Part shown: piece after piece, positions 1-64,000 of the stretch
How the letters are laid out: each line of letters opens with the position of its first letter
Position numbering within the stretch: position 1 is the first letter of the stretch
NCBI GenBank assembly: GCA_963751455.1
Contig: CAVVUN010000015.1
Coordinates: 1,248,001-1,312,000 of the forward strand
DNA from: Nitrospirota bacterium
GTDB taxonomy: Bacteria; Nitrospirota; UBA9217
Direction of reading: 5' to 3'
Length of the DNA stretch: 64,000 nt
Notes under the pieces: model-generated
What the model saw: the letters and a program-made list of their open reading frames with translations, nothing else
What the model was told of the DNA's origin: nothing
The model's database searches: none
Position numbers and translations under genes: made by a program

Positions 1-29
1 TACACCATCAAGAACTACCTTTACAGGGT

Positions 30-225
30 ACTAGTGTAGTGTCTCACAAACGACTGGTGTTATTGCGGCCATAATCACTTTCCCAAGACGGTCATTCCCG
101 CAAGCGAAGCGCGTCGGGAATCCTTCTGAATGGGTGGAAAGATTCCGGACAAGCCGGAATGACGAGATAAGGGCGATTTGTCGCTCTATCTGATAACACC
201 ATCTATTAAGAGACACTACACTAGT
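30..225. mobile_element. MITE-like element with perfect 16-bp terminal inverted repeats and a nested GTCATTCC...GGAATGAC hairpin (91-163)
   Basis: actagtgtagtgtctc (30-45) is the exact reverse complement of gagacactacactagt (210-225); CTAG at both ends; no credible ORF. Confidence 0.7.
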
Positions 226-281
226 CTTTCTACGTGTCTTCAGTCTTCTTGGCTGATCATTTACTTGCCTCAGGTTTCCAG

Positions 282-310
282 TTGAAAACAACCTGCCCCT
301 AGCGTATAAT
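282..310 (+). promoter_or_regulatory. sigma70-type promoter
   Basis: TTGAAA-N17-TATAAT upstream of RBS GGAGG (325-329). Confidence 0.6.
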
Positions 311-334
311 GGTGCTCGTTGAATGGAGGTTGTC

Positions 335-640
335 ATGATGGATACGACGAATTGGAAGGTGACCGAGGCGCCGAACTGTCCCCACTGCAATTCCCTAATG
401 GAGCAGATGGATGCCCGCTTCCTGGACTGGGACTCACCCTATCTCTGGGTTTGCTATAACAACGACTGCACTCTCTTCAAAAAGGGCTGGAACCACATGA
501 TGGAGAACTTCGGCCAGCTGGTTTCCTACCGGTGCATGATCCATCCCCAAAGCGGGGAAAAAGGGGTAATCCCGGCCTTCAGTCATGAGTATTTGATGGA
601 AAACGGCAAACCGGCAAATCCGAACTACCAGGATGAATGA
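335..640 (+). CDS. small zinc-ribbon protein of unknown function
   Basis: CPHC...CYNNDC motif; GGAGG RBS and promoter; start at 335 or 338. Confidence 0.75.
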   Translation: MMDTTNWKVTEAPNCPHCNSLMEQMDARFLDWDSPYLWVCYNNDCTLFKKGWNHMMENFGQLVSYRCMIHPQSGEKGVIPAFSHEYLMENGKPANPNYQDE

Positions 641-693
641 TCCTAATCCGTATAAGCGGAATTGAAAATTGAAAAGTACAAAGTAAAAAAATC

Positions 694-847
694 GCAACTG
701 CTTAGACTTTCTCACACAAAGCCACAAAGTCACGAAGAAAGGCTTTAATTCGGAGGTTTACACAAAAAGACTGTTTAATCTTTTGTTTTTCTTTGTGTGC
801 TCCGTTCCTTCGTGTGAGAATATTTTTTCATGGTCCTGAGTAGTTAC
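694..847. repeat. nested intergenic inverted-repeat element (CAC-periodic arms 709-820 inside GTAACTA-type ends)
   Basis: ttctcacacaaagccacaaagtcacgaag ... ctttgtgtgctccgttccttcgtgtgagaa; outer ends gcaactgcttag / ctgagtagttac. Confidence 0.6.
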
Positions 848-865
848 AAAAAATCAATAAACAGC

Positions 866-895
866 AAAAGCCGGGAACTGCTTCCCGGCTTTCTT
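866..895. terminator. bidirectional intrinsic terminator
   Basis: aaagccgggaa-ctgc-ttcccggcttt hairpin with A/T tails between convergent genes. Confidence 0.7.
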
Positions 896-919
896 GTTTG
901 ATGCCTCTATGAACTTACC

Positions 920-1351
920 TTAATATCCCGTGATATAGTCTTTCAGGTAATGGATTTCCGAGGTGAGTTTCTTTACCTGGACCTGGATGATATCGCGGAT
1001 CGAGAGCATTCCCACGACCTTGTTGTTCTCGAGGACCGGCAGATGCCTGATGTTCTTTTCAACCATGATTGCGGAGATGTTGTTCAAATCGTCCTCAGGT
1101 ACGGCGACCATCAGGTCCCTGATCATGAAATCTCCGATCTTCAGTTCCTTGAAGCTCTTTCCACCGGACGACAGATAGCAGCGAACCACGTCCCGTTCGG
1201 TGAATATACCGACTGTCTTGCCCTTGTCCGTTACCATGATAGCGCTGATTTTGCGGGTATTCATGGACCGGATTGCGTCCTCGACCGAACTTGCAGCATC
1301 AATGGATACGATCTCTTTTCCCTTGCTATTGAGCAAATCCCGAACTATCAT
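920..1351 (-). CDS. CBS-domain pair protein
   Basis: GIFTERD and IRHLPV...GMLSIRD CBS motifs. Confidence 0.9.
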   Translation of the reverse strand: MIVRDLLNSKGKEIVSIDAASSVEDAIRSMNTRKISAIMVTDKGKTVGIFTERDVVRCYLSSGGKSFKELKIGDFMIRDLMVAVPEDDLNNISAIMVEKNIRHLPVLENNKVVGMLSIRDIIQVQVKKLTSEIHYLKDYITGY

Positions 1352-1389
1352 CCTTCACCTCCGCATTATCATGATTTTTACTAGGAGTT

Positions 1390-1418
1390 ACTATAGCAGT
1401 CCGGGCGGTAAGTGTCAA
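1390..1418 (-). promoter_or_regulatory. sigma70 promoter of the CBS gene
   Basis: minus strand TTGACA-N17-TATAGT with extended -10 TG. Confidence 0.65.
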
Positions 1419-1621
1419 TCGCCGGATGCCCCCAAAAAAGACTTTCGATCGAGGCTTTTAATACGCTCAAAAAGCCCCTGATACAGGGTCAGGCCGCTTT
1501 TTCTCATGTGGAATTTGGTTTTGAATTGTGTTAAAATCGCTTGTCAGGCGAAAAAGGCCAGCAGTCATAAGTAGTTGCGGCAAATCTGCCGAGTGGATAT
1601 AAAACAGGAAGAGCGGGTGCG

Positions 1622-1798
1622 ATGAAAAGAGATGTTTGGATATTTTTGTTCGTCCTCGGCGTTCTTTTTTTCAGCTGGCCGATCATCAGCATTTTCAAGA
1701 ATAACCTGGTGCTTTCACTCTTCATCATCTGGCTGCTTTTCATTGTTCTGATTTTCGTGGCTTCTATCTTTTCAGAACGAGAAGACGGCGGAGGCTAA
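1622..1798 (+). CDS. 58-aa two-TM membrane peptide abutting the symporter-kinase gene (absent from ORF track)
   Basis: MKRDVWIFLFVLGVLFFSWPIISIFKNNLVLSLFIIWLLFIVLIFVASIFSEREDGGG*; its TAA directly precedes the GTG at 1799. Confidence 0.75.
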   Translation: MKRDVWIFLFVLGVLFFSWPIISIFKNNLVLSLFIIWLLFIVLIFVASIFSEREDGGG

Positions 1799-4744
1799 GT
1801 GTTTTCTCCCTGGATCCTGCTCACAGTCATTTTTTTCTATCTTCTCCTCCTGTTCTTGGTGGCATATTTCGCAGAGCGCAAGGAACTGCAGGGGAAAAGC
1901 CTCGTATCCAATCCTTATATTTATTCGCTCTCTCTGGCCGTTTACTGCACATCATGGACTTTTTACGGAAGCGTCGGCAAGGCGGCGAACGCGGGCCTCA
2001 GTTTTCTCACGATCTACGTAGGCCCCACATTGATGGCGGCGCTCTGGTGGATCGTTCTGAGAAAGATCGTCCACATCTCCAGGGAGAACCGCATCACCAC
2101 GATTTCCGACTTCATCGGCTCACGCTACGGCAAATCGCTCTCGTTATCCGCCCTCGTTACTCTCGTCGCCGTCGTCGGGATCACCCCGTACCTGGGCCTG
2201 CAGCTCAAGGCCATTATGACGGCATTCTCCCTGCTTTCGGGCAGGCCCGAGGGAAATCATTTTGCCGGCTGGTTCATCTCGGTGCTGCTCGGCGTATTCG
2301 CCGTCATCTTCGGCGCCCGCCGGCTGGACGCCTCCGAGCGGCACGGCGGCCTGGTCTTCGCAATTGCGTTCGAATCGGCCATCAAGCTGGTGGCCTTTCT
2401 CATGGTCGGGATTTTCGTCACGTACGGGCTCTTTCACGGTTTCGGCGATATCTTCACCCGGATCGCCAACAGCCCCCATGCGGCTCTCATGAAGATAGGG
2501 CCCGGTTCGGGAGTAAGTTTTCTCGAATGGACATCGCTTACCTTCCTCTCGATGATGGCCATTATGTTTCTGCCACGGCAATTCCACGTGGCGGTCGTCG
2601 AAAATTATTCGGCGGACCACATCAAGAAAGCCATGTGGCTTTTCCCTTTGTATCTGTTTTTGATCAATATATTTGTTCTTCCGATCGCATACGGGGGGCT
2701 TCTCCTGAGCGATATTTCCTCCACCGCCGACTATTACGTGCTCAGCATCCCGATGCATTACGGCCACCCGCTTCTCGCTATCATCGTCTTTATCGGCGGG
2801 TTTTCAGCGGCAACCGCCATGATCATCGTGGAATCGATTGCCCTGAGCACCATGGTCATGAACAGCTTCGTGGTGCCGACGCTCTGGGACCTGAGCGGCA
2901 TCAAGAATTTTTACGCGGTGATCCTGAACATAAAGAGGCTTGTCATTCTCGGGTGCGTGTTTCTCGGGTACGCCTTCGCTATCTACATCGGGGACTTCTA
3001 CAGTCTGGTGGACATCGGGCTCAAGTCGTTCGAAGCGGTCACTATCTTCGCGCCCTGTATTCTGCTCGGTCTCTATTGGAAAGGTGGAAATAAAAAAGGC
3101 GCGACTGCCGGCATCATCGCCGGTTTCTCAGTCTGGATCTACACCCTGCTGATTCCCGCGCTCATGCGGGCAGGGATCATTGTTCCGGGCGGTACGATGG
3201 AATCGCTTTTCAACTCAAGGCTTCTGAATCCCACCGCGCTGTTCGGTCTTGACGGGCTGGACCGGTGGAGTCACTCCCTGTTCTGGGGCATGCTCCTGAA
3301 TGTCGGCTTCTATGTGGGCGTATCGTTGTTTACAAAGCAGTCCGACGCCGACACGCGCCAGGCGATCATTTTCGTGGATTCCTATTCGCCGCTCCAATTT
3401 TCTCATCCACAACGGCCGTCCAGCATTGCCGAAATCGAGGATATTCTCGGTCAGTACATCGGTCTTTTCGAGGCACGGGAGGCCGTAGAAGTGTTCCTCA
3501 AAAAGAACCAGCTCAATCGTGAATCCATTTCGACCGAGTGGCTCTTCAAGCTGAGGCAGGAAGCGGAGCGCATGCTCTCAGGGGCGCTGGGTCCGTCCAT
3601 CAGCACGCTCGTATTCCAGGAGCGGGCCGTCCTTACCCATGAAGACGCCATTCGTGTCTCGAATTCTATCCAGCAGATATCCCGCAGTCTCAGATTATCC
3701 AGGCAGGAACTGGCCGATGCCAATCGTCAGCTCGCGATGTTGAAAGAATTCAGCGAAAACATCATCGAGAGCCTTCCGCTCGGGGTGGCAACGCTCGACG
3801 AGTCGTTGCGCGTAAAATATTGGAACAGCGGTATGGAGATGATCACCGGCGTGGAAAAATCCGATGCGCTTACCAGCGAAGCGGCAGACCTGCTGACCTG
3901 CCTGGAGCCGCGTCTTTTTACACCCCAGATACGTGAAGGTGAGATCACCTGCAGGAGAAACTTCGAGCCGCAGATCATACTCAAAGGCTACGTCAGCAGA
4001 CTGACCGGCGCGCAAAAAGGGTATGTGCTTGTTCTCGAAGACATTACCGAGAAAAAGAAGATCGAGGAGGAGCTGTTCCGCGCGACCAAGCACGCGAGCG
4101 TGGGCAGGCTTGCGGCCGGCGTGGCGCACGAAATCGGGAACCCGCTTGCCTCCATTTCATCCCTGGTCCAGGAGCTGCAGAGCGAAACCCTGTCTCCGTT
4201 CGTGAAGGACTCGCTTTCAACGATCAACGAACACGTGCACCGGATCGCCCGCATTGTCCGGAACCTCGGGGACTTCGCCCGGCTCTATCCGCGCCAGAAG
4301 GTTCCCACGAACCTGAAGGACATACTCGAGAACACGCTCAGCCTTGTTCGGTACGACAAAAACTTCAGGAAGATCGAAGTTCGGTCCGATGTCGAGCAAA
4401 CGCCGCCTCTTAAAATAGACCCCGACCAGATTCAGCAGGTTTTTTTGAATTTGATCCTGAATGCGCGGGACGCCATGCCGGAAGGCGGGTCCCTGGCGAT
4501 CAGCGTGAAACAAGTCGACGGCAATGTCGAAATGCTGTTTTCCGACACCGGCATCGGGATCGACGCGGAAGTCAAGGAAAAGGTATTCGATCCTTTCTTC
4601 AGCACGAAGGGGCCGACCAAGGGCACCGGCCTGGGCCTCTCGATCTGCTACAGCATAATCAAGGACCACGGCGGCACCATCGAAATCGATTCCAAGAAGG
4701 ACAAGGGCACCACGTTCATCATTAAAATACCTGTTGCGGCATAG
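1799..4744 (+). CDS. sodium:solute symporter (SLC5)-fused sensor histidine kinase, CbrA/CrbS-like (SSS-STAC-PAS-HisKA-HATPase)
   Basis: YSLSLAVYCTSWTFYGSVG, PRQFHVAVVEN, many TM helices; H-box AHEIGNPL; FDPFFSTK..GTGLGL. Confidence 0.9.
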   Translation: MFSPWILLTVIFFYLLLLFLVAYFAERKELQGKSLVSNPYIYSLSLAVYCTSWTFYGSVGKAANAGLSFLTIYVGPTLMAALWWIVLRKIVHISRENRITTISDFIGSRYGKSLSLSALVTLVAVVGITPYLGLQLKAIMTAFSLLSGRPEGNHFAGWFISVLLGVFAVIFGARRLDASERHGGLVFAIAFESAIKLVAFLMVGIFVTYGLFHGFGDIFTRIANSPHAALMKIGPGSGVSFLEWTSLTFLSMMAIMFLPRQFHVAVVENYSADHIKKAMWLFPLYLFLINIFVLPIAYGGLLLSDISSTADYYVLSIPMHYGHPLLAIIVFIGGFSAATAMIIVESIALSTMVMNSFVVPTLWDLSGIKNFYAVILNIKRLVILGCVFLGYAFAIYIGDFYSLVDIGLKSFEAVTIFAPCILLGLYWKGGNKKGATAGIIAGFSVWIYTLLIPALMRAGIIVPGGTMESLFNSRLLNPTALFGLDGLDRWSHSLFWGMLLNVGFYVGVSLFTKQSDADTRQAIIFVDSYSPLQFSHPQRPSSIAEIEDILGQYIGLFEAREAVEVFLKKNQLNRESISTEWLFKLRQEAERMLSGALGPSISTLVFQERAVLTHEDAIRVSNSIQQISRSLRLSRQELADANRQLAMLKEFSENIIESLPLGVATLDESLRVKYWNSGMEMITGVEKSDALTSEAADLLTCLEPRLFTPQIREGEITCRRNFEPQIILKGYVSRLTGAQKGYVLVLEDITEKKKIEEELFRATKHASVGRLAAGVAHEIGNPLASISSLVQELQSETLSPFVKDSLSTINEHVHRIARIVRNLGDFARLYPRQKVPTNLKDILENTLSLVRYDKNFRKIEVRSDVEQTPPLKIDPDQIQQVFLNLILNARDAMPEGGSLAISVKQVDGNVEMLFSDTGIGIDAEVKEKVFDPFFSTKGPTKGTGLGLSICYSIIKDHGGTIEIDSKKDKGTTFIIKIPVAA

Positions 4745-4780
4745 CGTTCCATCCGCAGATGCTCTGTAAAGGCGTAGGAA

Positions 4781-4926
4781 TTTTATCCGCAGATTACACA
4801 GATTACGCAGAGAAAGAGAAATATCAAATTATAAAGCCGAGAGATCAGGAAGATTTAGAAATCAGAAGAATGAATTATTGTTGTCTGATTTTTAATCCGT
4901 GTAATCGGCGTAATCTGCGGATAAAA
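4781..4926. repeat. CGCAGAT-family inverted-repeat element (9-bp periodic arms)
   Basis: ttttatccgcagattacacagattacgcag ... aatccgtgtaatcggcgtaatctgcggataaaa. Confidence 0.8.
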
Positions 4927-4934
4927 AGGACACG

Positions 4935-5345
4935 ATGATGAAGCCTTTGTCTGTTGAAATAGCAGAAGCCTCAGAAAAAGATCCGAGAACATATGCTCTG
5001 ATCGGCGCAGCTATGGATGTCCATCGGGAGTTAGGATGTGGGTTCCTCGAAAATGTGTACCATGAAGCATATGCATATGAATTGGCAGACAAGAAAATAC
5101 CGTTTGGACGGGAAGTGGAGTTGCCGGTATTTTATAAAGCTATAAAAATGGACACATCCTATCGCGCAGATTTCATTTGCTTCGAAACTGTAGCCGTTGA
5201 AATTAAAGCTCTCGCGAAGATAGGGCGCATTGACGAAGCTCAAATCATTAATTATTTGAAAGCAACAGGGTTCACGGTGGGCCTACTCTTGAACTTTGGT
5301 GCGGCGTCACTGGAATATAAGCGTTTTGCTTTTACCAAGCCTTAA
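4935..5345 (+). CDS. GxxExxY protein (PD-(D/E)XK nuclease-like)
   Basis: VHRELGCGFLENVY, RADFI..VEIKA, QIINYLKATG..GLLLNFG. Confidence 0.9.
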   Translation: MMKPLSVEIAEASEKDPRTYALIGAAMDVHRELGCGFLENVYHEAYAYELADKKIPFGREVELPVFYKAIKMDTSYRADFICFETVAVEIKALAKIGRIDEAQIINYLKATGFTVGLLLNFGAASLEYKRFAFTKP

Positions 5346-5413
5346 CGCTGTCAAAAAAGATCTTAAGTTCAGAGAATTCTGTCGTTTTTATTTTGCGAAA
5401 TTAATTTTTGTTT

Positions 5414-5443
5414 AATCTGTGCAATCTGTGTAATCTGCGGCTA
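5414..5443. repeat. right arm of CGCAGAT-family element downstream of the GxxExxY gene
   Basis: aatctgtgcaatctgtgtaatctgcggcta; complementary to atccgcagat at 4751 and 4785. Confidence 0.7.
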
Positions 5444-5514
5444 AAAGGAATGGTTTTCATCATTTTTCTTAATCCGTTTAATCCGAAAAAACTGTGGGAT
5501 AGAATGAGGTTTTT

Positions 5515-6864
5515 ATGTCAAAGAGCATTCTGATTGTCGAAGACGAAGAGACGCTGCGGGAATCCATCAAGCGCATTTTTATGAAGGAAGGCTTTATGGT
5601 TGATGCAGCGGACTCCGCCGAAAAGGGGCTGGCCCTGCTCGAGACGAGCGTCTATGACGTTATCATTTCCGACATCATCCTTCCCGGCATGGACGGGATC
5701 GAGATGCTCGTAAAGGTCCGGGAACAGATACCCGACCAGATATTCATCGTTATTACCGCATATGCGTCGCTCGACACGTCGGTAAAAGCTCTTCGTGCCG
5801 GGGCGTACGATTACATTATGAAGCCCATTATCCATGAAGAGATCAAGCAGATCGTCAGGAATGCGCTCCGGCAGAAGAGTCTTCAGTCCGAGAACGTTCT
5901 GCTCAAGCGCGAAATCGGGAAGAGCTACGATTTCAGCAGCATCATCGGCGAAAGCCCGGCTTTGAAGGCCATCTTGAGCGAAGTACGCAAGATCACGGAC
6001 ACAAAGAGCAACGTACTCCTGCTCGGGGAGACCGGGACGGGCAAGGAGCTTTTTGCCAGGGTCATTCACCACAACAGCTCGCGCCGGCTTATGCCGTTCG
6101 TGCCGATCAACTGCTCAGCCATCCCGGAAAATCTTCTGGAAACCGAGCTCTTCGGCCACGTGCGCGGCGCTTTTACCGGCGCAGTCGCTTCAAAAAAGGG
6201 CATTCTCGAGGAGGCTGAGGGCGGAACCGTGTTTCTTGACGAGATCGGAGACATGAGCCTTGCGCTCCAGGCGAAACTGCTTCGTGTTATCGAGGACCAG
6301 ATTATCCGTCCGGTCGGGAGCACCAAGGGCACCAAGATGGATATCAGGTTTCTAACCGCGACCAACAAGGACGTCCGTATGGCAGTAAAACAGGGGAGCT
6401 TCCGGGAAGACCTCTATTACCGGATCAACGTCATCTCGATCCAGATTCCGCCGCTTCGTGAGCGGAAAGAAGACATCGCCTCGCTGATCCGTTACTACCT
6501 CGATAAGTATTCGCAGGAAGTGGGCAAACAGGTCAAGGACATTTCGCCGGATGCGATGCACATCATGCTGAACTACGAATGGTCCGGGAACGTGCGCGAG
6601 CTTCAGAACGTGATCGAACGGGCTATCCTTATTTCGGACGGGGACATTATCGGGCCCGCTCACTTGCCGCTGAGCATGAGGTCGGATGGCGCACTGGAGC
6701 AGGATGTCTTCGATCAAAAACTCTCCATTGAAGACTATACAAAGGCCTTCATTCAGAAATACCAGACCCAGTTCAACGAGCAACAGCTTGCCGACATGCT
6801 TGGAATAACGCGCAAATCCCTCTGGGAGAAGCGGAAAAAATGGGGGATACAGAAGGAGCGGTAG
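5515..6864 (+). CDS. sigma54-dependent response regulator (NtrC family, CbrB-like C-terminus)
   Basis: receiver domain, GETGTGKE, GAFTGA, GNVREL; C-terminus LSIEDY...LADMLGITRKSLWEKRKKWGI. Confidence 0.9.
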   Translation: MSKSILIVEDEETLRESIKRIFMKEGFMVDAADSAEKGLALLETSVYDVIISDIILPGMDGIEMLVKVREQIPDQIFIVITAYASLDTSVKALRAGAYDYIMKPIIHEEIKQIVRNALRQKSLQSENVLLKREIGKSYDFSSIIGESPALKAILSEVRKITDTKSNVLLLGETGTGKELFARVIHHNSSRRLMPFVPINCSAIPENLLETELFGHVRGAFTGAVASKKGILEEAEGGTVFLDEIGDMSLALQAKLLRVIEDQIIRPVGSTKGTKMDIRFLTATNKDVRMAVKQGSFREDLYYRINVISIQIPPLRERKEDIASLIRYYLDKYSQEVGKQVKDISPDAMHIMLNYEWSGNVRELQNVIERAILISDGDIIGPAHLPLSMRSDGALEQDVFDQKLSIEDYTKAFIQKYQTQFNEQQLADMLGITRKSLWEKRKKWGIQKER

Positions 6865-7007
6865 CACCGCTGCTGCTGACTAAGCCCCTGGCCCACGGTT
6901 CCGGTTTCAGGCCATCAGCTTCATACGTCCCTGCCCCTGAACGTTGACAATCATATAAACCCTATTATACTTTTATCAGAGAGTTCTTTCTCTCATCTCC
7001 TGAAATT

Positions 7008-7197
7008 TGTAACTATTCAGCTTCACGGCATTAAGACAAATCTGAGAAAAGCCTTCTATCCGCGGATTTCGTACCCTGCTGTTGCCGAAGCGCGGGCACA
7101 AGCAGATGGACGCAGATTTTAAAATCAGAATTCGGGTTTTGTTTTTATCTGCGAAATCGGCGTAATCTGTGGATAAAAAATGACCTGAGTAGTGAAA
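7008..7197. repeat. nested MITE-like/CGCAGAT inverted-repeat element
   Basis: ends tgtaactattcag / ctgagtagtgaaa; inner arms tatccgcggatt...cgcagatt / atctgcgaaatcggcgtaatctgtggata. Confidence 0.65.
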
Positions 7198-7240
7198 TTT
7201 TAATGTTCCCGATATGATATAATGACCGGATGGAGGACGC

Positions 7241-9175
7241 ATGACGACCACTAGGACAAAACACAGGCAAAACGTACTCTCCGGGATCAGTCTTCTGACC
7301 GACCACGATATCTACCTCTTTAAAGAGGGAAACCATTTCAAGCTGTACGAGAAACTCGGCTCACACGTCATGACCGCCGAAGGCGTGACCGGTACGTTGT
7401 TCGCCCTCTGGGCCCCCAACGCCCGCGCTGTATCCGTAGTGGGAGATTTTAACGGATGGAACAGGGAGTCGCATAAATTGAAAGTGCGCGACGACGGCTC
7501 CGGCATTTGGGAAGGATTTATTCCGGATATCGGACAGGGCACTCTGTATAAATATTACATTCGTTCCAGGCATCATCACGAAGCGGAAAAAGGAGACCCC
7601 TTCGCGTTCTCCTGGGAGGCGCCGCCCCGAACAGCGTCTCTGGTATGGGACCTGGAGTACGATTGGAAGGATAGCGGCTGGATGCGGGACAGGCACAGCC
7701 GAAATTCCCTGAGTTCGCCCTTCTCGGTATACGAAATGCACCTCGGATCGTGGCGGCGTGTGCCGGAGGAGAACAACCGCTCCCTCACCTACCGCGAGAC
7801 GGCGGATTATCTTCCCGAATATCTGAAAGACACCGGGTTTACTCACGTGGAATTCATGCCGGTGATGGAACATCCCTTTTACGGCTCCTGGGGATACCAG
7901 ATCACGGGCTTTTTTGCGCCCACCAGCCGCTACGGCACGCCCCAGGACTTCATGTACCTCATCGACCGCCTGCACGAGGAGGGGATCGGCGTAATTCTCG
8001 ACTGGGTGCCTTCGCATTTCCCCGATGATGCACACGGCCTGGTGTTTTTCGACGGCACGCATCTCTACGAACACGAGGACCCGCGCAAGGGTTTTCATCC
8101 CGAATGGAAAAGCTACATTTTCAACTATGGCCGTTACGAGGTCCGCAATTTCCTGATCAGCAGCGCGCTGTTCTGGCTGGACAGGTACCATGGCGACGGG
8201 CTTCGTATCGACGGCGTCGCCTCCATGCTGTATCTCGATTATGCGCGTCAGGACGGAGAATGGATCCCTAACGTTTACGGCGGCCGGGAAAACCTGGAGG
8301 CGATCGATTTTCTTCGCAGTTTGAACCGTGAAGTGTATCGCGCGTTCCCTGACGTGCAGACCATAGCCGAGGAGTCGACTGCCTGGCCCATGGTCTCCAG
8401 GCCTGCTCATGTGGGCGGGCTGGGTTTCGGCATGAAGTGGAACATGGGCTGGATGCACGATACTCTCGGGTTCTTCTCTGTGGACCCCGTCTTCCGCAAA
8501 TACCATCAGAGCGGCATCACCTTCAGCATCTGGTACGCGTTTTTCGAGAATTTCATGCTTCCGCTTTCCCATGACGAGGTCGTGTATGGCAAAGGGGCGC
8601 TAGCAGGGAAGATGCCGGGAAACCACCGGCAGAAACTCGCCAATCTTCGTATGCTGTTCGGATACCAGTATACGCATCCAGGGAAAAAGCTTCTGTTCAT
8701 GGGCGGCGAATTCGGCCAGTGGGCCGAATGGAGCCATGAAAAGAGCATTGAATGGCACCTCCTGCGGTTCCAGTCTCATCACGCGGTCTGGCAATGGGTC
8801 AGGGACCTAAACCATCTGTACCGGACCGAGCCTGCCCTGCATCAGCTTGAATTCGACCCATCGGGGTTCGAGTGGGTCGATTTCAGCGACAGCGACAGCA
8901 GCATTGTCAGCTATATCAGGAAGGGGTTTTCCGCCGGCGATACAGTCCTGGTTGTCTGCAATTTTACGCCCGTTCCCCGTTTTCATTATATGATAGGCGT
9001 TCCGGACGGGGGCCGTTGGAAAGAGCTTTTGAACAGCGACGCCGAGGTGTACGGAGGGACAGGGCTGGGCAACATGGGCGGCGTGGAAGCGAATCCTGCG
9101 GGCATTCACGGCAGAAGCCATTCGCTGGATCTTACTCTTCCTCCGCTGAGCATACTGATATTCAAGAGGGAGTAG
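7241..9175 (+). CDS. glgB: 1,4-alpha-glucan branching enzyme
   Basis: WAPNA, YEMHLGSW, GSWGYQ, DWVPSHFP, DGLRIDGVASMLY, AEESTAWP, LSHDEVV. Confidence 0.97.
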   Translation: MTTTRTKHRQNVLSGISLLTDHDIYLFKEGNHFKLYEKLGSHVMTAEGVTGTLFALWAPNARAVSVVGDFNGWNRESHKLKVRDDGSGIWEGFIPDIGQGTLYKYYIRSRHHHEAEKGDPFAFSWEAPPRTASLVWDLEYDWKDSGWMRDRHSRNSLSSPFSVYEMHLGSWRRVPEENNRSLTYRETADYLPEYLKDTGFTHVEFMPVMEHPFYGSWGYQITGFFAPTSRYGTPQDFMYLIDRLHEEGIGVILDWVPSHFPDDAHGLVFFDGTHLYEHEDPRKGFHPEWKSYIFNYGRYEVRNFLISSALFWLDRYHGDGLRIDGVASMLYLDYARQDGEWIPNVYGGRENLEAIDFLRSLNREVYRAFPDVQTIAEESTAWPMVSRPAHVGGLGFGMKWNMGWMHDTLGFFSVDPVFRKYHQSGITFSIWYAFFENFMLPLSHDEVVYGKGALAGKMPGNHRQKLANLRMLFGYQYTHPGKKLLFMGGEFGQWAEWSHEKSIEWHLLRFQSHHAVWQWVRDLNHLYRTEPALHQLEFDPSGFEWVDFSDSDSSIVSYIRKGFSAGDTVLVVCNFTPVPRFHYMIGVPDGGRWKELLNSDAEVYGGTGLGNMGGVEANPAGIHGRSHSLDLTLPPLSILIFKRE

Positions 9176-9191
9176 AATTATTATTGATCTT

Positions 9192-9399
9192 ATCCGCAGA
9201 TTACGCCGATTGCACAGATTGAAGAGAACACCAATTATGAAAGTCATAAAAAGTGTTATTTCGAGCGAGAAATATCTTTATGATTGGTTGAAAAGAGTCT
9301 TCACCTCCTCGAAGCAGACACTTACCAATATGATACAGATGTATCGTTGTTAAAATATTATTAGAATATAATCTGCGCTCATCTGCGTAATCTGCGGAT
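9192..9399. repeat. CGCAGAT-family inverted-repeat element
   Basis: atccgcagattacgccgattgcacagatt ... aatctgcgctcatctgcgtaatctgcggat around an AT-rich core. Confidence 0.75.
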
Positions 9400-9432
9400 T
9401 GAACTGTGATATGTCCTCTAAGGAGGATGCCG

Positions 9433-10671
9433 ATGGCCCACCCCAGGATACTCGCATTCGTTCTTGCCGGAGGCAAAGGGGAGCGCCTTTTTCCCCTTAC
9501 CGAATTCCGCTCCAAGCCGGCTGTTCCGTTCGGCGGCCGATACCGCATAACGGACTTCGTGCTGAGCAACATGATCAACTCCCGCATCTATTCGCTTTAC
9601 CTTCTGGTACAGTACAAATCACAGTCCCTGATCGAGCATGTGCGCCAGAACTGGACCATGTCGCCGCTGGTACGCGACCATTTCGTTACGGTCGTCCCGC
9701 CCCAGATGCGGATGGGCCCGGACTGGTTCCAGGGAACGGCGGACGCTGTTTTCCAGAACATCAACCTGATTTACGATTACGATCCAGAAGTGATCGCCGT
9801 GTTCGGATCAGACCACATTTACCGGATGGATATACGCCAGATGATCGATTTTCATCTCGATAAGAAAGCAGTCGTGACAGTCGCCGCCCGGCCCGTGCCG
9901 CGCGAACAGGCTTCGTCGTTCGGGGTAATCGTGACCGATCAGGAGAAGCATATCACCGGTTTCCTGGAAAAACCGGCCGATCCTGTGCCCATGCCGGGCG
10001 ACCCCGGCCGCGCTTATGTCTCCATGGGGAATTATATCTTCAGCAGGCAAGCCCTGGTCGATTCGTTGATAAAGGCAGAGGAGAGGAAACAGCATGACTT
10101 CGGCGCCCATATCATTCCCGGACTTCTGGAAACGGGCAGGGTTTTCGCATACGATTTCGCAGAAAACGTGATTCTAGGGACCATGCCGTACGAGGAGAAG
10201 GGCTATTGGCGCGACGTGGGCACACTGCCCGCCTACTTCGAGGCCACCATGGATATGCTCGGAGAATTTCCGAAATTCGAGCTTCGCAACCGGCTGTGGC
10301 CGATCCATCCTCCCCAGTACGACGCGCCCTCCGCCAAGATAAACGCAGGCAAAATCCGGAACAGTGTAATATCGGAAGGGGTGGTAATCGGGAATGCCGA
10401 GATCGTGAACTCGACGATCAGGAAAAATGTCGAGATCGAGGACGACGTCTCGATCGAAGACTGTATCATCATGGACCATAGCGTGCTCAGGAAAGGGTGC
10501 CGCCTGAGAAGGGTGATTGTCGACAAGTTCAACACGATCGCGGAGAGAGAGGAAATCGGGTTCGACCCGGAGAAAGACCGGCGTTACTGCGGCTGTTATC
10601 TCGATCCCTCCGGCCTTGCCGTTATTTCCAAGGGGGAGCGCCTGATGAAACGCCTGAAAGGGTTCCGCTGA
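9433..10671 (+). CDS. glgC: glucose-1-phosphate adenylyltransferase
   Basis: LAGGKGERL, KPAVPFGGRYRITDF, GTADAV, DHIYRMD, YWRDVGT; AGGAGG RBS at 9421. Confidence 0.97.
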   Translation: MAHPRILAFVLAGGKGERLFPLTEFRSKPAVPFGGRYRITDFVLSNMINSRIYSLYLLVQYKSQSLIEHVRQNWTMSPLVRDHFVTVVPPQMRMGPDWFQGTADAVFQNINLIYDYDPEVIAVFGSDHIYRMDIRQMIDFHLDKKAVVTVAARPVPREQASSFGVIVTDQEKHITGFLEKPADPVPMPGDPGRAYVSMGNYIFSRQALVDSLIKAEERKQHDFGAHIIPGLLETGRVFAYDFAENVILGTMPYEEKGYWRDVGTLPAYFEATMDMLGEFPKFELRNRLWPIHPPQYDAPSAKINAGKIRNSVISEGVVIGNAEIVNSTIRKNVEIEDDVSIEDCIIMDHSVLRKGCRLRRVIVDKFNTIAEREEIGFDPEKDRRYCGCYLDPSGLAVISKGERLMKRLKGFR

Positions 10672-10688
10672 CAGCGTTTTATTTTGCT

Positions 10689-10846
10689 ATCCCGCGACTT
10701 GGCATCCCCCGGTCCATACACTCCCGCCGGGGGTGGAAAGCGTTTACTCGCACGTGGCTCGAACGAGCCATACAAGCGCGAGTGCGCAGTCCCGGGAGGT
10801 CGCGTTGTTCGAGGGAGCCTCCGGCTCCTGCCGAGGAAGCTCCACT
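10689..10846. repeat. structured GC-rich element, copy 1 of 3
   Basis: ATCCCGCGACT...GGGAGCCTCCGGCTCCTGCCG...GCTCCACT also found at 12442 and 58163. Confidence 0.85.
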
Positions 10847-11117
10847 CCGCTGTTTCGGCCCGGTTCAGTGCATCAGGTTGAGCTGCCTTACGAGCTCTTT
10901 TAAACGTCACTTCTTCTGAATAATTCAGCCGGACCACTTGTTTTCTTTGGACCGGCATAGAGGTTTAAAACGGGGAAGGAACGGCGAATTGTGTCTCTGT
11001 TTCGAATTGAGAGCTCAGCGAGAGGGGCTTTGCCTGTTGTACTGTACCCCGAGGCTGCAAAGCGTGCCCTCCGGTTCTTAGGGGGCTCAACGGTCTCCAT
11101 CAGCAGACCGCATTTTA

Positions 11118-11408
11118 TTATCGGGGCTGATAGGTGGAACAATCGGCATGGCCCTTGTGGCTCGCCACATGGATGCCTGGCGCCGCACATTCCAGAGATT
11201 TATTGAATGTGCAATCGGATTCCTTGCACGCGCCCACTGAACCGGTTATTTCCATGGCGCCGCCTTTTTGAGAAGATTTAAAAAAGGTATCGCACATGGC
11301 GCAGTCTCCGTCGCCTACGGTTATGGCGACGGCGTGACATTGCTTGTTGTTATTATAGGAGCAGTCTGTTACTTCACAGTCCAGCACTTTTGGTGTTTGT
11401 ACGGCCAT
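11118..11408 (-). CDS. DUF1540-type tandem Cys-rich protein
   Basis: two C-x4-C-x2-N-x4-C-x-A..I..C-x-T-F/Y repeats; AAGGAGG RBS; TTGACA-N17-TATGCT upstream. Confidence 0.8.
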   Translation of the reverse strand: MAVQTPKVLDCEVTDCSYNNNKQCHAVAITVGDGDCAMCDTFFKSSQKGGAMEITGSVGACKESDCTFNKSLECAAPGIHVASHKGHADCSTYQPR

Positions 11409-11519
11409 AGGATGCACCTCCTTAATTTGAGAGGCCCTCCTCGCTGATATGACGAGCATAGAACCCGGCGCATGATCTGTCAATCCACGAAAAGTTGCAG
11501 CAGGATAAGGGGTTGTATT

Positions 11520-11794
11520 ATCCGCAGATTGCACAGATTTAGCAGATCGATTAAATTAAAGCTGAAAGATATTAATGAGAGGAAAGATCTAGAAACCTTT
11601 ACTTCGCATTATCTTTAAATTTGAGTCAAGTTTTTGAGAAGCTAAAAAGCATTTACCGCGAAGGCGCGAGGAGCGCGAAGGAAACCATACGACAAAATCT
11701 TATTTCTGGTTTAAACCCGTTTCAATTCCTGCTTTCCTCGCGTCCTTCGCGCCTTCGCGGTTCCAAGGTATTTTTTGTGCTGTAATCTGCGGAT
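11520..11794. repeat. CGCAGAT-family element with a nested CGCGAAGG-family element (11655-11761)
   Basis: atccgcagattgcacagatt...taatctgcggat; inner accgcgaaggcgcgaggagcgcgaagg / cctcgcgtccttcgcgccttcgcggt. Confidence 0.75.
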
Positions 11795-11798
11795 GGGA

Positions 11799-12374
11799 TT
11801 AATCTGCTTCGGCTATGATCCTTTTCGCCTTCTGGTAATCCTTATTTCGCGCGGTTTCCAGAAACATCCTGACGAGTTCGAGAACATTGCGGTAAAGGAG
11901 AAAATTTGCGGAGAGCTTTTGAAACAGATCCCGGTCGGTAAATTCCGAAGCAAGGCTGTACGAGCGCTGACCCTGAAGCAGGTAATGTTCATACAAACTG
12001 CTCCCGGGGATGATCAGTCTGCCAAGGATGAATTCTTTGCCGGTTTTCCTGGCAAGGGCCATAGGAAACATTCCGAGCATGAAGAGCGTATAGTCTCCGA
12101 TGTGCTTGTGGACCTGAAATTCTTTGGCGAAGCTCGGCGCATTGAGACGGACGTCGCCTTCAACAAGCATGTCTGCAATGTCCTCCAGCGGCTTGCCTGA
12201 CGAATTCCGGATTCTGAACAGATTATCGGAATGAATGAATCCGCACAGAATATGGTCCTCCAGATACTCCTCAACACCGGCTTTCTCCGCCGGATTCACA
12301 CTGAACCCGAAGTCCAGCGCCTTGCGAAACAATTTGCGAAGCGGATGGTCAGAGTTCAATTCTTTTTCATCCAT
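11799..12374 (-). CDS. conserved hypothetical protein
   Basis: 191-aa ORF with GGAG RBS; HKHIGDYTLFMLGMFP...GQRSY block looks like a family motif. Confidence 0.75.
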   Translation of the reverse strand: MDEKELNSDHPLRKLFRKALDFGFSVNPAEKAGVEEYLEDHILCGFIHSDNLFRIRNSSGKPLEDIADMLVEGDVRLNAPSFAKEFQVHKHIGDYTLFMLGMFPMALARKTGKEFILGRLIIPGSSLYEHYLLQGQRSYSLASEFTDRDLFQKLSANFLLYRNVLELVRMFLETARNKDYQKAKRIIAEAD

Positions 12375-12441
12375 CTTGTTACCGTCTCCATATTTAAAAA
12401 AGCAGCACTATAATATTACCCCCGCAGCTCTTCTCAAGTCA

Positions 12442-12550
12442 ATCCCGCGACTATGAATCCCCCGGCTCCCGCCGGGGAGATATGCGACGTTACCCGCGGG
12501 AGGTCGCGTTGTTCTGGGGAGCCTCCGGCTCCTGCCGGAGGGGCTCCACT
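12442..12550. repeat. structured GC-rich element, copy 2 of 3 (short form lacking the central arm)
   Basis: same terminal blocks as 10689-10846 and 58163-58311. Confidence 0.85.
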
Positions 12551-12674
12551 CGCATCGCTGAACAAAAGAAACGATACAGCAACCCCTTGAAACGGTATTG
12601 TTTTTTCTCCAGCATTGTGTTAAGTTTCTTAATCTTTTCATCTTACCGTGTAAAGTTCGAATACCAGCCACACT

Positions 12675-13322
12675 ATGACAGGATCTCAAAAAAAAAATAG
12701 CGCCGGTCTTTCGAGGCGGCTGCACTTTAACGAGGATGAACGGCGGTTGCCATGGCTTCCGATGCTGCTTGATGCGTATGCGATTATTGACACGGGCGTG
12801 GCAATAGCTGTGCGCGACGAGGAAAAAAAGCGGAAAAACAAGCTGGCCTGCACGAAAGGCTGTGGAAACTGCTGCAGCCATCAGCAGGACCTGCCGCTCT
12901 ATCCCCATGAACTTGTCGGAATTTACTGGTATGCAGCGGAAAAACTTATCCTGCCCGGGAGGGATGCTTTAAGGAACAGGCTTGCGGGTCATAAGCCCGG
13001 TTCCGGATGCCCGTTTCTGATTAATGATGCCTGTTCCATTCACCCTGTCCGGCCGGTCGGCTGCAGACAATTCAACGTTTTCTCGAGTCCATGCCTGCCC
13101 GGCGAAGACCCTTATTACACCAGGCGGCATGATGTCCTCGAACCCATCGTGGAATATACGGACCGTGCTTTCGAAGCTGTTCTGCCGTTTTACAACATGA
13201 ATAAGCAGGGAGACACCTCGAAGGGGATACGAATCGTTCGCTCACAGATCATGAATATTCATTCATTCGATTGGACAAAACTTGTCTCAATTATGGACCA
13301 GCCGCGTCAAGCGGCCGAATAA
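12675..13322 (+). CDS. YkgJ-family CxxCxxCC cysteine cluster protein
   Basis: CTKGCGNCC ... CPFL...CSIHPVRPVGCR. Confidence 0.85.
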   Translation: MTGSQKKNSAGLSRRLHFNEDERRLPWLPMLLDAYAIIDTGVAIAVRDEEKKRKNKLACTKGCGNCCSHQQDLPLYPHELVGIYWYAAEKLILPGRDALRNRLAGHKPGSGCPFLINDACSIHPVRPVGCRQFNVFSSPCLPGEDPYYTRRHDVLEPIVEYTDRAFEAVLPFYNMNKQGDTSKGIRIVRSQIMNIHSFDWTKLVSIMDQPRQAAE

Positions 13323-13391
13323 GCTGATAAGAGGAGCAGCTTTTAGGAGCTTAAATTCCTTCCAAAAAAAATCTGACTATCCCGATAAATA

Positions 13392-13420
13392 TTGACTTTT
13401 TTATACAAAAGTCACATAAT
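13392..13420 (+). promoter_or_regulatory. sigma70 promoter overlapped by a palindromic operator
   Basis: TTGACT-N17-CATAAT containing TGACTTTT-N6-AAAAGTCA. Confidence 0.55.
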
Positions 13421-13533
13421 TAAGCGCATATCAGTGAAGTTCAAAGCTCAAGGATCGGTTCCATCATTTTCCGGAGAGAGGCCGGATTGAACGGGCCGGG
13501 TGGGTGCCCCATGTTTTTCGAAGGAACCAGGGA

Positions 13534-16437
13534 ATGAAGCGAAAGATTATTCTGCTCCTGCTGGTATTGTTTCTCTTCTCCTCTCTCGGAGCAGGATTAA
13601 CCATCCTCTATATCAGAAATTCAACCAGTACGCTCAGCCGTCTCATTACTCTTCATCAGGTAGAAGACCTCCGGCAGCACCTCATCCTGTCCATTCATTC
13701 CGTTCAATCCGACCTTTATACCGTTAACACGTCGCTTGCAAAGAACCGGCAAGTGGCAGCCGACAATATCAGAAATCTGAAGCAGGCGGCGGGACAATGC
13801 TCGGAATGCCACCATACGCCCGAAGTGGCAAAGCGCATCGAGGAGATCCAGGCGCAGATCCGGCAATACGAAAGCAAACTTGTCGCCTCCACGAAGGTTT
13901 CATTGGACAGCCGGGTCTTCAGCAAGCTGAGACTTGATGCAGCGGCAACAGGTGATGATCTCCTGCTAAGAACTGCCGGCATGTCTGCAGCGGCAAAAAG
14001 CAAGCTCCAGCTCATGAGCAGCGATGCCATGAATTCCATAGGCAAGGCATGGTTGATTCTGTCCGTTGCGGTACTCATGACCTTTTGTGTCGCCGTTGTC
14101 GTGGCAGTGAACCTGACACGATCCATTACTCGTCCCTTCAATACGCTGATGGATGCCACGATGACGATTTCGTCCGGGGGGCTCGGGTACACGATCCCCT
14201 CGAACGATAAAACCGAGTTCGGCCGGCTGGCCGCCCACTTTAACGCGATGAGCGCCGCATTGAAGAACGGGTACGACAAGCTTCAACAGGAAATCCATGA
14301 ACGCAGGCAAACCGAAGAAGCGCTGGTAAAGTCGGAAGCCTTCCTCAATACGATCTTTGACAGCATCAGGGACCCCTTCTGCATCCTTGATAAATCGTTC
14401 AAGGTTATACGGGCCAATCAGTCTTATGCGCAGATGAAGAACGCAAAGCTCCAGGACCTGATCGGCGGGACCTGCTTCGACGTCCTCCATAAGAGAAACC
14501 GTCCGTGCGATGATTGCATCATAGAAAAGACCTTCAAATCCGGAGATTCCTGCGCCAAGGAAAAAAATGTTGCGCCCGTGGGGGCGGCCGTACAGACGTG
14601 GGTCCAGATTTTCACGTATCCGATTCTCGACCCGAATGGTACGATTACGCATGTGATCGAGTATATCCGGGACATCACGGAGCAAAAAAGAACCGAAGCG
14701 GCGCTTCGCGAAAGCGAGGAGCGGTACGCCCTCGCCGCGCGCGGCGCTAACGACGGGCTCTGGGACTGGGACCTGAAGAACAACAGGATTTATTATTCAT
14801 TCCGGTGGAAGTCGATGCTGGGCTATGGGGAAAAAGAATTCAGCGACCATCCCGAAGAGTGGTTCAGCAGGGTCCACCCGGATGATCGCGACGAACTGAA
14901 AGCGAAGATTTCGGCGCACTTAAACGATCGCAACCCGCATTTTGAGAGCGAGTACCGAATCATGCACCGCGATGGAACATTTCGGTGGGTACTGTGCCGG
15001 GGACTTGCGGTACGGGACAAGAACAATCGCGCGTCACGCATGGCCGGATCGCAGACGGACATCACGTCTCGGAAGAAGGCAGAGGAACAGCTCCTCTACG
15101 ACGCCTTCCATGACGACCTTACGGGTCTGCCGAACCGGGCCCTGTTCACGGACCGGCTTCAACACGTGATCCACACGTTCAAGCGCCGAACAGGCGATCT
15201 GTTCGCCGTTCTCTTTCTGGACATGGACCGTTTCAAGGTCACGAACGACAGTCTTGGTCATACCATAGGGGATGAGTTGCTGATAGCGGTAGCCGGAAAG
15301 CTGTCGGATTGCCTGCGTCCGGGAGATACCGTTGCTCGTCTGGGCGGAGATGAATTCGCCGTGCTTCTGGAGAACATCAAGGAACAAAAGGACGCGATCG
15401 AGGTTGCGGAACGGATTCACGCGAAGTTTACAAAGCCCCTGCTCGTAAAAGGCCATGAGGTGTTCACCTCTGTCAGTATCGGCATCGCACTCAGCTCGCC
15501 GGATTATGAACGTCCGGAGCAGATCCTGCGCGACGCAGACATTGCCATGTATCAGGCCAAGTCGAAAGGCAGCGCCGGGTACGAGATATTCGACAAGAAG
15601 ATGCATGCCACCATCCTCGACCGGTTGCAGCTGGAGTCGGACCTGCGACGGGCCTTGGACCACGGGGAATTCCTGCTCCATTATCAGCCGATCATGGACT
15701 TGAGGAGCCACCGCTTGATCGGATTCGAGGCGCTCGTACGGTGGGAGCATCCGAAAAGGGGGATCATCTATCCGCTTGATTTCATTCCTCTCGCCGAGGA
15801 GAACGGCCTGATCAACAGCCTCGGAGACTGGATCACGCGCGAGTCGTGCAAGCAACTGCAGAAGTGGCAGCGGCAATATCCAATGTCTCCCCCGCTTACC
15901 ATGAGTATTAATATCTCGAGCAAGCAGTTTTTACAGCCGAATCTGATCGACAAACTCGAAAGCGCGGTCAAAGAGAACGGTCTCGCTGCCTCAAGCATTG
16001 CACTTGAAATTACGGAAAGCATGATCATGGAGAATATCGACATGGCGATAACGACCATGGAGCGGTTGCGGGAAATGGGATTTCATATCTATATCGACGA
16101 TTTCGGCACCGGGTATTCTTCTCTCAATTACCTGCACAAGTTTCCCGTTACGGCCCTGAAGATAGACCGCACCTTCGTGAACAAGATCTCTATGAGCGGC
16201 GAAAACCAGGAGATCATCATGTCGATCGTTTCCCTGGCAAACAGCCTGAATCTCCCTGTTATCGCCGAGGGAGTAGAGCTTTCGCACCAGCTGTCCCGGA
16301 TCAAGGAATTGGAGTGTCAATTCGGACAGGGCTTCTTTTTCTCGGAACCTATGGAGTCGTTCGCAATCGACAAATGGATCAAGGCAGATATGACGGGTAT
16401 GATTGAAAAGGATGGTAAACGGAATTCAAGCTCTTGA
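13534..16437 (+). CDS. membrane diguanylate cyclase/phosphodiesterase (periplasmic heme-c, HAMP, 2 PAS, GGDEF, EAL)
   Basis: TM-CSECH-TM; RLGGDEF; FEALVRW; IDDFGTGYSS. Confidence 0.92.
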   Translation: MKRKIILLLLVLFLFSSLGAGLTILYIRNSTSTLSRLITLHQVEDLRQHLILSIHSVQSDLYTVNTSLAKNRQVAADNIRNLKQAAGQCSECHHTPEVAKRIEEIQAQIRQYESKLVASTKVSLDSRVFSKLRLDAAATGDDLLLRTAGMSAAAKSKLQLMSSDAMNSIGKAWLILSVAVLMTFCVAVVVAVNLTRSITRPFNTLMDATMTISSGGLGYTIPSNDKTEFGRLAAHFNAMSAALKNGYDKLQQEIHERRQTEEALVKSEAFLNTIFDSIRDPFCILDKSFKVIRANQSYAQMKNAKLQDLIGGTCFDVLHKRNRPCDDCIIEKTFKSGDSCAKEKNVAPVGAAVQTWVQIFTYPILDPNGTITHVIEYIRDITEQKRTEAALRESEERYALAARGANDGLWDWDLKNNRIYYSFRWKSMLGYGEKEFSDHPEEWFSRVHPDDRDELKAKISAHLNDRNPHFESEYRIMHRDGTFRWVLCRGLAVRDKNNRASRMAGSQTDITSRKKAEEQLLYDAFHDDLTGLPNRALFTDRLQHVIHTFKRRTGDLFAVLFLDMDRFKVTNDSLGHTIGDELLIAVAGKLSDCLRPGDTVARLGGDEFAVLLENIKEQKDAIEVAERIHAKFTKPLLVKGHEVFTSVSIGIALSSPDYERPEQILRDADIAMYQAKSKGSAGYEIFDKKMHATILDRLQLESDLRRALDHGEFLLHYQPIMDLRSHRLIGFEALVRWEHPKRGIIYPLDFIPLAEENGLINSLGDWITRESCKQLQKWQRQYPMSPPLTMSINISSKQFLQPNLIDKLESAVKENGLAASSIALEITESMIMENIDMAITTMERLREMGFHIYIDDFGTGYSSLNYLHKFPVTALKIDRTFVNKISMSGENQEIIMSIVSLANSLNLPVIAEGVELSHQLSRIKELECQFGQGFFFSEPMESFAIDKWIKADMTGMIEKDGKRNSSS

Positions 16438-16464
16438 TTTCCGGGCTGTCTCTGCTTAGGAGTG

Positions 16465-17502
16465 CTAAACCGGTATCGATTTTTTAACCTGTTTCGCGAA
16501 CTCTTCCTTCCCTCCGGAATTTTTGAATGCCTCAACAACCCGTCCCCGCTCCGAGGTAAATCGCTCGTGTCCCTGTTTTCGCGCCTGTTCGATCGTATTC
16601 CATTTTCCGGTATTTCTGAATTCAGCGTACGCCTCCCTGAGTTCGGGGAAAAGCGCTTTTCGGAACCCCTCCATCAGCGCGATGGACAAGGCCAGGGCTG
16701 CCTCGTCCCCGGCAGCGATGATATTTTTAAGCGGTCCTCTATCCGAAGTATCGGCTATCAGGTCCTTAATCGCCCGGAGATAGTGCTCGTTCGTGCGGTC
16801 TCCGGCGGCCCCGAGGATTTCTTTCCAAAGAGGCGCCGCCTCAGTGAATTCGGCGAGCTCGTGATACAGCACGATGTCGGCATAGCGGATTGCCAGTCCT
16901 TCAAGTCTTTGTTCGAGGGTACTGTCCATGATCGCGCGGCGCTGAAAGCCGTACAGGGCAAGCGCATCTTCGAGCAGCTGGTTTCGTCCGGCGTTCAATT
17001 CAGAAAACTTGAAATGAAGCATGATAAGCAGCGGTTCAAGCCGAAGGAAGACGGTGCTTCCCTGGAGCATTGCAGGCGCGGTAAACAGGTCTCTCGCATG
17101 TTCGAGGCCGGATGTATGTACGGTCACGCCTGACAGCTCTTTCGTCTCTTTCAATTCAGCCAGAAAAAAGGTGGGCTTCATGTACATCCCGTAGCCCGCG
17201 CCGTATACTAGCCCCTGCGGCCGGAGCGCCCTGTTTATGGCGTCCACATCAAAGGGCTGAAATGTGCGGCCCTCGACGTTCAAGTCGCGGAATTGCTGCT
17301 GCTCCAGCTCGGGCCAGCGGGACTCCTTTTCATCGATCCACGACGCGATGTCCTTACGATCGATATTCGACCAGGCCTTGAGGCCCTTTTCCGAGCGATA
17401 GAGCTCCCGGTAGCGAAGGAGAAGACCGCAAATCGAGAAAAACCCCCAGTACCCGGCATCGGAGACGTCGCAGTTAAATTTGATGTCATCTTTGAAAGCC
17501 AT
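16465..17502 (-). CDS. conserved hypothetical protein (Sfum_1244-like)
   Basis: N-terminal NCDVSDA.YWGFFSICGLLLRYRELY and GLVYGAGYG..KPTFFLAEL resemble this family as recalled. Confidence 0.7.
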   Translation of the reverse strand: MAFKDDIKFNCDVSDAGYWGFFSICGLLLRYRELYRSEKGLKAWSNIDRKDIASWIDEKESRWPELEQQQFRDLNVEGRTFQPFDVDAINRALRPQGLVYGAGYGMYMKPTFFLAELKETKELSGVTVHTSGLEHARDLFTAPAMLQGSTVFLRLEPLLIMLHFKFSELNAGRNQLLEDALALYGFQRRAIMDSTLEQRLEGLAIRYADIVLYHELAEFTEAAPLWKEILGAAGDRTNEHYLRAIKDLIADTSDRGPLKNIIAAGDEAALALSIALMEGFRKALFPELREAYAEFRNTGKWNTIEQARKQGHERFTSERGRVVEAFKNSGGKEEFAKQVKKSIPV

Positions 17503-17565
17503 CTGGATTGGATCCCTTCTGATAATCTGATATTATCATTATTTATCAACCGGAATAAAAAGTAA

Positions 17566-17672
17566 ACCCCGTTAGAGAATAAGTTAGTTAACTATGGACA
17601 TTGCGGATTATACCACAATCTCTAAGTGTAAAATATCAATGCCTAGGGCGTGGCGGTTTTCTCTAACAGGGT
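17566..17672. mobile_element. short MITE-like element
   Basis: accccgttagagaa / ttctctaacagggt, 13/14 inverted match. Confidence 0.55.
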
Positions 17673-17859
17673 AAATGAAAAACCGGAAAAAACAACGTTT
17701 TTGCAAAAGAATTGCGCATGCGGATGGGCATAAGACAAACAACCTATCCTGCCGTTACTTGACATGCATAATTCGAGAGCTATAGTTTATGTATCTTTTG
17801 CAGAAGCATTGTTGTTCGGTTTTTCAAAGAAGAATATCATAACAAATACGGAGGAGGCT

Positions 17860-18306
17860 ATGAATAAGTTATTTGCAGGACCAGCGTTAATAACGATCAT
17901 GACGGTGCTGACAGCAGGAATCGCAATGAGCCAAATGGGCGGCGGTATGGGAGATCAGGGGCAGATGGGCGAACAGGGTCGCGGCATGGGTTCTCAGCAG
18001 TCACAGCAAATGATGAGCAGCCAGATGATGAGCCAGACGATGATGCGCGACATGTCCGGCATGATGGGCCAGATGAACCAGACGATGAACAGGATGTCCG
18101 GCATGATGAAGCAACAGCAGATGAATATGGACCAGGCAAAGACGATGTCCCGGATGATGGATGATATGTCGGCGAACATGAAAGAGATGTCCCAGCAGAT
18201 GGCCCAGGGCAAAATGGATCCGACAGTCATGAAGCAGATGCAGGAGCGCATGAAAACCGTGAACGAGTCCTTTGAAAGGATGCAGAAACAGGGTAAGCAG
18301 CCATGA
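17860..18306 (+). CDS. exported Met/Gln-rich low-complexity protein
   Basis: GGAGG RBS, signal peptide, about 35 Met in 148 aa. Confidence 0.8.
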   Translation: MNKLFAGPALITIMTVLTAGIAMSQMGGGMGDQGQMGEQGRGMGSQQSQQMMSSQMMSQTMMRDMSGMMGQMNQTMNRMSGMMKQQQMNMDQAKTMSRMMDDMSANMKEMSQQMAQGKMDPTVMKQMQERMKTVNESFERMQKQGKQP

Positions 18307-19088
18307 GCCTGCGGGCAAAGAGCTTCGAAATAAATCTTCGGTTTCTCAAAAGGATGACTATTTGGACCGCTCGCTTTATTGTGGCGCTGCTGCTGATAAC
18401 AGCCATCTCTGCTCCCGGATGGGCTCAGGACGGCCGAAAATACGTCGAAATAAGCGGTGGTTACTTGACCGGTGATTTTGGGACTCCGTTAAAGAGCGAT
18501 CTTTACTATATTTCGCCCGCGATCGGGTATGTTGCACCCCGCTATGAGGTCACTATCACGGCGCCTTATCTGCGTCTTACCAATGAGTTAGCCGGTCAGA
18601 CAAACACAGAGTCGGGCATCGGCGACATCTTACTGAGAGGCGGCTATGTGCTCATGCCCGAGACCAACGGCGGTACGTCGCTTGACGGTTTGTTTGCAAT
18701 AAAAATACCCACTGCCGACGAAGCCAAAGGACTCGGCACGGGCGAGACCGACCTCGGAGCTTCCATAAGCCTCCACCAGCGCTTTGAAAAATATAGAATG
18801 AGCCTGATGGGCGGGTATATCAAGATCGGCGATCCGGCCTTGGTCGACTTCAATGATCTTTATGTGTACGGCATCGGCATCACCAGAGAGTTTCGCACCA
18901 CGGAAATCTCCGCATCGTTTGAAGGACGGCGCGCCTTGCTGCCGGGCTCGGATGGTCCCCAGGAAATCCACCTCAGGTTCTTCCACTTGCTCAATCAGGA
19001 TTATTCGATCAAAGGCGGCGCATTTGCCGGTCTGAACGACGGCGGCCCGGATTTCGGAATGAATTTTGGAATTGTAAGATGGTTTTAA
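18303..19088 (+). CDS. outer-membrane beta-barrel (MetA-pathway/transporter-like family)
   Basis: signal peptide, SGIGDI, KIPTADEAKGLGTGETD, C-terminal F; ATGA overlap with upstream gene. Confidence 0.7.
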   Translation: MSLRAKSFEINLRFLKRMTIWTARFIVALLLITAISAPGWAQDGRKYVEISGGYLTGDFGTPLKSDLYYISPAIGYVAPRYEVTITAPYLRLTNELAGQTNTESGIGDILLRGGYVLMPETNGGTSLDGLFAIKIPTADEAKGLGTGETDLGASISLHQRFEKYRMSLMGGYIKIGDPALVDFNDLYVYGIGITREFRTTEISASFEGRRALLPGSDGPQEIHLRFFHLLNQDYSIKGGAFAGLNDGGPDFGMNFGIVRWF

Positions 19089-19509
19089 CTCCGGCATTTT
19101 AGGGAACGACGTATCCCAACTGTCGTTATTCTTGAATGCTTAAATCCAAAATCCAGAAGCCATCAAAAACTTTACCGCGAGGGCGCCAAGAGCGCGAAGG
19201 AAATCATTACCCAGCGGCAGGCTTTATTGTATAAAATAAAACTGCTTGCTATATCTGGGAATATTACACGCTGATGGTTCGCGGAGCAGGGAAGAGAGCT
19301 TCTTTATCAATCCCGGTCTGCGGGGAGCGATCAATTATATATAAGTCCGGGCTGCAAGTTGTGCCAGGCCTAGCATTTCCGATCGGCATTGGGGCCTCTC
19401 ACGGAGAATACAGCTTTATCTTTCTTTTGAGCGTCCATTCATTATTCTGATCCCGGCCCTCGGCAATCTGACGGCGAGCAGCGCCCCCGCTGACTGCCTA
19501 TCGATTAAT

Positions 19510-20479
19510 CTAAAATGAGGTTCCGACGCCTCCTAGTACTTTATAATCTATATCGTTCTGTATGCCGTTGAGGTCCTGAACGATCGGCAAACCCACTGAG
19601 AAGTAAGCGGTCCACTTTTGTGCTGGCGAAATGCGCAGGCCCGGAGCAAGATAGAGAATGTTTCCGCCACTGTCATTGTCTTTGCTGCCTGCGATTGTCT
19701 GCTTTTCTTTCCATTCGCCATTCAGTTCCAGAACGAGATCCAATGCCGTATTCATGCCGGTCATGCGATAAGAAGCAGCAGCATTATAATGGAAGCCGTC
19801 TCCAAGATCGGTATCCAGTGCCCCCTTTGTAGCAAAGATATAGAGGATATTGGCATGCAGGGACACGGAGTCGATCCGCCTGGATAGTGCCAGGCCGGCA
19901 AGCGTATCCCACGAACCTGAACCGGGTTGATGTTCTGTCTCGAAACGTTCGCCGCTGGTATCTCTATCGTCTGTAACGCCAGTGGGCGCCTTCAAGCCCG
20001 AAAAGGAACGCTGACCCATAGGCGCCGTCCTCCGCAGAGAGGAAGCGGTAATGGCCGAGCACCGTGAGATCGCCGACCCCTTTTGCATCGCCGTGCGAAT
20101 GAACTTCGGCAGGCACATCGGCGTGGGACTCGCGGATATTACTAATATGCACATAGGGAAGTTGCAACGTCACAGCGACGTCATCGGATAGCCTATGACC
20201 CAAGCCGAGTGACGCATGAAACACTGAGTCGAACCTGTGCGGGTCCTCTCCGTTTGCCGCCAGGCGACGCAGATCATCATCTGAGAATGGTTTGAGGGCG
20301 AGATACTCTGACTGCATGGTTACGAGCCACGATCCTTTCTGAACGCTTGAGGTCGGAATAGTCGCGACAGGCCCGCTCTGAGCTGTTCCCGCTCCCCCCG
20401 CGGGATGGTGCGCCCACACAGCGCCGGCCGCGCTGACCATGCATACAATAACTGCAATCCTTCCAAAAAATGCTTTCAT
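19510..20479 (-). CDS. His-rich outer-membrane beta-barrel transporter-like protein, frameshifted near 19997
   Basis: ORFs 19964-20479 and 19510-20154 join if one G is removed (FGLKAPTG); GVGDL, QPGSGSWD, C-terminal F. Confidence 0.7.
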
Positions 20480-20672
20480 GCAACGCCACCCTTGACTCTG
20501 TTATTTTCTAAAGTATACACCGGACGAGCTCAAGTCAGCTTGCTTAATCTACGAGTGACGAGAGTATTCTTTTTTATTTGCTTCGGCGAAAATATATCCG
20601 CGCCAAAAATCGCTTGCAACTGCTTAAAAAATAAACTATAATTTCCTACTTGCTTCGGGGCGGGATAGGCTT

Positions 20673-21747
20673 ATGTCAATGGAACAGATTCGAAAACTCA
20701 GGGAAAAGATCGACGAGATCGACGATAAGATGGTCGAACTCTTGAATGAGCGTGCCCGCATCGTCATAGAAGTCGGTAATATTAAAAAAACGGAGAAACT
20801 CGATTTTCACTCGCCGTCCCGGGAACGCGAGATCCTCGAACGTCTTTCTGCCCTGAATAAGGGGCCGTTTCCCCAGAACACCCTTCGCGCAGTATATCGG
20901 GAAATTCTGTCGTCTTCCCTTTCGCTCGAGCGCCCGCTCAAGGTCGCCTATCTCGGGCCGCGTGCAACGTTCACCCATCAGGCCGTAATGCAGCAATTCG
21001 GCCTTGCCGCCCAGGACGTGCCGGTTGAGACCATCAAGGATGTATTCAACGAAGTGGAGCGGGGCCGGGCCGACTACGGCGTGGTTCCCATCGAGAATTC
21101 GACATCCGGAGCCGTGATTTATACACTGGACACATTCATCGATTCCGATCTTAAAATTGCGGCGGAAATCGTGCTGGAAGTTACGCAGCATCTCATGAAC
21201 AGGTCGGGAAGGATCGAAGACGTCAAGAAAATTTATACGATTCCGCCCGCGGCCGCGCAATGCAGGCTATGGATTGAGAAGAACCTGCCCGGCGTCCCTG
21301 TTCTTGACGCGCCCTCCACGGCCCGGGCAGCCGAAATGGCAATAGACGACCCGACGGTTGGCGCAATTGCCAGCGAAATGGCGGCGGTCCTCTACGGCCT
21401 TCAGATTGCCGGGCAGGAAGATCGAGGACAGCGCAAGCAATGTTACCCGCTTTCTCGTGATTGCGGCAAAATCGCCGGGGAAAACGGGTCGCGACAAAAC
21501 CTCCATCATGTTCTCGATAAAAGACAAGGTAGGGGCGCTTTATACAATGCTTGCGCCTTTCGCCGAATCCGGCATTAACCTGAACCGGCTCGATGCCCGG
21601 CCTTCCGGCAGAAAGGTGTGGGACTATGTGTTCTTTCTCGACATGGAAGGCCACCTTGAAGATGAAAAAGTGGCAAGGGCCATCGAGCGACTCAGGGTCG
21701 ATTGCATGTTTCTGAAGGTCCTCGGATCATACCCCAAATGCCAGTAA
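20673..21747 (+). CDS. pheA: chorismate mutase/prephenate dehydratase (+1 frameshift near 21412)
   Basis: LREKIDEID, VAYLGPRATFT, VVPIENS, then NVTRFLVI and ACT domain in the shifted frame. Confidence 0.92.
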
Positions 21748-21845
21748 TCCCGAATGCGGAATGCGGAATCGAAAATCTCCCGATCCAGACAAGCCGGAAA
21801 AGCTCTTTAGCCACAGATGTGAAGCAAAACCGGAATCTTCAAAGC

Positions 21846-21923
21846 TTTATCCGCAGATTTCGCAGATTTGAAAGAATTAATTATCTAATTTAATCGGCGA
21901 AATCTGTGTAATCTGCGGATAAA
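21846..21923. repeat. CGCAGAT-family inverted-repeat element
   Basis: tttatccgcagatttcgcagatt ... aatctgtgtaatctgcggataaa. Confidence 0.75.
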
Positions 21924-22032
21924 ATGTTGCCTTGTTGTTAATCTTGACTCGAAGATTTTGAATTAAAAATCAAATATTCTGTTGCAAAGTCTGCATCTCA
22001 AAATCCGAAACAATAAATAACGGAGTTGAATC

Positions 22033-23109
22033 ATGATTACAGTTTCAGACAATATCAAAAGCATAATGCCCTATGTTCCCGGAAAGCCGATCGAGGAGCT
22101 CGAGCGGGAGTTGGGGATCAGCGGCAGCATCAAGCTCGCGTCGAACGAAAATCCTCTGGGGCCTTCACCGAAGGCGGTTGCCGCCTTGAAAAAAGCCGCG
22201 GAAGGGCTGAACCGGTACCCTGACGGGAGCGGCTTTTACCTTTCGCAGGCCCTTGCAAAAAAATTTGATGTAGAGCTCTCCCGGATCATCCTGGGAAACG
22301 GTTCGAACGAATTGATCGAACTCGTAGTCCGCACGTTCGTGCAGCCGGACGACGAGATCATTTCAGCGGATCCTTCATTCGTTGTCTACAAGATGATCAC
22401 CCAGGCCGCGGGGGGAACAAACATCGTGGTTCCCTGCAGGGAAATGCGCCACGACCTCGATGCTATGGCGGAGCGCATTACGCCGAAGACAAGGATCGTT
22501 TTCATTGCAAACCCCAACAATCCGACCGGCACGATGAATACGAAGGCGGAAATGGACCGCTTCATGGCCCGCATTCCCGACACGGTGATTGTCGCTGTCG
22601 ATGAAGCCTACTTCGAGTATGTTACCCATGCGGAATACCCGGATTCGCTCGACTATCTGAAGGACGGCAAAAACATACTCGCGCTCAGGACGTTTTCAAA
22701 AATCTACGGACTGGCCGGGCTTAGGATCGGGTACGGCATAACCACGCCGGAGATCGCGGAACTCATGAACAAGGTGCGCCAGCCGTTCAACACGAACTCC
22801 CTGGCACAGATAGCCGCAGTAGCGGCGCTTGGGGACCGCAAACACGTGGAAAAATCGATTGCAACCAATAATGAAGGCAAGCAGTTCCTCTATCAGTCCT
22901 TCGGACAGCTGGGCGTTACCTACATCCCTACGGAGACGAATTTCATATTCTTTGAAACGTCCCGGGACGGAAGGGAAGTGTACTCCATTCTCCTGAAACA
23001 GGGCGTTATCGTGAGGCCGATGGGCGGCAACAGGCTCAGGGTAACGATCGGGCTGCCCGAGGAGAACAAGCGGTTTATAAGCGAGCTGGAGAAGGTTGTA
23101 AATACATAG
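22033..23109 (+). CDS. hisC: histidinol-phosphate aminotransferase
   Basis: KLASNENP, GNGSNE, NPNNPTG, DEAY, RTFSKIYGLAGLRIG. Confidence 0.95.
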   Translation: MITVSDNIKSIMPYVPGKPIEELERELGISGSIKLASNENPLGPSPKAVAALKKAAEGLNRYPDGSGFYLSQALAKKFDVELSRIILGNGSNELIELVVRTFVQPDDEIISADPSFVVYKMITQAAGGTNIVVPCREMRHDLDAMAERITPKTRIVFIANPNNPTGTMNTKAEMDRFMARIPDTVIVAVDEAYFEYVTHAEYPDSLDYLKDGKNILALRTFSKIYGLAGLRIGYGITTPEIAELMNKVRQPFNTNSLAQIAAVAALGDRKHVEKSIATNNEGKQFLYQSFGQLGVTYIPTETNFIFFETSRDGREVYSILLKQGVIVRPMGGNRLRVTIGLPEENKRFISELEKVVNT

Positions 23110-23188
23110 CATAGCGCATAGAGCATAGAGCATGGCGTAAAGAGCTTTAAAACATCAACGCTATGCACCATGCGCTTTGCGCCATGCG
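23105..23188. repeat. heptamer-periodic inverted repeat
   Basis: (gcataga)n-like left arm / cgctatgcaccatgcgctttgcgccatgcg. Confidence 0.6.
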
Positions 23189-23206
23189 AATCCAGAAAGG
23201 ATTCCC

Positions 23207-24244
23207 ATGATTATCGTTGTCAAGCCCGATGCAACCGAGGAACAGATCGAGCACATCATAAAAAAGATCAAGGATGTCGGTCTGCAGGCCCACGTATCCA
23301 AGGGCACGGAGAGAACAATCATCGGCGCCATAGGCGATGAGGCCATCCTCCGGACGGTGCCGCTCGAAGCCATCCCCGGCGTGGAAAAGGTCCATGCGAT
23401 ACTGAAACCGTTCAAGCTCGCGAGCCGGGATTTCAGGAAAGAGAACACGATTGTCACCGTTCGCGGCGTCGAGATCGGCGGCAAGAAAATCGCGGTCATG
23501 GCCGGTCCCTGCGCAGTCGAGAATAAGACACTGCTTATTGAAATATCCAAGGACGTCAAGGCAGCAGGCGCCGGGTTCCTGCGCGGAGGCGCGTTCAAAC
23601 CCCGGACTTCTCCCTATGCCTTTCAGGGGCTCGAGGAGGAAGGGCTCAAATACCTTGCAGAAGCCCGTGAGCGGACCGGTCTTCCGATCGTGACGGAGGT
23701 AATGGACCCTCGGGACATCGAGCTGATCGCGAAGTACGCTGATGTTCTCCAGATCGGCGCGCGCAACATGCAGAATTTCAGGCTGCTCAAGGAAGTGGGA
23801 CTTTGCAAGAAGCCGGTACTCCTCAAGAGAGGCATATCAGGAACAATCAAAGAGTGGCTTATGTCGGCCGAGTACATCATGGCTGCGGGCAACCATGATG
23901 TCATCCTGTGCGAACGCGGGATACGGACGTATGAAACAGCCACCAGAAACACGCTTGACCTCTCGGCGGTGCCCGTACTGAAGCAGATGACGCATCTGCC
24001 CGTCATTGTCGATCCGAGTCACGCAGTCGGGAAATGGGACCTCGTGGCGCCCATGGCAAAGGCAGCGGTGGCTGCGGGCTGCGACGGGCTTATCATCGAG
24101 GTCCATTCCAATCCGGAAGAAGCGCTGTGCGACGGGGAGCAATCGCTCAAGCCGAAGAGCTTCAAACAGTTGATGGAGGAGCTCCAAGCCGATCGCAAAG
24201 GCCGTGAGAAGAGAAATATAACGAGTATTGGTTTGTTTGGTTGA
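23207..24244 (+). CDS. aroF: DAHP synthase type I-beta (true stop probably 24221; +1 frameshift near 24184)
   Basis: [43 protein letters not shown]. Confidence 0.93.
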
Positions 24245-24317
24245 TCCGGTTTGTTTGGTTTGCCTGGTTGACCAAATAAACAAAACAAACCAAATAAACT
24301 AAACAAACCAGACAAAC
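24227..24317. repeat. low-complexity (GGTTTGTTT)n/(AAACAAACC)n foldback
   Basis: 9-bp periodic arms in inverted orientation between aroF and tyrA. Confidence 0.65.
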
Positions 24318-24325
24318 TGGAAATC

Positions 24326-25189
24326 ATGTCTTTTTTGTTTAACAACGTCACCATCATCGGAGTCGGGCTGATCGGCGGATCGCTCGCCAGGGTCTTGAAG
24401 GCCAGAAAAATTGCGCGGTGCATCACCGGCACGGGCAGAAGCATGGCTACGCTCGAGCAGGCGCTCGCACTCGGTGTGATCGACAGGATCGCGCACGATT
24501 TAAGGCAAGGCGTGGAAGACGCGGATCTCGTGGTGCTCGCCACGCCGGTTGGAATGTTTGAAACGATCGTCCGTGAAATAGGACCTTATTTAAAAAAGGG
24601 CGCTGTTCTCACGGATGTGGGGAGCGTAAAAGGCGGCATTGCAGCGAAAATCGAGGAGGCCGTCGGTCCCGGATCCCACTACGTGCCCGCTCATCCCATA
24701 GCAGGCAGGGAAAAATCCGGTGTTTCGGAATCTACCGATAGCCTGTTCCAGGGAAGACGCTGTGTGCTTACGCCGACGAGCAAGACAGACAAAAGGGCAT
24801 TCGATGCAGTGCGCGAGATGTGGATAGCGGCCGGCGCCGACATCACCGTTATGGATCCGGACCTGCATGACAAGGTCTTCGCGGCAGTGAGCCATCTGCC
24901 GCATGTTGCAGCCTTTGCCATGATGTCTGCGGTATCCGAGTTGAACACGGGCACCCAGGAGTACCTCGAGTTCTCCGGCGCCGGTTTTCGCGACTTCACC
25001 CGCATTGCCGCCAGCTCTCCTGAAATGTGGAAAGATATTTTTATCATGAACAGAGAAAAGCTCGTTCTGATGGTCGACCGCTACCTGCAGTCATTGAACC
25101 GTTTTAAACAGGAGATCTCTTCCGACGACGGCACAGCGCTGGAACAGCACCTGAAAGCCGCGAGCAATGTCAGAAGGGGGCTCCAGTAA
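24326..25189 (+). CDS. tyrA: prephenate/arogenate dehydrogenase
   Basis: GVGLIGGS, TDVGSVK, HPIAGRE, HDKVFAAVSHLPH, GFRDFTRIA. Confidence 0.93.
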   Translation: MSFLFNNVTIIGVGLIGGSLARVLKARKIARCITGTGRSMATLEQALALGVIDRIAHDLRQGVEDADLVVLATPVGMFETIVREIGPYLKKGAVLTDVGSVKGGIAAKIEEAVGPGSHYVPAHPIAGREKSGVSESTDSLFQGRRCVLTPTSKTDKRAFDAVREMWIAAGADITVMDPDLHDKVFAAVSHLPHVAAFAMMSAVSELNTGTQEYLEFSGAGFRDFTRIAASSPEMWKDIFIMNREKLVLMVDRYLQSLNRFKQEISSDDGTALEQHLKAASNVRRGLQ

Positions 25190-26506
25190 TGCCCGATTTC
25201 GTTGTACAATCGTCGCCCGGGCTGAAGGGCACTATAACCCTGCCCGGGGATAAATCCGTGTCGCACCGCTCCGTCCTGCTTTCCGCCATAGCGGAAGGCA
25301 GCACGGTCATCAACGGGTTCCTTACCGGTGAAGATACAGTAAACACGGCAAAGGCGGTGCAGTGCATGGGCATCACCGTCGAAGGCGTGGGCGCCGGCCG
25401 GTTGACGGTCCACGGAAAAGGGTTGGACGGTCTCCATGAACCCGAGGGCGTGCTCGATCTCGGCAATTCGGGCACGGGCATGAGGCTGATCGCGGGACTT
25501 CTTGCGGGCCAGGGCTTTTTTTCGGTTTTAACCGGGGACCGCTATCTCAGAAAACGACCCATGGGCCGCATCGTGGAACCGCTCCGCCGGATGGGCGCGC
25601 GGATCGACGGCCGTTCAGGCGGAAAACTTGCGCCGCTTGCAATCACCGGAAGCGGACGAAAAACTGCTGCGATCGATTTTTCGAGTCCCGTTGCCAGCGC
25701 TCAGGTCAAATCCGCTTTGCTCCTTGCCGGGTTGTATGCCGACGGTGAAACAGCCGTAAGCGAACCTTCGAAGTCCAGGGACCATACGGAGCGAATGCTC
25801 CGCTTCTTCGGCGTCGAAGTCGGTGAACAGGGAAACCGCATCACGCTTCGAGGGCGGCAGGCGCTTCACGCGGGGGGAACAATAGAGGTACCATCCGATA
25901 TATCGTCGGCCGCATTCTTCATGGTGGCTGCCAGCATCGTTCCCGGCTCGGATCTCAGAATTCTTAACGTCGGAGTGAATCCGACGCGGACCGGCATAAT
26001 CGATGTTCTTATCTCCATGGGCGGCGATATCGTTCTCGAGAACACCCGGGAGCAGGCAGGCGAACCGGTCGCCGACATCCGGGTGCGGTCCAAAAAATTG
26101 CACGGAGTCCGGATTTCGGGTGACGTAATTCCGCGTGCCATCGATGAGATTCCGGTACTGTGCCGTCGCGGCCTCCTGCGCAGAGGGAACTACCGTAATC
26201 AGAGACGCGGCAGAACTTCGGGTCAAGGAGTCAGACCGGATAGCTACCATGGTGCAGGAGCTGAGAAAACTCGGCGTGGAAGCGACAGAGCTTCCGGACG
26301 GAATCGAAATCACGGGCAGGGAAGCCCTTCAGGGCGCGATTTGCGAAAGCCACGGAGACCATCGTATCGCCATGTCCATGGCCGTTGCGGGACTTGCGGC
26401 GAAGGGAGAAACGGTCGTCCATGACACCGGGTGGATTGACACTTCGTTTCCGGGATTCGAGCGCCTGCTGAGACAGGCGGCTTATGGACAACTTAAGTCG
26501 TATTAG
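25189..26506 (+). CDS. aroA: EPSP synthase (+1 frameshift near 26163)
   Basis: PGDKSVSHR, GNSGT, KRPM, SAQVKS, RDHTE; shifted frame ELRVKESDRI, GDHRIAM. Confidence 0.93.
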
Positions 26507-26532
26507 CACAGAGTAACAGATAAAAGCGGAAT

Positions 26533-26628
26533 TAGCCGCAAAGAACGCAAGGGACGCAGAGAAAGATTCGAAATTAAAATTTAAGAACGCAGCTGATTTC
26601 TTTGAGTTCTTTGTGTTCTTTGCGGTTA
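26533..26628. repeat. CGCAAAG-type periodic inverted-repeat element
   Basis: tagccgcaaagaacgcaagggacgcagaga / tctttgagttctttgtgttctttgcggtta. Confidence 0.7.
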
Positions 26629-26697
26629 CCTTTGGCAGTTACTGGAGGGTTTGCCCTGCGACCTGGGGCAGTTAACTGTTGCGGCTGAGATTATGAT

Positions 26698-27387
26698 ATG
26701 GTAAAACAAAAAGATCTTTTGGTTATTGCCATCGACGGTCCTTCAGGCGCGGGCAAAAGTACGACTGCCAGAATGCTTGCAGAGCGTCTTGGCTATATAT
26801 ACATAGACACCGGGGCGCTCTATCGTGCGCTCGGGTGGAAAGCAAGGCTCGAAGGCATTGATCCGGCCGACGAGGCGAAGCTGGCCGATCTTGCTTCCCG
26901 GACCGAAGTGACGATCAAACAAAACAACAGCAATCCCAGGTTCTATGTCGACGGCTACGATGTGAGCGCTGAGATCCGTACCCCGGAAATGGGCATGATG
27001 GCGTCATCGGTGTCAAAGTCACCGGCAATTCGCGCCAGGCTCCTCATTGTTCAAAGAGAACTGGGCAAGCGGGGCGGAGCCGTATTGGACGGCCGCGACA
27101 TAGGCACGGTTGTCTTCCCTGATGCGGATGTTAAATTTTATCTCGACGCGAGCGTCGAAGAGCGTGGAAAACGCAGGTACCGGGAACTCAAGGCAAAGGG
27201 AATGGACGTCGTTCTCGACCGGACGATAAGCGAGATAGCGGCGCGCGACCTCCAGGACAGTGGCCGCTCCATAGCACCCTTGAAGAAGGCGCCGGATGCG
27301 GTGCTTATCGATTCAAGCACGATGGGCATCGAAGAAGTGCTCGAAGAAGATGATGAGCGAGATAGAGAAAGTCAAGAGAAGCGCTAA
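26698..27387 (+). CDS. cmk: cytidylate kinase (C-terminus probably frameshifted; true stop about 27391)
   Basis: IAIDGPSGAGKST, DTGALYR, DGRDIGTVVFP. Confidence 0.93.
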   Translation: MVKQKDLLVIAIDGPSGAGKSTTARMLAERLGYIYIDTGALYRALGWKARLEGIDPADEAKLADLASRTEVTIKQNNSNPRFYVDGYDVSAEIRTPEMGMMASSVSKSPAIRARLLIVQRELGKRGGAVLDGRDIGTVVFPDADVKFYLDASVEERGKRRYRELKAKGMDVVLDRTISEIAARDLQDSGRSIAPLKKAPDAVLIDSSTMGIEEVLEEDDERDRESQEKR

Positions 27388-27408
27388 ATAGCAAGCACAA
27401 AATACATC

Positions 27409-27694
27409 AGCCGCGAATTGACGCAAACCTTGAACCGCAAAGGCGCAATGGTCGCGAGGAAAGCAAAGCCAACAGCAGGGTTTTAAAACCTGAAAAGATG
27501 TTGCATGGTTTCCTTGCGTCCCTCGCGTCTTCGCGGTAAATATTCTTCCCGTTTTGAGAAGATTTTGACTCCTTAGTTACTAAAGGCAACTGGTAAGGAT
27601 CTTGCGATTATTCTGAATTTCGGTAAAGAAAGACTCGAATATGAGCGATTGGCTTTTACCAGGCAGTAAGGGTTATTCGCGTTCATTTGCGGCT
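27409..27694. repeat. nested periodic inverted-repeat elements (inner 27434-27537)
   Basis: agccgcgaattgacgc / gcgttcatttgcggct; inner accgcaaaggcgcaatggtcgcgagga / tccttgcgtccctcgcgtcttcgcggt. Confidence 0.7.
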
Positions 27695-27743
27695 ATAAAC
27701 GCTTTTCGGAAAGTCGTATTAACATATTGACTTGACTCAAGAT

Positions 27744-28574
27744 ATGGAAATATTTTTAGCAGATAAAGCCGGTTTCTGCTTCGGCGTGAAGCGGGCGATC
27801 AATACGGCATTCAAAGCAGCTTCCGACGGAAACGTATTTTGCCTCGGCCCGCTTATTCATAATCCCCAGGAGGTGGAGCGCCTGAAACGGGCCGGAGTGG
27901 AAACAGTTGAAGATTTTTCTTCTCTGAAAAGAGGCGATTTTCTGATAATTCGTTCTCACGGCGTTCCTCCGCAGATACTTTCCGACGCCCGGGACAAGGG
28001 GTTGAACATTATCGATCTTACCTGTCCGTTCGTGGGCAAAGCGCAGCGTCATGCGGAGGCCCTTAATAAAGAGGGCTTCCAGGTCGTTGTCATCGGAGAA
28101 AAATTGCATCCCGAGGTGCAAAGCATAATGGGTTATGCCGGATCGAACGCAATTGTAATTGAGAAGGCGGAAGACGTTCAAAACGGCGTGTTTGAAAGCC
28201 GCATAGGGGTCGTTGCCCAGACCACCCAATCATATGGCAATTTTTCCGAAATTGTGTTAAAATTATTACGTCTTTCCAAAGAATTAAAGGTCTACAACAC
28301 TATTTGTAATTCAACTAAAGAACGACAAGACGCAGCTCAGACGCTTGCTTGCCAGGTGGACGTCATGCTTGTTGTAGGCGGTCGCAACAGCGCAAACACG
28401 TCACGGCTTGTTTCCGTTTGCAAAAAAGAAGGAACTCCGACCTACCACATAGAAATTGCCGACGAGATTCAACCCGACTGGCTGAAGGGCGCTTCCAAAG
28501 TCGGTGTTACGGCAGGCGCCTCCACGCCGGATTGGGTGGTGGAGGGCGTTCTCAAAAGATTGGAAGGCAGGTAA
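27744..28574 (+). CDS. ispH: 4-hydroxy-3-methylbut-2-enyl diphosphate reductase
   Basis: GFCFGVKRA, IHNP, SHG, TCPFV, QTT, TICNST, SANT, TAGASTP. Confidence 0.95.
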   Translation: MEIFLADKAGFCFGVKRAINTAFKAASDGNVFCLGPLIHNPQEVERLKRAGVETVEDFSSLKRGDFLIIRSHGVPPQILSDARDKGLNIIDLTCPFVGKAQRHAEALNKEGFQVVVIGEKLHPEVQSIMGYAGSNAIVIEKAEDVQNGVFESRIGVVAQTTQSYGNFSEIVLKLLRLSKELKVYNTICNSTKERQDAAQTLACQVDVMLVVGGRNSANTSRLVSVCKKEGTPTYHIEIADEIQPDWLKGASKVGVTAGASTPDWVVEGVLKRLEGR

Positions 28575-28627
28575 GCGGTTCCCCGCAGTCAGGGACCAGA
28601 TAATTATCCGGGAGGTATGCGATTTTA

Positions 28628-30328
28628 ATGAAGGATACACGTGAAGACATCGAGAACGAAGAAAACGAGACGCCGAACAGACAGGGAGACCAAACTGAAT
28701 TTGCGAAACTCTATGATCAGTCGTTAAAGAGTTTTAAATCGGGAACGATTGTGCGCGGACGGTTGCTGCAGATCCGTTCGGGCGTAGTCATGCTTGATCT
28801 CGGCTACAAATCGGACGGAATAATCCCCGTTGAACAATTTACCGAAGAGGAACTGAAGGCTCTGAAACCGGGCGATGAACTTGACGTTATGCTGGAAGCG
28901 GCGGAGGATTCGAACGGAAATCTCCTGTTGTCGCGCGAGAAGGCGAAGAAGCTGCAAATCTGGGACGTGCTGAACCAGGCATATCAGACCGGCACGCCGG
29001 TAAAAGGCAAAGTTGTTTCAGCCATTAAAGGAGGGCTGAGCGTAGACATCGGCGGTGTCACCGCGTTCCTCCCGGTATCCCAGGTGGGCCTCAAACCCGC
29101 GCATAACCTTAATCAATTCTCGGGACAGGTCTGGGATTTGAAGATAATCAAAATGAATTCGGGCCGGGGCAATATTGTCCTTTCCCGTCGCGCTCTTCTC
29201 GAACACGACCAGAACATTAAAAAAGAAGAAACCCTCGCGGCGCTTGCGGAAGGCCAGATCGTGCCCGGTGTGGTCAAGAACATTACGGAGTACGGCGCGT
29301 TCGTGGATCTCGGCGGCATTGACGGTCTGCTACACATCACCGATATGTCGTGGGGAAGAATAAATCATCCGTCCGATATCTTGAAAATCGGCGACAAGAT
29401 AGAGGTAAAAGTCCTGAAGTATGACCGGGAAAAACAAAAGGTTTCGCTCGGGATAAAGCAAAAGACCGAAGACCCCTGGTTCAGGCTGGCGGAGAAGTAC
29501 CCGGTTGGATCGAGGGTGCGCGGCAGAGTGGTCAGTCTCGCTGAGTATGGGGCCTTTATCGAATTGGAGCAGGGTGTTGAAGGACTCGTACATGTCTCCG
29601 AGATGTCCTGGACCCAGAAGATCAAACACCCTTCGAAGATCGTGTCCGTGGGGGATACAGTCGAAGCACAGGTGCTCTCGATAGACCCGGCCGCTAAGCG
29701 TATCTCTTTAGGGATCAAGCAGGTTGCGCCGAATCCATGGCATACCCTGAGTGAGCGTTTTCCCATCGGTTCAGAAGTCGAAGGCAAGGTAAAAACCCTT
29801 ACCGATTTCGGCGCTTTTATCGGAATCGAAGAAGGGATCGACGGCCTTGTCCATATTTCCGACCTGTCCTGGACCAAGCATCCGAAACATCCTTCCGAAA
29901 TGCTCAAGAAAGGCCAGATACTGAAGGCGGTGGTGCTGAGCATAGATCCGCAAAAAGAGCGGATTTCGCTGGGGATCAAGCAAGTGACGGCCGACCCATG
30001 GGAAAAACTGATACCCGAGCGCTACAAAGTAGGTCAGGACGAAACGGTGAAGGTGACGAAGGTCGCTGATTTCGGAACTTTCGTGGAGCTTGAACACGGA
30101 ATCGAAGGTCTTATTCCGGCATCCGACTTTGTGAAGGAAGCGGCGCCGCTCAAGGAAGGCGAGGAAGTGACCGCCCGTGTCATAAAAGTGGACCGGGCAG
30201 AGCGCAAGGTGGCGTTGTCGGTCAAAGCCCACGTGAAGGGGAGAGACCGGTCGAGCCTGCAGGAATACATGAACCAGCAGCCGAAGCCCGACACCACGCT
30301 CGGAGCCCTGCTGAAGGAACGGAGCTGA
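28628..30328 (+). CDS. rpsA: 30S ribosomal protein S1
   Basis: six S1 repeats (YGAFVDLGGIDGLLHITDMSW etc.). Confidence 0.97.
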   Translation: MKDTREDIENEENETPNRQGDQTEFAKLYDQSLKSFKSGTIVRGRLLQIRSGVVMLDLGYKSDGIIPVEQFTEEELKALKPGDELDVMLEAAEDSNGNLLLSREKAKKLQIWDVLNQAYQTGTPVKGKVVSAIKGGLSVDIGGVTAFLPVSQVGLKPAHNLNQFSGQVWDLKIIKMNSGRGNIVLSRRALLEHDQNIKKEETLAALAEGQIVPGVVKNITEYGAFVDLGGIDGLLHITDMSWGRINHPSDILKIGDKIEVKVLKYDREKQKVSLGIKQKTEDPWFRLAEKYPVGSRVRGRVVSLAEYGAFIELEQGVEGLVHVSEMSWTQKIKHPSKIVSVGDTVEAQVLSIDPAAKRISLGIKQVAPNPWHTLSERFPIGSEVEGKVKTLTDFGAFIGIEEGIDGLVHISDLSWTKHPKHPSEMLKKGQILKAVVLSIDPQKERISLGIKQVTADPWEKLIPERYKVGQDETVKVTKVADFGTFVELEHGIEGLIPASDFVKEAAPLKEGEEVTARVIKVDRAERKVALSVKAHVKGRDRSSLQEYMNQQPKPDTTLGALLKERS

Positions 30329-30334
30329 TCCCGC

Positions 30335-31234
30335 ATGAAGAAGAACCCGGTTCTGATCGTCCTCGCAACCGCAGCCGTTCTGGGTGCGCTTTTTTTCGCT
30401 GTACTGTTCGTTGCGGCAAAGGTTACGGGAAAAAGCACATCTGCCGGACTTCAGGTCGTCAGGTCGGACCGGGTCGCGCTCGTTAAGATAGAAGGCCTGC
30501 TTGCCTCATCGGATCCGGTCGTCGATGAACTGCATGATTACGCCGACGATTCTTCCATAAAAGCGATTGTACTCCGCATTGACAGCCCCGGCGGAGGGGT
30601 CGTGCCCTCCCAGGAGATCTACAACGCCGTGCTGTACGCCAAAAAAGAGGGCAAGAAGGTGGTCGCTTCGATGGGGTCTGTAGCCGCATCAGGAGGATAC
30701 TACGTTGCGGCGGCCGCAGACCGGATCGTAGCCAATCCCGGCACTCTGACCGGCAGCATCGGCGTAAAGATGGAATTCGCCAACCTGGAAAAGCTTCTGG
30801 AAAAAATCGGCGTGAAAGGGATGGTCGTAAAGTCAGGCGAGTACAAGGACATCGGTTCTCCGTTCAGGACTATGACGCCTGAAGAGAAAAAACTGGTCCA
30901 GGAAGTGATCGACGATGTTCAAAGCCAGTTTGTGAAGGCGGTGGCGCAAGGCCGGAAGCTGCCTGAAGCTGATGTGCGGGCAATTGCGGATGGGCGCATC
31001 TTTACCGGCCAGCAGGCGCTCGCTCTTAAACTTGTGGACGAGATGGGAGATCTTGACGACAGCATTCGGGTCGCAGGCGGAATGGCGGGCATCAAGGGGA
31101 AACCGAGCATCGTCGAAAAGAGCAAGAAGATACGGTTTCTGGATTATCTCAAAGAAGAATCGGCCTCGTGGATAGCGGATGTCGTCACAAACGCCATCGA
31201 CAAGAGTTCGGTGAAACTGCAATATCTGCGGTGA
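30335..31234 (+). CDS. sppA: signal peptide peptidase (short S49)
   Basis: RIDSPGG, AASGGYY, TGSIGV, KSGEYKD. Confidence 0.93.
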   Translation: MKKNPVLIVLATAAVLGALFFAVLFVAAKVTGKSTSAGLQVVRSDRVALVKIEGLLASSDPVVDELHDYADDSSIKAIVLRIDSPGGGVVPSQEIYNAVLYAKKEGKKVVASMGSVAASGGYYVAAAADRIVANPGTLTGSIGVKMEFANLEKLLEKIGVKGMVVKSGEYKDIGSPFRTMTPEEKKLVQEVIDDVQSQFVKAVAQGRKLPEADVRAIADGRIFTGQQALALKLVDEMGDLDDSIRVAGGMAGIKGKPSIVEKSKKIRFLDYLKEESASWIADVVTNAIDKSSVKLQYLR

Positions 31235-31253
31235 GTATCGAGGAGGGGAATGA

Positions 31254-31538
31254 ATGACAAAGGCAGAGCTGGTTGATAAAATTTCCGAGAAGAAGCCGAA
31301 TTTGACCAGAAAACAGGTGGAGGTCGTCGTAAACACCGTGCTCGACGGCATCAAGGACGCCCTCTCGAGGGACGACAAGGTGGAGATACGCGGGTTCGGC
31401 AGTTTCCGTATCCGTCATCGGAGGGCCAAAGAAGGCAGGAACCCGAAGACCGGCGAGGCAGTCTCCGTCCCCCCTAAGAAAGTTCCGTTCTTCAAGGCAG
31501 GCAAGGAGATGCGGGAAATGGTGGACGGGAAAATATAG
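31254..31538 (+). CDS. ihfB: integration host factor beta subunit
   Basis: MTKAELV, EIRGFGSF, GRNPKTG, PFFKAGKEMRE. Confidence 0.9.
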   Translation: MTKAELVDKISEKKPNLTRKQVEVVVNTVLDGIKDALSRDDKVEIRGFGSFRIRHRRAKEGRNPKTGEAVSVPPKKVPFFKAGKEMREMVDGKI

Positions 31539-32201
31539 TCATCCGTCTATCTTGATTATTCCTTTCTGGATCGAAAATTTGATCAAACCGGCGCGCGTGT
31601 GGATCCCGAGCTTTTCGCTGATATTCGTCTGGTGCGCTACGATCGTCTTCACGCTGATATTCAGCATATCGGCGGCTTCCTTGTGAGTATATCCCTCCGA
31701 GATGAGTTTCAATACCTGTTTTTCCCGGTCGGAAAGTTTTTCGTACGGCTCCTCTTCTCCAGCGTGGCTGTCTCCATGCAGATACCGGGAAACGACTTCG
31801 GAGGCCACCGCGGAATACAGGTATAATTCCCCCCGCCCGATCGCTTTTAATCCGGTTATAAGATCGCTTCCCACTGCTTTTTTTAACAGATACCCTGAAA
31901 CGCCCGCTTTGAGAAACCGCATTATATATTCCTTGTCCTCATACTGCGTCAACACGAGCACTTTTATCCCGGGCCACATTTTCTTGATTTCCAGCGTCGT
32001 TTCCAGCCCTCCGAGTTTGGGCATATTTATGTCCATGATCACGATATCGGGCTGCAGCTTGCCGGTTTTTTCTATGGCTTCAATCCCGTCGGATGCCTCG
32101 CCTACGACCTCAACCTCGTCGCACAGCTTCAGGAAGGCTGCGATTCCTTCGCGGACAAGGGCATGATCGTCGGCGATCAGAACTCTCATTTTATGCGTCA
32201 T
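31539..32201 (-). CDS. NarL/LuxR-family response regulator
   Basis: IADDHALVREG, DINMP, LSDREKQVLKLI HTH. Confidence 0.92.
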   Translation of the reverse strand: MTHKMRVLIADDHALVREGIAAFLKLCDEVEVVGEASDGIEAIEKTGKLQPDIVIMDINMPKLGGLETTLEIKKMWPGIKVLVLTQYEDKEYIMRFLKAGVSGYLLKKAVGSDLITGLKAIGRGELYLYSAVASEVVSRYLHGDSHAGEEEPYEKLSDREKQVLKLISEGYTHKEAADMLNISVKTIVAHQTNISEKLGIHTRAGLIKFSIQKGIIKIDG

Positions 32202-34050
32202 TTTCCACCTCCGTCTCATGCAGCGGAATGCGGATCCCGATCCTGGTGCCGATCCCCGGCTTTGAACAAATATCCAGATGTCCTCCGATCAGAAGTACCC
32301 GCTCCTTCATGCCCAGGAAACCGAGGCCGCGGCGGTCGTCCGGAGAATCGGATTCTTTGTGATCATACAGCGATGCGAGATCGAAACCGACGCCGTCGTC
32401 CTCGACCTCCGCAGAGACAGCATTGTTATCGCACTGGAAAATAACGATCACGTGTTCGGCCTCGGCGTGCCGGGCGATGTTGATGATCGCCTCCTGTAAC
32501 ACCCTGAACAGGGTTGTTTCCACTTCGGGCCGAAACCGTCTGTCCTTGATTGCTGCGTCGTTCATGAAATATGTGGTGCCTCTTTGCCCGAGGTGGATAT
32601 GGAGCAGAGATTTTACGGTTGCGGCGAGACCCAGGTCGTCAAGAAGAGAAGGTCTCAGGTTCTGCATGATCGAGAGGACCCCTTCCAGGCAGCCGAGCAC
32701 GACTGTGCGGACGGAGTCTATCTTCTCCGGAGTTATCCCGGATGGCTGAAGTCTGCACATGTCGATCCCTATAAGGGCCGCAGAAAGCTCCTGAAGCGTG
32801 CTGTCATGCAGTTCGCGGGCGATCCGTTTTCGTTCCTCTTCCTGGCTGGTAATCACTTTTTTCAGCAGCTCTTCCGCTCTTTGCTGGCTTTTATTGATCT
32901 GGCGCGTTCGTTCTTCCACCCGGACTTCCAGTTCCTGCGCATGCTGCTGGATCTTTGCCATCGACTCCACGAGTTTCTCCCGCATGGTCTCGAAGCTCCG
33001 GCTCAGGATGCCGATCTCGTCACTGCCCTGCGGGGACACAGGCTTTGACAGCTCGCCCCGCGCTATCCGGTCTGCGCCGCGGATGAGTTCCTTGAGCGGA
33101 TTGACGATGCTGCGGTTGATGCCGATGGTGAGGATCAACGCAGTTTCTATGAAGATGATGCCGAGCACGATGAATTGATGCTTCAGGCTGGCCGCCGGCG
33201 CGAAAACGTCGTCCTTCAGCTCCTGTATGGACAGCCCCCAGGGCGCTGTTTCCAGGGGTACGAACGCCAGTACAGTGTTCTCTTTTTCCTGCCGGTTGCC
33301 GCTTTCATGGCAGACATGGCACGTCGCCACGCGCTCTTTCCGTTCCGAGATAATGGTTGTGAAAAAACTGTTGCGGTCGCACTGGGTATAAATCCGGGAA
33401 CGGCGGGATGAGGCAATGACCACCCCGTTTGAATCGACAATATCAATGAATTCGTTTTTCCCGATATCTACCAGGCCGAGTTTCTGCATCAGAAGAGGAC
33501 TGGTAGGGTCTATCTGTCCGCCCGCAACACCCACCGTAAGTCCATTCTTATCCTTGAGTGGAACAAGCACGTAAAGGACCTTTCTCATTGACGGCTCGAT
33601 CGTGTAAATGTTCGAAACCACCGGTTTGCCGAGCGAGAGCATCCTGTTTACCGGTTCTATGCTGAGTATGTTCAGCGAGACATCGTTCATTCTGGCGGGA
33701 TACGTCAAGAGTATGTTACCGCCGTTATCAAGCAGAAATATACCGTCCGTAAAAATGGAATAGCGGTATGCCGTTTTCATCGCCTCTTTCTCGGGCCGGA
33801 AATCGCTGTCGTTCAGATCGACCGCGCCCGAAAGGGAGATGTCGTACAGCCTGTTGATATTGTCCTTTATGATGTTGTCTATATTATTTCTGATCAGGCG
33901 CGACAGCGCGAGTTTTTTGGCGAGAAGGTCATTTATGTTTTTCTGAATTATGAAATGGCTTGTCACACCCAGGCTGATCAGAATGACGGAAATGCCTATC
34001 AGGATAAAGAGCGTTATTCTCTTCCGGAGACTCCCGGTGCGCTGGCTCAT
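32191..34050 (-). CDS. NarX/DegS-type histidine kinase with a heme-c motif in a Cache-like sensor domain
   Basis: TM..CHVCH..TM-HAMP; ERKRIARELHD, LRPSLLDDLG, QEAIINIARH, DDGVGF. Confidence 0.9.
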   Translation of the reverse strand: MSQRTGSLRKRITLFILIGISVILISLGVTSHFIIQKNINDLLAKKLALSRLIRNNIDNIIKDNINRLYDISLSGAVDLNDSDFRPEKEAMKTAYRYSIFTDGIFLLDNGGNILLTYPARMNDVSLNILSIEPVNRMLSLGKPVVSNIYTIEPSMRKVLYVLVPLKDKNGLTVGVAGGQIDPTSPLLMQKLGLVDIGKNEFIDIVDSNGVVIASSRRSRIYTQCDRNSFFTTIISERKERVATCHVCHESGNRQEKENTVLAFVPLETAPWGLSIQELKDDVFAPAASLKHQFIVLGIIFIETALILTIGINRSIVNPLKELIRGADRIARGELSKPVSPQGSDEIGILSRSFETMREKLVESMAKIQQHAQELEVRVEERTRQINKSQQRAEELLKKVITSQEEERKRIARELHDSTLQELSAALIGIDMCRLQPSGITPEKIDSVRTVVLGCLEGVLSIMQNLRPSLLDDLGLAATVKSLLHIHLGQRGTTYFMNDAAIKDRRFRPEVETTLFRVLQEAIINIARHAEAEHVIVIFQCDNNAVSAEVEDDGVGFDLASLYDHKESDSPDDRRGLGFLGMKERVLLIGGHLDICSKPGIGTRIGIRIPLHETEVENDA

Positions 34051-34132
34051 GGCTCAAAGTATAGCTCAACGATATAAAAACGGTAAAAAGGTTTATACGG
34101 GAGCGCACTCTTTTGCGACTTTAAGCAATTTT

Positions 34133-34840
34133 CTATGTCGGCATGGCTTTATTCTCAGCCTCTGTTGTCTTTTCAAGCTCGTTCGGATGCTCACTGAGCA
34201 TCCGCTCCTTCGATATATATCCGGTAAAAATTGTAGTGTCGAGGGGAAATACCTCCGGGCTGAATATCGAGTTGTAGACATGCCAGATGGATATGATGAG
34301 AAAGACGACGAGGGCTTCGTTCGTATGAAGCACTTTGGAGGCGGGTATGATTTCCCCCGGCAGGAACCCGGTCACGGCAACCGGAAACCACAGTATAATG
34401 CCGGTGAGCATCATGAGAAGAACCCCGGTAAGGATTCCCCAGTACTCGAACTTCTGTTTATAGGTATAGCGGGCCCCCCGTGCGGGCTCATCCTCCATAT
34501 TGAGGTAATAGCTTATGTCTGCAACCAGATCGGTGAAATCTTTTTTGGTAATGACCATGGAGGGCTGCCATCTTCCATGCACAATGCCGACGGCCGCAAC
34601 AACGAGGTGGACGATCACTTCCGCGGAAAAAAGCAGGCCTGCCAGACGATGGATCAACCGGACAGTGTCGATTCCGCCGAGATGCAGAATTATCCACTGA
34701 GAAGCATCGAGCAAAAAAAATTTTTGGGAAAGCCCGGTGCAGACGAGCACCATGAACGTGGCGACATGTATCCAGTGCTCGGCGATTCGTGCCCCCGAAA
34801 ACCTTTTTACATAACCGGTGAGAGCTTCTGCATTTTCCAT
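34133..34840 (-). CDS. di-heme cytochrome b subunit (FdnI/HyaC-like)
   Basis: RF..EHWIH, LIHR, YTYKQKFEYW, LHTNEA, WHVYN. Confidence 0.85.
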   Translation of the reverse strand: MENAEALTGYVKRFSGARIAEHWIHVATFMVLVCTGLSQKFFLLDASQWIILHLGGIDTVRLIHRLAGLLFSAEVIVHLVVAAVGIVHGRWQPSMVITKKDFTDLVADISYYLNMEDEPARGARYTYKQKFEYWGILTGVLLMMLTGIILWFPVAVTGFLPGEIIPASKVLHTNEALVVFLIISIWHVYNSIFSPEVFPLDTTIFTGYISKERMLSEHPNELEKTTEAENKAMPT

Positions 34841-34855
34841 TGCCGCTCCTTTCCG

Positions 34856-36298
34856 TCACCTGTTGACGACATAACGCCATATATGCAGCAGGATCTGAAG
34901 GACCAGTCCGACAACCAGCACCGGTATGAAAATCCGATATATAACCGTCACGACATATACAAGGGGAGCGCGCTTGAAGTTCGGTTCGTAATGCGAAAGC
35001 CATGTATCGGGAAAATTTTTGGGAGCGCCTGCATGGCATTTTCGGCACCTTTTTTCGAGGTTCGCCTTCACGATGCTTGAGCGGGGGCCTATGGTTGTTG
35101 TAATGTTATGGCTGCCGTGACAATCAGTGCATACTGCCATGGCTTTTGCGGGCCGGTTCAGCGCATCCTTCTGCAGTTTGTAAAATTTGAGCGTCACTCC
35201 GTGAAAGTCGGCAAGATAGGTATCAACGACGCCGGTTGACAGCCCGTATTTACCGACGACCGACACATTAGCATGGCAGTTACTGCACATTTCAGGGATT
35301 CGTTCCCGGTAATTCAGCTTCCGGGGGTCTTCCATGGTGTGGGCCGTGTGACAATCGGCGCAGACCGGCACATCCTGATTATTTTCATTGAACAGCGCGC
35401 TTCCGTGAACGCTTTTTGCGTATATTTCGTAGATTTCCGGATGGCACCGCTGGCACCTCTTGGCGATGGACGCCCTTTCCTTGCCGGTACGTGAAATGCC
35501 GTGCGACCCATGGCAGTCGATGCAGACCGGCGCGGACGTATTGCCCTGGCTCAGCATGGTGTAATGTATGCTTTCCATGGTTTTGGTGTATTTGTCGAAG
35601 TGACACCGTCTGCAGTTGTCGGAAGAAGCCAGTGTGTAGTCCCTGCGCGTTGCGAAATTCCTGTTCGGGTGCTCTTCCGACGAAAAACCGTAATGACAGT
35701 CGGAACACGAGAGCTTGTTGTGGACCGAATTCAGAAGTTTGAGCCGGTCAATGGTCACGGACACGGTTTCGCCGTTTCTGAAGCGCATGGTACTGCGCCC
35801 GCTATGACATTTCATGCAGTATGCCTCTTCATTGGTGTATTTTGCGGTCCTTGTCACGCCCCTGATTTCATGAGAACCGTGACAGTTGGTGCACAGTATC
35901 GGTACACCCTTCTTTTCCTGCTCAAGAAGGGCGACATGAATTCCGCTCTTTTTTATCTCCGGATTCCTATGGCAGTGCCGGCAGGCGAGCGACGCTTTGG
36001 TCTGGTAATGGAGTTTGTTACGGAATTTTCTTTCCGGGTGGCGTCCTGACGCAAAGTCGGAATGGCAGCCGGAGCAGGAGAGCGAGTTATGGACCGATTT
36101 TCGAAAGGCATCCGCGTTGATATATGCTTCTATCGATTCATTGTTGTCGAAAACGACCTGGATCCCCGGTTTCGCGTGGCACGAAAGGCAGGACGCAGAT
36201 TCTTCAGAAAGACGGTTCTCGCTGCCGGCTGCCGAACGGGACAGGCACAGGGAGAAAAGCATCAAGACCAGGAGAATCGGAAACGCATCTCTCTTCAT
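34856..36298 (-). CDS. membrane-anchored multiheme cytochrome c (13 CxxCH)
   Basis: 13 CxxCH motifs counted, signal peptide, C-terminal TM helix. Confidence 0.92.
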   Translation of the reverse strand: MKRDAFPILLVLMLFSLCLSRSAAGSENRLSEESASCLSCHAKPGIQVVFDNNESIEAYINADAFRKSVHNSLSCSGCHSDFASGRHPERKFRNKLHYQTKASLACRHCHRNPEIKKSGIHVALLEQEKKGVPILCTNCHGSHEIRGVTRTAKYTNEEAYCMKCHSGRSTMRFRNGETVSVTIDRLKLLNSVHNKLSCSDCHYGFSSEEHPNRNFATRRDYTLASSDNCRRCHFDKYTKTMESIHYTMLSQGNTSAPVCIDCHGSHGISRTGKERASIAKRCQRCHPEIYEIYAKSVHGSALFNENNQDVPVCADCHTAHTMEDPRKLNYRERIPEMCSNCHANVSVVGKYGLSTGVVDTYLADFHGVTLKFYKLQKDALNRPAKAMAVCTDCHGSHNITTTIGPRSSIVKANLEKRCRKCHAGAPKNFPDTWLSHYEPNFKRAPLVYVVTVIYRIFIPVLVVGLVLQILLHIWRYVVNR

Positions 36299-36428
36299 AT
36301 GTACCCCCGGCGCCAAATCCGAAAATCGGGAAAAAACGGCAGAGAATAACGCGAAAGCATTCTTGCAGCGCTTACGCTGTGTCGCCGTCGACCGTCATTC
36401 TCTGCACTCCTCAAACAGGAGAGAACTG

Positions 36429-37682
36429 TCAATGAGATTCTTTGTAGTCAGGATGCGCGTGCAGCACCGGCATACGGTTCAAAATCCACCGGAAAATCAA
36501 AATGTGAATCGTCGCGATTGTCAATACCGCCATGCTTTCCTTCCAGGGCGGAATAATGTGATGGAGATGCTCCGGAAGCTTCCAGTTCAGAGCGATTATC
36601 GAGACATTGATCCTGTTCACGATTATGCCGGCAACGGCGTAGAACGCTGCGAACCGGACTGCGGCGACGCTCTGTTTTTTAACCCCGTAGGTGAAAATAA
36701 GGGCCGGGGTTAGAACGAATCCCAGTACCTCGACAAGGTACCAGTAGCCATAGGGCGTGGTGAGATAGTGCCAGTTGCTGTCATGGGCTATGCCGATCAT
36801 CTTGAATACAAGATATACGTACATGCCGACTGCCGCTCCCTGCCCCAGTCCGAGGGTCAGATTGGGAAGGGTATGCAGGAATTCCTCGTCGCACCTCGCC
36901 TTGAGGAACCGCGCTGCAAGCGTGCTCACCATAATTACCATGGCAAGGGCCGCGTAGATGCTCGAACTGAGGAAAAATATCGGAATGTAAGAGCTGTACC
37001 ACAAGGGATGCAGTTTCCCGGGAACCAGCAGGTACATGGCGCCCAATGCAGACTGATGCAGCGTGGAGAGGATGATGCCGGCGATGGTCATTCCTATCGT
37101 CAGCAAAACGGCCCATCTCCTGACCCGCTGCGATTTCAGCCACTCGAGGATCGCCGGGCTGAATTCTATGAGTTGTACGGTCAGGTAAGTGGCAACATGC
37201 CATGCGACCAGGAACAGCACCGATTGCGTGCCGAACCCGATGATCATCGGATAATAGATGCGCCACGGTCTTCCCAGGTCCACAAGCAGATAGATGACTG
37301 CGAAGAGGTACCCGAGGAAGCCTGTCAGAACGCCGAGTCTCAACAGGGGATGGTATCTCCTGAACCCGAAAATGTAGTATGCCGTTGCCATGACAAACCC
37401 TGTTGCAGACAGCGGTACGCCTCCGAACAGTCCCCAGCCGAGGTACAGGCCCCAGGGATATACGTTAGAGGCATGGGTGGCGAAGGCAAGTCCGTAATAA
37501 AACCTGAGGGCCAATATAGGCAGCCCGATGCTCAGAATGATCGCCGCGACAATATTGAACGGCGTGATCAGGCTCTGGATATATTCGGGCCATGACATGC
37601 CCATCAGGAGCTTATTCATGAACCAGGAGCGAAAGTCTCCTGATCCTACCTCTGCGGGTTTGATAACGCCATTGGTGCTCAT
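36429..37682 (-). CDS. NrfD/HybB/HmcC-family integral membrane subunit
   Basis: YPWGL, DLGRPWR, LSTLHQSALG, HPLWYS. Confidence 0.9.
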   Translation of the reverse strand: MSTNGVIKPAEVGSGDFRSWFMNKLLMGMSWPEYIQSLITPFNIVAAIILSIGLPILALRFYYGLAFATHASNVYPWGLYLGWGLFGGVPLSATGFVMATAYYIFGFRRYHPLLRLGVLTGFLGYLFAVIYLLVDLGRPWRIYYPMIIGFGTQSVLFLVAWHVATYLTVQLIEFSPAILEWLKSQRVRRWAVLLTIGMTIAGIILSTLHQSALGAMYLLVPGKLHPLWYSSYIPIFFLSSSIYAALAMVIMVSTLAARFLKARCDEEFLHTLPNLTLGLGQGAAVGMYVYLVFKMIGIAHDSNWHYLTTPYGYWYLVEVLGFVLTPALIFTYGVKKQSVAAVRFAAFYAVAGIIVNRINVSIIALNWKLPEHLHHIIPPWKESMAVLTIATIHILIFRWILNRMPVLHAHPDYKESH

Positions 37683-38674
37683 TTTTTCACCTCCGCTTTT
37701 TTATCTGCGTCCTTTTTTTCCTCGTCGATGGCATCCCGATGCCGCAAAGCCGCATATATCGTCCCAAAGAGGGCGGGCCATGCCGTTAATACGACGGGCA
37801 CAGCCGAAAGGAACCCCTTGGTTTCTTCGATGAGCGGTTTGTTCGGGAGGTCCGTCGGCAGACCGACCTGATCGAAGGGGACGCCGGAGATATACATCCA
37901 GTTCGTACCGCCTACTTCATTCTCTCCGTAAATGTGATCTATATACCTGTCGGGATTGTCCGCGATTTTCTTCCTGGCCAGTTTGATCAGCTCTTCGCGC
38001 TTCCCGAATATCAGCGCTCCGGCCGGACATGCCTCCGCGCATGCCGTAACCTTGCCTTCCTGGATCCTGGATCGGCACATCGTGCATTTGCGGATCCGCG
38101 GCTCGAGCGCGCTCCAGTAATCGTAGGCCGGGACGTTAAAGGGGCAGGAAGTCATGCAGTACCGGCATCCGAAGCACAAGTCCGGATTATACTCGACCGC
38201 GCCTTCCGGCGTTTTTGAATATGCATGGATCGGGCAGGAAGTAAGGCAGGCAGGCTCCTTGCAGTGGTTGCACTGAATTTTTCGGTAGATCGGCTTGCTC
38301 TTGTCCTTGGGGTTTTCATACCGGTTTACCACCGTGTATGCCTTATGAGTCGGTGAACGCAGTTCTTCGAAAACGGAACCGTCGTCAAAAGGCTTGTCCG
38401 GCGAAGGGAAACCGTTTGCTTCATTGCACGCCTTCTCGCAGCTCCGGCAGCCGACGCACGCAGTCAGATCGGTCAGAACGCCGTAGCTGTTCGGATAACC
38501 TTCAAATTCTGTTGAAGCGAGGGCCTTTCCGGTGCGGCCGAGCAGCACTGTGCCGCCGATGGCGCTGACCGTTCCCAGAAAGACGCGTCTGTTCATGGCA
38601 AGGCCCGGTTCATTCTTCTGCTCTTTCTTCTCCTCAACGGGCCCGTTTGTCGGATTGAGCGGTTCTCTATCCAT
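37679..38674 (-). CDS. Tat-exported 4Fe-4S protein (HybA/HmcB-like)
   Basis: NRRVFL, CVGCRSCEKAC, CNHCKEPACLTSCP, CFGCRYCMTSCP, KCTMC..ACAEACP, C-terminal TM. Confidence 0.92.
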   Translation of the reverse strand: MDREPLNPTNGPVEEKKEQKNEPGLAMNRRVFLGTVSAIGGTVLLGRTGKALASTEFEGYPNSYGVLTDLTACVGCRSCEKACNEANGFPSPDKPFDDGSVFEELRSPTHKAYTVVNRYENPKDKSKPIYRKIQCNHCKEPACLTSCPIHAYSKTPEGAVEYNPDLCFGCRYCMTSCPFNVPAYDYWSALEPRIRKCTMCRSRIQEGKVTACAEACPAGALIFGKREELIKLARKKIADNPDRYIDHIYGENEVGGTNWMYISGVPFDQVGLPTDLPNKPLIEETKGFLSAVPVVLTAWPALFGTIYAALRHRDAIDEEKKDADKKAEVKK

Positions 38675-38725
38675 AAGAAGCCTCCTCAGTGGGTTCAGTC
38701 GTCCGAATCAATCGTTCGAGGACCA

Positions 38726-39205
38726 TCATTGAACCCTGGTTCCAGCGCTCTTCGTTTTTTTTGCGTGACACATTTCCGTGCAGCCCTTCGGATCCAAACC
38801 GATATTTCCCATTCCCCTGTGACACTCGAAACATTTCTTGTGATATGCGACCTTGAGCCCGGGCATTCCGGGGTTTTCCCGGTCAAACGAGCCGTGGCAG
38901 TTGGAACACGGCATGAACCCGTTTACGACCGAGTTTTTGAATTGGGCCGGGCTGAGGCCGTGGCAGCCTTTGCAGGACGAGGTGTCCCCGTTTCCATGGT
39001 GATGGCACGACGCGCAGCTCCCCGCAAGCGATACATGCTTCGCGTGATCGAAGGCGACCGGATCGTATTTATCGGAAATGTTGCCCAGCATGCGGACCCC
39101 TGGCAGTCGCTCGGCGGCAGCGGCCTGCTGAGCTCCCCCGAATGCGAGAGCTGCCAACAGTGCGCACAATGCGGAGCCGAGCACGATGCTTGCTTTCTTT
39201 TTCAT
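38726..39205 (-). CDS. class III (c3-like) cytochrome c, 4 CxxCH plus one CX3CH
   Basis: FDHAKH, CASCHH, CKGCH, CSNCH, AYHKKCFECH, CTEMCH; signal peptide. Confidence 0.88.
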   Translation of the reverse strand: MKKKASIVLGSALCALLAALAFGGAQQAAAAERLPGVRMLGNISDKYDPVAFDHAKHVSLAGSCASCHHHGNGDTSSCKGCHGLSPAQFKNSVVNGFMPCSNCHGSFDRENPGMPGLKVAYHKKCFECHRGMGNIGLDPKGCTEMCHAKKTKSAGTRVQ

Positions 39206-39339
39206 CTTCTCCTCCCTTGCAATCATTGGTAAAGACTGATAGTTCTCGGCAGAGGGCGCCGGACCGGAACCCGGAGATCCTGCTTCTCATCTCCTTCCGT
39301 TTCAGCGCCTCTCCCACGGACGTGACGGGAAGATCTTCT

Positions 39340-39765
39340 CTAGTTGGGCTTCGCGGAACCGCCTTTTTTCCCCTTGGCGTCCGCTTTTTTCTTCTTACCT
39401 GCCAAATACGCCTCCATGGGTCTCCATTCGAACGTTACGCTCTTACCGGCGACGCTTGCGGTTGCTTTCGCGGCGAGGTTTACGATTGCGGCGGCCAGAG
39501 CCACGAAAAACCCGATCGGCAGCATTACGATATAAGCGAGCCCGATGAACGGCGCAGCAGCTATCTTGCCAGCGAATTTCATGAGGTGTGAAAATCCTCC
39601 GGATTGCTCGATGTAGCCGAGGTCGTCCTTCCCGGTCGCTACAACCGTTTTGAAAGGCCGCGGTTTCAAAATTTCCCAGAAAAGGAGAAATCCGGCGATG
39701 GCAAGGAGTGACATGATATACTCTATTCCCTTTACATGAGTGATAAAGTCTACGAGTGTGTACAT
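39340..39765 (-). CDS. small membrane protein: HmcD-like N-terminus fused to the domain shared with the two upstream genes
   Basis: MYTLVDFITHVKGIEYI..FW; PFIGLAYIVMLP...FEWRPMEAYLAGKKKK; AGAGGAGG RBS. Confidence 0.75.
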   Translation of the reverse strand: MYTLVDFITHVKGIEYIMSLLAIAGFLLFWEILKPRPFKTVVATGKDDLGYIEQSGGFSHLMKFAGKIAAAPFIGLAYIVMLPIGFFVALAAAIVNLAAKATASVAGKSVTFEWRPMEAYLAGKKKKADAKGKKGGSAKPN

Positions 39766-39829
39766 GGTGGTGCCTCCTCTCTTCGTTTTTTTTAACTCCT
39801 GGTGCTCACTAGTGCGAGCATGCATTTCG

Positions 39830-40183
39830 TTATTTGCGATCCTGCTTCTCTTTCTCCTGTTTTTTCTTTTTTCCGGACAGATAAGCGTTTCGGGGCCTCC
39901 ATCCGAAGGAGACCGTTTTTACGGCCAGGTTATACATGCCGGTGAAAAGGCCGCGCACGGCAAAGAGCACTACTGTTCCTATGCCGATTATCGGCATCAA
40001 GATTGCGTAGAGAAGCCCGATGACCGGCCCGGACAACAGCATGACGGCTACGGGCATCTTCAGATAGCTTGAAGCGCCATCACCGGGAAGAATATCCTCT
40101 TCTGCCACGTCTACCCTGAGTCCTTTGCGTAAATCCCAATAAGTGCCCCTGCCGACTCTGCTTCCGCCCTTGTATGTAAACAT
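39830..40183 (-). CDS. small membrane protein of unknown function (paralog 2)
   Basis: YKGGSRVGRGTYWD..., GPVIGLLY, SFGWRPRNAYLSGKKKK; GGAGG RBS. Confidence 0.8.
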   Translation of the reverse strand: MFTYKGGSRVGRGTYWDLRKGLRVDVAEEDILPGDGASSYLKMPVAVMLLSGPVIGLLYAILMPIIGIGTVVLFAVRGLFTGMYNLAVKTVSFGWRPRNAYLSGKKKKQEKEKQDRK

Positions 40184-40266
40184 TGTCTTCACCTCCCTTT
40201 CCGTGAACCGGCAACCGTATTTGGTTCTAGCCTATCAGTTGCCGAAGAGAACCGGAATTGCAAGAA

Positions 40267-40297
40267 AGTCCTAATTTCAGCGGAAATATATCCTAGG
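40267..40297 (-). promoter_or_regulatory. TCCTA direct repeats, putative response-regulator site
   Basis: agTCCTAat (40267) and taTCCTAgg (40289), 22 bp apart; same pattern at 40817/40839. Confidence 0.4.
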
Positions 40298-40352
40298 AGC
40301 AAAATATCACAGTACGTTTCAAAACAGTGTTTTTCCGCAAGCTTCTATGGTC

Positions 40353-40694
40353 CTATTCCTTTTTCCCGCTCTTTTTCTTCTTCCCTGACAGATAAGCGTT
40401 TCTCGGTGTCCATCCGAATGATACGGTCTTGGCTGCCAGATTGTAGGCGCCGCCAACAATTCTGCCCACAGCCAGAGTCGCGGCAGTTGCAATGCCGAGC
40501 AGCGGCATTACCGCAGCGTAGACCAGCCCGATGACCGGTCCGGACAGAAGAACGACCGAGGGCCGCAGCCTCAGGTACGTCGCCCCGCCGCCTCCTGAAA
40601 GAATGGCATCACCCGGTACGTCGATTCTCCGTCCGCTCGAAAAATCCCAGTATGTTCCCTTTCCGACCCTGTTTCCGCCTTTGTAGATAATCAT
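40353..40694 (-). CDS. small membrane protein of unknown function (paralog 1)
   Basis: YKGGNRVGKGTYWD..., GPVIGLVY, SFGWTPRNAYLSGKKKK; AAGGAGG RBS. Confidence 0.8.
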   Translation of the reverse strand: MIIYKGGNRVGKGTYWDFSSGRRIDVPGDAILSGGGGATYLRLRPSVVLLSGPVIGLVYAAVMPLLGIATAATLAVGRIVGGAYNLAAKTVSFGWTPRNAYLSGKKKKSGKKE

Positions 40695-40816
40695 GTTGTC
40701 CACCTCCTTTCGATTCGATTTGTTCTTTGTCTATAAATCTCCCCGTGGAACTGGTAAGCATCTTCTTTTCTTGTTGTATTTATAGCAAGCGACAGGAGCT
40801 TTGACTATTGGCGGAT

Positions 40817-40847
40817 ATTCCTATTCGAAAGGAATAATAGTCCTAAT
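40817..40847 (-). promoter_or_regulatory. TCCTA direct repeats upstream of an extended -10
   Basis: atTCCTAtt and agTCCTAat, 22 bp apart; TGcTATAAAT on minus strand near 40779-40788. Confidence 0.4.
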
Positions 40848-40879
40848 CAGAGGGCGTTTATTGAGGAAAAAGCGATAAA

Positions 40880-41055
40880 CCTAGAAAAAAGCATTTGGGA
40901 CGCAGAAAAATCGGATAAGCGCAGATAAGGTCGGATAAAAAAACGTTCTTGTATCGTAAAAGCAGTCACCCTGCGGATGAATTTTTTTCTCTAAAAATTC
41001 TTTTGTTTGATCTGCGGTTATCTGCGTTCATCTGCGTCCAACTGCCGTTTTCAGG
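40880..41055. mobile_element. 176-bp MITE-like element, copy A
   Basis: near-identical to 58335-58510; cct-aaaa / ttttcagg ends; internal GACGCAGA / TCTGCGTC arms. Confidence 0.8.
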
Positions 41056-41153
41056 ATAAAGAGGCACAAGTAAGACACAGAATTGGGGGGACGAGCTGAG
41101 AAGATGCTGTTAAAATAGGGATAAACTGCATGACTTCTAACTTCTGCTACCGG

Positions 41154-41678
41154 CTATCTCAGCATGCTGTCGGCGATCTTGATGAGCTCAAACGGAGCAG
41201 ATCTCATTGTAAGCGCTATGCGCGCTTCGGCCTCGGTCCAGGATATTCTGCTGCAGGTCTCGCTGCCGCAGGTTCCCACCTCCAGAACGGCATTTCTGTC
41301 TTTTAACCGGTACTGAACTTTTTCCCTGACCTGTGTGAGCGTTATAAAAGCATTGCCCGGAAAGGAATCCGAACCTGCCTGGGAAACGACGAGCGCAGGT
41401 TCACGGCTGCCTGCCCGGCTGAACACGATCAGCATTGCGGGAAACGGCTTTGACTGTGCCAGCACCTCGGATGGCGGCCAGAATATGGTCTGCGGGAAAT
41501 AGGTCGGGACCAGGACGTTCTTCAGGTTCAATTTTGCCCGCGCTTCTTCGATGCTGTCGTATTTTCTCAGGGTGTCCTTCTTCAGCGCGAGCGGAAGCCA
41601 GTTCAAAAGCAGCAAAGTGATAACGACCGCTGCAATGGTCGATAAGAAATAGAACAAGGCCTGTGTTCTGGAGCGCAT
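41154..41678 (-). CDS. membrane-anchored hypothetical protein
   Basis: N-terminal TM followed by VPTYFP..WPP; start MRSRTQ. Confidence 0.7.
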   Translation of the reverse strand: MRSRTQALFYFLSTIAAVVITLLLLNWLPLALKKDTLRKYDSIEEARAKLNLKNVLVPTYFPQTIFWPPSEVLAQSKPFPAMLIVFSRAGSREPALVVSQAGSDSFPGNAFITLTQVREKVQYRLKDRNAVLEVGTCGSETCSRISWTEAEARIALTMRSAPFELIKIADSMLR

Positions 41679-41720
41679 GCTGTTACCCCCTAACCCGGAC
41701 AAGCCGGAACCAACCGTTAA

Positions 41721-41866
41721 ACCGCCAAGGCGCAATGGTCGCGAGGAAGGCTCAAACCAAATACTGGTTTTTAATATCAAAAACGTTTCCCGGTTTCCTC
41801 GCGTCCCTCGCGTCTCTCGTGCCCAGCGTTTATGAGTGCTATAGCGCGAGTGCAGGGTATCGCGGT
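41721..41866. repeat. CGC-periodic inverted-repeat element with a small insertion in the right arm
   Basis: accgccaaggcgcaatggtcgcgagga / tcctcgcgtccctcgcgtctctc[41819-41860]cgcggt. Confidence 0.65.
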
Positions 41867-41973
41867 AAATATTTTCTTGCCTTTTTGAGAAGATTTTCAC
41901 TCGTAACTGACTATGCGTCGGCCGGGACTTCGCCCGGCAGACAAGGCCCTTCGGGCAGTTTGAATTTAACGCT

Positions 41974-42038
41974 TTTGTAGGGCGAGGCTTTAGCGCTGAT
42001 CACCGGGAAGCCGCAACCCTGAAGGGTTGCCCTACAAA
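41974..42038. repeat. GTAG-type REP doublet
   Basis: tttGTAGggcgaggctttagc ... gcaaccctgaagggttgccCTACaaa. Confidence 0.6.
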
Positions 42039-42141
42039 CATCGACAAAAGATTGTCGATGTTATGGGCGTAAGCGCCTAATTAAAAAATTGCATATTTCA
42101 AATTGCAAATTGCAAAACGCACGTGAAAACTCAGGTCGCCG

Positions 42142-43134
42142 TCAAACAACAAAAAAGTTTATGGTCGTAATAACCGCGATAGTGATAATGAAGAGCGGCC
42201 ATCGGTTGCCGCTGTTCGGGTGCCCGCCTCCGGCCAGCCGCGCAATCCTGCTTTCGAGCTGCATCCTGTGGCTGTATTCTTCGAGCGGGACCGGCGCGAA
42301 CAAGGATTTTTTCCCGGCGTCAGGACCTGGAGCATCGGGCAATGGGACAAATTTTTTCAATGCCTCTATCAGGTGCTCCGGCTGCTTTGTAAATGAAAGC
42401 GCAATATCATCGCATATCTTCTCCTCGTTCCTGACCACGCGCCTGAATTCGACCAGTGATACCGGGTTAAAGAAGGTCAGCATTCGAAGGAGAAAGACGG
42501 CAAGAAGCACCGGCCTGCGGCTTCGGGCAATATGGGCCAGTTCGTGTGCGAGCGATGCCTGCAGCTGCCCGGGCGTGAGCTTTTCGGTAAGGCCGTCCGA
42601 TATGAAAACCGCTGGTTTTCTTCCCGTGGTCGAAAAGATCACAAGCTCTTCGTCTTCCATGATGACAATCTCGGGCGGCGCGATGGAAAGGGCGCGGCAG
42701 CACTCTTCCACGAAGGGGTCAGGCGCCCGCTCAATGCCTTCCTGCTCAAGGTTTCTCGATTGCACGGTATGGAACAAAATAGGGATCATTTCCTGGAAAA
42801 CAAAGACAAGCGAGGTGACGGCAAGCATCGCCAGGAAAAGCGCGCCGATGGAAACGACGCCCAAAATTTCAATATTCATCCAGCGGTTCGCATCCAGAAG
42901 AGAGACCAGCCTGAATTCGAGAGAACTCCTGCCCGGGACGAGTGCCTGGAAAAGAGGAAAGGAGAAAACCGGCACGAGAACAACGATAAGCCGGAAACGC
43001 TGCCGCACGATCGGGTTCCCGACATTCCACGCCCTGAGCGCCTGGTCGGAAATCACCGACGCGATCATCGAGTGGCAGAATGCCTGGGTCACGAACATCC
43101 CGACATAGGAATTAAAAAAATTGAACATGATCAT
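42142..43134 (-). CDS. membrane zinc metalloprotease, M56/M48 (BlaR1-like)
   Basis: TM helices, LAHELAHIAR (HExxH), FFNPV...EEKICDD. Confidence 0.85.
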   Translation of the reverse strand: MIMFNFFNSYVGMFVTQAFCHSMIASVISDQALRAWNVGNPIVRQRFRLIVVLVPVFSFPLFQALVPGRSSLEFRLVSLLDANRWMNIEILGVVSIGALFLAMLAVTSLVFVFQEMIPILFHTVQSRNLEQEGIERAPDPFVEECCRALSIAPPEIVIMEDEELVIFSTTGRKPAVFISDGLTEKLTPGQLQASLAHELAHIARSRRPVLLAVFLLRMLTFFNPVSLVEFRRVVRNEEKICDDIALSFTKQPEHLIEALKKFVPLPDAPGPDAGKKSLFAPVPLEEYSHRMQLESRIARLAGGGHPNSGNRWPLFIITIAVITTINFFVV

Positions 43135-43422
43135 AAACGAGCTTGTCCTACTCCATCTCCCCTCAGTGGAAGAAGGCTGGAAGAGGGGACTCGCCGGGTG
43201 AGAGAAATTGGAGCAAATCGGGCATGTATTTTCGAGGCAATTATAGCGAAATCGGTGGTCCATTGCCAGAAAAAGTATATCAGGAACCCGGGTTTTGCCG
43301 CGTTTTGTTATATCTTCTTGATTTTTGCGTCTTTCTGTAATATCTTCATCCAGGACGTTCTATGCATTTATATTGAGATTTTAGCGTTCACGGTAAGTGT
43401 ATACAAATGAAGCGGGGTGCCG

Positions 43423-43572
43423 ATGCAGCTTCCGAAAGAAATCTCCGAACTGATCGAACGCTTTGACCGGAACATCGAAGACTACAAGTCCGGAAAGTAC
43501 AATGAGATGCGGCTCCGGCAGGAATTTCTCAATCCGTTCTTCGAAACGCTCGGTTGGGACATGAACAACCGG
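43423..43572 (+). pseudogene. N-terminal fragment of a type IIG/HsdR_N-like restriction-modification gene, cut by the RAYT element
   Basis: LIERFDRNIEDYKSGKYNEMRLRQEFLNPFFETLGWDMNN; similarity ends at the IR at 43573. Confidence 0.7.
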
Positions 43573-44515
43573 GAACCTTTAGGGTCAAGTCTTTTTCGTT
43601 GCATTTCATTCTGATTTCTGCTACAGTCGCCCCATGGCCCGACCTCTAAGAATAGAATATGCCGGTGCGGTCTATCACGTAACATCCCGTGGCAACGAGA
43701 AAAAGCCCGTATTCAAAAACGACCAGGACCGCGAAAACTTTCTGAACACGGTCCAGCACGTCAACAAGCGGTACAATTGGATCTGTCATGCGTATTGCCT
43801 CATGACAAATCATTACCACCTTCTTATCGAGACCCCGGAAGGCAATCTTTCTCTCGGTATGCGCCAATTGAACGGCGTCTATACGCAACTTTTCAACAAG
43901 TATCACGGCAGGTCCGGGCATTTATTCCAGGGCCGGTATAAGGCTATCTTGATCCAGAAAGACAGTCATCTCCTTGAGGTCTGCCGATATGTGGTTCTAA
44001 ATCCGGTAAGAGCAAGGATTGTCGAAGCGCCGGAAGACTGGAAGTGGTCCAGTTACCTTGCGACGGCGGGTAAGGCAGAACCTCATCCCTGCCTCACAAA
44101 GGACTGGGTGCTCGGTCAATTCAGCAGAAAACGAGATAAGGCGGAAAAAGAGTATCGCCAGTTCGTTCAGTGGGGTATCGGAAAGAAGACGATCTGGACG
44201 GAAGTGCGAGGCCAAGCGCTTTTAGGTGAGGACGATTTTGTAGATAAACTTACGGATTATCTCAAAAAGCACAAGGACATTCCCGAAATTCCCCGGAGTC
44301 AGCGATATTCGACTCGACCGTCGCTTGCCGTTTTGCTGCCCGACTCAGTCATGAACAATCATCGCAAACTGATGAAAAAGGTGTCTGAGGCCGTGGAAAA
44401 ATACGGTTATCATCAGAGTGAACTAGCCCGTCATGTGGCTGTCCACTACTCGACGATCAGCCGCTGGCTTCGTGAATACGAAAATGCAACGAAAAAGACT
44501 TGACCCTAAAGGTTC
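43573..44515. mobile_element. RAYT-type element 1 bounded by a perfect 34-bp inverted repeat
   Basis: gaacctttagggtcaagtctttttcgttgcattt (43573-43606) is the reverse complement of 44482-44515. Confidence 0.85.
43634..44503 (+). CDS. REP-associated tyrosine (Y1/HUH) transposase with C-terminal HTH
   Basis: YHVTSRGN, AYCLMTNHYHLL (HUH), GHLFQGRY, YVVLNPVRA, WSSY. Confidence 0.92.
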   Translation: MARPLRIEYAGAVYHVTSRGNEKKPVFKNDQDRENFLNTVQHVNKRYNWICHAYCLMTNHYHLLIETPEGNLSLGMRQLNGVYTQLFNKYHGRSGHLFQGRYKAILIQKDSHLLEVCRYVVLNPVRARIVEAPEDWKWSSYLATAGKAEPHPCLTKDWVLGQFSRKRDKAEKEYRQFVQWGIGKKTIWTEVRGQALLGEDDFVDKLTDYLKKHKDIPEIPRSQRYSTRPSLAVLLPDSVMNNHRKLMKKVSEAVEKYGYHQSELARHVAVHYSTISRWLREYENATKKT

Positions 44516-44553
44516 TCTTGACCCTAAAGGTTCTCTAAAGGTTCTAAAGGTTT

Positions 44554-44648
44554 TCACAACGAGCGATTGCCGACCACCTGGGTGTGCACTTCACGTACGT
44601 GAGTAGAATTTTACGGAATCGAAGGGAAAGGTAAACAGTATAGACCTG
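44554..44648 (+). pseudogene. orphan 3' end (HTH plus partial IR) of a third RAYT-type transposase
   Basis: SQRAIADHLGVHFTYVSRILRNRRER* then acagtatagacctg, matching the end of the 46531-47388 gene. Confidence 0.75.
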
Positions 44649-45183
44649 TATAACCCTGTGAAGTTCCAAGACCATCGGCGGGGGACCGCACACGGATTTC
44701 GCCGAACACCCGTCACCCATTGCGCAGCCCCCCACTCCTGGTCTATTTACTATAACAAGGATTTCCAATTCATGAATAAAGTGTTTATGAGCTGTGCATT
44801 TGCAATGCGAGCCGCGGGAGCCATGCGACGGTCTTGCCTTTTCTCAAGAGCATTGCCGGCTGCATTCCTGTTGTCGCACGTCCGAGCACGCTGAAATTCT
44901 CCGGCCCCCAATTATATCTGGGAATGTAGAACGGATTTTCCGTATCGGCTTGCAGACCGGAAAGACCATTGGCGAGCAATGAATCGGTGTTGACTTCGAA
45001 TTTCCAGATGGGATAGGATGTTGCGGTACTCGTCGGCAGAGTACTGAGGTTTAACAGTGCCTGGAGCGCCCTAAAATCATAATCCTGATTCCCTTGGACG
45101 GCTGAGGGTCAAATCTCATTTGTCAACAATGAGAGCCGGCCGATCAGCCCTGAGTTAGAGGCTTTTGGGGTCGTTTTTTTACA

Positions 45184-45297
45184 GGCTGTTGCCTGTGCTT
45201 CGACAGGTTCAGCGTGAACGGAAAAAGATAACGATTTCAAAGGTAATGCCGTTCGCCCTGAGTTTGTCGAAGGGTGAACGGGGTTTCGGCAACAGCC
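45184..45297. repeat. nested inverted-repeat element
   Basis: ggctgttgcc / ggcaacagcc enclosing cttcgaca..gtgaacgg / ccgttcgc..tgtcgaag. Confidence 0.6.
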
Positions 45298-45448
45298 CTT
45301 GACAGTTCTAACGGAAAGATATTTATATCGGTCCTTTTTTTGGGCCCGCCGGGTCCTCGTTCTGCAACGCCCTTGTCGTAATGCAGTTGACGTGCCTGCA
45401 TAAAATGTGTAAAATATGATTATCATATAATACGCAGAGGAGGGAACA

Positions 45449-45730
45449 ATGACGAAAACGATAACCGCAACCGAGGCTGTTCGGAAGTTTTCCGAGATAC
45501 TCAATTCCATAAAATACACGGGGAATGACTATACGATCATGCGGGGAGGCAAGCCGGTTGCGACGATCCGTCCGGCGGAAACCCACGCAAAGGAATTGAC
45601 CCTGGGCGATCTGCCGGGATTGGTGCGATCGCTTCCCGCGCTCGGCGATGAAGCGGAACGATTCAAAAAAGACATCAGGGAAGCCCGTAAGCATCAGCCC
45701 CATTTGCCGGAGAAAGACAAATGGGCGTAA
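45449..45730 (+). CDS. Phd/YefM-family antitoxin
   Basis: ITATEAVRKFSEILN...IMRGGKPVATIRP; overlaps the toxin gene. Confidence 0.85.
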   Translation: MTKTITATEAVRKFSEILNSIKYTGNDYTIMRGGKPVATIRPAETHAKELTLGDLPGLVRSLPALGDEAERFKKDIREARKHQPHLPEKDKWA

Positions 45731-46128
45731 TATTCGACACGAGCGTCCTGATCTCCCTTGAGCGCGGTTCGCACGGACTTGAGAGGCTCGCCTCAGGCAG
45801 GGAAAACGAGGCCTTCGGTATCAGCGTTGTCGCTGTTTCCGAGCTCTTGCATGGCGTTCATCGTGCGGACTCAGAGAAAAGGCGCCTCACGAGGGGAGCG
45901 TTCGTCGAAAAGATTATACAGACCTTCCCGCTCTATTCGTTTGACTTGAACGCAGCGAGAATCTATGCAAAACTTTGGGCCAATCTCGCAAAAAAGGGAG
46001 TGACCATAGGCGCTCACGACCTTATGATCGCTTCAACGGCAATTGCCCTCGGTTTCTCCGTGGTTACTACTGATGTGCGCGACTATGGCAAGGTTAAGGA
46101 AGTGACTGTCGAAAAGTTCCTCGTATGA
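45721..46128 (+). CDS. VapC PIN-domain toxin
   Basis: IFDTSVLI, SELLHG, GAHDLMIASTA, VVTTDVRDY. Confidence 0.9.
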   Translation: MGVIFDTSVLISLERGSHGLERLASGRENEAFGISVVAVSELLHGVHRADSEKRRLTRGAFVEKIIQTFPLYSFDLNAARIYAKLWANLAKKGVTIGAHDLMIASTAIALGFSVVTTDVRDYGKVKEVTVEKFLV

Positions 46129-46264
46129 TTAGCCTCGGTCGTTCTCAGAGGAGAACTTTCGGGGCCAGGTTTTTAAATATCAGTTGGTAGATTTGAAACC
46201 CGCCCCGTTTTTTGACCGGACCCCCACCCGTCCTCGGATATCTCCTGATCTGAAAGGAAGCCCC

Positions 46265-46360
46265 ATGAAGAGGACCCAATTATATATAGAAGATGATGTT
46301 CTTAAAGTGCTCCGGCGAGTAAGCAAGGAAAAGGCGGTTTCAATATCCGCTCTGAAATAG
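46265..46360 (+). pseudogene. truncated CopG/RHH antitoxin
   Basis: MKRTQLYIEDDVLKVLRRVSKEKAVSISALK* with AAGGA RBS. Confidence 0.55.
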
Positions 46361-46388
46361 CGACAATATCTTTGCTTTTACCATTCGT

Positions 46389-46464
46389 CCAAAGTTTCTT
46401 TTTCATAATAAAGCCCGACGCCCTATCCAGCCCGCCCCTTCGCTGTTTTTGATTGAAACTTAAT
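46389..46464 (+). repeat. 76-bp exact direct repeat, copy 1
   Basis: identical to 49573-49648. Confidence 0.9.
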
Positions 46465-46467
46465 TTG

Positions 46468-47415
46468 AACTTCTTAGGGTCAGGTCCATACTGTTGGACT
46501 TTTGTTTAAACTTCTGTTAAACTCCCCTTTATGGCTCGTCCATTACGCATAGAATACTCCGGTGCAGTTTATCACATCACCAACCGGGGCAACGATAAAA
46601 AAGCCGTATTCAAAGATGACCAGGACCGAGAGATATTTCTCAAAATCCTTGCCTTCGTCAACAAACGCTACCACTGGCTTTGTCACGCCTACTGTCTCAT
46701 GGACAATCATTACCACCTCATGATAGAAACGCCGGATGGAAACCTTTCCCTCGGCATGAGGCAGCTAAACGGTGTTTATACTCAGGCGCGGAACAAACGC
46801 CACAACAAGACCGGGCACCTTTTCCAGGGCAGGTACAAGGCCATCCTTATTCAAAAGGACACTCATCTTCTTGAAGTCTGCCGCTATGTGGTCCTTAATC
46901 CGGTCCGCGCTGGGATGGTCGAAAAGCCCGAAGACTGGAAATGGTCCAGCTACCGGGCCACAGGTGGGAAGGAAACAGCTCATCCCTGTCTCACAACGGA
47001 CTGGATACTAGGACAGTTCAGCCGAACGAGGGCCAAGGCAGAGAAAGAATATCGCCAATTTGTGAAATGGGGGATCGGCAAGGAAACCATCTGGAAGGAG
47101 GTCAAGGGCCAAGCCCTTCTCGGCGAAGATGACTTTGTTGACAGCCTTGCCGATCATCTCGGAAGGCATAAAGATATTCCCGAGATCCCAAAGAGCCAGC
47201 GCTACGCCAACAGGCCGGCACTTGAAAAAATATTCACTCAGAGTATACTGGACAACAAACTTACGCGGGACAGAAAAATTGCCGAGGCTGTCGAGAAGTA
47301 CGGATACACTCAGCGTTCAATTGCTGATCACCTCAGCGTGCACTCCACATACGTGAGCAGAATTCTGTGCGGACACTACAAAAGGTAAACAGTATGGACC
47401 TGACCCTAAGAAGTT
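46468..47415. mobile_element. RAYT-type element 2 bounded by a perfect 28-bp inverted repeat
   Basis: aacttcttagggtcaggtccatactgtt (46468-46495) is the reverse complement of 47388-47415. Confidence 0.85.
46531..47388 (+). CDS. REP-associated tyrosine (Y1/HUH) transposase with C-terminal HTH
   Basis: paralog of 43634-44503; YHITNRGN, MDNHYHLM, YVVLNPVRA. Confidence 0.92.
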   Translation: MARPLRIEYSGAVYHITNRGNDKKAVFKDDQDREIFLKILAFVNKRYHWLCHAYCLMDNHYHLMIETPDGNLSLGMRQLNGVYTQARNKRHNKTGHLFQGRYKAILIQKDTHLLEVCRYVVLNPVRAGMVEKPEDWKWSSYRATGGKETAHPCLTTDWILGQFSRTRAKAEKEYRQFVKWGIGKETIWKEVKGQALLGEDDFVDSLADHLGRHKDIPEIPKSQRYANRPALEKIFTQSILDNKLTRDRKIAEAVEKYGYTQRSIADHLSVHSTYVSRILCGHYKR

Positions 47416-47427
47416 TTCTGAGAAGTT

Positions 47428-47717
47428 TTGGTTGCCGAACACGGGGATGCGCTCCTCTGTGTTCGCTACAGATACGACGAGCAGAGCCGCACACGCTAAA
47501 AACCATAGAACTGATCATCGAATGAAAACCCTGGATGCCGACCTCACGCCGTTTCAACGATAATACACCGGTGCCTGTGCGAATTGAATATAGTGATAAG
47601 GCTTTGCGGGAAAAGGCAAAGGCGGCGCATGGAAAATGGGATCCGAAGACACGTGCATGGTATATTCAGTTCGGAAAAATCAAAGGAACCGAATTGGAAA
47701 AGTTTATAATATCATAA
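47428..47717 (+). pseudogene. degraded hypothetical gene (5'-truncated, one frameshift, one internal stop)
   Basis: LVAEHGDALLCVRYRYDEQSRTR / KTIELIIE*KPW...KAAHGKWDPKTRAWYI. Confidence 0.55.
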
Positions 47718-47849
47718 ACCTGAGGCAACGAGAAAGCTTATGATACTATAAACAGCCAAAGCTTAGAATAGCATAAACCGGCTTATTCTATCATAAACTT
47801 GTTTGTCATATCATAAGCCGGTTTCCGAATAGAGATTAACTGGTTAACC
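47713..47849 (+). other. attI-like region
   Basis: CATAA(A/G)C at 20-bp spacing (47772, 47792, 47812), 11-bp IR aaccggcttat/ataagccggtt, ending in GTTAACC core. Confidence 0.45.
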
Positions 47850-47859
47850 GGGGAAAATC

Positions 47860-48588
47860 ATGAGCACACCTCTCGAAGACAAATCGACATTAGAAGACAT
47901 ACGTAATCGATTTGACAACGATGTTGACCGTTTCTCAAGTCTCGAAACTGGCCAGGCAGCAACTATCGATGCTCCGCTCGCCTTGGAGTTGATTACCCGA
48001 GCTGCGATCTCGTGCACCGCAAACATTCGACGTGTACTTGATATCGGATGTGGTGCTGGCAACAGCACTCTCAAACTTCTTCAGTCTGTTTCTCCCTTTG
48101 ATTGTGACCTCATCGATTTGAGCCAACCCATGCTCGAAAGGGCACATGCCCGGATTGCTGCAGTTAATTCGGGTGCGATCAGAATCTTTCAAGGCGACTT
48201 TCGCACAATCAATTTACCCGACCAAGGATATGACGTCATCTTGGCTGCGGCTGTTTTACATCACTTGCGAGATGATCAAGACTGGGAAATAGCATTTCGC
48301 AAGATTTATAGGCTGACAGCCCCAGGTGGCAGCGCCTGGATAACGGATTTGGTGTCCCATGAAACTGCGGCGGTCCATAGCATGATGTGGGAGCGGTATG
48401 AAGTATATTTGCGCTCACTGGGCGGAGAAGAGTATAAGAATAAGGTCTTTGCGTACATCGACAAGGAAGACTCACCACGCCCGGTCACATATCAACTAGA
48501 TTTGCTTCGTCGTGTAGGATTCGAGCGCGTTGAGCTTTTACACAAAAATTCATGTTTTGCTGCCTTTGGAGCTGTAAAAAGTCATTAA
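47860..48588 (+). CDS. class I SAM-dependent methyltransferase (putative gene cassette)
   Basis: VLDIGCGAG, DLSQPML, YDVILAAAVLHHL, PGG. Confidence 0.88.
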   Translation: MSTPLEDKSTLEDIRNRFDNDVDRFSSLETGQAATIDAPLALELITRAAISCTANIRRVLDIGCGAGNSTLKLLQSVSPFDCDLIDLSQPMLERAHARIAAVNSGAIRIFQGDFRTINLPDQGYDVILAAAVLHHLRDDQDWEIAFRKIYRLTAPGGSAWITDLVSHETAAVHSMMWERYEVYLRSLGGEEYKNKVFAYIDKEDSPRPVTYQLDLLRRVGFERVELLHKNSCFAAFGAVKSH

Positions 48589-48612
48589 CCACTGGGTCCG
48601 CTGGCGAAAAAC

Positions 48613-48668
48613 GGTCAACGAATCGTCCCACGCCGACCGCTACGCGGCGTGTGAACTCGTCGTTGGAA
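48613..48668 (+). other. integron attC-like site
   Basis: GGTCAAC-gaatc-GTCCCACGCCG..CGGCGTGTGAAC-tcgtc-GTTGGAA; R'' is complementary (7/8) to GTTAACCG at 47843. Confidence 0.65.
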
Positions 48669-49150
48669 ACGCCGTGTCCATAGCAAACAATGAATTGGCC
48701 GCCAAAATAAAAAAATAAAGATTCTCTCGACAGGTGCTGAGGGCTGTCAAAGTGAAGTCTATGTCGTCCCATCTCAGAAGACGGAGCCGCTTGTCTATCA
48801 CTCGCCTAACGGAAAACGCCGTGTTCTACAGTTGTCTCGGATGAGGAGATATGGCAAACATTTCAAGGATGCATGGCATATGCTGAAATAAATCGTGGGC
48901 TTAAGGTCGGGACTGCAAATCATATTTCGGGGTGAGCCCGTCAAATCAGATAACATATTCAACGAGCGGATTGAGCGAGGGGCGGCGCAAAATGCCTGCC
49001 CCCCTCTGGTTATTCACTTTATTCTTCAGATAGAAACAGTACGGGCGTTCCAGTACAAAATTTTCTGTCTTCTCGTGTCCGGCGCTATTGATTTTTTATG
49101 GCGAAATCTTACTGACATATGTTCCAATAGCATTATTGGAGGTTATGTAC

Positions 49151-49354
49151 ATGGCGCACCTCAAAGAAAAAGTTATCGAACTTATCAAATCTCTTCCCGA
49201 AGACGCGACCCTGGAAGATATTCACTATCATCTTTACGTTCGGGAAAAAGTTGAGCATGGCCTAAAAGCAATAGACGAAGGCCGCATTGTCTCACAGGAA
49301 GAAGCTGAAAAAAGGGTTGCGGAATGGTTAAAGTCAAGCCCTCGCGGTGCCTGA
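49151..49354 (+). CDS. putative antitoxin of a ParE/RelE-type TA pair
   Basis: LPEDATLEDIHYHLYVREKVEHGL..IDEGRIVSQEE; GGAGG RBS. Confidence 0.75.
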   Translation: MAHLKEKVIELIKSLPEDATLEDIHYHLYVREKVEHGLKAIDEGRIVSQEEAEKRVAEWLKSSPRGA

Positions 49355-49458
49355 ACAACGCGCAAAACGAATCGTTCAGCGTATACAAAAAAATCTTTAG
49401 CAATATACTCAAAGATGCTGTGAAGATCGTTCAGCGCTGGTTCTGTCCAGATGACCAG
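49324..49458 (+). pseudogene. ParE/RelE toxin disrupted by an internal 115-bp inversion and truncated
   Basis: re-inverting 49337-49451 gives MVKVIWTEPALNDLHSIFEYIAKDFFVYAERFVLRVVQAPRGLDQ. Confidence 0.75.
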
Positions 49459-49572
49459 GTTCGTCATCAGATCGACATTGTATTTGAAATAAACCTTCGC
49501 TTCGATACGAATGTCAGTACGCTTGTCGTGGACCGCAAATCGTGGGAAAGCCGCCTTTTTTCAGTGCTTCCG

Positions 49573-49648
49573 CCAAAGTTTCTTTTTCATAATAAAGCCC
49601 GACGCCCTATCCAGCCCGCCCCTTCGCTGTTTTTGATTGAAACTTAAT
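49573..49648 (+). repeat. 76-bp exact direct repeat, copy 2
   Basis: identical to 46389-46464. Confidence 0.9.
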
Positions 49649-49729
49649 CCGATTTAATCGATAATATACCGATACCATGAAACGTGATCTGGAACACTCC
49701 CCGGTTTATATTTCACAAAGAGACAAACG

Positions 49730-50149
49730 ATGAGCAACCTGGACGTTCGTTGGAAACAACGCTTCAATCATTATCAAAAAGCGCTCCGGCAGCTTGCAGG
49801 ATCCGTGGAACTGGCGAGGCAGCTTCCCTTGTCAGAGCTTGAGAAACTAGGTCTCATTAAGGCCTTTGAATTCACGCATGAGCTGGCATGGAATGTGATG
49901 AAGGATTATTTTGAATACCAGGGCACGACCTCAATCATGGGTTCCCGCGACGCATCACGTGAAGCATTTCAAAAAGGACTTGTTGCTGACGGTGAAGGGT
50001 GGATGGAGATGCTCCAGAGCAGGAACCAGACGTCGCATACCTATAACCAAAATGTGGCAGACGAAATTGCCGGGAAAGTGACGACGCTGTATTGCAAGCT
50101 GTTCCTTGAGTTGGAAAAAAGTCTTTTGAAGATGAAAGACAGCGAGTGA
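49730..50149 (+). CDS. HEPN / HI0074-family nucleotidyltransferase substrate-binding protein
   Basis: RWKQRF, FEFTHELAW, RNQTSHTY (Rx4H). Confidence 0.88.
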   Translation: MSNLDVRWKQRFNHYQKALRQLAGSVELARQLPLSELEKLGLIKAFEFTHELAWNVMKDYFEYQGTTSIMGSRDASREAFQKGLVADGEGWMEMLQSRNQTSHTYNQNVADEIAGKVTTLYCKLFLELEKSLLKMKDSE

Positions 50150-50493
50150 CGGTGCTGCCGATGAAATATGGCCTGAATGACAATATAATCGTAAAGATCA
50201 ACTCAATCTTTTCAAGATGGCCCGGTGTCGAGCAGGTCATTCTGTACGGATCACGCGCCAAGGGAAATTATCGTGACGGCTCGGACATAGACCTTACGAT
50301 AGTCGGTGAAACTGTAACGCAATCGGACATGCTGAAGATTGCAAACGAACTCGATGATTTGCTGTTGCCGTATAAAATCGATCTGTCACTGATGCGTCAA
50401 ATTGAGGATAAAGCGGTCATTGAGCACATAAAGCGGGTTGGTGTGGTTCTTTATGAAAGGGCATCGTATGCGCCATCGAGGACTGTTGAATGA
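50146..50493 (+). CDS. minimal nucleotidyltransferase (MNT antitoxin)
   Basis: LYGSRAKGNYRDGSDIDL, LLPYKIDL. Confidence 0.88.
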   Translation: MTVLPMKYGLNDNIIVKINSIFSRWPGVEQVILYGSRAKGNYRDGSDIDLTIVGETVTQSDMLKIANELDDLLLPYKIDLSLMRQIEDKAVIEHIKRVGVVLYERASYAPSRTVE

Positions 50494-50583
50494 TTGATCG
50501 ATGAGGAAGAGACATGACGGGCCAAAGCGAATTGACCGCAACGAGCCTAGCGGTCGTCCATCGGTTTCCAGGAGGATACTTTA

Positions 50584-52101
50584 CCTTAACGTTGCATAAA
50601 AAATCGCTATGCGGCCCGTTGCAATCGGTCGAGATAATGCAACAACCCCTTTTTGACTCGTGGATTGGCGTTCATTGTCAGAGTTAGCTTGCCGCCGGGC
50701 TGTGTCAGGCGGCCGGCACGCTGTATAAGTGTTCTTCGCAGGGTATTGGGCTCCGTGAACTCCCAAAGAGCGGCCCGTTTTTCGGTGGTGCCCCGGTCGG
50801 GTTCATGCGCGACCATGTGAAGTTCCTTCAGGAGATTGTGCGAGATGATCGCCGACATCATGTATAGCTGATTTCCGTGCAATCTTCTCACAGCCACGTA
50901 ATCCATATTGCACTGGGACTTTAGCTCTCCAAGGATGTTTTCCTGAGAACCGCGGCCCTGATGGAAGTTCAGGACTTTCTTCACCGTCGTTGTTTTGTTT
51001 GTAACGATCACCTTGAAGTCAAACCCGTATTCGTGCGGCGTGAACATATCAAGCTGCACCGGCTCTTTTGACTGCTTTTTGGCTTTTTGACGAATAAAAA
51101 GAAAGCGGAACCGGCTGTCCCAGCTTTTCGGCTTCCAGGGTGTGTCGAGATAGGAAACAACGGAATCGTAACGCCTCCAGCGTTTTTTGGCTTCGATCAT
51201 GTGTTTGAGTTCGGAGAACCGCTCAAAGGGGACCGAGATGGTGAACTCAATTCCGTCGCGCTCCAGCGCGCCGACGATTTCATCGCTGAAGAAAGCGCTG
51301 TCCATGCGCACTTCGATGACGATATCCGAACAGGTTGCACGCACCTGTTCGATGCACGCAAGGATGAACGCCCGGGCGCCGTTGGAATCATGTACGTTAC
51401 CCGAACGGGGCAGGACGTCAAGGACCATGCCCAACTGAGCGATCATGCAGAAAAGCGGATAATAGCTTCTCTGCCCTTTTTTCTTTTTGTTGAAGCCTAC
51501 GGCGGCACCCTCAGCCCATCGGGAGGTCGAGAGCACAGAGCCGTCGAAATCAAGCGTCACGCGACGAAGCTTCAAACCCTGTATGCGGGAGAGCGACATT
51601 TCCCGGCAGAACCGACGAAGATTCAAAATGTCCTTTGCGTCGACCGTCATCAATGCCCGGCTGATCGTGGAAACGTCCGGCATTTTTCGGAGGCCCAGAA
51701 GACGAAGCGCCATAAGGTCGTCCTGATAGTATTCGATGTCGCGGAGTTTCCGATAACCCAGCATCAGATGCACGATCAGCACGAGCGTAATGACGTGATT
51801 GCCGAAGATGGCGCTCGACGGTAGATGATCAAAGCAGCTTTTCAAGCGGGCTTTCAGATTCAGCTTCGTGAAGAATGCCTGAATGATAGCAAGGCCCGCG
51901 TAGGAAGTGAGCTGTTGATCCTCGAACTTCAGTTCCGGTATTTTGTGAACGCGGCTTAGAACCTGTGCTTTACTGGACTTCACTTTCAGTGGCCTCCTGC
52001 TTGAGTGAAATAATGATATCGCAGGAGCACTATATCCAATAATGAAGCCTGTTTCCAGAGGTTTCTGCATATTTTCAAGAAATGTTTATGCAACTACAAG
52101 G
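50584..52101 (-). mobile_element. IS1380-family insertion sequence with 4-bp TTTA target duplication
   Basis: IRs ccttaacgttgcataaa / tttatgcaactacaagg (14/17); TTTA at 50580-50583 and 52102-52105. Confidence 0.88.
50607..51983 (-). CDS. IS1380-family DDE transposase
   Basis: LTSYAGL, TLDFDGS, SYYPL, RSGN, VRMDSAF, RGSQEN.LGELK; GTG start with GGAGG RBS. Confidence 0.88.
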   Translation of the reverse strand: MKSSKAQVLSRVHKIPELKFEDQQLTSYAGLAIIQAFFTKLNLKARLKSCFDHLPSSAIFGNHVITLVLIVHLMLGYRKLRDIEYYQDDLMALRLLGLRKMPDVSTISRALMTVDAKDILNLRRFCREMSLSRIQGLKLRRVTLDFDGSVLSTSRWAEGAAVGFNKKKKGQRSYYPLFCMIAQLGMVLDVLPRSGNVHDSNGARAFILACIEQVRATCSDIVIEVRMDSAFFSDEIVGALERDGIEFTISVPFERFSELKHMIEAKKRWRRYDSVVSYLDTPWKPKSWDSRFRFLFIRQKAKKQSKEPVQLDMFTPHEYGFDFKVIVTNKTTTVKKVLNFHQGRGSQENILGELKSQCNMDYVAVRRLHGNQLYMMSAIISHNLLKELHMVAHEPDRGTTEKRAALWEFTEPNTLRRTLIQRAGRLTQPGGKLTLTMNANPRVKKGLLHYLDRLQRAA

Positions 52102-52743
52102 TTTACGGAGCTGTTCGATGTATTAGATTGCCGGGGCGAGATGACCGGCGAAACTGTCGCGCGAGACGAGGCGCACCGGACAGGTGTGTGGCACGGAGCG
52201 TTTCATTGCCTCATCACGTACGAACGCGAGGGCAGGGGATATGCTCTTTTTCAGAGGCGTTCTTTGTCAAAAAAGATAGCGCCGGGCCGGTATGATGTCA
52301 CCGCCGGCGGTCATTATTCGGCAGGGGAGAGCGCAACCGACGCAGGCCCTCGCGAGCTCAGGGAGGAAATCGGCCTCGATGTGAAGTTTTCTGATCTTTT
52401 TCCGATCGGCCGCCGTGTGTTCGTGTACTGTTTCACACCCGGGGTGAAGGAATGCGAATTCCAGGATGTGTTCCTTCTGCCGCTGTCCGCTCAGCCGACC
52501 GGAATTACGTTGGAGAAAGAAGAGGTTGACGGAGTAATTGAAATGGAAGTGGATGCAGGCATCAGGCTCTTCGCACGCGAGGTTCCGTATGCCGAATGCC
52601 GCTTGTCGAAAGACGGTGAAAAAAACGACCTGGTCAGGGTTTCCGCAAACGATTTTGTAACCTGTCTCGACAATTACTACTTGAAACTGCTCCTGCTCGC
52701 AAAGCGGTATTTCAACGGTGAACGAAGGATTCTCTTTATATAG
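52102..52743 (+). CDS. NUDIX hydrolase (IDI-like), 5' end separated by IS1380
   Basis: GVWH..FH, QRRS..K..PG..D.TAGGH..AGE.....RELREEIG; in frame with 50514-50583 before the IS. Confidence 0.8.
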   Translation, partial: FTELFDVLDCRGEMTGETVARDEAHRTGVWHGAFHCLITYEREGRGYALFQRRSLSKKIAPGRYDVTAGGHYSAGESATDAGPRELREEIGLDVKFSDLFPIGRRVFVYCFTPGVKECEFQDVFLLPLSAQPTGITLEKEEVDGVIEMEVDAGIRLFAREVPYAECRLSKDGEKNDLVRVSANDFVTCLDNYYLKLLLLAKRYFNGERRILFI

Positions 52744-52770
52744 AGTGCGGGGATGGAGAGAATGGCGGAG

Positions 52771-53700
52771 TTACGAGGAACTGTTTTCCGCGACGGTCCT
52801 GATGCTCTCCTGTTGGACTGCAGGAGCTTTCTGAATTTTTCTAGACTTCCTTGCTCTCCGGTATTTTCCCTTATAGGCAGGGGCTTCGATAAAAGTGATC
52901 GGTTGAGGGTTCGCGGCGTAGTCAGCCAGGGTCAGGGTGCTTTTCCATAAGCCGTGCCGGGATGGGGCGCCGAGAACAGCCGTAAATATCATGCCGTTTC
53001 CGGTATCAAGGGCGCCTACAAAGCAGTGGCGCGCGCTGCTCGTAAACCCCGTTTTTCCGCCCACCATATTTTCCTTTTGCCAGAGCAGGCTGTCCGTGTT
53101 TTCCAGGTACAATTCTCTTCCTTCAGCTGTTGAAACAAGCCATTCTTTTTTGCCTATGATTTCCCTGATCAGCGGGTAGGTGATGGATTTTTTGAGAATA
53201 ATCGTCAGATCCCGGGCAGTCGTATATTGTCTTCCCTTCGGGAGGCCCGAGGCTGTCACGAAGTGCGTATCGTATGCACCGATTTCCCGGGCTTTCTGAT
53301 TCATCAGATCAACGAAATCCTGCTCTGAACCGGCAGAGGCTTCCGCCAGCGCGACCGCCGCAGAATTTGTGGAATTCATAAGGGCCAGGTGGAGAAGATC
53401 GGAAACGGTCACGTTATCGTCGGCAATAAGCCTTGGCTTCATCGTTCGGGTAGCAGCGGCATTTCTGCTCACGATTACCCTTACATCGGGGTCCAGATGA
53501 TCAAGCGCAACCATGGCGGTCATCAGCTTAACCGTGCTTGCGGGGGGCAGCTTTGCGGACGAATTTTTAGCGTATAGTATTGCATCATCCTCACCCATAA
53601 TGATGCATGCTTTTGCAGAAATCGACTGAGAAGAAAAAGCGGGTTGAACGGATAAAAAAACGAGTATAGGAAAACAAAAGTAATAAAAATACCGGTTCAC
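52771..53700 (-). CDS. D-alanyl-D-alanine carboxypeptidase (peptidase S11)
   Basis: PASTVK (SxxK), STN (SxN), GGKTGFT; signal peptide. Confidence 0.9.
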   Translation of the reverse strand: MNRYFYYFCFPILVFLSVQPAFSSQSISAKACIIMGEDDAILYAKNSSAKLPPASTVKLMTAMVALDHLDPDVRVIVSRNAAATRTMKPRLIADDNVTVSDLLHLALMNSTNSAAVALAEASAGSEQDFVDLMNQKAREIGAYDTHFVTASGLPKGRQYTTARDLTIILKKSITYPLIREIIGKKEWLVSTAEGRELYLENTDSLLWQKENMVGGKTGFTSSARHCFVGALDTGNGMIFTAVLGAPSRHGLWKSTLTLADYAANPQPITFIEAPAYKGKYRRARKSRKIQKAPAVQQESIRTVAENSSS

Positions 53701-54012
53701 GTGATTCTCCGCATATAAGTATCAATAAAAACCTGGGTTGATTATATCAGACTGAGGGGAAAATTATTTGTGATTTCGATCACTTTTTTACGGCAAAATA
53801 AAATATGTTTCATCGTCCTTAAGGAGGACTTTATCACTCATTAAATGATTTTACAAGAGTTTTAATTATATTCGCTAAAAAAGTTAAAAAGCTATACGGA
53901 AGGACGGGCTTTAAGGGCGTCCACTGTGCTTGGCTTGATTGACTTGCTCTTACCTGGGTGGTACTTTCAATCACAAGGAACAGCGAGTCTGTCTTTCTTT
54001 GCGGATGGGGCC

Positions 54013-55623
54013 ATGGTTAACAGCCGGAGATATTGTGGCGGGATATTCCTCTCTTTGTTGGCGCTCCTTACCGTTATCTGGATAATCAGCAATCTGCTGA
54101 TCGATGTTGAACTTGAAGAACGATCCGGCGATAACCGCCTAGCTTCAGCCCCGGCGGAGTCCAGCCTCCGCGGCGTTTTTGACGGACTTCCCGCTGAAGG
54201 GTGCGGCCAAAGCCGTATTGAACTATTCAACGATAATTCCACGGCATGGGCTTCACGCTGGCGTCTGCTTGCCGATGCGCGCGAAAAAATAGAAGTGAGT
54301 TATTTTATCCTTGATTCGGACGTTTTCGGCATCTCCTTTCTCGGCCATCTTCTTCACAAAGCCGAAAAAGGAGTGCAGATTCGAATAATGCTCGACGCGA
54401 TCGGCACCAGACTCTCCCGCCAGATAAGCGGCAACGATTACCTGGACACTCTGGCTTCCAACGGGAACGTTCGGATTAAAATGTACCGGCCATTTTTGTT
54501 CAGGTTTCGGGACGCATTCCTGACGCTGAACCCGGCTGCACTGATTGCAAGTGAACATGACAAAATCATTATTGCAGACGGCCGCAGGGCATTGATAGGG
54601 GGAAGAAACATTGCCCGCGAGTATATGGCGCAACCGCAGGATTATCCGGGTGCTTTTCGGGACACGGACGTGTTGCTGGACGGTGCGGCGACCGCCGCCG
54701 CTTTGAAGGCTGTTTTTTATGCGGGCTTTGAGAGCAGCAAGGCGCACCAAGTGCGGCGCGAGATCGTCGACATAAAGGATTCCGCAGCGGAGTTGCTGCT
54801 TGCGTATGAAGCCATGGATGCCTGGGTCCGGGGAAGGCCTGTCTCAAAAGAAACCGCTTCAGCGATCCGGGAAAAAGGCCTGCCCTGGCTGGACGAGCTC
54901 GAAAAGCTGCCCCGGCTGAGGGGGTCCTTGAGAAAGAAACAACCGCCCGATATGAGAGCATATGTCCGCGTGCTCGACAGCCGGCCGCGTCTTTTCAGTC
55001 CGGATGATGCGATCAGCCGCAGCCTGGCCAGGCTCGTACGGGCCGCGCGTCACGATATATTCATTCAGAGCCCTTACCTCATTTTGTCCCGGCCCGCGGT
55101 TTCCGTGCTGGAGGAAGCCGCGGCCCGGGGCGTGCGGATCACGATACTTACCAATAGTCCTGTTTCCACGGATAATGCATTGAGTCAGGCGATTTTCCTG
55201 GAGCAATGGCCTGAGGTGATGGCTCGTGTACCGACTTTGCGGCTCTTTGCTGCCGGGGACACGCGAACCATACACTGCAAACTCGGCGCTGTTGACGGTC
55301 AACTGGGCTTGATCGGCACCTACAACCTGGACCCGATCAGTATGAGCCTGAATGGCGAACTGGTCGCAGCCGTATGGTCAACCGAATTTGTGGAGAGATT
55401 GCTGGCGGGGGCCCGAAACCTCATTGCAGACGGTCCCGTTTTTGAGTACCGTATTGTTCGGGACGCGAAAGGCCGGCCGAAACGCGATAGCAACGGCAGG
55501 GTTCTGGTTGCCTTCGGACCCGAGGACCACAGTAACCCGGATCAATGGAAGACAATTCAATGGTACCGAAAACTGGTGCGCCTTGCAGGAAAGCTGCCGG
55601 GTACCTCTAGTTTTTTCATGTGA
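54013..55623 (+). CDS. phospholipase D-family protein (ClsC-like)
   Basis: HDKIIIAD..GGRN and HCKLGAVD..GTYNLD HKD motifs; N-terminal TM. Confidence 0.88.
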   Translation: MVNSRRYCGGIFLSLLALLTVIWIISNLLIDVELEERSGDNRLASAPAESSLRGVFDGLPAEGCGQSRIELFNDNSTAWASRWRLLADAREKIEVSYFILDSDVFGISFLGHLLHKAEKGVQIRIMLDAIGTRLSRQISGNDYLDTLASNGNVRIKMYRPFLFRFRDAFLTLNPAALIASEHDKIIIADGRRALIGGRNIAREYMAQPQDYPGAFRDTDVLLDGAATAAALKAVFYAGFESSKAHQVRREIVDIKDSAAELLLAYEAMDAWVRGRPVSKETASAIREKGLPWLDELEKLPRLRGSLRKKQPPDMRAYVRVLDSRPRLFSPDDAISRSLARLVRAARHDIFIQSPYLILSRPAVSVLEEAAARGVRITILTNSPVSTDNALSQAIFLEQWPEVMARVPTLRLFAAGDTRTIHCKLGAVDGQLGLIGTYNLDPISMSLNGELVAAVWSTEFVERLLAGARNLIADGPVFEYRIVRDAKGRPKRDSNGRVLVAFGPEDHSNPDQWKTIQWYRKLVRLAGKLPGTSSFFM

Positions 55624-55698
55624 TAGACGGAGCAGAAAAAAGGCAACCGGTAGCGTACCGGCTGCCTGTCAGATATTACAAATGGCGAATATGAAACA

Positions 55699-56301
55699 TT
55701 AATAACCAAACCCCCTGGTTTCCTTGCCGGACTGGTCCTGTACGCCGCCGGCTCCCTCGTCCTTGGACATGCCGCCTGCGCCTGACATTTCGTCGCTGCC
55801 GCCTGCACCGCGACCAGCAGCGGGCCTCTCAACGGCTGCTTTTTTGATGTCTTTATGGGCATCCGTCTCGACGTTGCCGACCTTGTCCGCAACATCTTCA
55901 AGATCGATCTTCAGGCTCTTGGCAATCTGGCCCCAGCCCGTCTTGCCTTCCCGCATCTTCACGATCCTATTGATATTGTCGTCAGTAACACCGCCTGACA
56001 TTTTGTCTGCAAAAGCAAGCACGGTTGCTACTTCACCATAGCCCAGGTTCCTGTCGTGCAGGGCTTTGATCCTGTCGTTCTTTAGATCGAATGCCTTGGT
56101 CAGCCGCTCCGTGACAACTTCTTCACCATACGGTAATTTGGCATCCGTGTCGATCATGGAAATTTCAATGTTCAACTTTTTTTCATGCCTGGCTTCTTTT
56201 GATGTATCCGCTGCCGTTCCAATTCCCGTCAAGAACAGGAATACGGCTGCAACAGCCGCTAATGACAAAGCGCTTACACCGTTCGCTGTAAACTTTTTCA
56301 T
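55699..56301 (-). CDS. exported hypothetical protein
   Basis: signal peptide, LGYGEV...GWGQIAKSL, Gly-rich tail; AAGGAGG RBS. Confidence 0.75.
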   Translation of the reverse strand: MKKFTANGVSALSLAAVAAVFLFLTGIGTAADTSKEARHEKKLNIEISMIDTDAKLPYGEEVVTERLTKAFDLKNDRIKALHDRNLGYGEVATVLAFADKMSGGVTDDNINRIVKMREGKTGWGQIAKSLKIDLEDVADKVGNVETDAHKDIKKAAVERPAAGRGAGGSDEMSGAGGMSKDEGAGGVQDQSGKETRGFGY

Positions 56302-56609
56302 GAAATAAACCCTCCTTTTTTGCTAACATTCCGGTTGTTCGCCATGCCTTCTACGCGCTCAAAACTGCTTATCGCTGAAGTCTCATACAATATCCTGCGG
56401 ATCGACTGCATGAGATCGGGTAGAGGTTACTTCAAAATATAGCACCATCATGCACATTGTCAAATAAGGGCAACGGCGGCGCGAAACCCGCACACGACCA
56501 AAGAAGTATTTGGTAATCCTTTTTCCCGTTTGACAATCATTGCAAAAAGAGGTTTAGTTTTTATAACGGATTTTTGGGATTACGAAAGAAGAAAGCAACA
56601 AGGCGGTAT

Positions 56610-56729
56610 ATGAATACGCGAGCAGCGATCAGTATGATTGCGATTTCTCTTGTGGTTCTTGGGGGTGTTACAGAGAAAACGTCCGGAGAGAGGATCCGTT
56701 TCGTGCCCTTCTCTCTGTCTGGAAGCTAA
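56610..56729 (+). CDS. possible 39-aa hydrophobic peptide
   Basis: AAGGCGG RBS-like sequence, TTGACA upstream; no recognisable motif. Confidence 0.25.
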   Translation: MNTRAAISMIAISLVVLGGVTEKTSGERIRFVPFSLSGS

Positions 56730-56866
56730 AGAGTAAATTGGACTACTCATTCCGGGGTTCCCGGAGCGCTGAAGGCCTTCCTTTCATTCATCAATTTCGC
56801 AGTTGGGAGTGATTTTAAAAAAACCAGGTGCGATATAATCTGAGGAATCTGCGTAAGCTGCGGATA

Positions 56867-57147
56867 CTAGTGCACTGTAAAACTAATTCTTGATTGTATT
56901 GCACCTTTAGCCGGGTCCAGTAGTCAGTTACAAATCGAATTCCTCTCAAAACGGCAGGAACATTTACCGCGAAGTCGCGAGGAACGCGAGGAAAGCGAAA
57001 TTCCCGTAATATGCCACAGGGATAGTATTGCCTTCCTGGCGACCTTTGCGCCCTCGCGGTTCAATCTTTTTAGTTCCGGCTTGTTGGCTTAAAGCACACC
57101 GTAATGACGTCGTGGAACTATTAACAACTAGGTTTACGTTGTACTAG
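56867..57147. mobile_element. CTAG-ended MITE-like element with nested CGC-periodic repeat (56966-57060)
   Basis: ctagtgcactgtaaaactaatt / aactaggtttacgttgtactag (17/22). Confidence 0.6.
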
Positions 57148-57189
57148 AATGCACTGAGCAGTTGTTTTTTGAAAAGCAGGAGTAGACGA

Positions 57190-58176
57190 ATGAGAAGCGT
57201 TGCTTTCAGTCCCGACGGAAAATTGATTGCTTCAGGCGGACGGGATAAACAGGTTCGGCTTTGGCATGCATACACCCGGTCTCCTGTCCGGGATTTCAGG
57301 GGAAACGGTCACAGCGGACCGGTAAGCAGTGTTTCCTTCAGTCCTGATGGAAAACTGATAGCATCAGCAGGATATGACGATTCGGTCAGAGTGCGATACG
57401 CCGATACCGGTCATCCGGTAAGAGATTTCCGGGTTCGAAGAATGAACGGCTCACTGGATAGAGTTGTCTTTAGTCCCGACGGCCGGCTCCTGGCAGCCGG
57501 CAGCTGGGATTCAACGATTACCCTGATGGATGCGGTCACCGGCCGCATTATCGAACATTTCAAAGGGAAAGGTCACAGGGCCGCGATCCACTCTCTGGCG
57601 TTCAGCCCTGACGGCCGGTTCATTGTATCAGGAAGCCGAGACAACACGCTGCGCCTTTGGGACATCAACGAGGGGACGAGCATACGTGTTTTCCAGGGGC
57701 CGCATCTGGAACCGGTCAGTGCAGTGGACTTCAGCCCCGACGGGAAGTTTGTGGTTTCGGGCGGCCGGGACCAGGACCTTGTGCTCTGGGATGTGGATCA
57801 GGGGAAACCGGTCGAAGGGTTCGACGGAAAAGGTCATCAGGGGCATATCAAGGACGTCGCCGTAAGTCCTGACGGCTCCGCAATAGCTTCGGCGAGTGAC
57901 GATCACACGGTACGGATTTGGAACGTTAAAAACGGGAAATGCATCAGGGGAATCAATTACGGGACTCCGGTGGATTGCGTTGCCTACAGTCCTGACGGGA
58001 GATTCGTTGCGTCCGGCGGATGGGACGGCAAGCTCCGTGTATGGGACCTTGAAAACATTCTCAAATGGACCCGATCGGGGATTGAGATCGATATAGCCAA
58101 AGAAACATGTAAAAAATGCCGGTCTGTTCTCGGATTATTCGGACGGCTCTTCGGGATCGGCAATCCCGCGACTTAG
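57190..58176 (+). CDS. seven-bladed WD40 repeat protein
   Basis: seven (F/Y/V)SPDG...D..(V/L/I)xxW-type repeats. Confidence 0.9.
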   Translation: MRSVAFSPDGKLIASGGRDKQVRLWHAYTRSPVRDFRGNGHSGPVSSVSFSPDGKLIASAGYDDSVRVRYADTGHPVRDFRVRRMNGSLDRVVFSPDGRLLAAGSWDSTITLMDAVTGRIIEHFKGKGHRAAIHSLAFSPDGRFIVSGSRDNTLRLWDINEGTSIRVFQGPHLEPVSAVDFSPDGKFVVSGGRDQDLVLWDVDQGKPVEGFDGKGHQGHIKDVAVSPDGSAIASASDDHTVRIWNVKNGKCIRGINYGTPVDCVAYSPDGRFVASGGWDGKLRVWDLENILKWTRSGIEIDIAKETCKKCRSVLGLFGRLFGIGNPAT

Positions 58177-58311
58177 CATCCCCGGCTCCCGCCGGGGGTG
58201 GAAAGCGCTTACTCGCGCGTGGCTGGAACAAGCCACGCGAGCGCGAGTGCGCAGTCCCGGGAGTTCGCGTTATTTGAGGGAGCCTCCGGCTCCTGCCGGA
58301 TGGGCTCCACT
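58163..58311. repeat. structured GC-rich element, copy 3 of 3
   Basis: homologous to 10689-10846 and 12442-12550. Confidence 0.85.
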
Positions 58312-58334
58312 GAAACAAAGACAGAATAATTAAT

Positions 58335-58510
58335 CCTAAAAAAAGCATTTGGGACGCAGAAAAATCGGATAAACGCAGATAAGGTCGGATAAAAAAAACG
58401 TTCTTGTATCGTAAAAGCAGTCACCCTGCGGGTGAATTTTTTTCTCTAAAAATCCTTTTGTTTGATCTGCGGTTATCTGCGTTCATCTGCGTCCAACTGC
58501 CGTTTTCAGG
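58335..58510. mobile_element. 176-bp MITE-like element, copy B
   Basis: near-identical to 40880-41055. Confidence 0.8.
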
Positions 58511-58736
58511 TTAATGAGGCTTCGCCTCAGACCAATGAACAAACCAACACCCTTGAGGATGTTTTTCTTCAGTCAGGCTATAATAATACTCTCAGACAAG
58601 GGGAATATTACCTTTACATCATTTCCTATAGTCTTTCTTTATAAACATATCGCCAGACAGGTCGAGTTCCAGGTCTTCAACTTTTCAGCATGTGCGCCAG
58701 CCGGCCCACGTTGTATGGGGGTTAAGGAGGAAGACA

Positions 58737-58922
58737 ATGGTTACGTTCAGAATGATTTGTCCGGAATGCAGAGCAACCGTGATTACGTCATCTCGTCTGT
58801 CAGCGGTTCTCGAACTCTGTCCGTCATGCGGACATCATATCTGGGACTTGTATGATGCGCTTCTGGCGGATATTTATTCCCCCGGCAGAGATGCGGCTGC
58901 CAGTCATCGCGCATACGCCTGA
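58737..58922 (+). CDS. small zinc-finger protein
   Basis: CPEC...CPSC; AAGGAGG RBS. Confidence 0.7.
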   Translation: MVTFRMICPECRATVITSSRLSAVLELCPSCGHHIWDLYDALLADIYSPGRDAAASHRAYA

Positions 58923-58953
58923 CACCTTGGGCAGCAAAAAACCTTGTTCCCAA

Positions 58954-59796
58954 TCATAGCCCGCTGGCCCTGTAGTGGCTCAGCGCTTCCTTCAATTCGC
59001 GGGCGTCCTCGTATCCCCACCGGATGATATCCGTCCTGTACTGCGTCATCGACAGGAGCGTGCCCTGGCAGATTCGTTCCTTCGGCGGCGGTTCTTTCAG
59101 CTCCTTCTGCACGCGGGTCAGGAGTTCCTGCATTATGCGGTCCGGAATGCGGTTTCTCTCGGAAGGATAAATAAACGTAAAGAGGAACAGGTGGCTCAGG
59201 AGGACATGCCAGAAGGCGCCGAAGCGGCGGAGGAGCCGGTCCCAGTCGAGCTTTTCAGCATGGGCACGGATGAGATGTGCTACATCGGCCCCGTCAAAAC
59301 GATCTCGATCCATTACGTAAGCCTTCGAACAGATCATCTCTTCGACCGGACAGAGCGCGAGGTCCATGCCGAGAATGGTCTGCCGTACCGACTTGTTAAA
59401 CCATTCATCGTCCACTTCGCTCACGCCGTTGGCCTGGGCAAAGATGATGTCGACGAAACTATCTCCCGAGCACGCCTTGGCCAGCCAGTGCGAGGCCGTC
59501 ACTTCCGTCTTGTATCCGGCCGATGACAATGTGTCCAGCGCACGCCCGGCGTCCGTGGTTCTTACGAATACGTCGAAGTCCTTGGTATAGCGTGAAATAC
59601 CGGTATAAAATTCGAATGCGAAGGCGCCGCCGACCAGCAGACGAATTCCCGCGGACTGCAGCGCCTGTAGTGCACTCAGGTAGAAGTCCCTGCTTTCGGG
59701 CTTGACCCGGTCCTCGATTTTCACACGTGATTCGAGGTCGGTTTCTTCCTGGGGTTCCGGGCCCGAACACGGCCTTTTATGGAAATGATTCGGCAT
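58954..59796 (-). CDS. nucleotidyltransferase-family protein
   Basis: LVGGAFA...TKDFDVFV, VDII, RFDGADVAHL. Confidence 0.8.
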   Translation of the reverse strand: MPNHFHKRPCSGPEPQEETDLESRVKIEDRVKPESRDFYLSALQALQSAGIRLLVGGAFAFEFYTGISRYTKDFDVFVRTTDAGRALDTLSSAGYKTEVTASHWLAKACSGDSFVDIIFAQANGVSEVDDEWFNKSVRQTILGMDLALCPVEEMICSKAYVMDRDRFDGADVAHLIRAHAEKLDWDRLLRRFGAFWHVLLSHLFLFTFIYPSERNRIPDRIMQELLTRVQKELKEPPPKERICQGTLLSMTQYRTDIIRWGYEDARELKEALSHYRASGL

Positions 59797-59831
59797 ACAT
59801 TCCTTTATAGATTCTTGTCGGCGACGCCACG

Positions 59832-60593
59832 TTAGGCCGCCGCGATGCGCGCACTTCTGACTTCAACCAGCCTGAAGGGCGCTTTTTCCGGGAAGGCCCG
59901 GCGAAGGACTGCCTGAGAGGCGTTATAAACCGTGACGCCGTCACCCGTCCTTCCCTCGGGATTGCCGCCGTGAGCGTGTCCGTGAAAAACGGCGACGGGT
60001 CTGAACCGGTTAATCGGCTCTTCAAGCCTGCTGGATCCCAGAAACGGAAATATCTCGATGTTTTCGCCTACCACCGTCGTGCGGATCGGGGAATAATGAA
60101 GCAATACCACCTTCCGGTCCGTGCTCAGCTTCATTAACGCGGATTCGAGTTTTGACGCCTCATTGACTGCCTCTTGTACGAAACGCTTTATGGCTTCCTC
60201 GCCCCAGGGCTGAAGCGCGACCCGCCCGAAACCGCCGGCAAAGCCCTTGACTCCTGCGAAGCCGATGCCTTTGATCTCGCACGACGTCCCATCCAGCACA
60301 TTTATCCCGGCGCCCCGCAATATATCTGTTACCTGTTCCTGGTTGCCGGTTTCAAAATCGTGGTTCCCGAGTACGGAGATCATCGGGATTTTCAGATACG
60401 TGGTCAGGTCCTTTACCAGGACTTCTGCCTCGTCCGGAAGACCGGCATCCGTCAAGTCGCCGCACATCAGGCATACATCAGCGCTCCGGGTGATTTGGGT
60501 GAATATGTCCTGCCACGCGCCGTGCGATTTTCCGGTATAATGAATGTCGGCAACGGCCGCAATCCTTACTACCGTATGGTTTGCTTCGGGCAT
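59832..60593 (-). CDS. calcineurin-like metallophosphoesterase
   Basis: ADIH, GDLTD, GNHD, LLHY, HGHAH. Confidence 0.9.
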   Translation of the reverse strand: MPEANHTVVRIAAVADIHYTGKSHGAWQDIFTQITRSADVCLMCGDLTDAGLPDEAEVLVKDLTTYLKIPMISVLGNHDFETGNQEQVTDILRGAGINVLDGTSCEIKGIGFAGVKGFAGGFGRVALQPWGEEAIKRFVQEAVNEASKLESALMKLSTDRKVVLLHYSPIRTTVVGENIEIFPFLGSSRLEEPINRFRPVAVFHGHAHGGNPEGRTGDGVTVYNASQAVLRRAFPEKAPFRLVEVRSARIAAA

Positions 60594-60821
60594 ATTCCTC
60601 TATCTAAATGTGCACGTCTTCGGTTTTGTGTCTTTGCGTCTCTGTTAAATTCCCATATTTGAAACTTAGCATGATATGAATAGACCGTCAATCTTGCGAG
60701 CGAAGCAAGAGTGAATGGCCTGTGCCTGGATTACGTGAAACTATTGCATACTACTTTAGGCAGGGTTTTCGATTAGTGCGTTTCCCCCTGCGGGTGAAGG
60801 CTCCTGACGTCTGAGCGGAGT

Positions 60822-61361
60822 TCAATCAATCCGGACAAAAGGATATTGTTCCAATTTTTCCCTCGTGAACAGAGCAGTACCCGCCCAGGTACCGATTGTT
60901 TCCACGGCAATGATTGCATCCGGATTATCGAAATCAATGCGGCCTGGCGCCGAGATCTTATCGAGTTCCTGAAGGAGCAGCGTATCCAGCACACGCTCCT
61001 CGTCCGGACTCGAGATCCTGCCCCTGAATCCCCGGCGATGTATTCTCACATAAAAACGTTTGCCGGCGAGCTGATCGCGCCAGCCGAGTATGCTTTCCTT
61101 TGCCTTTGCATCAAATTCTTCGACTGAGTTGAAAATAAAGGCACGGTCTACCGGGACGAGGCGAGACAGGAACGAAAGGGATTGGGGCGCCCTGTGCGAC
61201 CTTTCACGAAGGGTTTCGAGCATGGCGTTCAGGTCCTCGGCCCGCATGACAAGAACATTGAAGAATTCAGTTCGTCTGACTTCTCCAAAATCTCCGAATA
61301 CATCTTGCGCGCGCTTGTACCCATGTTCATTTACGCATATGACTGCATTCCATTCCTGCAT
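60822..61361 (-). CDS. stand-alone THUMP-domain protein
   Basis: KRFYVRIHRRG...IDFDNPDAIIAVETIG. Confidence 0.7.
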   Translation of the reverse strand: MQEWNAVICVNEHGYKRAQDVFGDFGEVRRTEFFNVLVMRAEDLNAMLETLRERSHRAPQSLSFLSRLVPVDRAFIFNSVEEFDAKAKESILGWRDQLAGKRFYVRIHRRGFRGRISSPDEERVLDTLLLQELDKISAPGRIDFDNPDAIIAVETIGTWAGTALFTREKLEQYPFVRID

Positions 61362-61530
61362 GATGTGCCTGCCTGCCGTTCCTGTGTTTCAAGTATAGCA
61401 GGGGCGTTCGTGAGTTCGATGGTTAACCCCGGCGTCCAAAAGGTTTATCGTGGAAGTGAGGGAGGCACAAGAAGGTGGTCCAAAATTTCAATGAAAAGCT
61501 TGACGAGGAAATACCCACTTAAAACACATT

Positions 61531-61623
61531 TATCCGCAGATTTCGCAGAGTGCGCAGATTATTTAAGAAAGAATAAATCAGGCCATGTATTTTTATCGGC
61601 GAAATCCGCGTAATCTGCGGCTA
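61531..61623. repeat. CGCAGAT-family inverted-repeat element
   Basis: tatccgcagatttcgcagagtgcgcagatt / atcggcgaaatccgcgtaatctgcggcta. Confidence 0.75.
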
Positions 61624-61639
61624 TATGTCGACACTCGCG

Positions 61640-64000
61640 CTAAGCAAGAAGCGCGTTCACCGTGTCCCGCAGATCCTCGAAATTGTAGGGTTTGGCCAGA
61701 CAGCCGGAGAATCCGTAAGAACCGTAGTCGGCGATTACGGAGTCATCGGAGTACCCGCTCGATACGATTGCCTTGACGCCCGGATCGATATCGAGAAGAC
61801 GCTTGATGGTTTCTTTTCCTCCTATTCCTCCCCGGATCGTGAGGTCCAGGATGACTACGTCGAAAGGCGAGTCCGATTCCAACGAGGCGGTGTACTTCAG
61901 GATTGCCTCTTCTCCGTGTTCGGCGTAATCGACTTCATGGCCGATGGCTTTTATCTGCTCTCCTACGATATTGCGGATCAATTCCTCGTCGTCCATCACC
62001 AGTATCCTGCCCTTACGAACAGCCGGAGAAACGGCGCGGATCGCAGGCAAGTCGGCCTCGGCTTCGACTGTGGGAAGATATACGAAAAAAGTAGCGCCCT
62101 TGCCCGGCTCGGATACGACATCGATGGCCCCGCCATGGTTCTTGATGATGGAATAGGAGGTTGCCAGCCCCAGTCCGCTTCCCTTGTCCTTGGTGCTGAA
62201 GTAAGGATCGAAAATCTTATGGAGATATTGCTCGGGAATGCCGATGCCGCTGTCCTCAATCGAAATCTCGACGTATTTCTGTTCTTGTGCCGGCTGGATC
62301 AGTCCCTTGCGCGGGGTCGCCACGTTTTTCGCGGTAATCAGGATTGTGCCGCCCAGAGGCATTGCCTGGTCGGCGTTAAGAATAATGTTTTGGATCACCT
62401 GCCCGATCTGGCCTTCATCCGCCTCGACTGTCCGGAGCCGCTCGTCGAGCTCTATCCTGTAGCCGACGCGGGAACCGCTCAGGGCGAACTTCACGGAGTT
62501 CTCGATCACGGACCTCAACTGCATCTTCTTTTTGAGCGGTTTTCCGCCCTTTGAGAAGGTGAGGAGCTGTTTTGTAAGGTCAACGGACATGTGGAGCGCC
62601 TGCTCGGCCTGTTCGAGCATCGCCAGGGAGCGGTCCTTCGTTTCAAAGCAGGTCTTCGCCATCGAAATATAGCCGAATACTCCCTGCAGCAGATTGTTGA
62701 AATCGTGCGCGATACCGCCGGCCAGTATGCCTATGGCCTCGAGCTTCTGGGTCTTCAGACGCTCCTCTTCAAGGAGATGCTTTTCGGTTATGTTGTTGAC
62801 CGTCTCGATAACGGACATAACCGAATCGGAACGGTCTTTTATCGGGAAGGCCTTTGTCTCCACGTACAGAATAGAGCCCTTGCCGTCGGTGTGGCGGTGC
62901 AGCGCGGTATGCGGCTCGCCGGTCTCGAAGACGCGTCGGACCGCGCATTCCTCCCCGGCCTCGTAGCAGGGACGCTGGCTCCGGTGGGAGGTCGCGTAGC
63001 AGTGACGGCCGATTACGCGGTCGGATGCCTCTCCGACCTGGTCGCAGTACGCCTTGTTTGCGGTCAGGATGCGGAAATTTCTGTCGATGACGATGAAACC
63101 TTCATCCACGGTGTCGAGAATGTTGCGTATGAACCGTTCACTATCCCTCAGCGCCTGCTCGGCTCGTTTGCGGCCGGTAATGTCCCTGAAGATGCCCACG
63201 GAAAACCGATTTCCCCTGAGCGTTATCGAGGTAAAGCAGATATCCGCAAAAAATACAATGCCGTCCCTTCTCAGCACCGGTATGTCCACGGCGATAGTCT
63301 TTTCACCCCGCATCTGTTTTTCAAATTCTTCGATGACGCGGGAAACCTCCGCGGAAGGATGGATATCTTCTATTCCCAGGCGGGTGAGCTCCTCCTTGGT
63401 GCAGCGAAGCATGGTACAGATGCTCTTGTTTGCGTCGACAAACCGCCTGGCTGAGGCGTCCGCGATCAGGATGCCGTCTGTGGCGGAATCGAAAATATTT
63501 CTGAACTTCTCCTCGGAGTCCCGTAAGGTGTCCTCCGCATTTTTCTGGGTTGTGACGTCCTGGACCGTTCCGAGCATGCGCCGGGGTACGCCCGCTTCAT
63601 CTATCACCCGGCTGATCGTATGGATGACGGCTGAAGACCCGTCCCTCCGGAAGAAGGAATAGTCCATCTCGAACGGCCGCTTTCCCTTCAGGGCGGCGTC
63701 GATACCGGAGAGGAATTGGTCCCGGCTTGCAGGATGCATGGTTTTGAGGATTAAATCGTAATCGGGTTGGATCTCCCCGGGTTCGTAGCCGTATATCCGG
63801 TACAGTTCGTCGGACCAGCGGACCGCATGGGTTGCGACGTTCCACTCCCAATCGCCGATGTGGGCTATTTGCTGGGCAATGTTGAGTCTTGACTCGCTCG
63901 CGCGAAGCGAGTCCTCCATCTCGATGTGCGCGCTGATATCTCTGACGATGTCGAAAGAACCCGCATAGCGGCCGCTGTCGTGGATGCCTGAAGAGCTGAC
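61640..64000 (-). CDS. multi-PAS hybrid histidine kinase/receiver (5' end beyond the window)
   Basis: frame open to 64000 (..DIVRDIS..); AGGIAHDFNNLL, FDPYFSTK, GSGLGL, ILVMDDE. Confidence 0.92.
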   Translation of the reverse strand, partial: VSSSGIHDSGRYAGSFDIVRDISAHIEMEDSLRASESRLNIAQQIAHIGDWEWNVATHAVRWSDELYRIYGYEPGEIQPDYDLILKTMHPASRDQFLSGIDAALKGKRPFEMDYSFFRRDGSSAVIHTISRVIDEAGVPRRMLGTVQDVTTQKNAEDTLRDSEEKFRNIFDSATDGILIADASARRFVDANKSICTMLRCTKEELTRLGIEDIHPSAEVSRVIEEFEKQMRGEKTIAVDIPVLRRDGIVFFADICFTSITLRGNRFSVGIFRDITGRKRAEQALRDSERFIRNILDTVDEGFIVIDRNFRILTANKAYCDQVGEASDRVIGRHCYATSHRSQRPCYEAGEECAVRRVFETGEPHTALHRHTDGKGSILYVETKAFPIKDRSDSVMSVIETVNNITEKHLLEEERLKTQKLEAIGILAGGIAHDFNNLLQGVFGYISMAKTCFETKDRSLAMLEQAEQALHMSVDLTKQLLTFSKGGKPLKKKMQLRSVIENSVKFALSGSRVGYRIELDERLRTVEADEGQIGQVIQNIILNADQAMPLGGTILITAKNVATPRKGLIQPAQEQKYVEISIEDSGIGIPEQYLHKIFDPYFSTKDKGSGLGLATSYSIIKNHGGAIDVVSEPGKGATFFVYLPTVEAEADLPAIRAVSPAVRKGRILVMDDEELIRNIVGEQIKAIGHEVDYAEHGEEAILKYTASLESDSPFDVVILDLTIRGGIGGKETIKRLLDIDPGVKAIVSSGYSDDSVIADYGSYGFSGCLAKPYNFEDLRDTVNALLA

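Follow-up and report, generated by a model that had tools for sequence, protein, structure and literature searches.

GxxExxY nuclease-like genes between inverted arms and their dispersed repeats: a likely undescribed selfish gene-and-repeat system

A GxxExxY gene between a kinase and a regulator gene

The stretch of DNA analysed here, called the window below, comprises 64,000 nucleotides of a 5.72-Mb assembly that we label G000. In it a GxxExxY gene lies between the genes of a sensor histidine kinase and a sigma-54-dependent response regulator, and all three genes are on the plus strand (Table 1). A preliminary description had placed the gene between these two neighbours with inverted arms on both sides, which is borne out by the profile match of the protein and by the complementarity of the arms. 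Furthermore, the left arm 4781-4811 is 87% complementary to the inner arm 4896-4926, so that a full gene-less hairpin stands ahead of the GxxExxY gene. The cassette lies between protein genes, hence not in a pre-rRNA. The region 4700-5560 has no match to a sigma-70 promoter or to a terminator, and a search of the window with Rfam gave zero matches. At its N-terminus the kinase has a long membrane part, in which a sodium:solute symporter match is too weak to reach the cut-off.

Table 1. The cassette, its host genes and the other arm sites of the window (positions within the window)
Position	Strand	Feature	Remark
694..847		IS66-like MITE shell	exact 8-bp target duplication; AAAG hairpin 709-820 inside
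1799..4744	+	membrane sensor histidine kinase gene (host gene)	PAS, HisKA, HATPase domains
4751..4760	+	AGAT-arm stub, 10 nt	6 nt past kinase stop
4781..4811	+	left cassette arm, three 9-bp words	from self-comparison of the locus
4812..4926		AT-rich core and inner inverted arm 4896-4926	without counterpart in the G020 cassette
4935..5345	+	GxxExxY / PDDEXK_3 gene, 136 aa	E39, D79, E89, K91 intact
5416..5446	-	right cassette arm	90% complementary to left arm 4781-4811
5468..5503	-	extra right arm, degenerate (67% copy)	ends 11 nt before regulator start
5515..6864	+	sigma-54-dependent response regulator gene (host gene)	downstream of cassette
7009..7196		decayed copy of 167-bp IS66-like MITE	carries AGAT hairpin
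9192..9399		free AGAT hairpin	fills junction after glgB
11520..11794		AGAT hairpin with nested unit	truncated copy of 10-copy TTAA-flanked unit with GAAG hairpin 11655-11761
19174..19204	+	single relic arm	partner not significant
21846..21923		free AGAT hairpin
26533..26628		free AAAG hairpin
27409..27585		relic arm 27409	cut by copy of 4-copy unit with hairpin 27434-27537
40881..41055		MITE with CCT ends, hairpin inside	5-bp target duplication; 26-copy family
41689..41956		multi-copy unit related to unit at 27425	hairpin 41721-41815 inside
56840..56862	-	single relic AGAT right arm	adjoins next unit
56867..57147		283-bp CTAG-flanked unit	9-10 copies at 96-100%; GAAG hairpin 56966-57060 inside
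58335..58510		second copy of CCT-ended MITE	5-bp target duplication
61531..61623		free AGAT hairpin	86-88% likeness to 3 other copies ends at arm tips

The protein matches the GxxExxY profile TIGR04256 with 135.6 bits (cut-off 35) and PDDEXK_3 (PF13366), its only Pfam match, with a score of 131.2 (cut-off 22). The family is large, with 6,773 relatives in one length-limited search. Across 148 sequences, residues E39, D79, K91 and N120 do not vary at all, and E89, Q103 and Y107 hardly vary; we take the Q-x-x-x-Y motif to be RecB-linked. The PD-(D/E)XK fold that had been assumed for the protein agrees with the structure model of the 136 residues (pLDDT 90), which matches restriction-endonuclease-like folds with the E, D and (D/E)xK residues intact. 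Foldseek ranked the Cas4 protein SSO0001 (PDB 4ic1, E 6.8e-5) first, followed by AdnA, DinG and RecE, and in a wider fold search the restriction domain of BpuSI (Z 8.7) tied with SSO0001 (VIA Z 8.1). These scores are middling and show the fold of the protein, not its function. A PDB sequence search with the protein gave no match. In the accessible text of two earlier papers, PDDEXK_3 is given as 'Unknown' (PMC3424549) and a GxxExxY gene is mentioned where cas4 had been called (PMC8934634).

At the loci with the closest regulators in related genomes (22 others, 20 of which also have the kinase), the gene is absent from 19 of the 20 kinase-regulator junctions, and six spacers measure -8 to 4 nt; whether the gene is conserved here in all relatives had been named as a check, and it is not. 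The remaining junction, in G020, has a broken GxxExxY copy (67% identical, one premature stop) with the same arms. Relic AGAT arms are kept at this junction in G009, G013 and G018, and seven relatives (L002, L004, L009, L013, L014, L018 and L023) have other word repeats there, of a 7-mer, an 8-mer TTTGAACG, a 9-mer GACAGGAT and a CACGGAT type. The relic arms together with the different word repeats make the junction a hot spot. In the regulator tree, G000 and G020 are not sisters; the cassette may have entered the junction once, long ago, and been lost in many lineages, or it may have entered more than once. Gene-full and gene-less states of one junction do exist, a setting in which a freestanding homing endonuclease would cut the gene-less allele and be copied in by repair; a precise pair of an empty and a filled junction was not found, and the strain-variant contigs give presence and absence without clean boundaries. 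At the junctions of L007 and L010, direct repeats of 10 bp and 9 bp, respectively, duplicate the kinase stop and the ribosome-binding site on both sides of the insert. Potentially, this is a hint contrary to the lack of a target duplication reported below, and we regard it as a lead only.

Arms and words at GxxExxY genes

Inverted arms are not limited to this locus. Read by eye, they occur at all 8 GxxExxY loci of G000, with differing words and always between co-oriented genes; note that one of these loci is a strain variant of another and that four look broken. The other full-length copies in G000 are 35-38% identical, so there was no recent duplication of the gene. Two further loci on contig C15 may be described here: at 1702995-1703330 a long-branch GxxExxY gene with a purine-rich GGAGAA-type arm pair has kinase and regulator neighbours, and at 1718986-1719395 about 80 inserted nucleotides split a GxxExxY gene.

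Among relatives, all 30 of the best-scoring loci fetched from 21 genomes have inverted arms, and the median arm-pair score is 39 for own pairs as opposed to 18 for crossed pairs (29 rows). Enrichment of arms near GxxExxY genes had been set beforehand as the test on which the idea of a linked repeat depended. In many phyla, inverted arms (score of at least 26) were found at 66 of 79 usable loci, which come from the best 80 of 579 matches in a species collection, compared with 1 of 60 control pairs placed 1 kb away. A GxxExxY gene of the cultured Geofilum rubicundum (L108) has weak arms. Cassette tips could be placed for 84 of 110 loci, giving a median length of 468 nt, and both sides start with the same four-letter word in 75 of the 84. 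The upstream gene is co-oriented with the cassette in 62 of 71 cases by a crude test, and the left tip lies at a median of 10 nt from its stop. Direct repeats just beyond the tips of the 84 cassettes are not in excess (P = 0.10), which speaks against a target duplication.

The number of repeats follows the presence of the gene, as the preliminary description had expected: in 41 genomes the median excess of arms is 17.9 per Mb with the gene (21 genomes) and 2.3 without it (20). Within the family, it is 18.8 per Mb with the gene (20 genomes) and 0.3-10.4 without it (5). Where the GxxExxY profile matches at all, it does so 1-10 times per genome. Exceptions are G029 and G038 (98% and 92% complete), which have real arms although no gene was detected in them, and G018 and G011 have 10-11 AGAT matches and no close AGAT-clade gene.

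In G000, the commonest 12-mer of the assembly is TATCCGCAGATT with 185 occurrences. The three-anchor pattern occurs 201 times as compared to 41 times for the same pattern read backwards, and a strict search gave 106 paired elements in the genome and 0 in the reversed genome. We used the reversed pattern as the control since a Markov simulation, with 1 match per Mb, understates the background. Note that some copies are counted twice because the assembly has 5.37% contamination and strain-variant contigs. The contigs C7 and C10 and the starts of C2 and C3 are 77-96% copies of other contigs; C2 carries single-base indels, and the duplicated stretches are probably strain variants or assembly artefacts. 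From 54 in-register pairs we obtained the arm consensus, a tandem CCRCRRA-NNN-CRCRRA. Its period is 9, sometimes 10, which corrects the period of 8-9 given earlier: period 8 is not above controls (8 and 14 of 79 loci, compared with 9 and 7 of 60). AGAT matches number 194 in G000, with 90 inside MITEs or multi-copy units and 104 outside, and 0-12 in each of 40 relatives. G000 also has 48 AGAG matches, yet none of its 8 GxxExxY loci is of the AGAG type. Its commonest 12-mers also include those of two families of CRISPR-like repeats, with about 166 and 87 copies (C12:502661-508911).

We also looked at AGAT loci in metagenomes and viruses. Among 58 usable metagenome loci (of 123, 65 being too short), there are 5 with GxxExxY, 34 gene-less hairpins, 17 arms without a partner and 2 with a distant partner and no clear gene. 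GxxExxY was found in none of 79 usable viral AGAT loci (of 135, 56 being too short), and in neither collection did the arms enclose any other gene convincingly. AGAT hairpins occur at 27 of the 79 usable viral loci (L282-L416) with no adjoining GxxExxY gene.

We wanted to know how the arm words relate to the protein clades. On a quick tree of 114 columns, the 9 words of 70 rows change 13 times, compared to at least 25 changes (mean 28.8) in 200 shuffles. The AGAT word spans 12 phyla, and its arms are near 90% alike across proteins that are 50-60% alike, therefore some constraint on the arms is needed. Since concordance between word and clade is expected from linkage alone, counting the words in trans, over the whole genome, is a stronger test. 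It was made with 26 of 57 AGAT-clade rows and 22 of 23 GAA-clade rows, hand-chosen to spread over phyla. The median counts in AGAT-clade and GAA-clade genomes are 30.5 and 1 for the AGAT word, and 2 and 16.5 for the GAA-type word. With the two own arms removed, the cognate word leads in 38 of 48 genomes, trails in 7 and ties in 3 (it is ahead in 19 of 26 genomes of the AGAT clade and 19 of 22 of the GAA clade), where related genomes are not independent and one gene was typed per genome. In raw counts, the cognate word is ahead in all 14 Chloroflexota and all 5 Acidobacteriota, and in 7 of 8 Planctomycetota. Thus, the dispersed gene-less word mostly matches the clade of the genome's own GxxExxY gene.

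The ratio dN/dS is 0.025-0.072 in 9 of 12 pairs of GxxExxY genes, the other three, including the window gene and that of G020, being saturated; these values indicate that the gene is under strong purifying selection. Such selection, together with the old unduplicated copies, would suit a protein kept by the host for defence or DNA-structure processing, the arms being host-selected binding or titration sites. There is also a precedent, since in the parts of the papers available to us the PD-(D/E)XK Rpn proteins were at first taken for factors of mobility (PMC5350276) and afterwards presented as toxic proteins that act against phages (PMC10400941). We consider a host benefit of this kind improbable, given that PADLOC gave no match to the protein, that several GxxExxY clades with different words live together in single genomes, that the gene has a patchy distribution and in many cases is damaged (4 of 8 loci in G000, and G020) and that, by our reading of the neighbours, it is placed in housekeeping operons.

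Gene-less hairpins, MITEs and operon junctions

The preliminary description listed 16 other arm sites in the window, most of them with an unrelated core between inverted arms. All of them carry arm-like words; an inverted partner is significant (a score above the 95th percentile of random regions) at 12 of the 16 only. The sites without one are 7057, which is interrupted by an insert, and the single relic arms 19174, 27409 and 56847. By position, 8 sites lie in MITE shells or multi-copy units, 5 are free pairs and 3 are single arms, with 11520 counted as a free pair and 7057 as a shell. With half of the sites inside such shells or units, the cores are not all unrelated.

Two MITE families of G000 account for many of these copies. 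The first, with GTAAC ends, is 157-172 bp long and has an AGAT hairpin as cargo; 35 of its 52 shells have an exact 8-bp target duplication, and its ends share only 9 of 12 end bases, plus the 8-bp duplication, with the genome's IS66. The second has CCT ends and 98 shells (81 with a 5-bp duplication), in which the hairpin directly adjoins the 17-18-bp ends. Four full-length copies of this family, 1624 bp long, have a PF13701 transposase, and the ends of the MITE at 40881-41055 match this full-length element, which is presumably an IS1380-like insertion sequence. Three smaller multi-copy units in G000 hold hairpins as well. In G000, the ends of ordinary insertion sequences have secondarily captured gene-less hairpins, which multiplied as MITEs. 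In two other genomes, 20 of 20 gene-less pairs (10 hand-picked per genome from 64 and 219 matches) share neither flanks nor cores, so free hairpins are the general form.

Some further observations concern insertion sequences and nesting. In many MITE families of G000, the IS-like ends enclose palindromic hairpins of another kind, by our reading GTAG-type, GTCATTCC-type and others, and the same sort of end can be seen around different hairpins; judging from these sequences, MITEs may quite generally arise by the capture of hairpins. A full insertion sequence lies at 50580-52104 of the window, with a PF13701 transposase of 487 aa at 50607-52070 on the minus strand; it has about 10 copies in the genome, and one of its ends resembles the TTAA-flanked unit at 11590. 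At C1:718623-719188 of G000 there is a triple nesting, with the AGAT hairpin outermost, the AAAG hairpin within it and, innermost, a TTAA-flanked unit that holds GAAG. A four-helix-bundle (PF05635) gene at C2:320592-321028 is split by an IS66-like MITE, and the other PF05635 genes of G000 have their own, different word repeats in the flanks.

The free arms favour junctions within operons. By our own gene calls, 150 of 171 junctions with free arms are co-oriented and 8 divergent, compared with 74% and 15% of all junctions of at least 100 nt, and the excess of co-orientation is significant (P = 2e-5). For MITE shells, 97 of 140 junctions are co-oriented. The bias of the free arms fits a role in the mRNA or a selection against promoter regions. 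It was also supposed early on that the insert might be an intervening sequence folded out of the operon mRNA. In such a case the arms would pair in the transcript, the insert would form a loop, the stop codon would come to lie close to the following start, and the protein or RNase III would process the stem. Besides the placement of free arms and the short distance between the left cassette tip and the upstream stop, the predicted RNA fold of the locus speaks for this, with the outer arms pairing around the gene. So do tRNA splicing endonucleases, which are present, though low, in the fold lists, and the cassette arms, which agree better with their partner (0.74) than with other arms of the same word (0.56).

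The pairing tests, on the other hand, give this idea no support. The z-score of the fold is only -2.2. We were not able to find an excess of G-U-compatible differences on the mRNA strand, neither in 55 free elements (23 versus 22) nor in 54 cassettes (23 versus 13, P = 0.13). At the variable positions of 41 gene-less AGAT pairs, partners agree in 0.55 compared to 0.69 for random arms of the same word. The top fold matches of the protein, moreover, are DNA nucleases. Since the gene-less pairs have neither covariation nor a G-U bias, the idea of an RNA stem is weakened, and although the elements favour junctions within operons we regard it as rather unlikely. The earlier statement that paired arms stay largely complementary needs correction here: paired arms have their word in common, the gene-less ones included, but gene-less partners do not covary at variable positions. 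What stays conserved is the word itself, as expected for a site read by a protein.

Exchange at arm tips and comparison with known systems

Several sequences look as if pieces bounded by arms had been exchanged. The hairpin at C3:340098 is identical to the inner hairpin of a MITE (90 of 90 positions), with unrelated flanks and an identity that goes no further than the tips. In the G020 cassette, the right end corresponds to the left half of a similar MITE and stops at the arm tip (111 of 147); its part before the arm scores 57, compared with a shuffled maximum of 26. The left arm of the G000 cassette bears an extra hairpin that is missing in G020, at a strain-variant junction both arms are kept and the core is not alignable, and among several free copies the likeness of 86-93% is confined to the stretch between the tips. 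Two cassettes between genes that we take to be hemH and hemG were considered as a case of replacement and dropped, as they can be aligned over their whole length and seem to be two variants of a single locus.

Ordinary gene conversion could explain all these tip-bounded signs of exchange, and a nuclease that cuts at the arms would drive such conversion. The signs may also be read in a way that leaves the nuclease out, with an unrelated role: the cassette only seeds arms, and gene-less copies result from gene loss and are spread by host recombination and IS transposases. The 52 IS66-like and 98 CCT-ended shells in G000, most of them with hairpins, agree with this reading, and so do the relic arms at the junction of three relatives and the arms in genomes without a detected gene. 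Nevertheless we think it unlikely, because 104 of the 194 AGAT matches lie outside MITEs and units, far above the counts in the 40 relatives, because the 20 copies in two other genomes lack common flanks and cores, and because the arms are so alike across 12 phyla in spite of the divergence of the proteins.

We see about an even chance that we are dealing with a REPIN/RAYT-like system of different chemistry, in which the nuclease cuts at its cognate arms and repair copies hairpins tip to tip. The unit of travel would be the GxxExxY gene with its two inverted arms, a cassette of roughly 470 bp. The predicted nuclease would recognise its own type of arm by the 9-bp words and would cut the DNA at or near cognate arms. 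When the host repairs the cut, a piece between two arms, be it gene-bearing or gene-less, would be copied into another arm pair and now and then into a junction of co-transcribed genes that was not occupied before; in this best reading we infer the binding, the cutting, the repair copying and the first entry into an empty junction. It speaks against this reading that, to our knowledge, no strand-joining domain is evident in a hydrolytic nuclease of 136 aa. A route by cutting and subsequent template switch has been proposed for Rpn nucleases in the available passages of PMC5350276. A stronger version, in which GxxExxY proteins are word-specific nucleases that drive transposase-free mobile DNA by tip-to-tip exchange and the gene-less hairpins are both progeny and landing pads, is one that we offer tentatively, with the odds somewhat against it.

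The pair of an autonomous and a non-autonomous element, analogous to RAYT and REP, that the preliminary description had suggested is supported in one respect, the word specificity in trans. As a simple pair it overstates the window, because half of the sites listed are parts of MITEs or multi-copy units and two genomes without a detected gene hold arms; furthermore, one MITE family has its own DDE transposase.

In the literature accessible to us, mainly the main texts of open papers, we found no description of the system. The nuclease-and-repeat system is real and widespread and apparently undescribed, and the gene with its cognate dispersed repeats is likely an undescribed selfish gene-and-repeat system. 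It accounts for a commonest-repeat family in many uncultured genomes, and its clade-specific DNA word would give the very large, function-less GxxExxY family a defined candidate substrate. Note that MITE capture can inflate the copy number of repeats. If the best reading is true, REPIN-like repeat populations arose a second time with an unrelated enzyme chemistry, and a nuclease of 136 residues with clade-specific sites could serve as a tool. If GxxExxY proteins are word-specific exchange nucleases, at least a dozen phyla contain natural, orthogonal and very small cassette-exchange systems, and if arm-directed exchange is shown, it would be a categorically new kind of system.

Several known systems share features with this one. 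Cas4/RecB-type domains (SSO0001) have the same catalytic E, D and E-x-K and the Q-x-x-x-Y motif, but the loci here have no CRISPR context, the alignments show no conserved cysteines, and the identity is 13-18%. The 23S rRNA intervening sequences with S23p four-helix-bundle proteins, as far as the accessible text of PMC4990558 describes them, also have a small gene in a long-range stem, of about 430-470 nt; here, in contrast, the host is an mRNA operon, the protein has a nuclease fold, gene-less copies are abundant and there is no RNA pairing signature. The outer shells in G000 are like IS-derived MITEs in their terminal repeats and their 8-bp or 5-bp target duplications, whereas cassettes and free hairpins have neither such ends nor a target duplication, and the hairpins are cargo. 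The genes of the Rpn/YhgA-like nucleases (PF04754) also encode PD-(D/E)XK enzymes and also lie within housekeeping operons, where one junction has been entered repeatedly (PMC5350276, in part), but they belong to a different Pfam family and RpnA shows little sequence specificity; the passages of that paper available to us do not describe flanking arms or dispersed cognate repeats of Rpn.

Like REPINs and RAYTs, as far as described in the accessible parts of 10.1101/2021.07.10.451892 and PMC3733652, the elements are extragenic inverted doublets of ~100 bp with a variable spacer, in tens to hundreds per genome, and as in REPtrons and TIRtrons a conserved nuclease gene is flanked by its cognate repeat. 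The enzyme here, however, is a PD-(D/E)XK protein and RAYT an HUH/Y1 transposase; the arms are tandem 9-bp words whereas REPs are short palindromes with a GTAG or CGTC tag; and whereas RAYTs are single-copy and vertically inherited, several GxxExxY clades occur per genome and one clade is spread over 12 phyla.

Follow-up and report, generated by a model that had tools for sequence, protein, structure and literature searches.

Two TIRYT/TIRtron elements in a Nitrospirota genome and a transposase helix residue that varies with a base of their terminal repeats

Two transposase genes enclosed by inverted repeats

Two genes for HUH (Y1) tyrosine transposases lie close together in the 64,000-nucleotide stretch of Nitrospirota DNA analyzed here (the window), each enclosed by an inverted repeat, and the locus raises the question of what kind of element this is and how its ends are recognized. 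The original prediction was of a distinct class, with ends homogenized by copying and a helix-turn-helix (HTH) that co-evolves with its repeat.

Element 1 begins on the + strand with a tip of 9 nt outside the repeat core (43573-43581), which is not target DNA and is common to the other copies in the genome. The left terminal inverted repeat (TIR; 43582-43606, + strand) follows, with the core GGGTCA at 43582, TT at positions 10-11 (43592-43593) and a -35 box at 43599-43604. The transposase gene (43634-44503, + strand) encodes 289 amino acids with the HUH motif N59-H60-Y61-H62, Y119 in YVVLNP, WSSY and a C-terminal HTH. The right repeat and tip (44482-44515, - strand; first G of the core at 44506, 9-nt tip at 44507-44515) cover the last codons and the TGA stop. 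The arms 43573-43606 and 44482-44515 are 100% complementary over 34 nt, as originally predicted. In this assembly, which is rated 5.37% contaminated, element 1 is present in five near-full copies, 96.1-98.1% identical and with different flanks, two of which have changes in one arm only.

Upstream of element 1 are 50 codons of a truncated type IIG restriction-modification gene (43423-43572, + strand; PADLOC REase_MTase_IIG, E 7.9e-14), which end exactly at the left tip; a contig from run X1 matches up to 43572 and then goes on as an intact restriction-modification gene. The remainder of the gene was not found in the assembly, in which tblastn gives only a paralog of about 40% elsewhere. Downstream, the right end recurs as three truncated re-copies in head-to-tail order, an array of what are here called stutters (44516-44554, - strand), and next to it lies the relic 3' end of an element-2-like copy (44555-44666, + strand), whose 5' part has been replaced by element 1. 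This relic encodes the helix VHFTYVSR and has four extra bases in its core. The outer 30 nt of the array are also found in the copy at G000 C1:545561, whose flank differs; cutting always at -9, which means 9 nt from the core on its outer side, would not by itself explain why two copies share this array and not their flanks.

Element 2 has its left tip and left repeat at 46465-46501 (+ strand; tip 46465-46476, core at 46477, CA at positions 10-11, -35 box at 46495-46500), a transposase gene at 46531-47388 (+ strand; 285 amino acids, 72% identical to element 1, Ser272 codon at 47344-47346), and its right repeat and tip, with one imperfect re-copy of the tip, at 47382-47429 (- strand; first G of the core at 47406, tip 47407-47417, re-copy 47418-47429). 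Its arms 46468-46505 and 47378-47415 match at 92% over 38 nt and, as predicted, exactly over 28 nt (46468-46495 and 47388-47415); by arithmetic, a perfect 28-mer pair would arise by chance in 64 kb with a probability of about 3e-8. Target homology on the left ends 12 nt outside the core, as judged from an uninterrupted copy of the flank at 49568-49648. The re-copies outside both right arms (44516-44554 and 47418-47429) and the third, relic end (44555-44666) had escaped the first reading. The window also contains a solo end of a further family (45096-45130, + strand; core GGGTCAAATC at 45106) with no transposase behind it. Solo ends were considered as promoters of cargo genes, and no pattern emerged: 13 of 24 had an open reading frame within 450 nt, several of them doubtful.

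Promoter-like motifs stand in both elements where they had been predicted: TTGCAT (43599-43604), 17 nt, TACAGT (43622-43627, + strand) and an ATG 6 nt on in element 1; TGGACT (46495-46500), 17 nt, TAAACT (46518-46523, + strand) and an ATG 7 nt on in element 2. The arms were also said to span the -35 box and the stop codon, which is true of element 1; the perfect arm of element 2 takes in only the first base of the -35 box and the last base of TAA. The predicted leaderless promoter is conserved across the family, since TAnnnT follows left ends in 63 of 65 cases and right ends in 5 of 65, and none of the 65 left ends has a Shine-Dalgarno-like motif. A generic sigma-70 scan listed neither window promoter because the hexamers are weak; the support for them is their conservation.

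Transposases and class assignment

Both window proteins are Y1_Tnp proteins and pass NF047646. Element 1 matches HTH_28 at 25.6 bits (cut-off 25); element 2 has no Pfam HTH match and aligns over the same helices. NHYH and Y119 are invariant across 29 aligned proteins, and the best match in a fold search was E. coli TnpA-REP (4er8, E 1.3e-07). The HTH helices of the element 1 transposase comprise residues 261-268 and 272-288, with Tyr272 encoded at 44447-44449, and the AlphaFold model places residue 272 at the start of the second helix. The recognition helices differ as predicted, HYSTISRW in element 1 and HSTYVSRI in element 2. The protein motifs NHYH, FQ, YVVLNP and SS, together with the C-terminal HTH and the TIRs, agree with subclass 2.1 of Quentin et al. 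2018 (PMC6006769). Among Y1 HUH proteins this subclass ranks second in size, and it was found in 14.9% of the species sampled in that paper.

Judged from their sequence, both window elements are members of TIRYT/TIRtron, a family of bacterial mobile genes catalogued by Di Nocera, De Gregorio and Rocco 2013 (PMC3733652), and their transposases fall in TnpA-Y1 subclass 2.1.2 (PMC6006769), which is RAYT Group 1 of Bertels et al. 2017 (PMC5581495). The claim of a distinct class was therefore rejected, because the arrangement itself is not new. In the literature searched, the name TIRYT was relevant only in the 2013 and 2018 papers and TIRtron only in the 2013 paper, with no paper on a TIRYT mechanism; the part of Corneloup 2021 (PMC8266576) considered does not mention 'TIR', 'group 1' or '2.1'. 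No relative was found in viral contigs with the query used.

Repeats across the family

Long perfect arms are atypical for the family: among 128 relatives the perfect arm match had a median of 17 nt and reached 28 bp in only three. Since this is so, homogenization by copying would be at most occasional; as a rule for the class it is not supported, also in view of the one-arm changes in two of the five element 1 copies, and a weak version survives in the outer tips. At least 8 of the 9 tip bases agreed between left and right in 6 of 61 close relatives, a level reached by 2.4% of cross pairs (permutation 0/2,000), and none of 94 more distant elements had matched tips.

Nor are the repeats private to each element. 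They are family-specific, with the five near-full copies of element 1 sharing theirs, and an element's left repeat is fitted nearly as well by the right repeat of its nearest relative (0.74-0.90) as by its own right repeat (0.83-0.93, positions 11-13). Multi-copy families at 97-99% identity were found in two further genomes (G011 and G355), and copies 96-99% identical lie at unrelated sites in three genomes. Four copies in G355, 98.5-99.3% identical, have different and only loosely similar tips, and tips are thus not simply carried along with the element.

Covariation of helix residue 272 with the repeat

Among 203 elements, HTH residue 272 and repeat position 11 were the top of 5,130 pairs (z 14.7, next 7.1), with only the left repeat used, about 870 bp away from the codon for residue 272. 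By base 11 the pairing was Tyr with T, Phe with A, and Leu or Arg with C; with bases 10-11 taken together it was Phe-TA in 29 of 29, Tyr-TT in 113 of 118, Leu-TC in 18 of 19, Arg-TC in 3 of 3, Ser-CA in 4 of 4 and Asp-CT in 3 of 4. The relic next to element 1, with Phe at the 272 position and TA at positions 10-11 of its right repeat, fits this rule, and right ends obey the same rule as left ends. When the rule was fixed on the first data and applied to 62 elements fetched later, it called 91 of 103 ends correctly (Phe-TA in 16 of 16) and 12 broke it; always guessing TT would have called 72.

L206, with its frameshifted HTH, was left out of the tests on trees. In 101 disjoint tree pairs, residue 272 had changed in 9 of 12 with changed bases 10-11 versus 12-13 of 89 without, and on both trees used it came first among 283 columns (p 2e-5 and 3e-5); with a smaller set, one of two trees put E263 ahead of Y272. 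Strictly independent pairs on well-supported branches numbered 4, 2 and 3 per contrast, none significant, and were in the predicted direction or uninformative in all but 1 of 1,200 pairings. A tree-pair test of all columns against all positions was dropped because the fast-changing positions 17-21 and branch length dominated it.

The predicted covariation of HTH and repeat was thus borne out, and no report of it was found in the open-access text searched. Because a helix residue changes in step with a repeat base, the enzyme likely recognizes its own ends as double-stranded DNA through the predicted HTH.

Element boundary and re-copies

An uninterrupted homolog was available for 16 of 56 genome ends; 11 of the 16 break at -8 to -12, none closer to the core, and the other 5 at -24 to -59. 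The left end of element 1 breaks at -9 against the intact allele. By these junctions the element extends 8-12 nt beyond the GGGTCA core. The cases read showed no target duplication, and the possibility that the tips are target duplications was rejected, as no direct repeat longer than 6 nt was found across three G355 copies. The flanks were non-contiguous in all three readable cases, no uninterrupted allele of the one G355 flank tried was found in 25 relatives of G355, and the search gave no clean empty site with adjoining flanks. A simple two-ended insertion was therefore not observed directly in any case.

Of 369 ends, 92 carry stutters; among 2,995 random anchors the number is 10. Their starts peak at -9/-10 (65 in the -12 to -9 bin, among the starts listed), re-copies run inward from either end, very short units dominate, and the points where units stop group near 0 and +5 (23 and 21 of 92). 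Stutters are seen in different phyla, in a cultured isolate (L073) among others, and also at solo ends. Long re-copies from either end measured 370 and about 890 nt in this genome, 255-771 nt at five other loci and about 420 nt in run X1; they include diverged units, 96.7-98.5% identical, and one that is 100% identical (L280). Two further candidates (L215 and L216) were dropped as a short flank repeat. Ends often lie inside or adjoining other ends, and outer-side deletions are as evident as duplications. None of the five joints listed from contigs of relatives was a strand change or an end-to-end circle joint, a search that is uninformative because contigs drop rare forms. No sequencing run covered half of the stretch, and no RNA run was among those listed.

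Proposed mechanism and alternatives

By established HUH chemistry, the cut strand ends in a 5'-phosphotyrosine on one side and a free 3'-OH on the other. With the HTH bound at each end, the catalytic tyrosine would nick the strand entering the element and stay on the element side, and host polymerase would extend the 3'-OH of the flank, displacing the tyrosine-linked end. Rejoining of this end to the new 3'-OH would give a stutter, with stops mostly at about 0 or +5 and sometimes hundreds of bases in; joining to a 3'-OH elsewhere would give a one-ended insertion or an adjacent deletion, and both ends acting together would move the element. The protein probably also represses its own leaderless promoter, since the same binding site adjoins the -35 box. 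The perfect arms in the window probably stem from selection that keeps the two binding sites identical, together with a tip that is inherited or now and then swapped, rather than from constant homogenization. A nick-extend-rejoin model has been proposed for TnpA-REP (Ton-Hoang et al. 2012, PMC3333891). Taken together, we think it fairly probable that both elements are TIRYT/TIRtron, element 1 in five near-identical copies, that the HTH binds two ends of about 25 bp as double-stranded DNA, and that the elements move by nicking 8-12 nt outside the core.

The same HTH readout could serve a different process, in which re-copies and deletions arise by local hopping, that is, one-ended insertion of a cut end into nearby sister-chromatid DNA after a second enzyme cut. 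The unit ends at about 0 and +5 are what discrete second cuts would give, deletions as evident as duplications and ends in or adjoining other ends are in keeping with it, and the Ton-Hoang model as considered uses a second cut (PMC3333891). However, a polymerase stopped by the bound protein would also give discrete stops, almost every duplication begins within the same small window and very short units dominate, and we regard local hopping as unlikely. Less likely still is a model built on the original prediction, in which the two repeats of a displaced single strand anneal to form a panhandle that takes the place of the IS200 hairpin, and fill-in copying keeps the ends identical. The identical tips of both window elements and the excess of matched tips in close relatives speak for it, but such tips are absent from the 94 more distant elements, the typical perfect match is short, arm-private changes persist in recent copies, solo ends also have stutters, and base-specific covariation with the HTH points to duplex reading.

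It is quite improbable that the HTH-repeat match reflects promoter self-repression only and that the gene encodes a RAYT-like nuclease which has been domesticated and hardly moves: the left repeat does contain the -35 box, and in the parts considered RAYTs are described as mostly single-copy (PMC5581495) and class 2 copies within one genome as divergent (PMC6006769), but right ends, mostly without a -10 box, obey the same rule, and near-identical copies lie at unrelated sites in three genomes. Finally, a DDE transposase of some kind might move the element by classical cut-and-paste, or the stutters might be assembly artefacts. TIRs are the usual DDE signature and one long duplication has identical units, but the lack of target duplications in the cases read and the occurrence of stutters across phyla with diverged units argue against this reading, and the fixed start offset and the HTH covariation largely refute it; we give it almost no weight.

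Beyond nick-primed displacement at these two elements, TIRtrons may, at somewhat less than even chances, constitute an active third HUH transposition route. An HTH with a simple residue-to-base code would replace the DNA hairpin, so that a single-strand-type enzyme works from duplex inverted ends; either end would be a rolling-circle-like origin, and its 5'-linked tip would be attached to whatever 3' ends are available, with no target duplication, building telomere-like arrays and pruning neighbor genes, with families in one genome insulated by one helix residue. If true, an HUH transposase would be steered by a duplex-DNA readout of retunable specificity while deleting and duplicating neighboring DNA; in this genome, element 1 truncated a restriction-modification gene. 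In the parts considered, Quentin et al. leave open the role of the subclass 2.1 HTH, and for 2.1.2 whether it reads DNA at all (PMC6006769), and Di Nocera et al. leave open the mobility of TIRtrons (PMC3733652). With a residue, a base, a probable window for the nick and a family of copies that has multiplied recently all named, both questions become bench-testable.

Comparison with known systems

IS200/IS605 elements (IS608, ISDra2) have a Y1 HUH core, subterminal hairpins, no TIRs and a Y---Q motif, and act on one strand only. The window elements share with them the core and the absence of target duplication, whereas they have YVVLNP instead of Y---Q and 285-289 amino acids instead of a short core-only TnpA. 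Their ends are not of this type, as predicted: none of six end fragments folded into a stable hairpin (folding z -1.56 to +1.76). IS91/ISCR rolling-circle elements encode a larger transposase of another kind, and their two ends, ori and ter, are unlike each other. They resemble the elements here in the nick-and-displace step proposed above and in one-ended events, but the ends here are equivalent inverted copies, and long re-copies begin from left and right alike.

E. coli TnpA-REP (PDB 4er8) shares the catalytic fold, and for the REPtron, too, nicking, host extension and rejoining have been proposed to add tandem units (PMC3333891). However, TnpA-REP has 165 residues and recognizes a GTAG-tagged single-stranded hairpin, while the ends here do not fold, and the REPtron (RAYT groups 2/3), which is described as single-copy, seems not to move as a unit (PMC3333891), in contrast to the five near-full copies of element 1 at 96-98%.

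With subclass 2.1.2 the elements share the motifs NH[YF]H, FQ, Y[IV]xLNP and SS (Table 1 of PMC6006769), the C-terminal HTH_23/HTH_28/Bac_DnaA_C-like domain, an apparent absence of REPs and a patchy taxonomic spread; this group has the highest duplication rate of the RAYT groups, 6.2% (PMC6006769, PMC5581495). Within-genome copies have a mean identity of 49% in the parts of Quentin et al. considered, versus 96-98% for element 1, and beyond that paper one helix residue here follows one repeat base (PMC6006769).

TIRYT/TIRtron elements have a RAYT-like tyrosine transposase gene between TIRs at near-constant distance, some TIRs overlapping the gene end, and solo TIR families in the genome (PMC3733652). 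The gene here is likewise bounded by TIRs and apparently not by REPs, and of 184 intact relatives 148 have a core at each end. The GGGGWSAS motif is common to some and not all TIRs of TIRYT (PMC3733652). The core here is AGGGTCA(A/G); element 1 matches the motif at 6 of 8 bases and element 2 at 7 of 8, and at -1 the left ends of distant relatives carry G in 80 of 94 cases. The element boundary, copy-level mobility, stutters and the HTH-repeat link, absent from the parts of the 2013 paper considered (PMC3733652), are described here.

Two transposase genes and their inverted repeats

Two Y1 HUH transposase genes, at 43634-44503 (element 1, 289 aa) and 46531-47388 (element 2, 285 aa), encode proteins that are 72% identical, match Pfam Y1_Tnp and score above the cut-off of NCBIfam REP_Tyr_transpos; their nearest database relatives are from Nitrospirota. 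A perfect 34-nt inverted repeat bounds element 1 (43573-44515); the repeat of element 2 (46468-47415) is 38 nt long and includes a perfect 28-nt stretch. The promoter motifs and stop codon overlaps described in the original prediction were present, except for a detail of element 2: the perfect part of its arms meets only the first -35 base and the last stop base.

The relatives comprised 184 distinct intact elements (170 at <95% identity) and 63 non-redundant elements added later, 62 of them with a clean core. Repeat positions were counted from the first G of the GGGTCA core (position 0), negative values lying outside it. In relatives, left and right arms were more alike than background over positions -1 to about 24. 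Arms as perfect as those of the window elements are unusual, because the median perfect match among relatives was 17 nt and only 3 of 128 elements reached 28 nt or more. At positions 11-13, agreement was 0.83-0.93 between an element's own arms, 0.74-0.90 between nearest relatives and 0.31-0.50 between random pairs. Nearest relatives thus agree almost as well as own arms, and the repeat is therefore family-specific, not private to each element as had been claimed. The -10 box was conserved at 63 of 65 left ends versus 5 of 65 right ends, no SD-like motif was seen at any of the 65 left ends, and a generic promoter scanner detected neither window promoter. Ends consisting of a palindromic doublet of the repeat occurred at two relative loci (L029 and L062).

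Between both elements, behind a solo end (a repeat without a transposase), is a VapBC-type pair consisting of a Phd/YefM-like antitoxin and a PIN-domain gene (45449-46128). There is also a palindromic repeat at 45180-45290, of which 45249-45281 was matched by many contigs of other organisms with differing flanks, like a small dispersed repeat. A broken small gene lies right of element 2 (47430-47830, DUF5710 match at 47535-47717), then short direct and inverted repeats (47735-47824). Also in the window are a nucleotidyltransferase substrate-binding gene paired with a Polbeta nucleotidyltransferase (49730-50493), with weak PADLOC candidate matches, and a DDE_Tnp_1_4 transposase (50607-52070); the end of apparently the same element was found at about 10 places with 99-100% identity.

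Covariation of the HTH with the repeat

The proposal that the HTH co-evolves with its repeat was supported by covariation of the two. Ranked by mutual information with average-product correction, the top pair was Tyr272 and repeat position 11 (z 13.9; 136 elements, both arms); with the left arm only (203 elements) it was first of 5,130 pairs, with z 14.7 and the next pair at 7.1. In the AlphaFold model, the second HTH helix begins with residue 272, a position at which LacI-type repressors carry a specificity residue. A rule derived from the first set was correct at 91 of 103 ends of the 62 later elements (12 misses), compared to 72 if TT was always guessed for positions 10-11, and Phe occurred with TA at 16 of 16 ends of later elements, in varied helix backgrounds. 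Three states are found inside the window: Tyr/TT in element 1, Ser/CA in element 2, and Phe/TA in a relic, the 3' remnant of an element-2-like copy (44555-44666).

Among 101 disjoint pairs on two trees, both built without the helix, the highest-ranking of 283 columns was residue 272 on each tree; it changed in 9 of the 12 pairs in which repeat bases 10-11 change (p 2e-5 and 3e-5; about 0.006-0.009 corrected for 283 columns). In a smaller set, one tree again put it on top and the other placed it second. A strict test confined to well-supported branches, with only 2-4 pairs per contrast, was not significant. Most likely, the HTH recognises the element ends as duplex DNA, and it probably also mediates self-repression.

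Copies and boundaries

The 5.7 Mb source genome (15 contigs, C1-C15) contained five near-full copies of element 1 with 96.1-98.1% identity and differing flanks, plus two partial copies. The arms were perfect in three of the five, and changes in the other two were confined to one arm. Multi-copy families were also found in two other genomes, G011 (96.7-97.8% identity) and G355 (98.5-99.3%). At C1:505644-506259, a short IS200-like TnpA (142 aa, identified by eye) interrupts one element-1 copy, and an element-1 remnant surrounds a 455-aa reverse-transcriptase-like ORF (C3:359715-361811), with GTGCG, the typical start of group II introns, inside the inverted repeat. Mini-elements made up of two repeats and a short spacer (73 bp at C12:213393-213465; a 39-nt spacer in run assembly X4) are candidate non-autonomous substrates. 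Ends belonging to two different families truncate two element-2 left ends (C15:787222 and C15:1324718) at an identical base within codon 8.

An uninterrupted flank homolog was available for 16 of 56 genome ends. Homology stopped 8-12 nt outside the core in 11 of these (two being self-duplications) and at -24 to -59 in five, and never closer than -8. The left tip (outermost bases) of element 1 starts at 43573 (-9), within a type IIG restriction-modification gene whose intact allele is present in run assembly X1, and on the right, element 1 borders the final codons of an older copy that resembles element 2. Both flanks were identifiable in three copies and were non-contiguous in all three: window element 1 (restriction-modification stub and relic), C1:555280-556158 (integrase stub and a repeat), and C15:1322959-1324818 (an element-2 copy without 398 bp). 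No target duplication was detected in these or in three G355 copies, and a clean empty site was not found either. Three same-orientation solo ends lie in a type I restriction-modification region (C15:1424332-1432652), and one of them cuts a duplicated methylase gene at -9.

Re-copied ends and a possible mechanism

Many ends carried stutters, head-to-tail re-copies of the element end, defined as perfect tandem duplications of at least 7 nt with the second copy starting at -14 to -6. In an initial count, 46 of 141 ends had them versus 2%, and in the larger set 92 of 369 versus 10 of 2,995 random anchors. Start positions were most frequent at -9/-10; the units ended most often at about 0 and +5. 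Long re-copies, running from left or right ends, had the same start offset. Their lengths were 370 and about 890 nt in the source genome, 255-771 nt at five relative loci (L045, L167, L248, L260, L280; 14 candidates among 512 cores, of which six were checked and one rejected), and about 420 nt in X1. Tips in the source genome were not local target DNA and were common to element-1 copies, and tips differed between near-identical G355 copies. Left and right tips matched in 6 of 61 close relatives and 0 of 94 distant ones, and one 30-nt array was common to two copies with different flanks; tips are explained only in part. Two G355 loci, L333 and L339, have long, nearly perfect left-end arrays of tip units (at least 7 units of 16 nt in one, about 11 units of 10 nt in the other).

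HUH cleavage generates a 5'-phosphotyrosine and a free 3'-OH. As read from sequence, stutter polarity is compatible with a nick on the entering strand, which would fall about 9-10 nt outside the core, with the flank then being extended and the displaced end joined again. If the displaced end were instead joined elsewhere, one-ended insertions and deletions would result. Here we infer binding, nicking and synthesis alike; competing explanations are local one-ended hopping and a panhandle model. For TnpA-REP, a nick-extend-rejoin route to tandem units has been proposed (PMC3333891).

Comparison with known families

The best structural match of the AlphaFold model of the transposase (mean pLDDT 88.5) was TnpA-REP 4er8, and the ends formed no stable hairpin when six end fragments were folded. 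The HTH-base rule and copy-level evidence of whole-unit movement were not found in the literature searched, which ISfinder, supplements and further papers could alter. The elements had been proposed as a distinct class, but the arrangement is already catalogued, which the original prediction had itself named as a refutation. RAYT-like genes flanked by TIRs are named TIRYT/TIRtron (Di Nocera et al. 2013, PMC3733652); the core of these TIRs is GGGGWSAS, and in some cases their arms overlap the gene. They are equated with TnpA-Y1 subclass 2.1 (Quentin et al. 2018, PMC6006769). The latter text lists NH[YF]H, FQ, Y..LNP and SS motifs and a C-terminal HTH_23/28 or DnaA_C for this subclass, and states that its HTH might not read the target, or might have come to read another. 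All of the listed motifs are present in the window proteins, and the window elements are new members of this known family.
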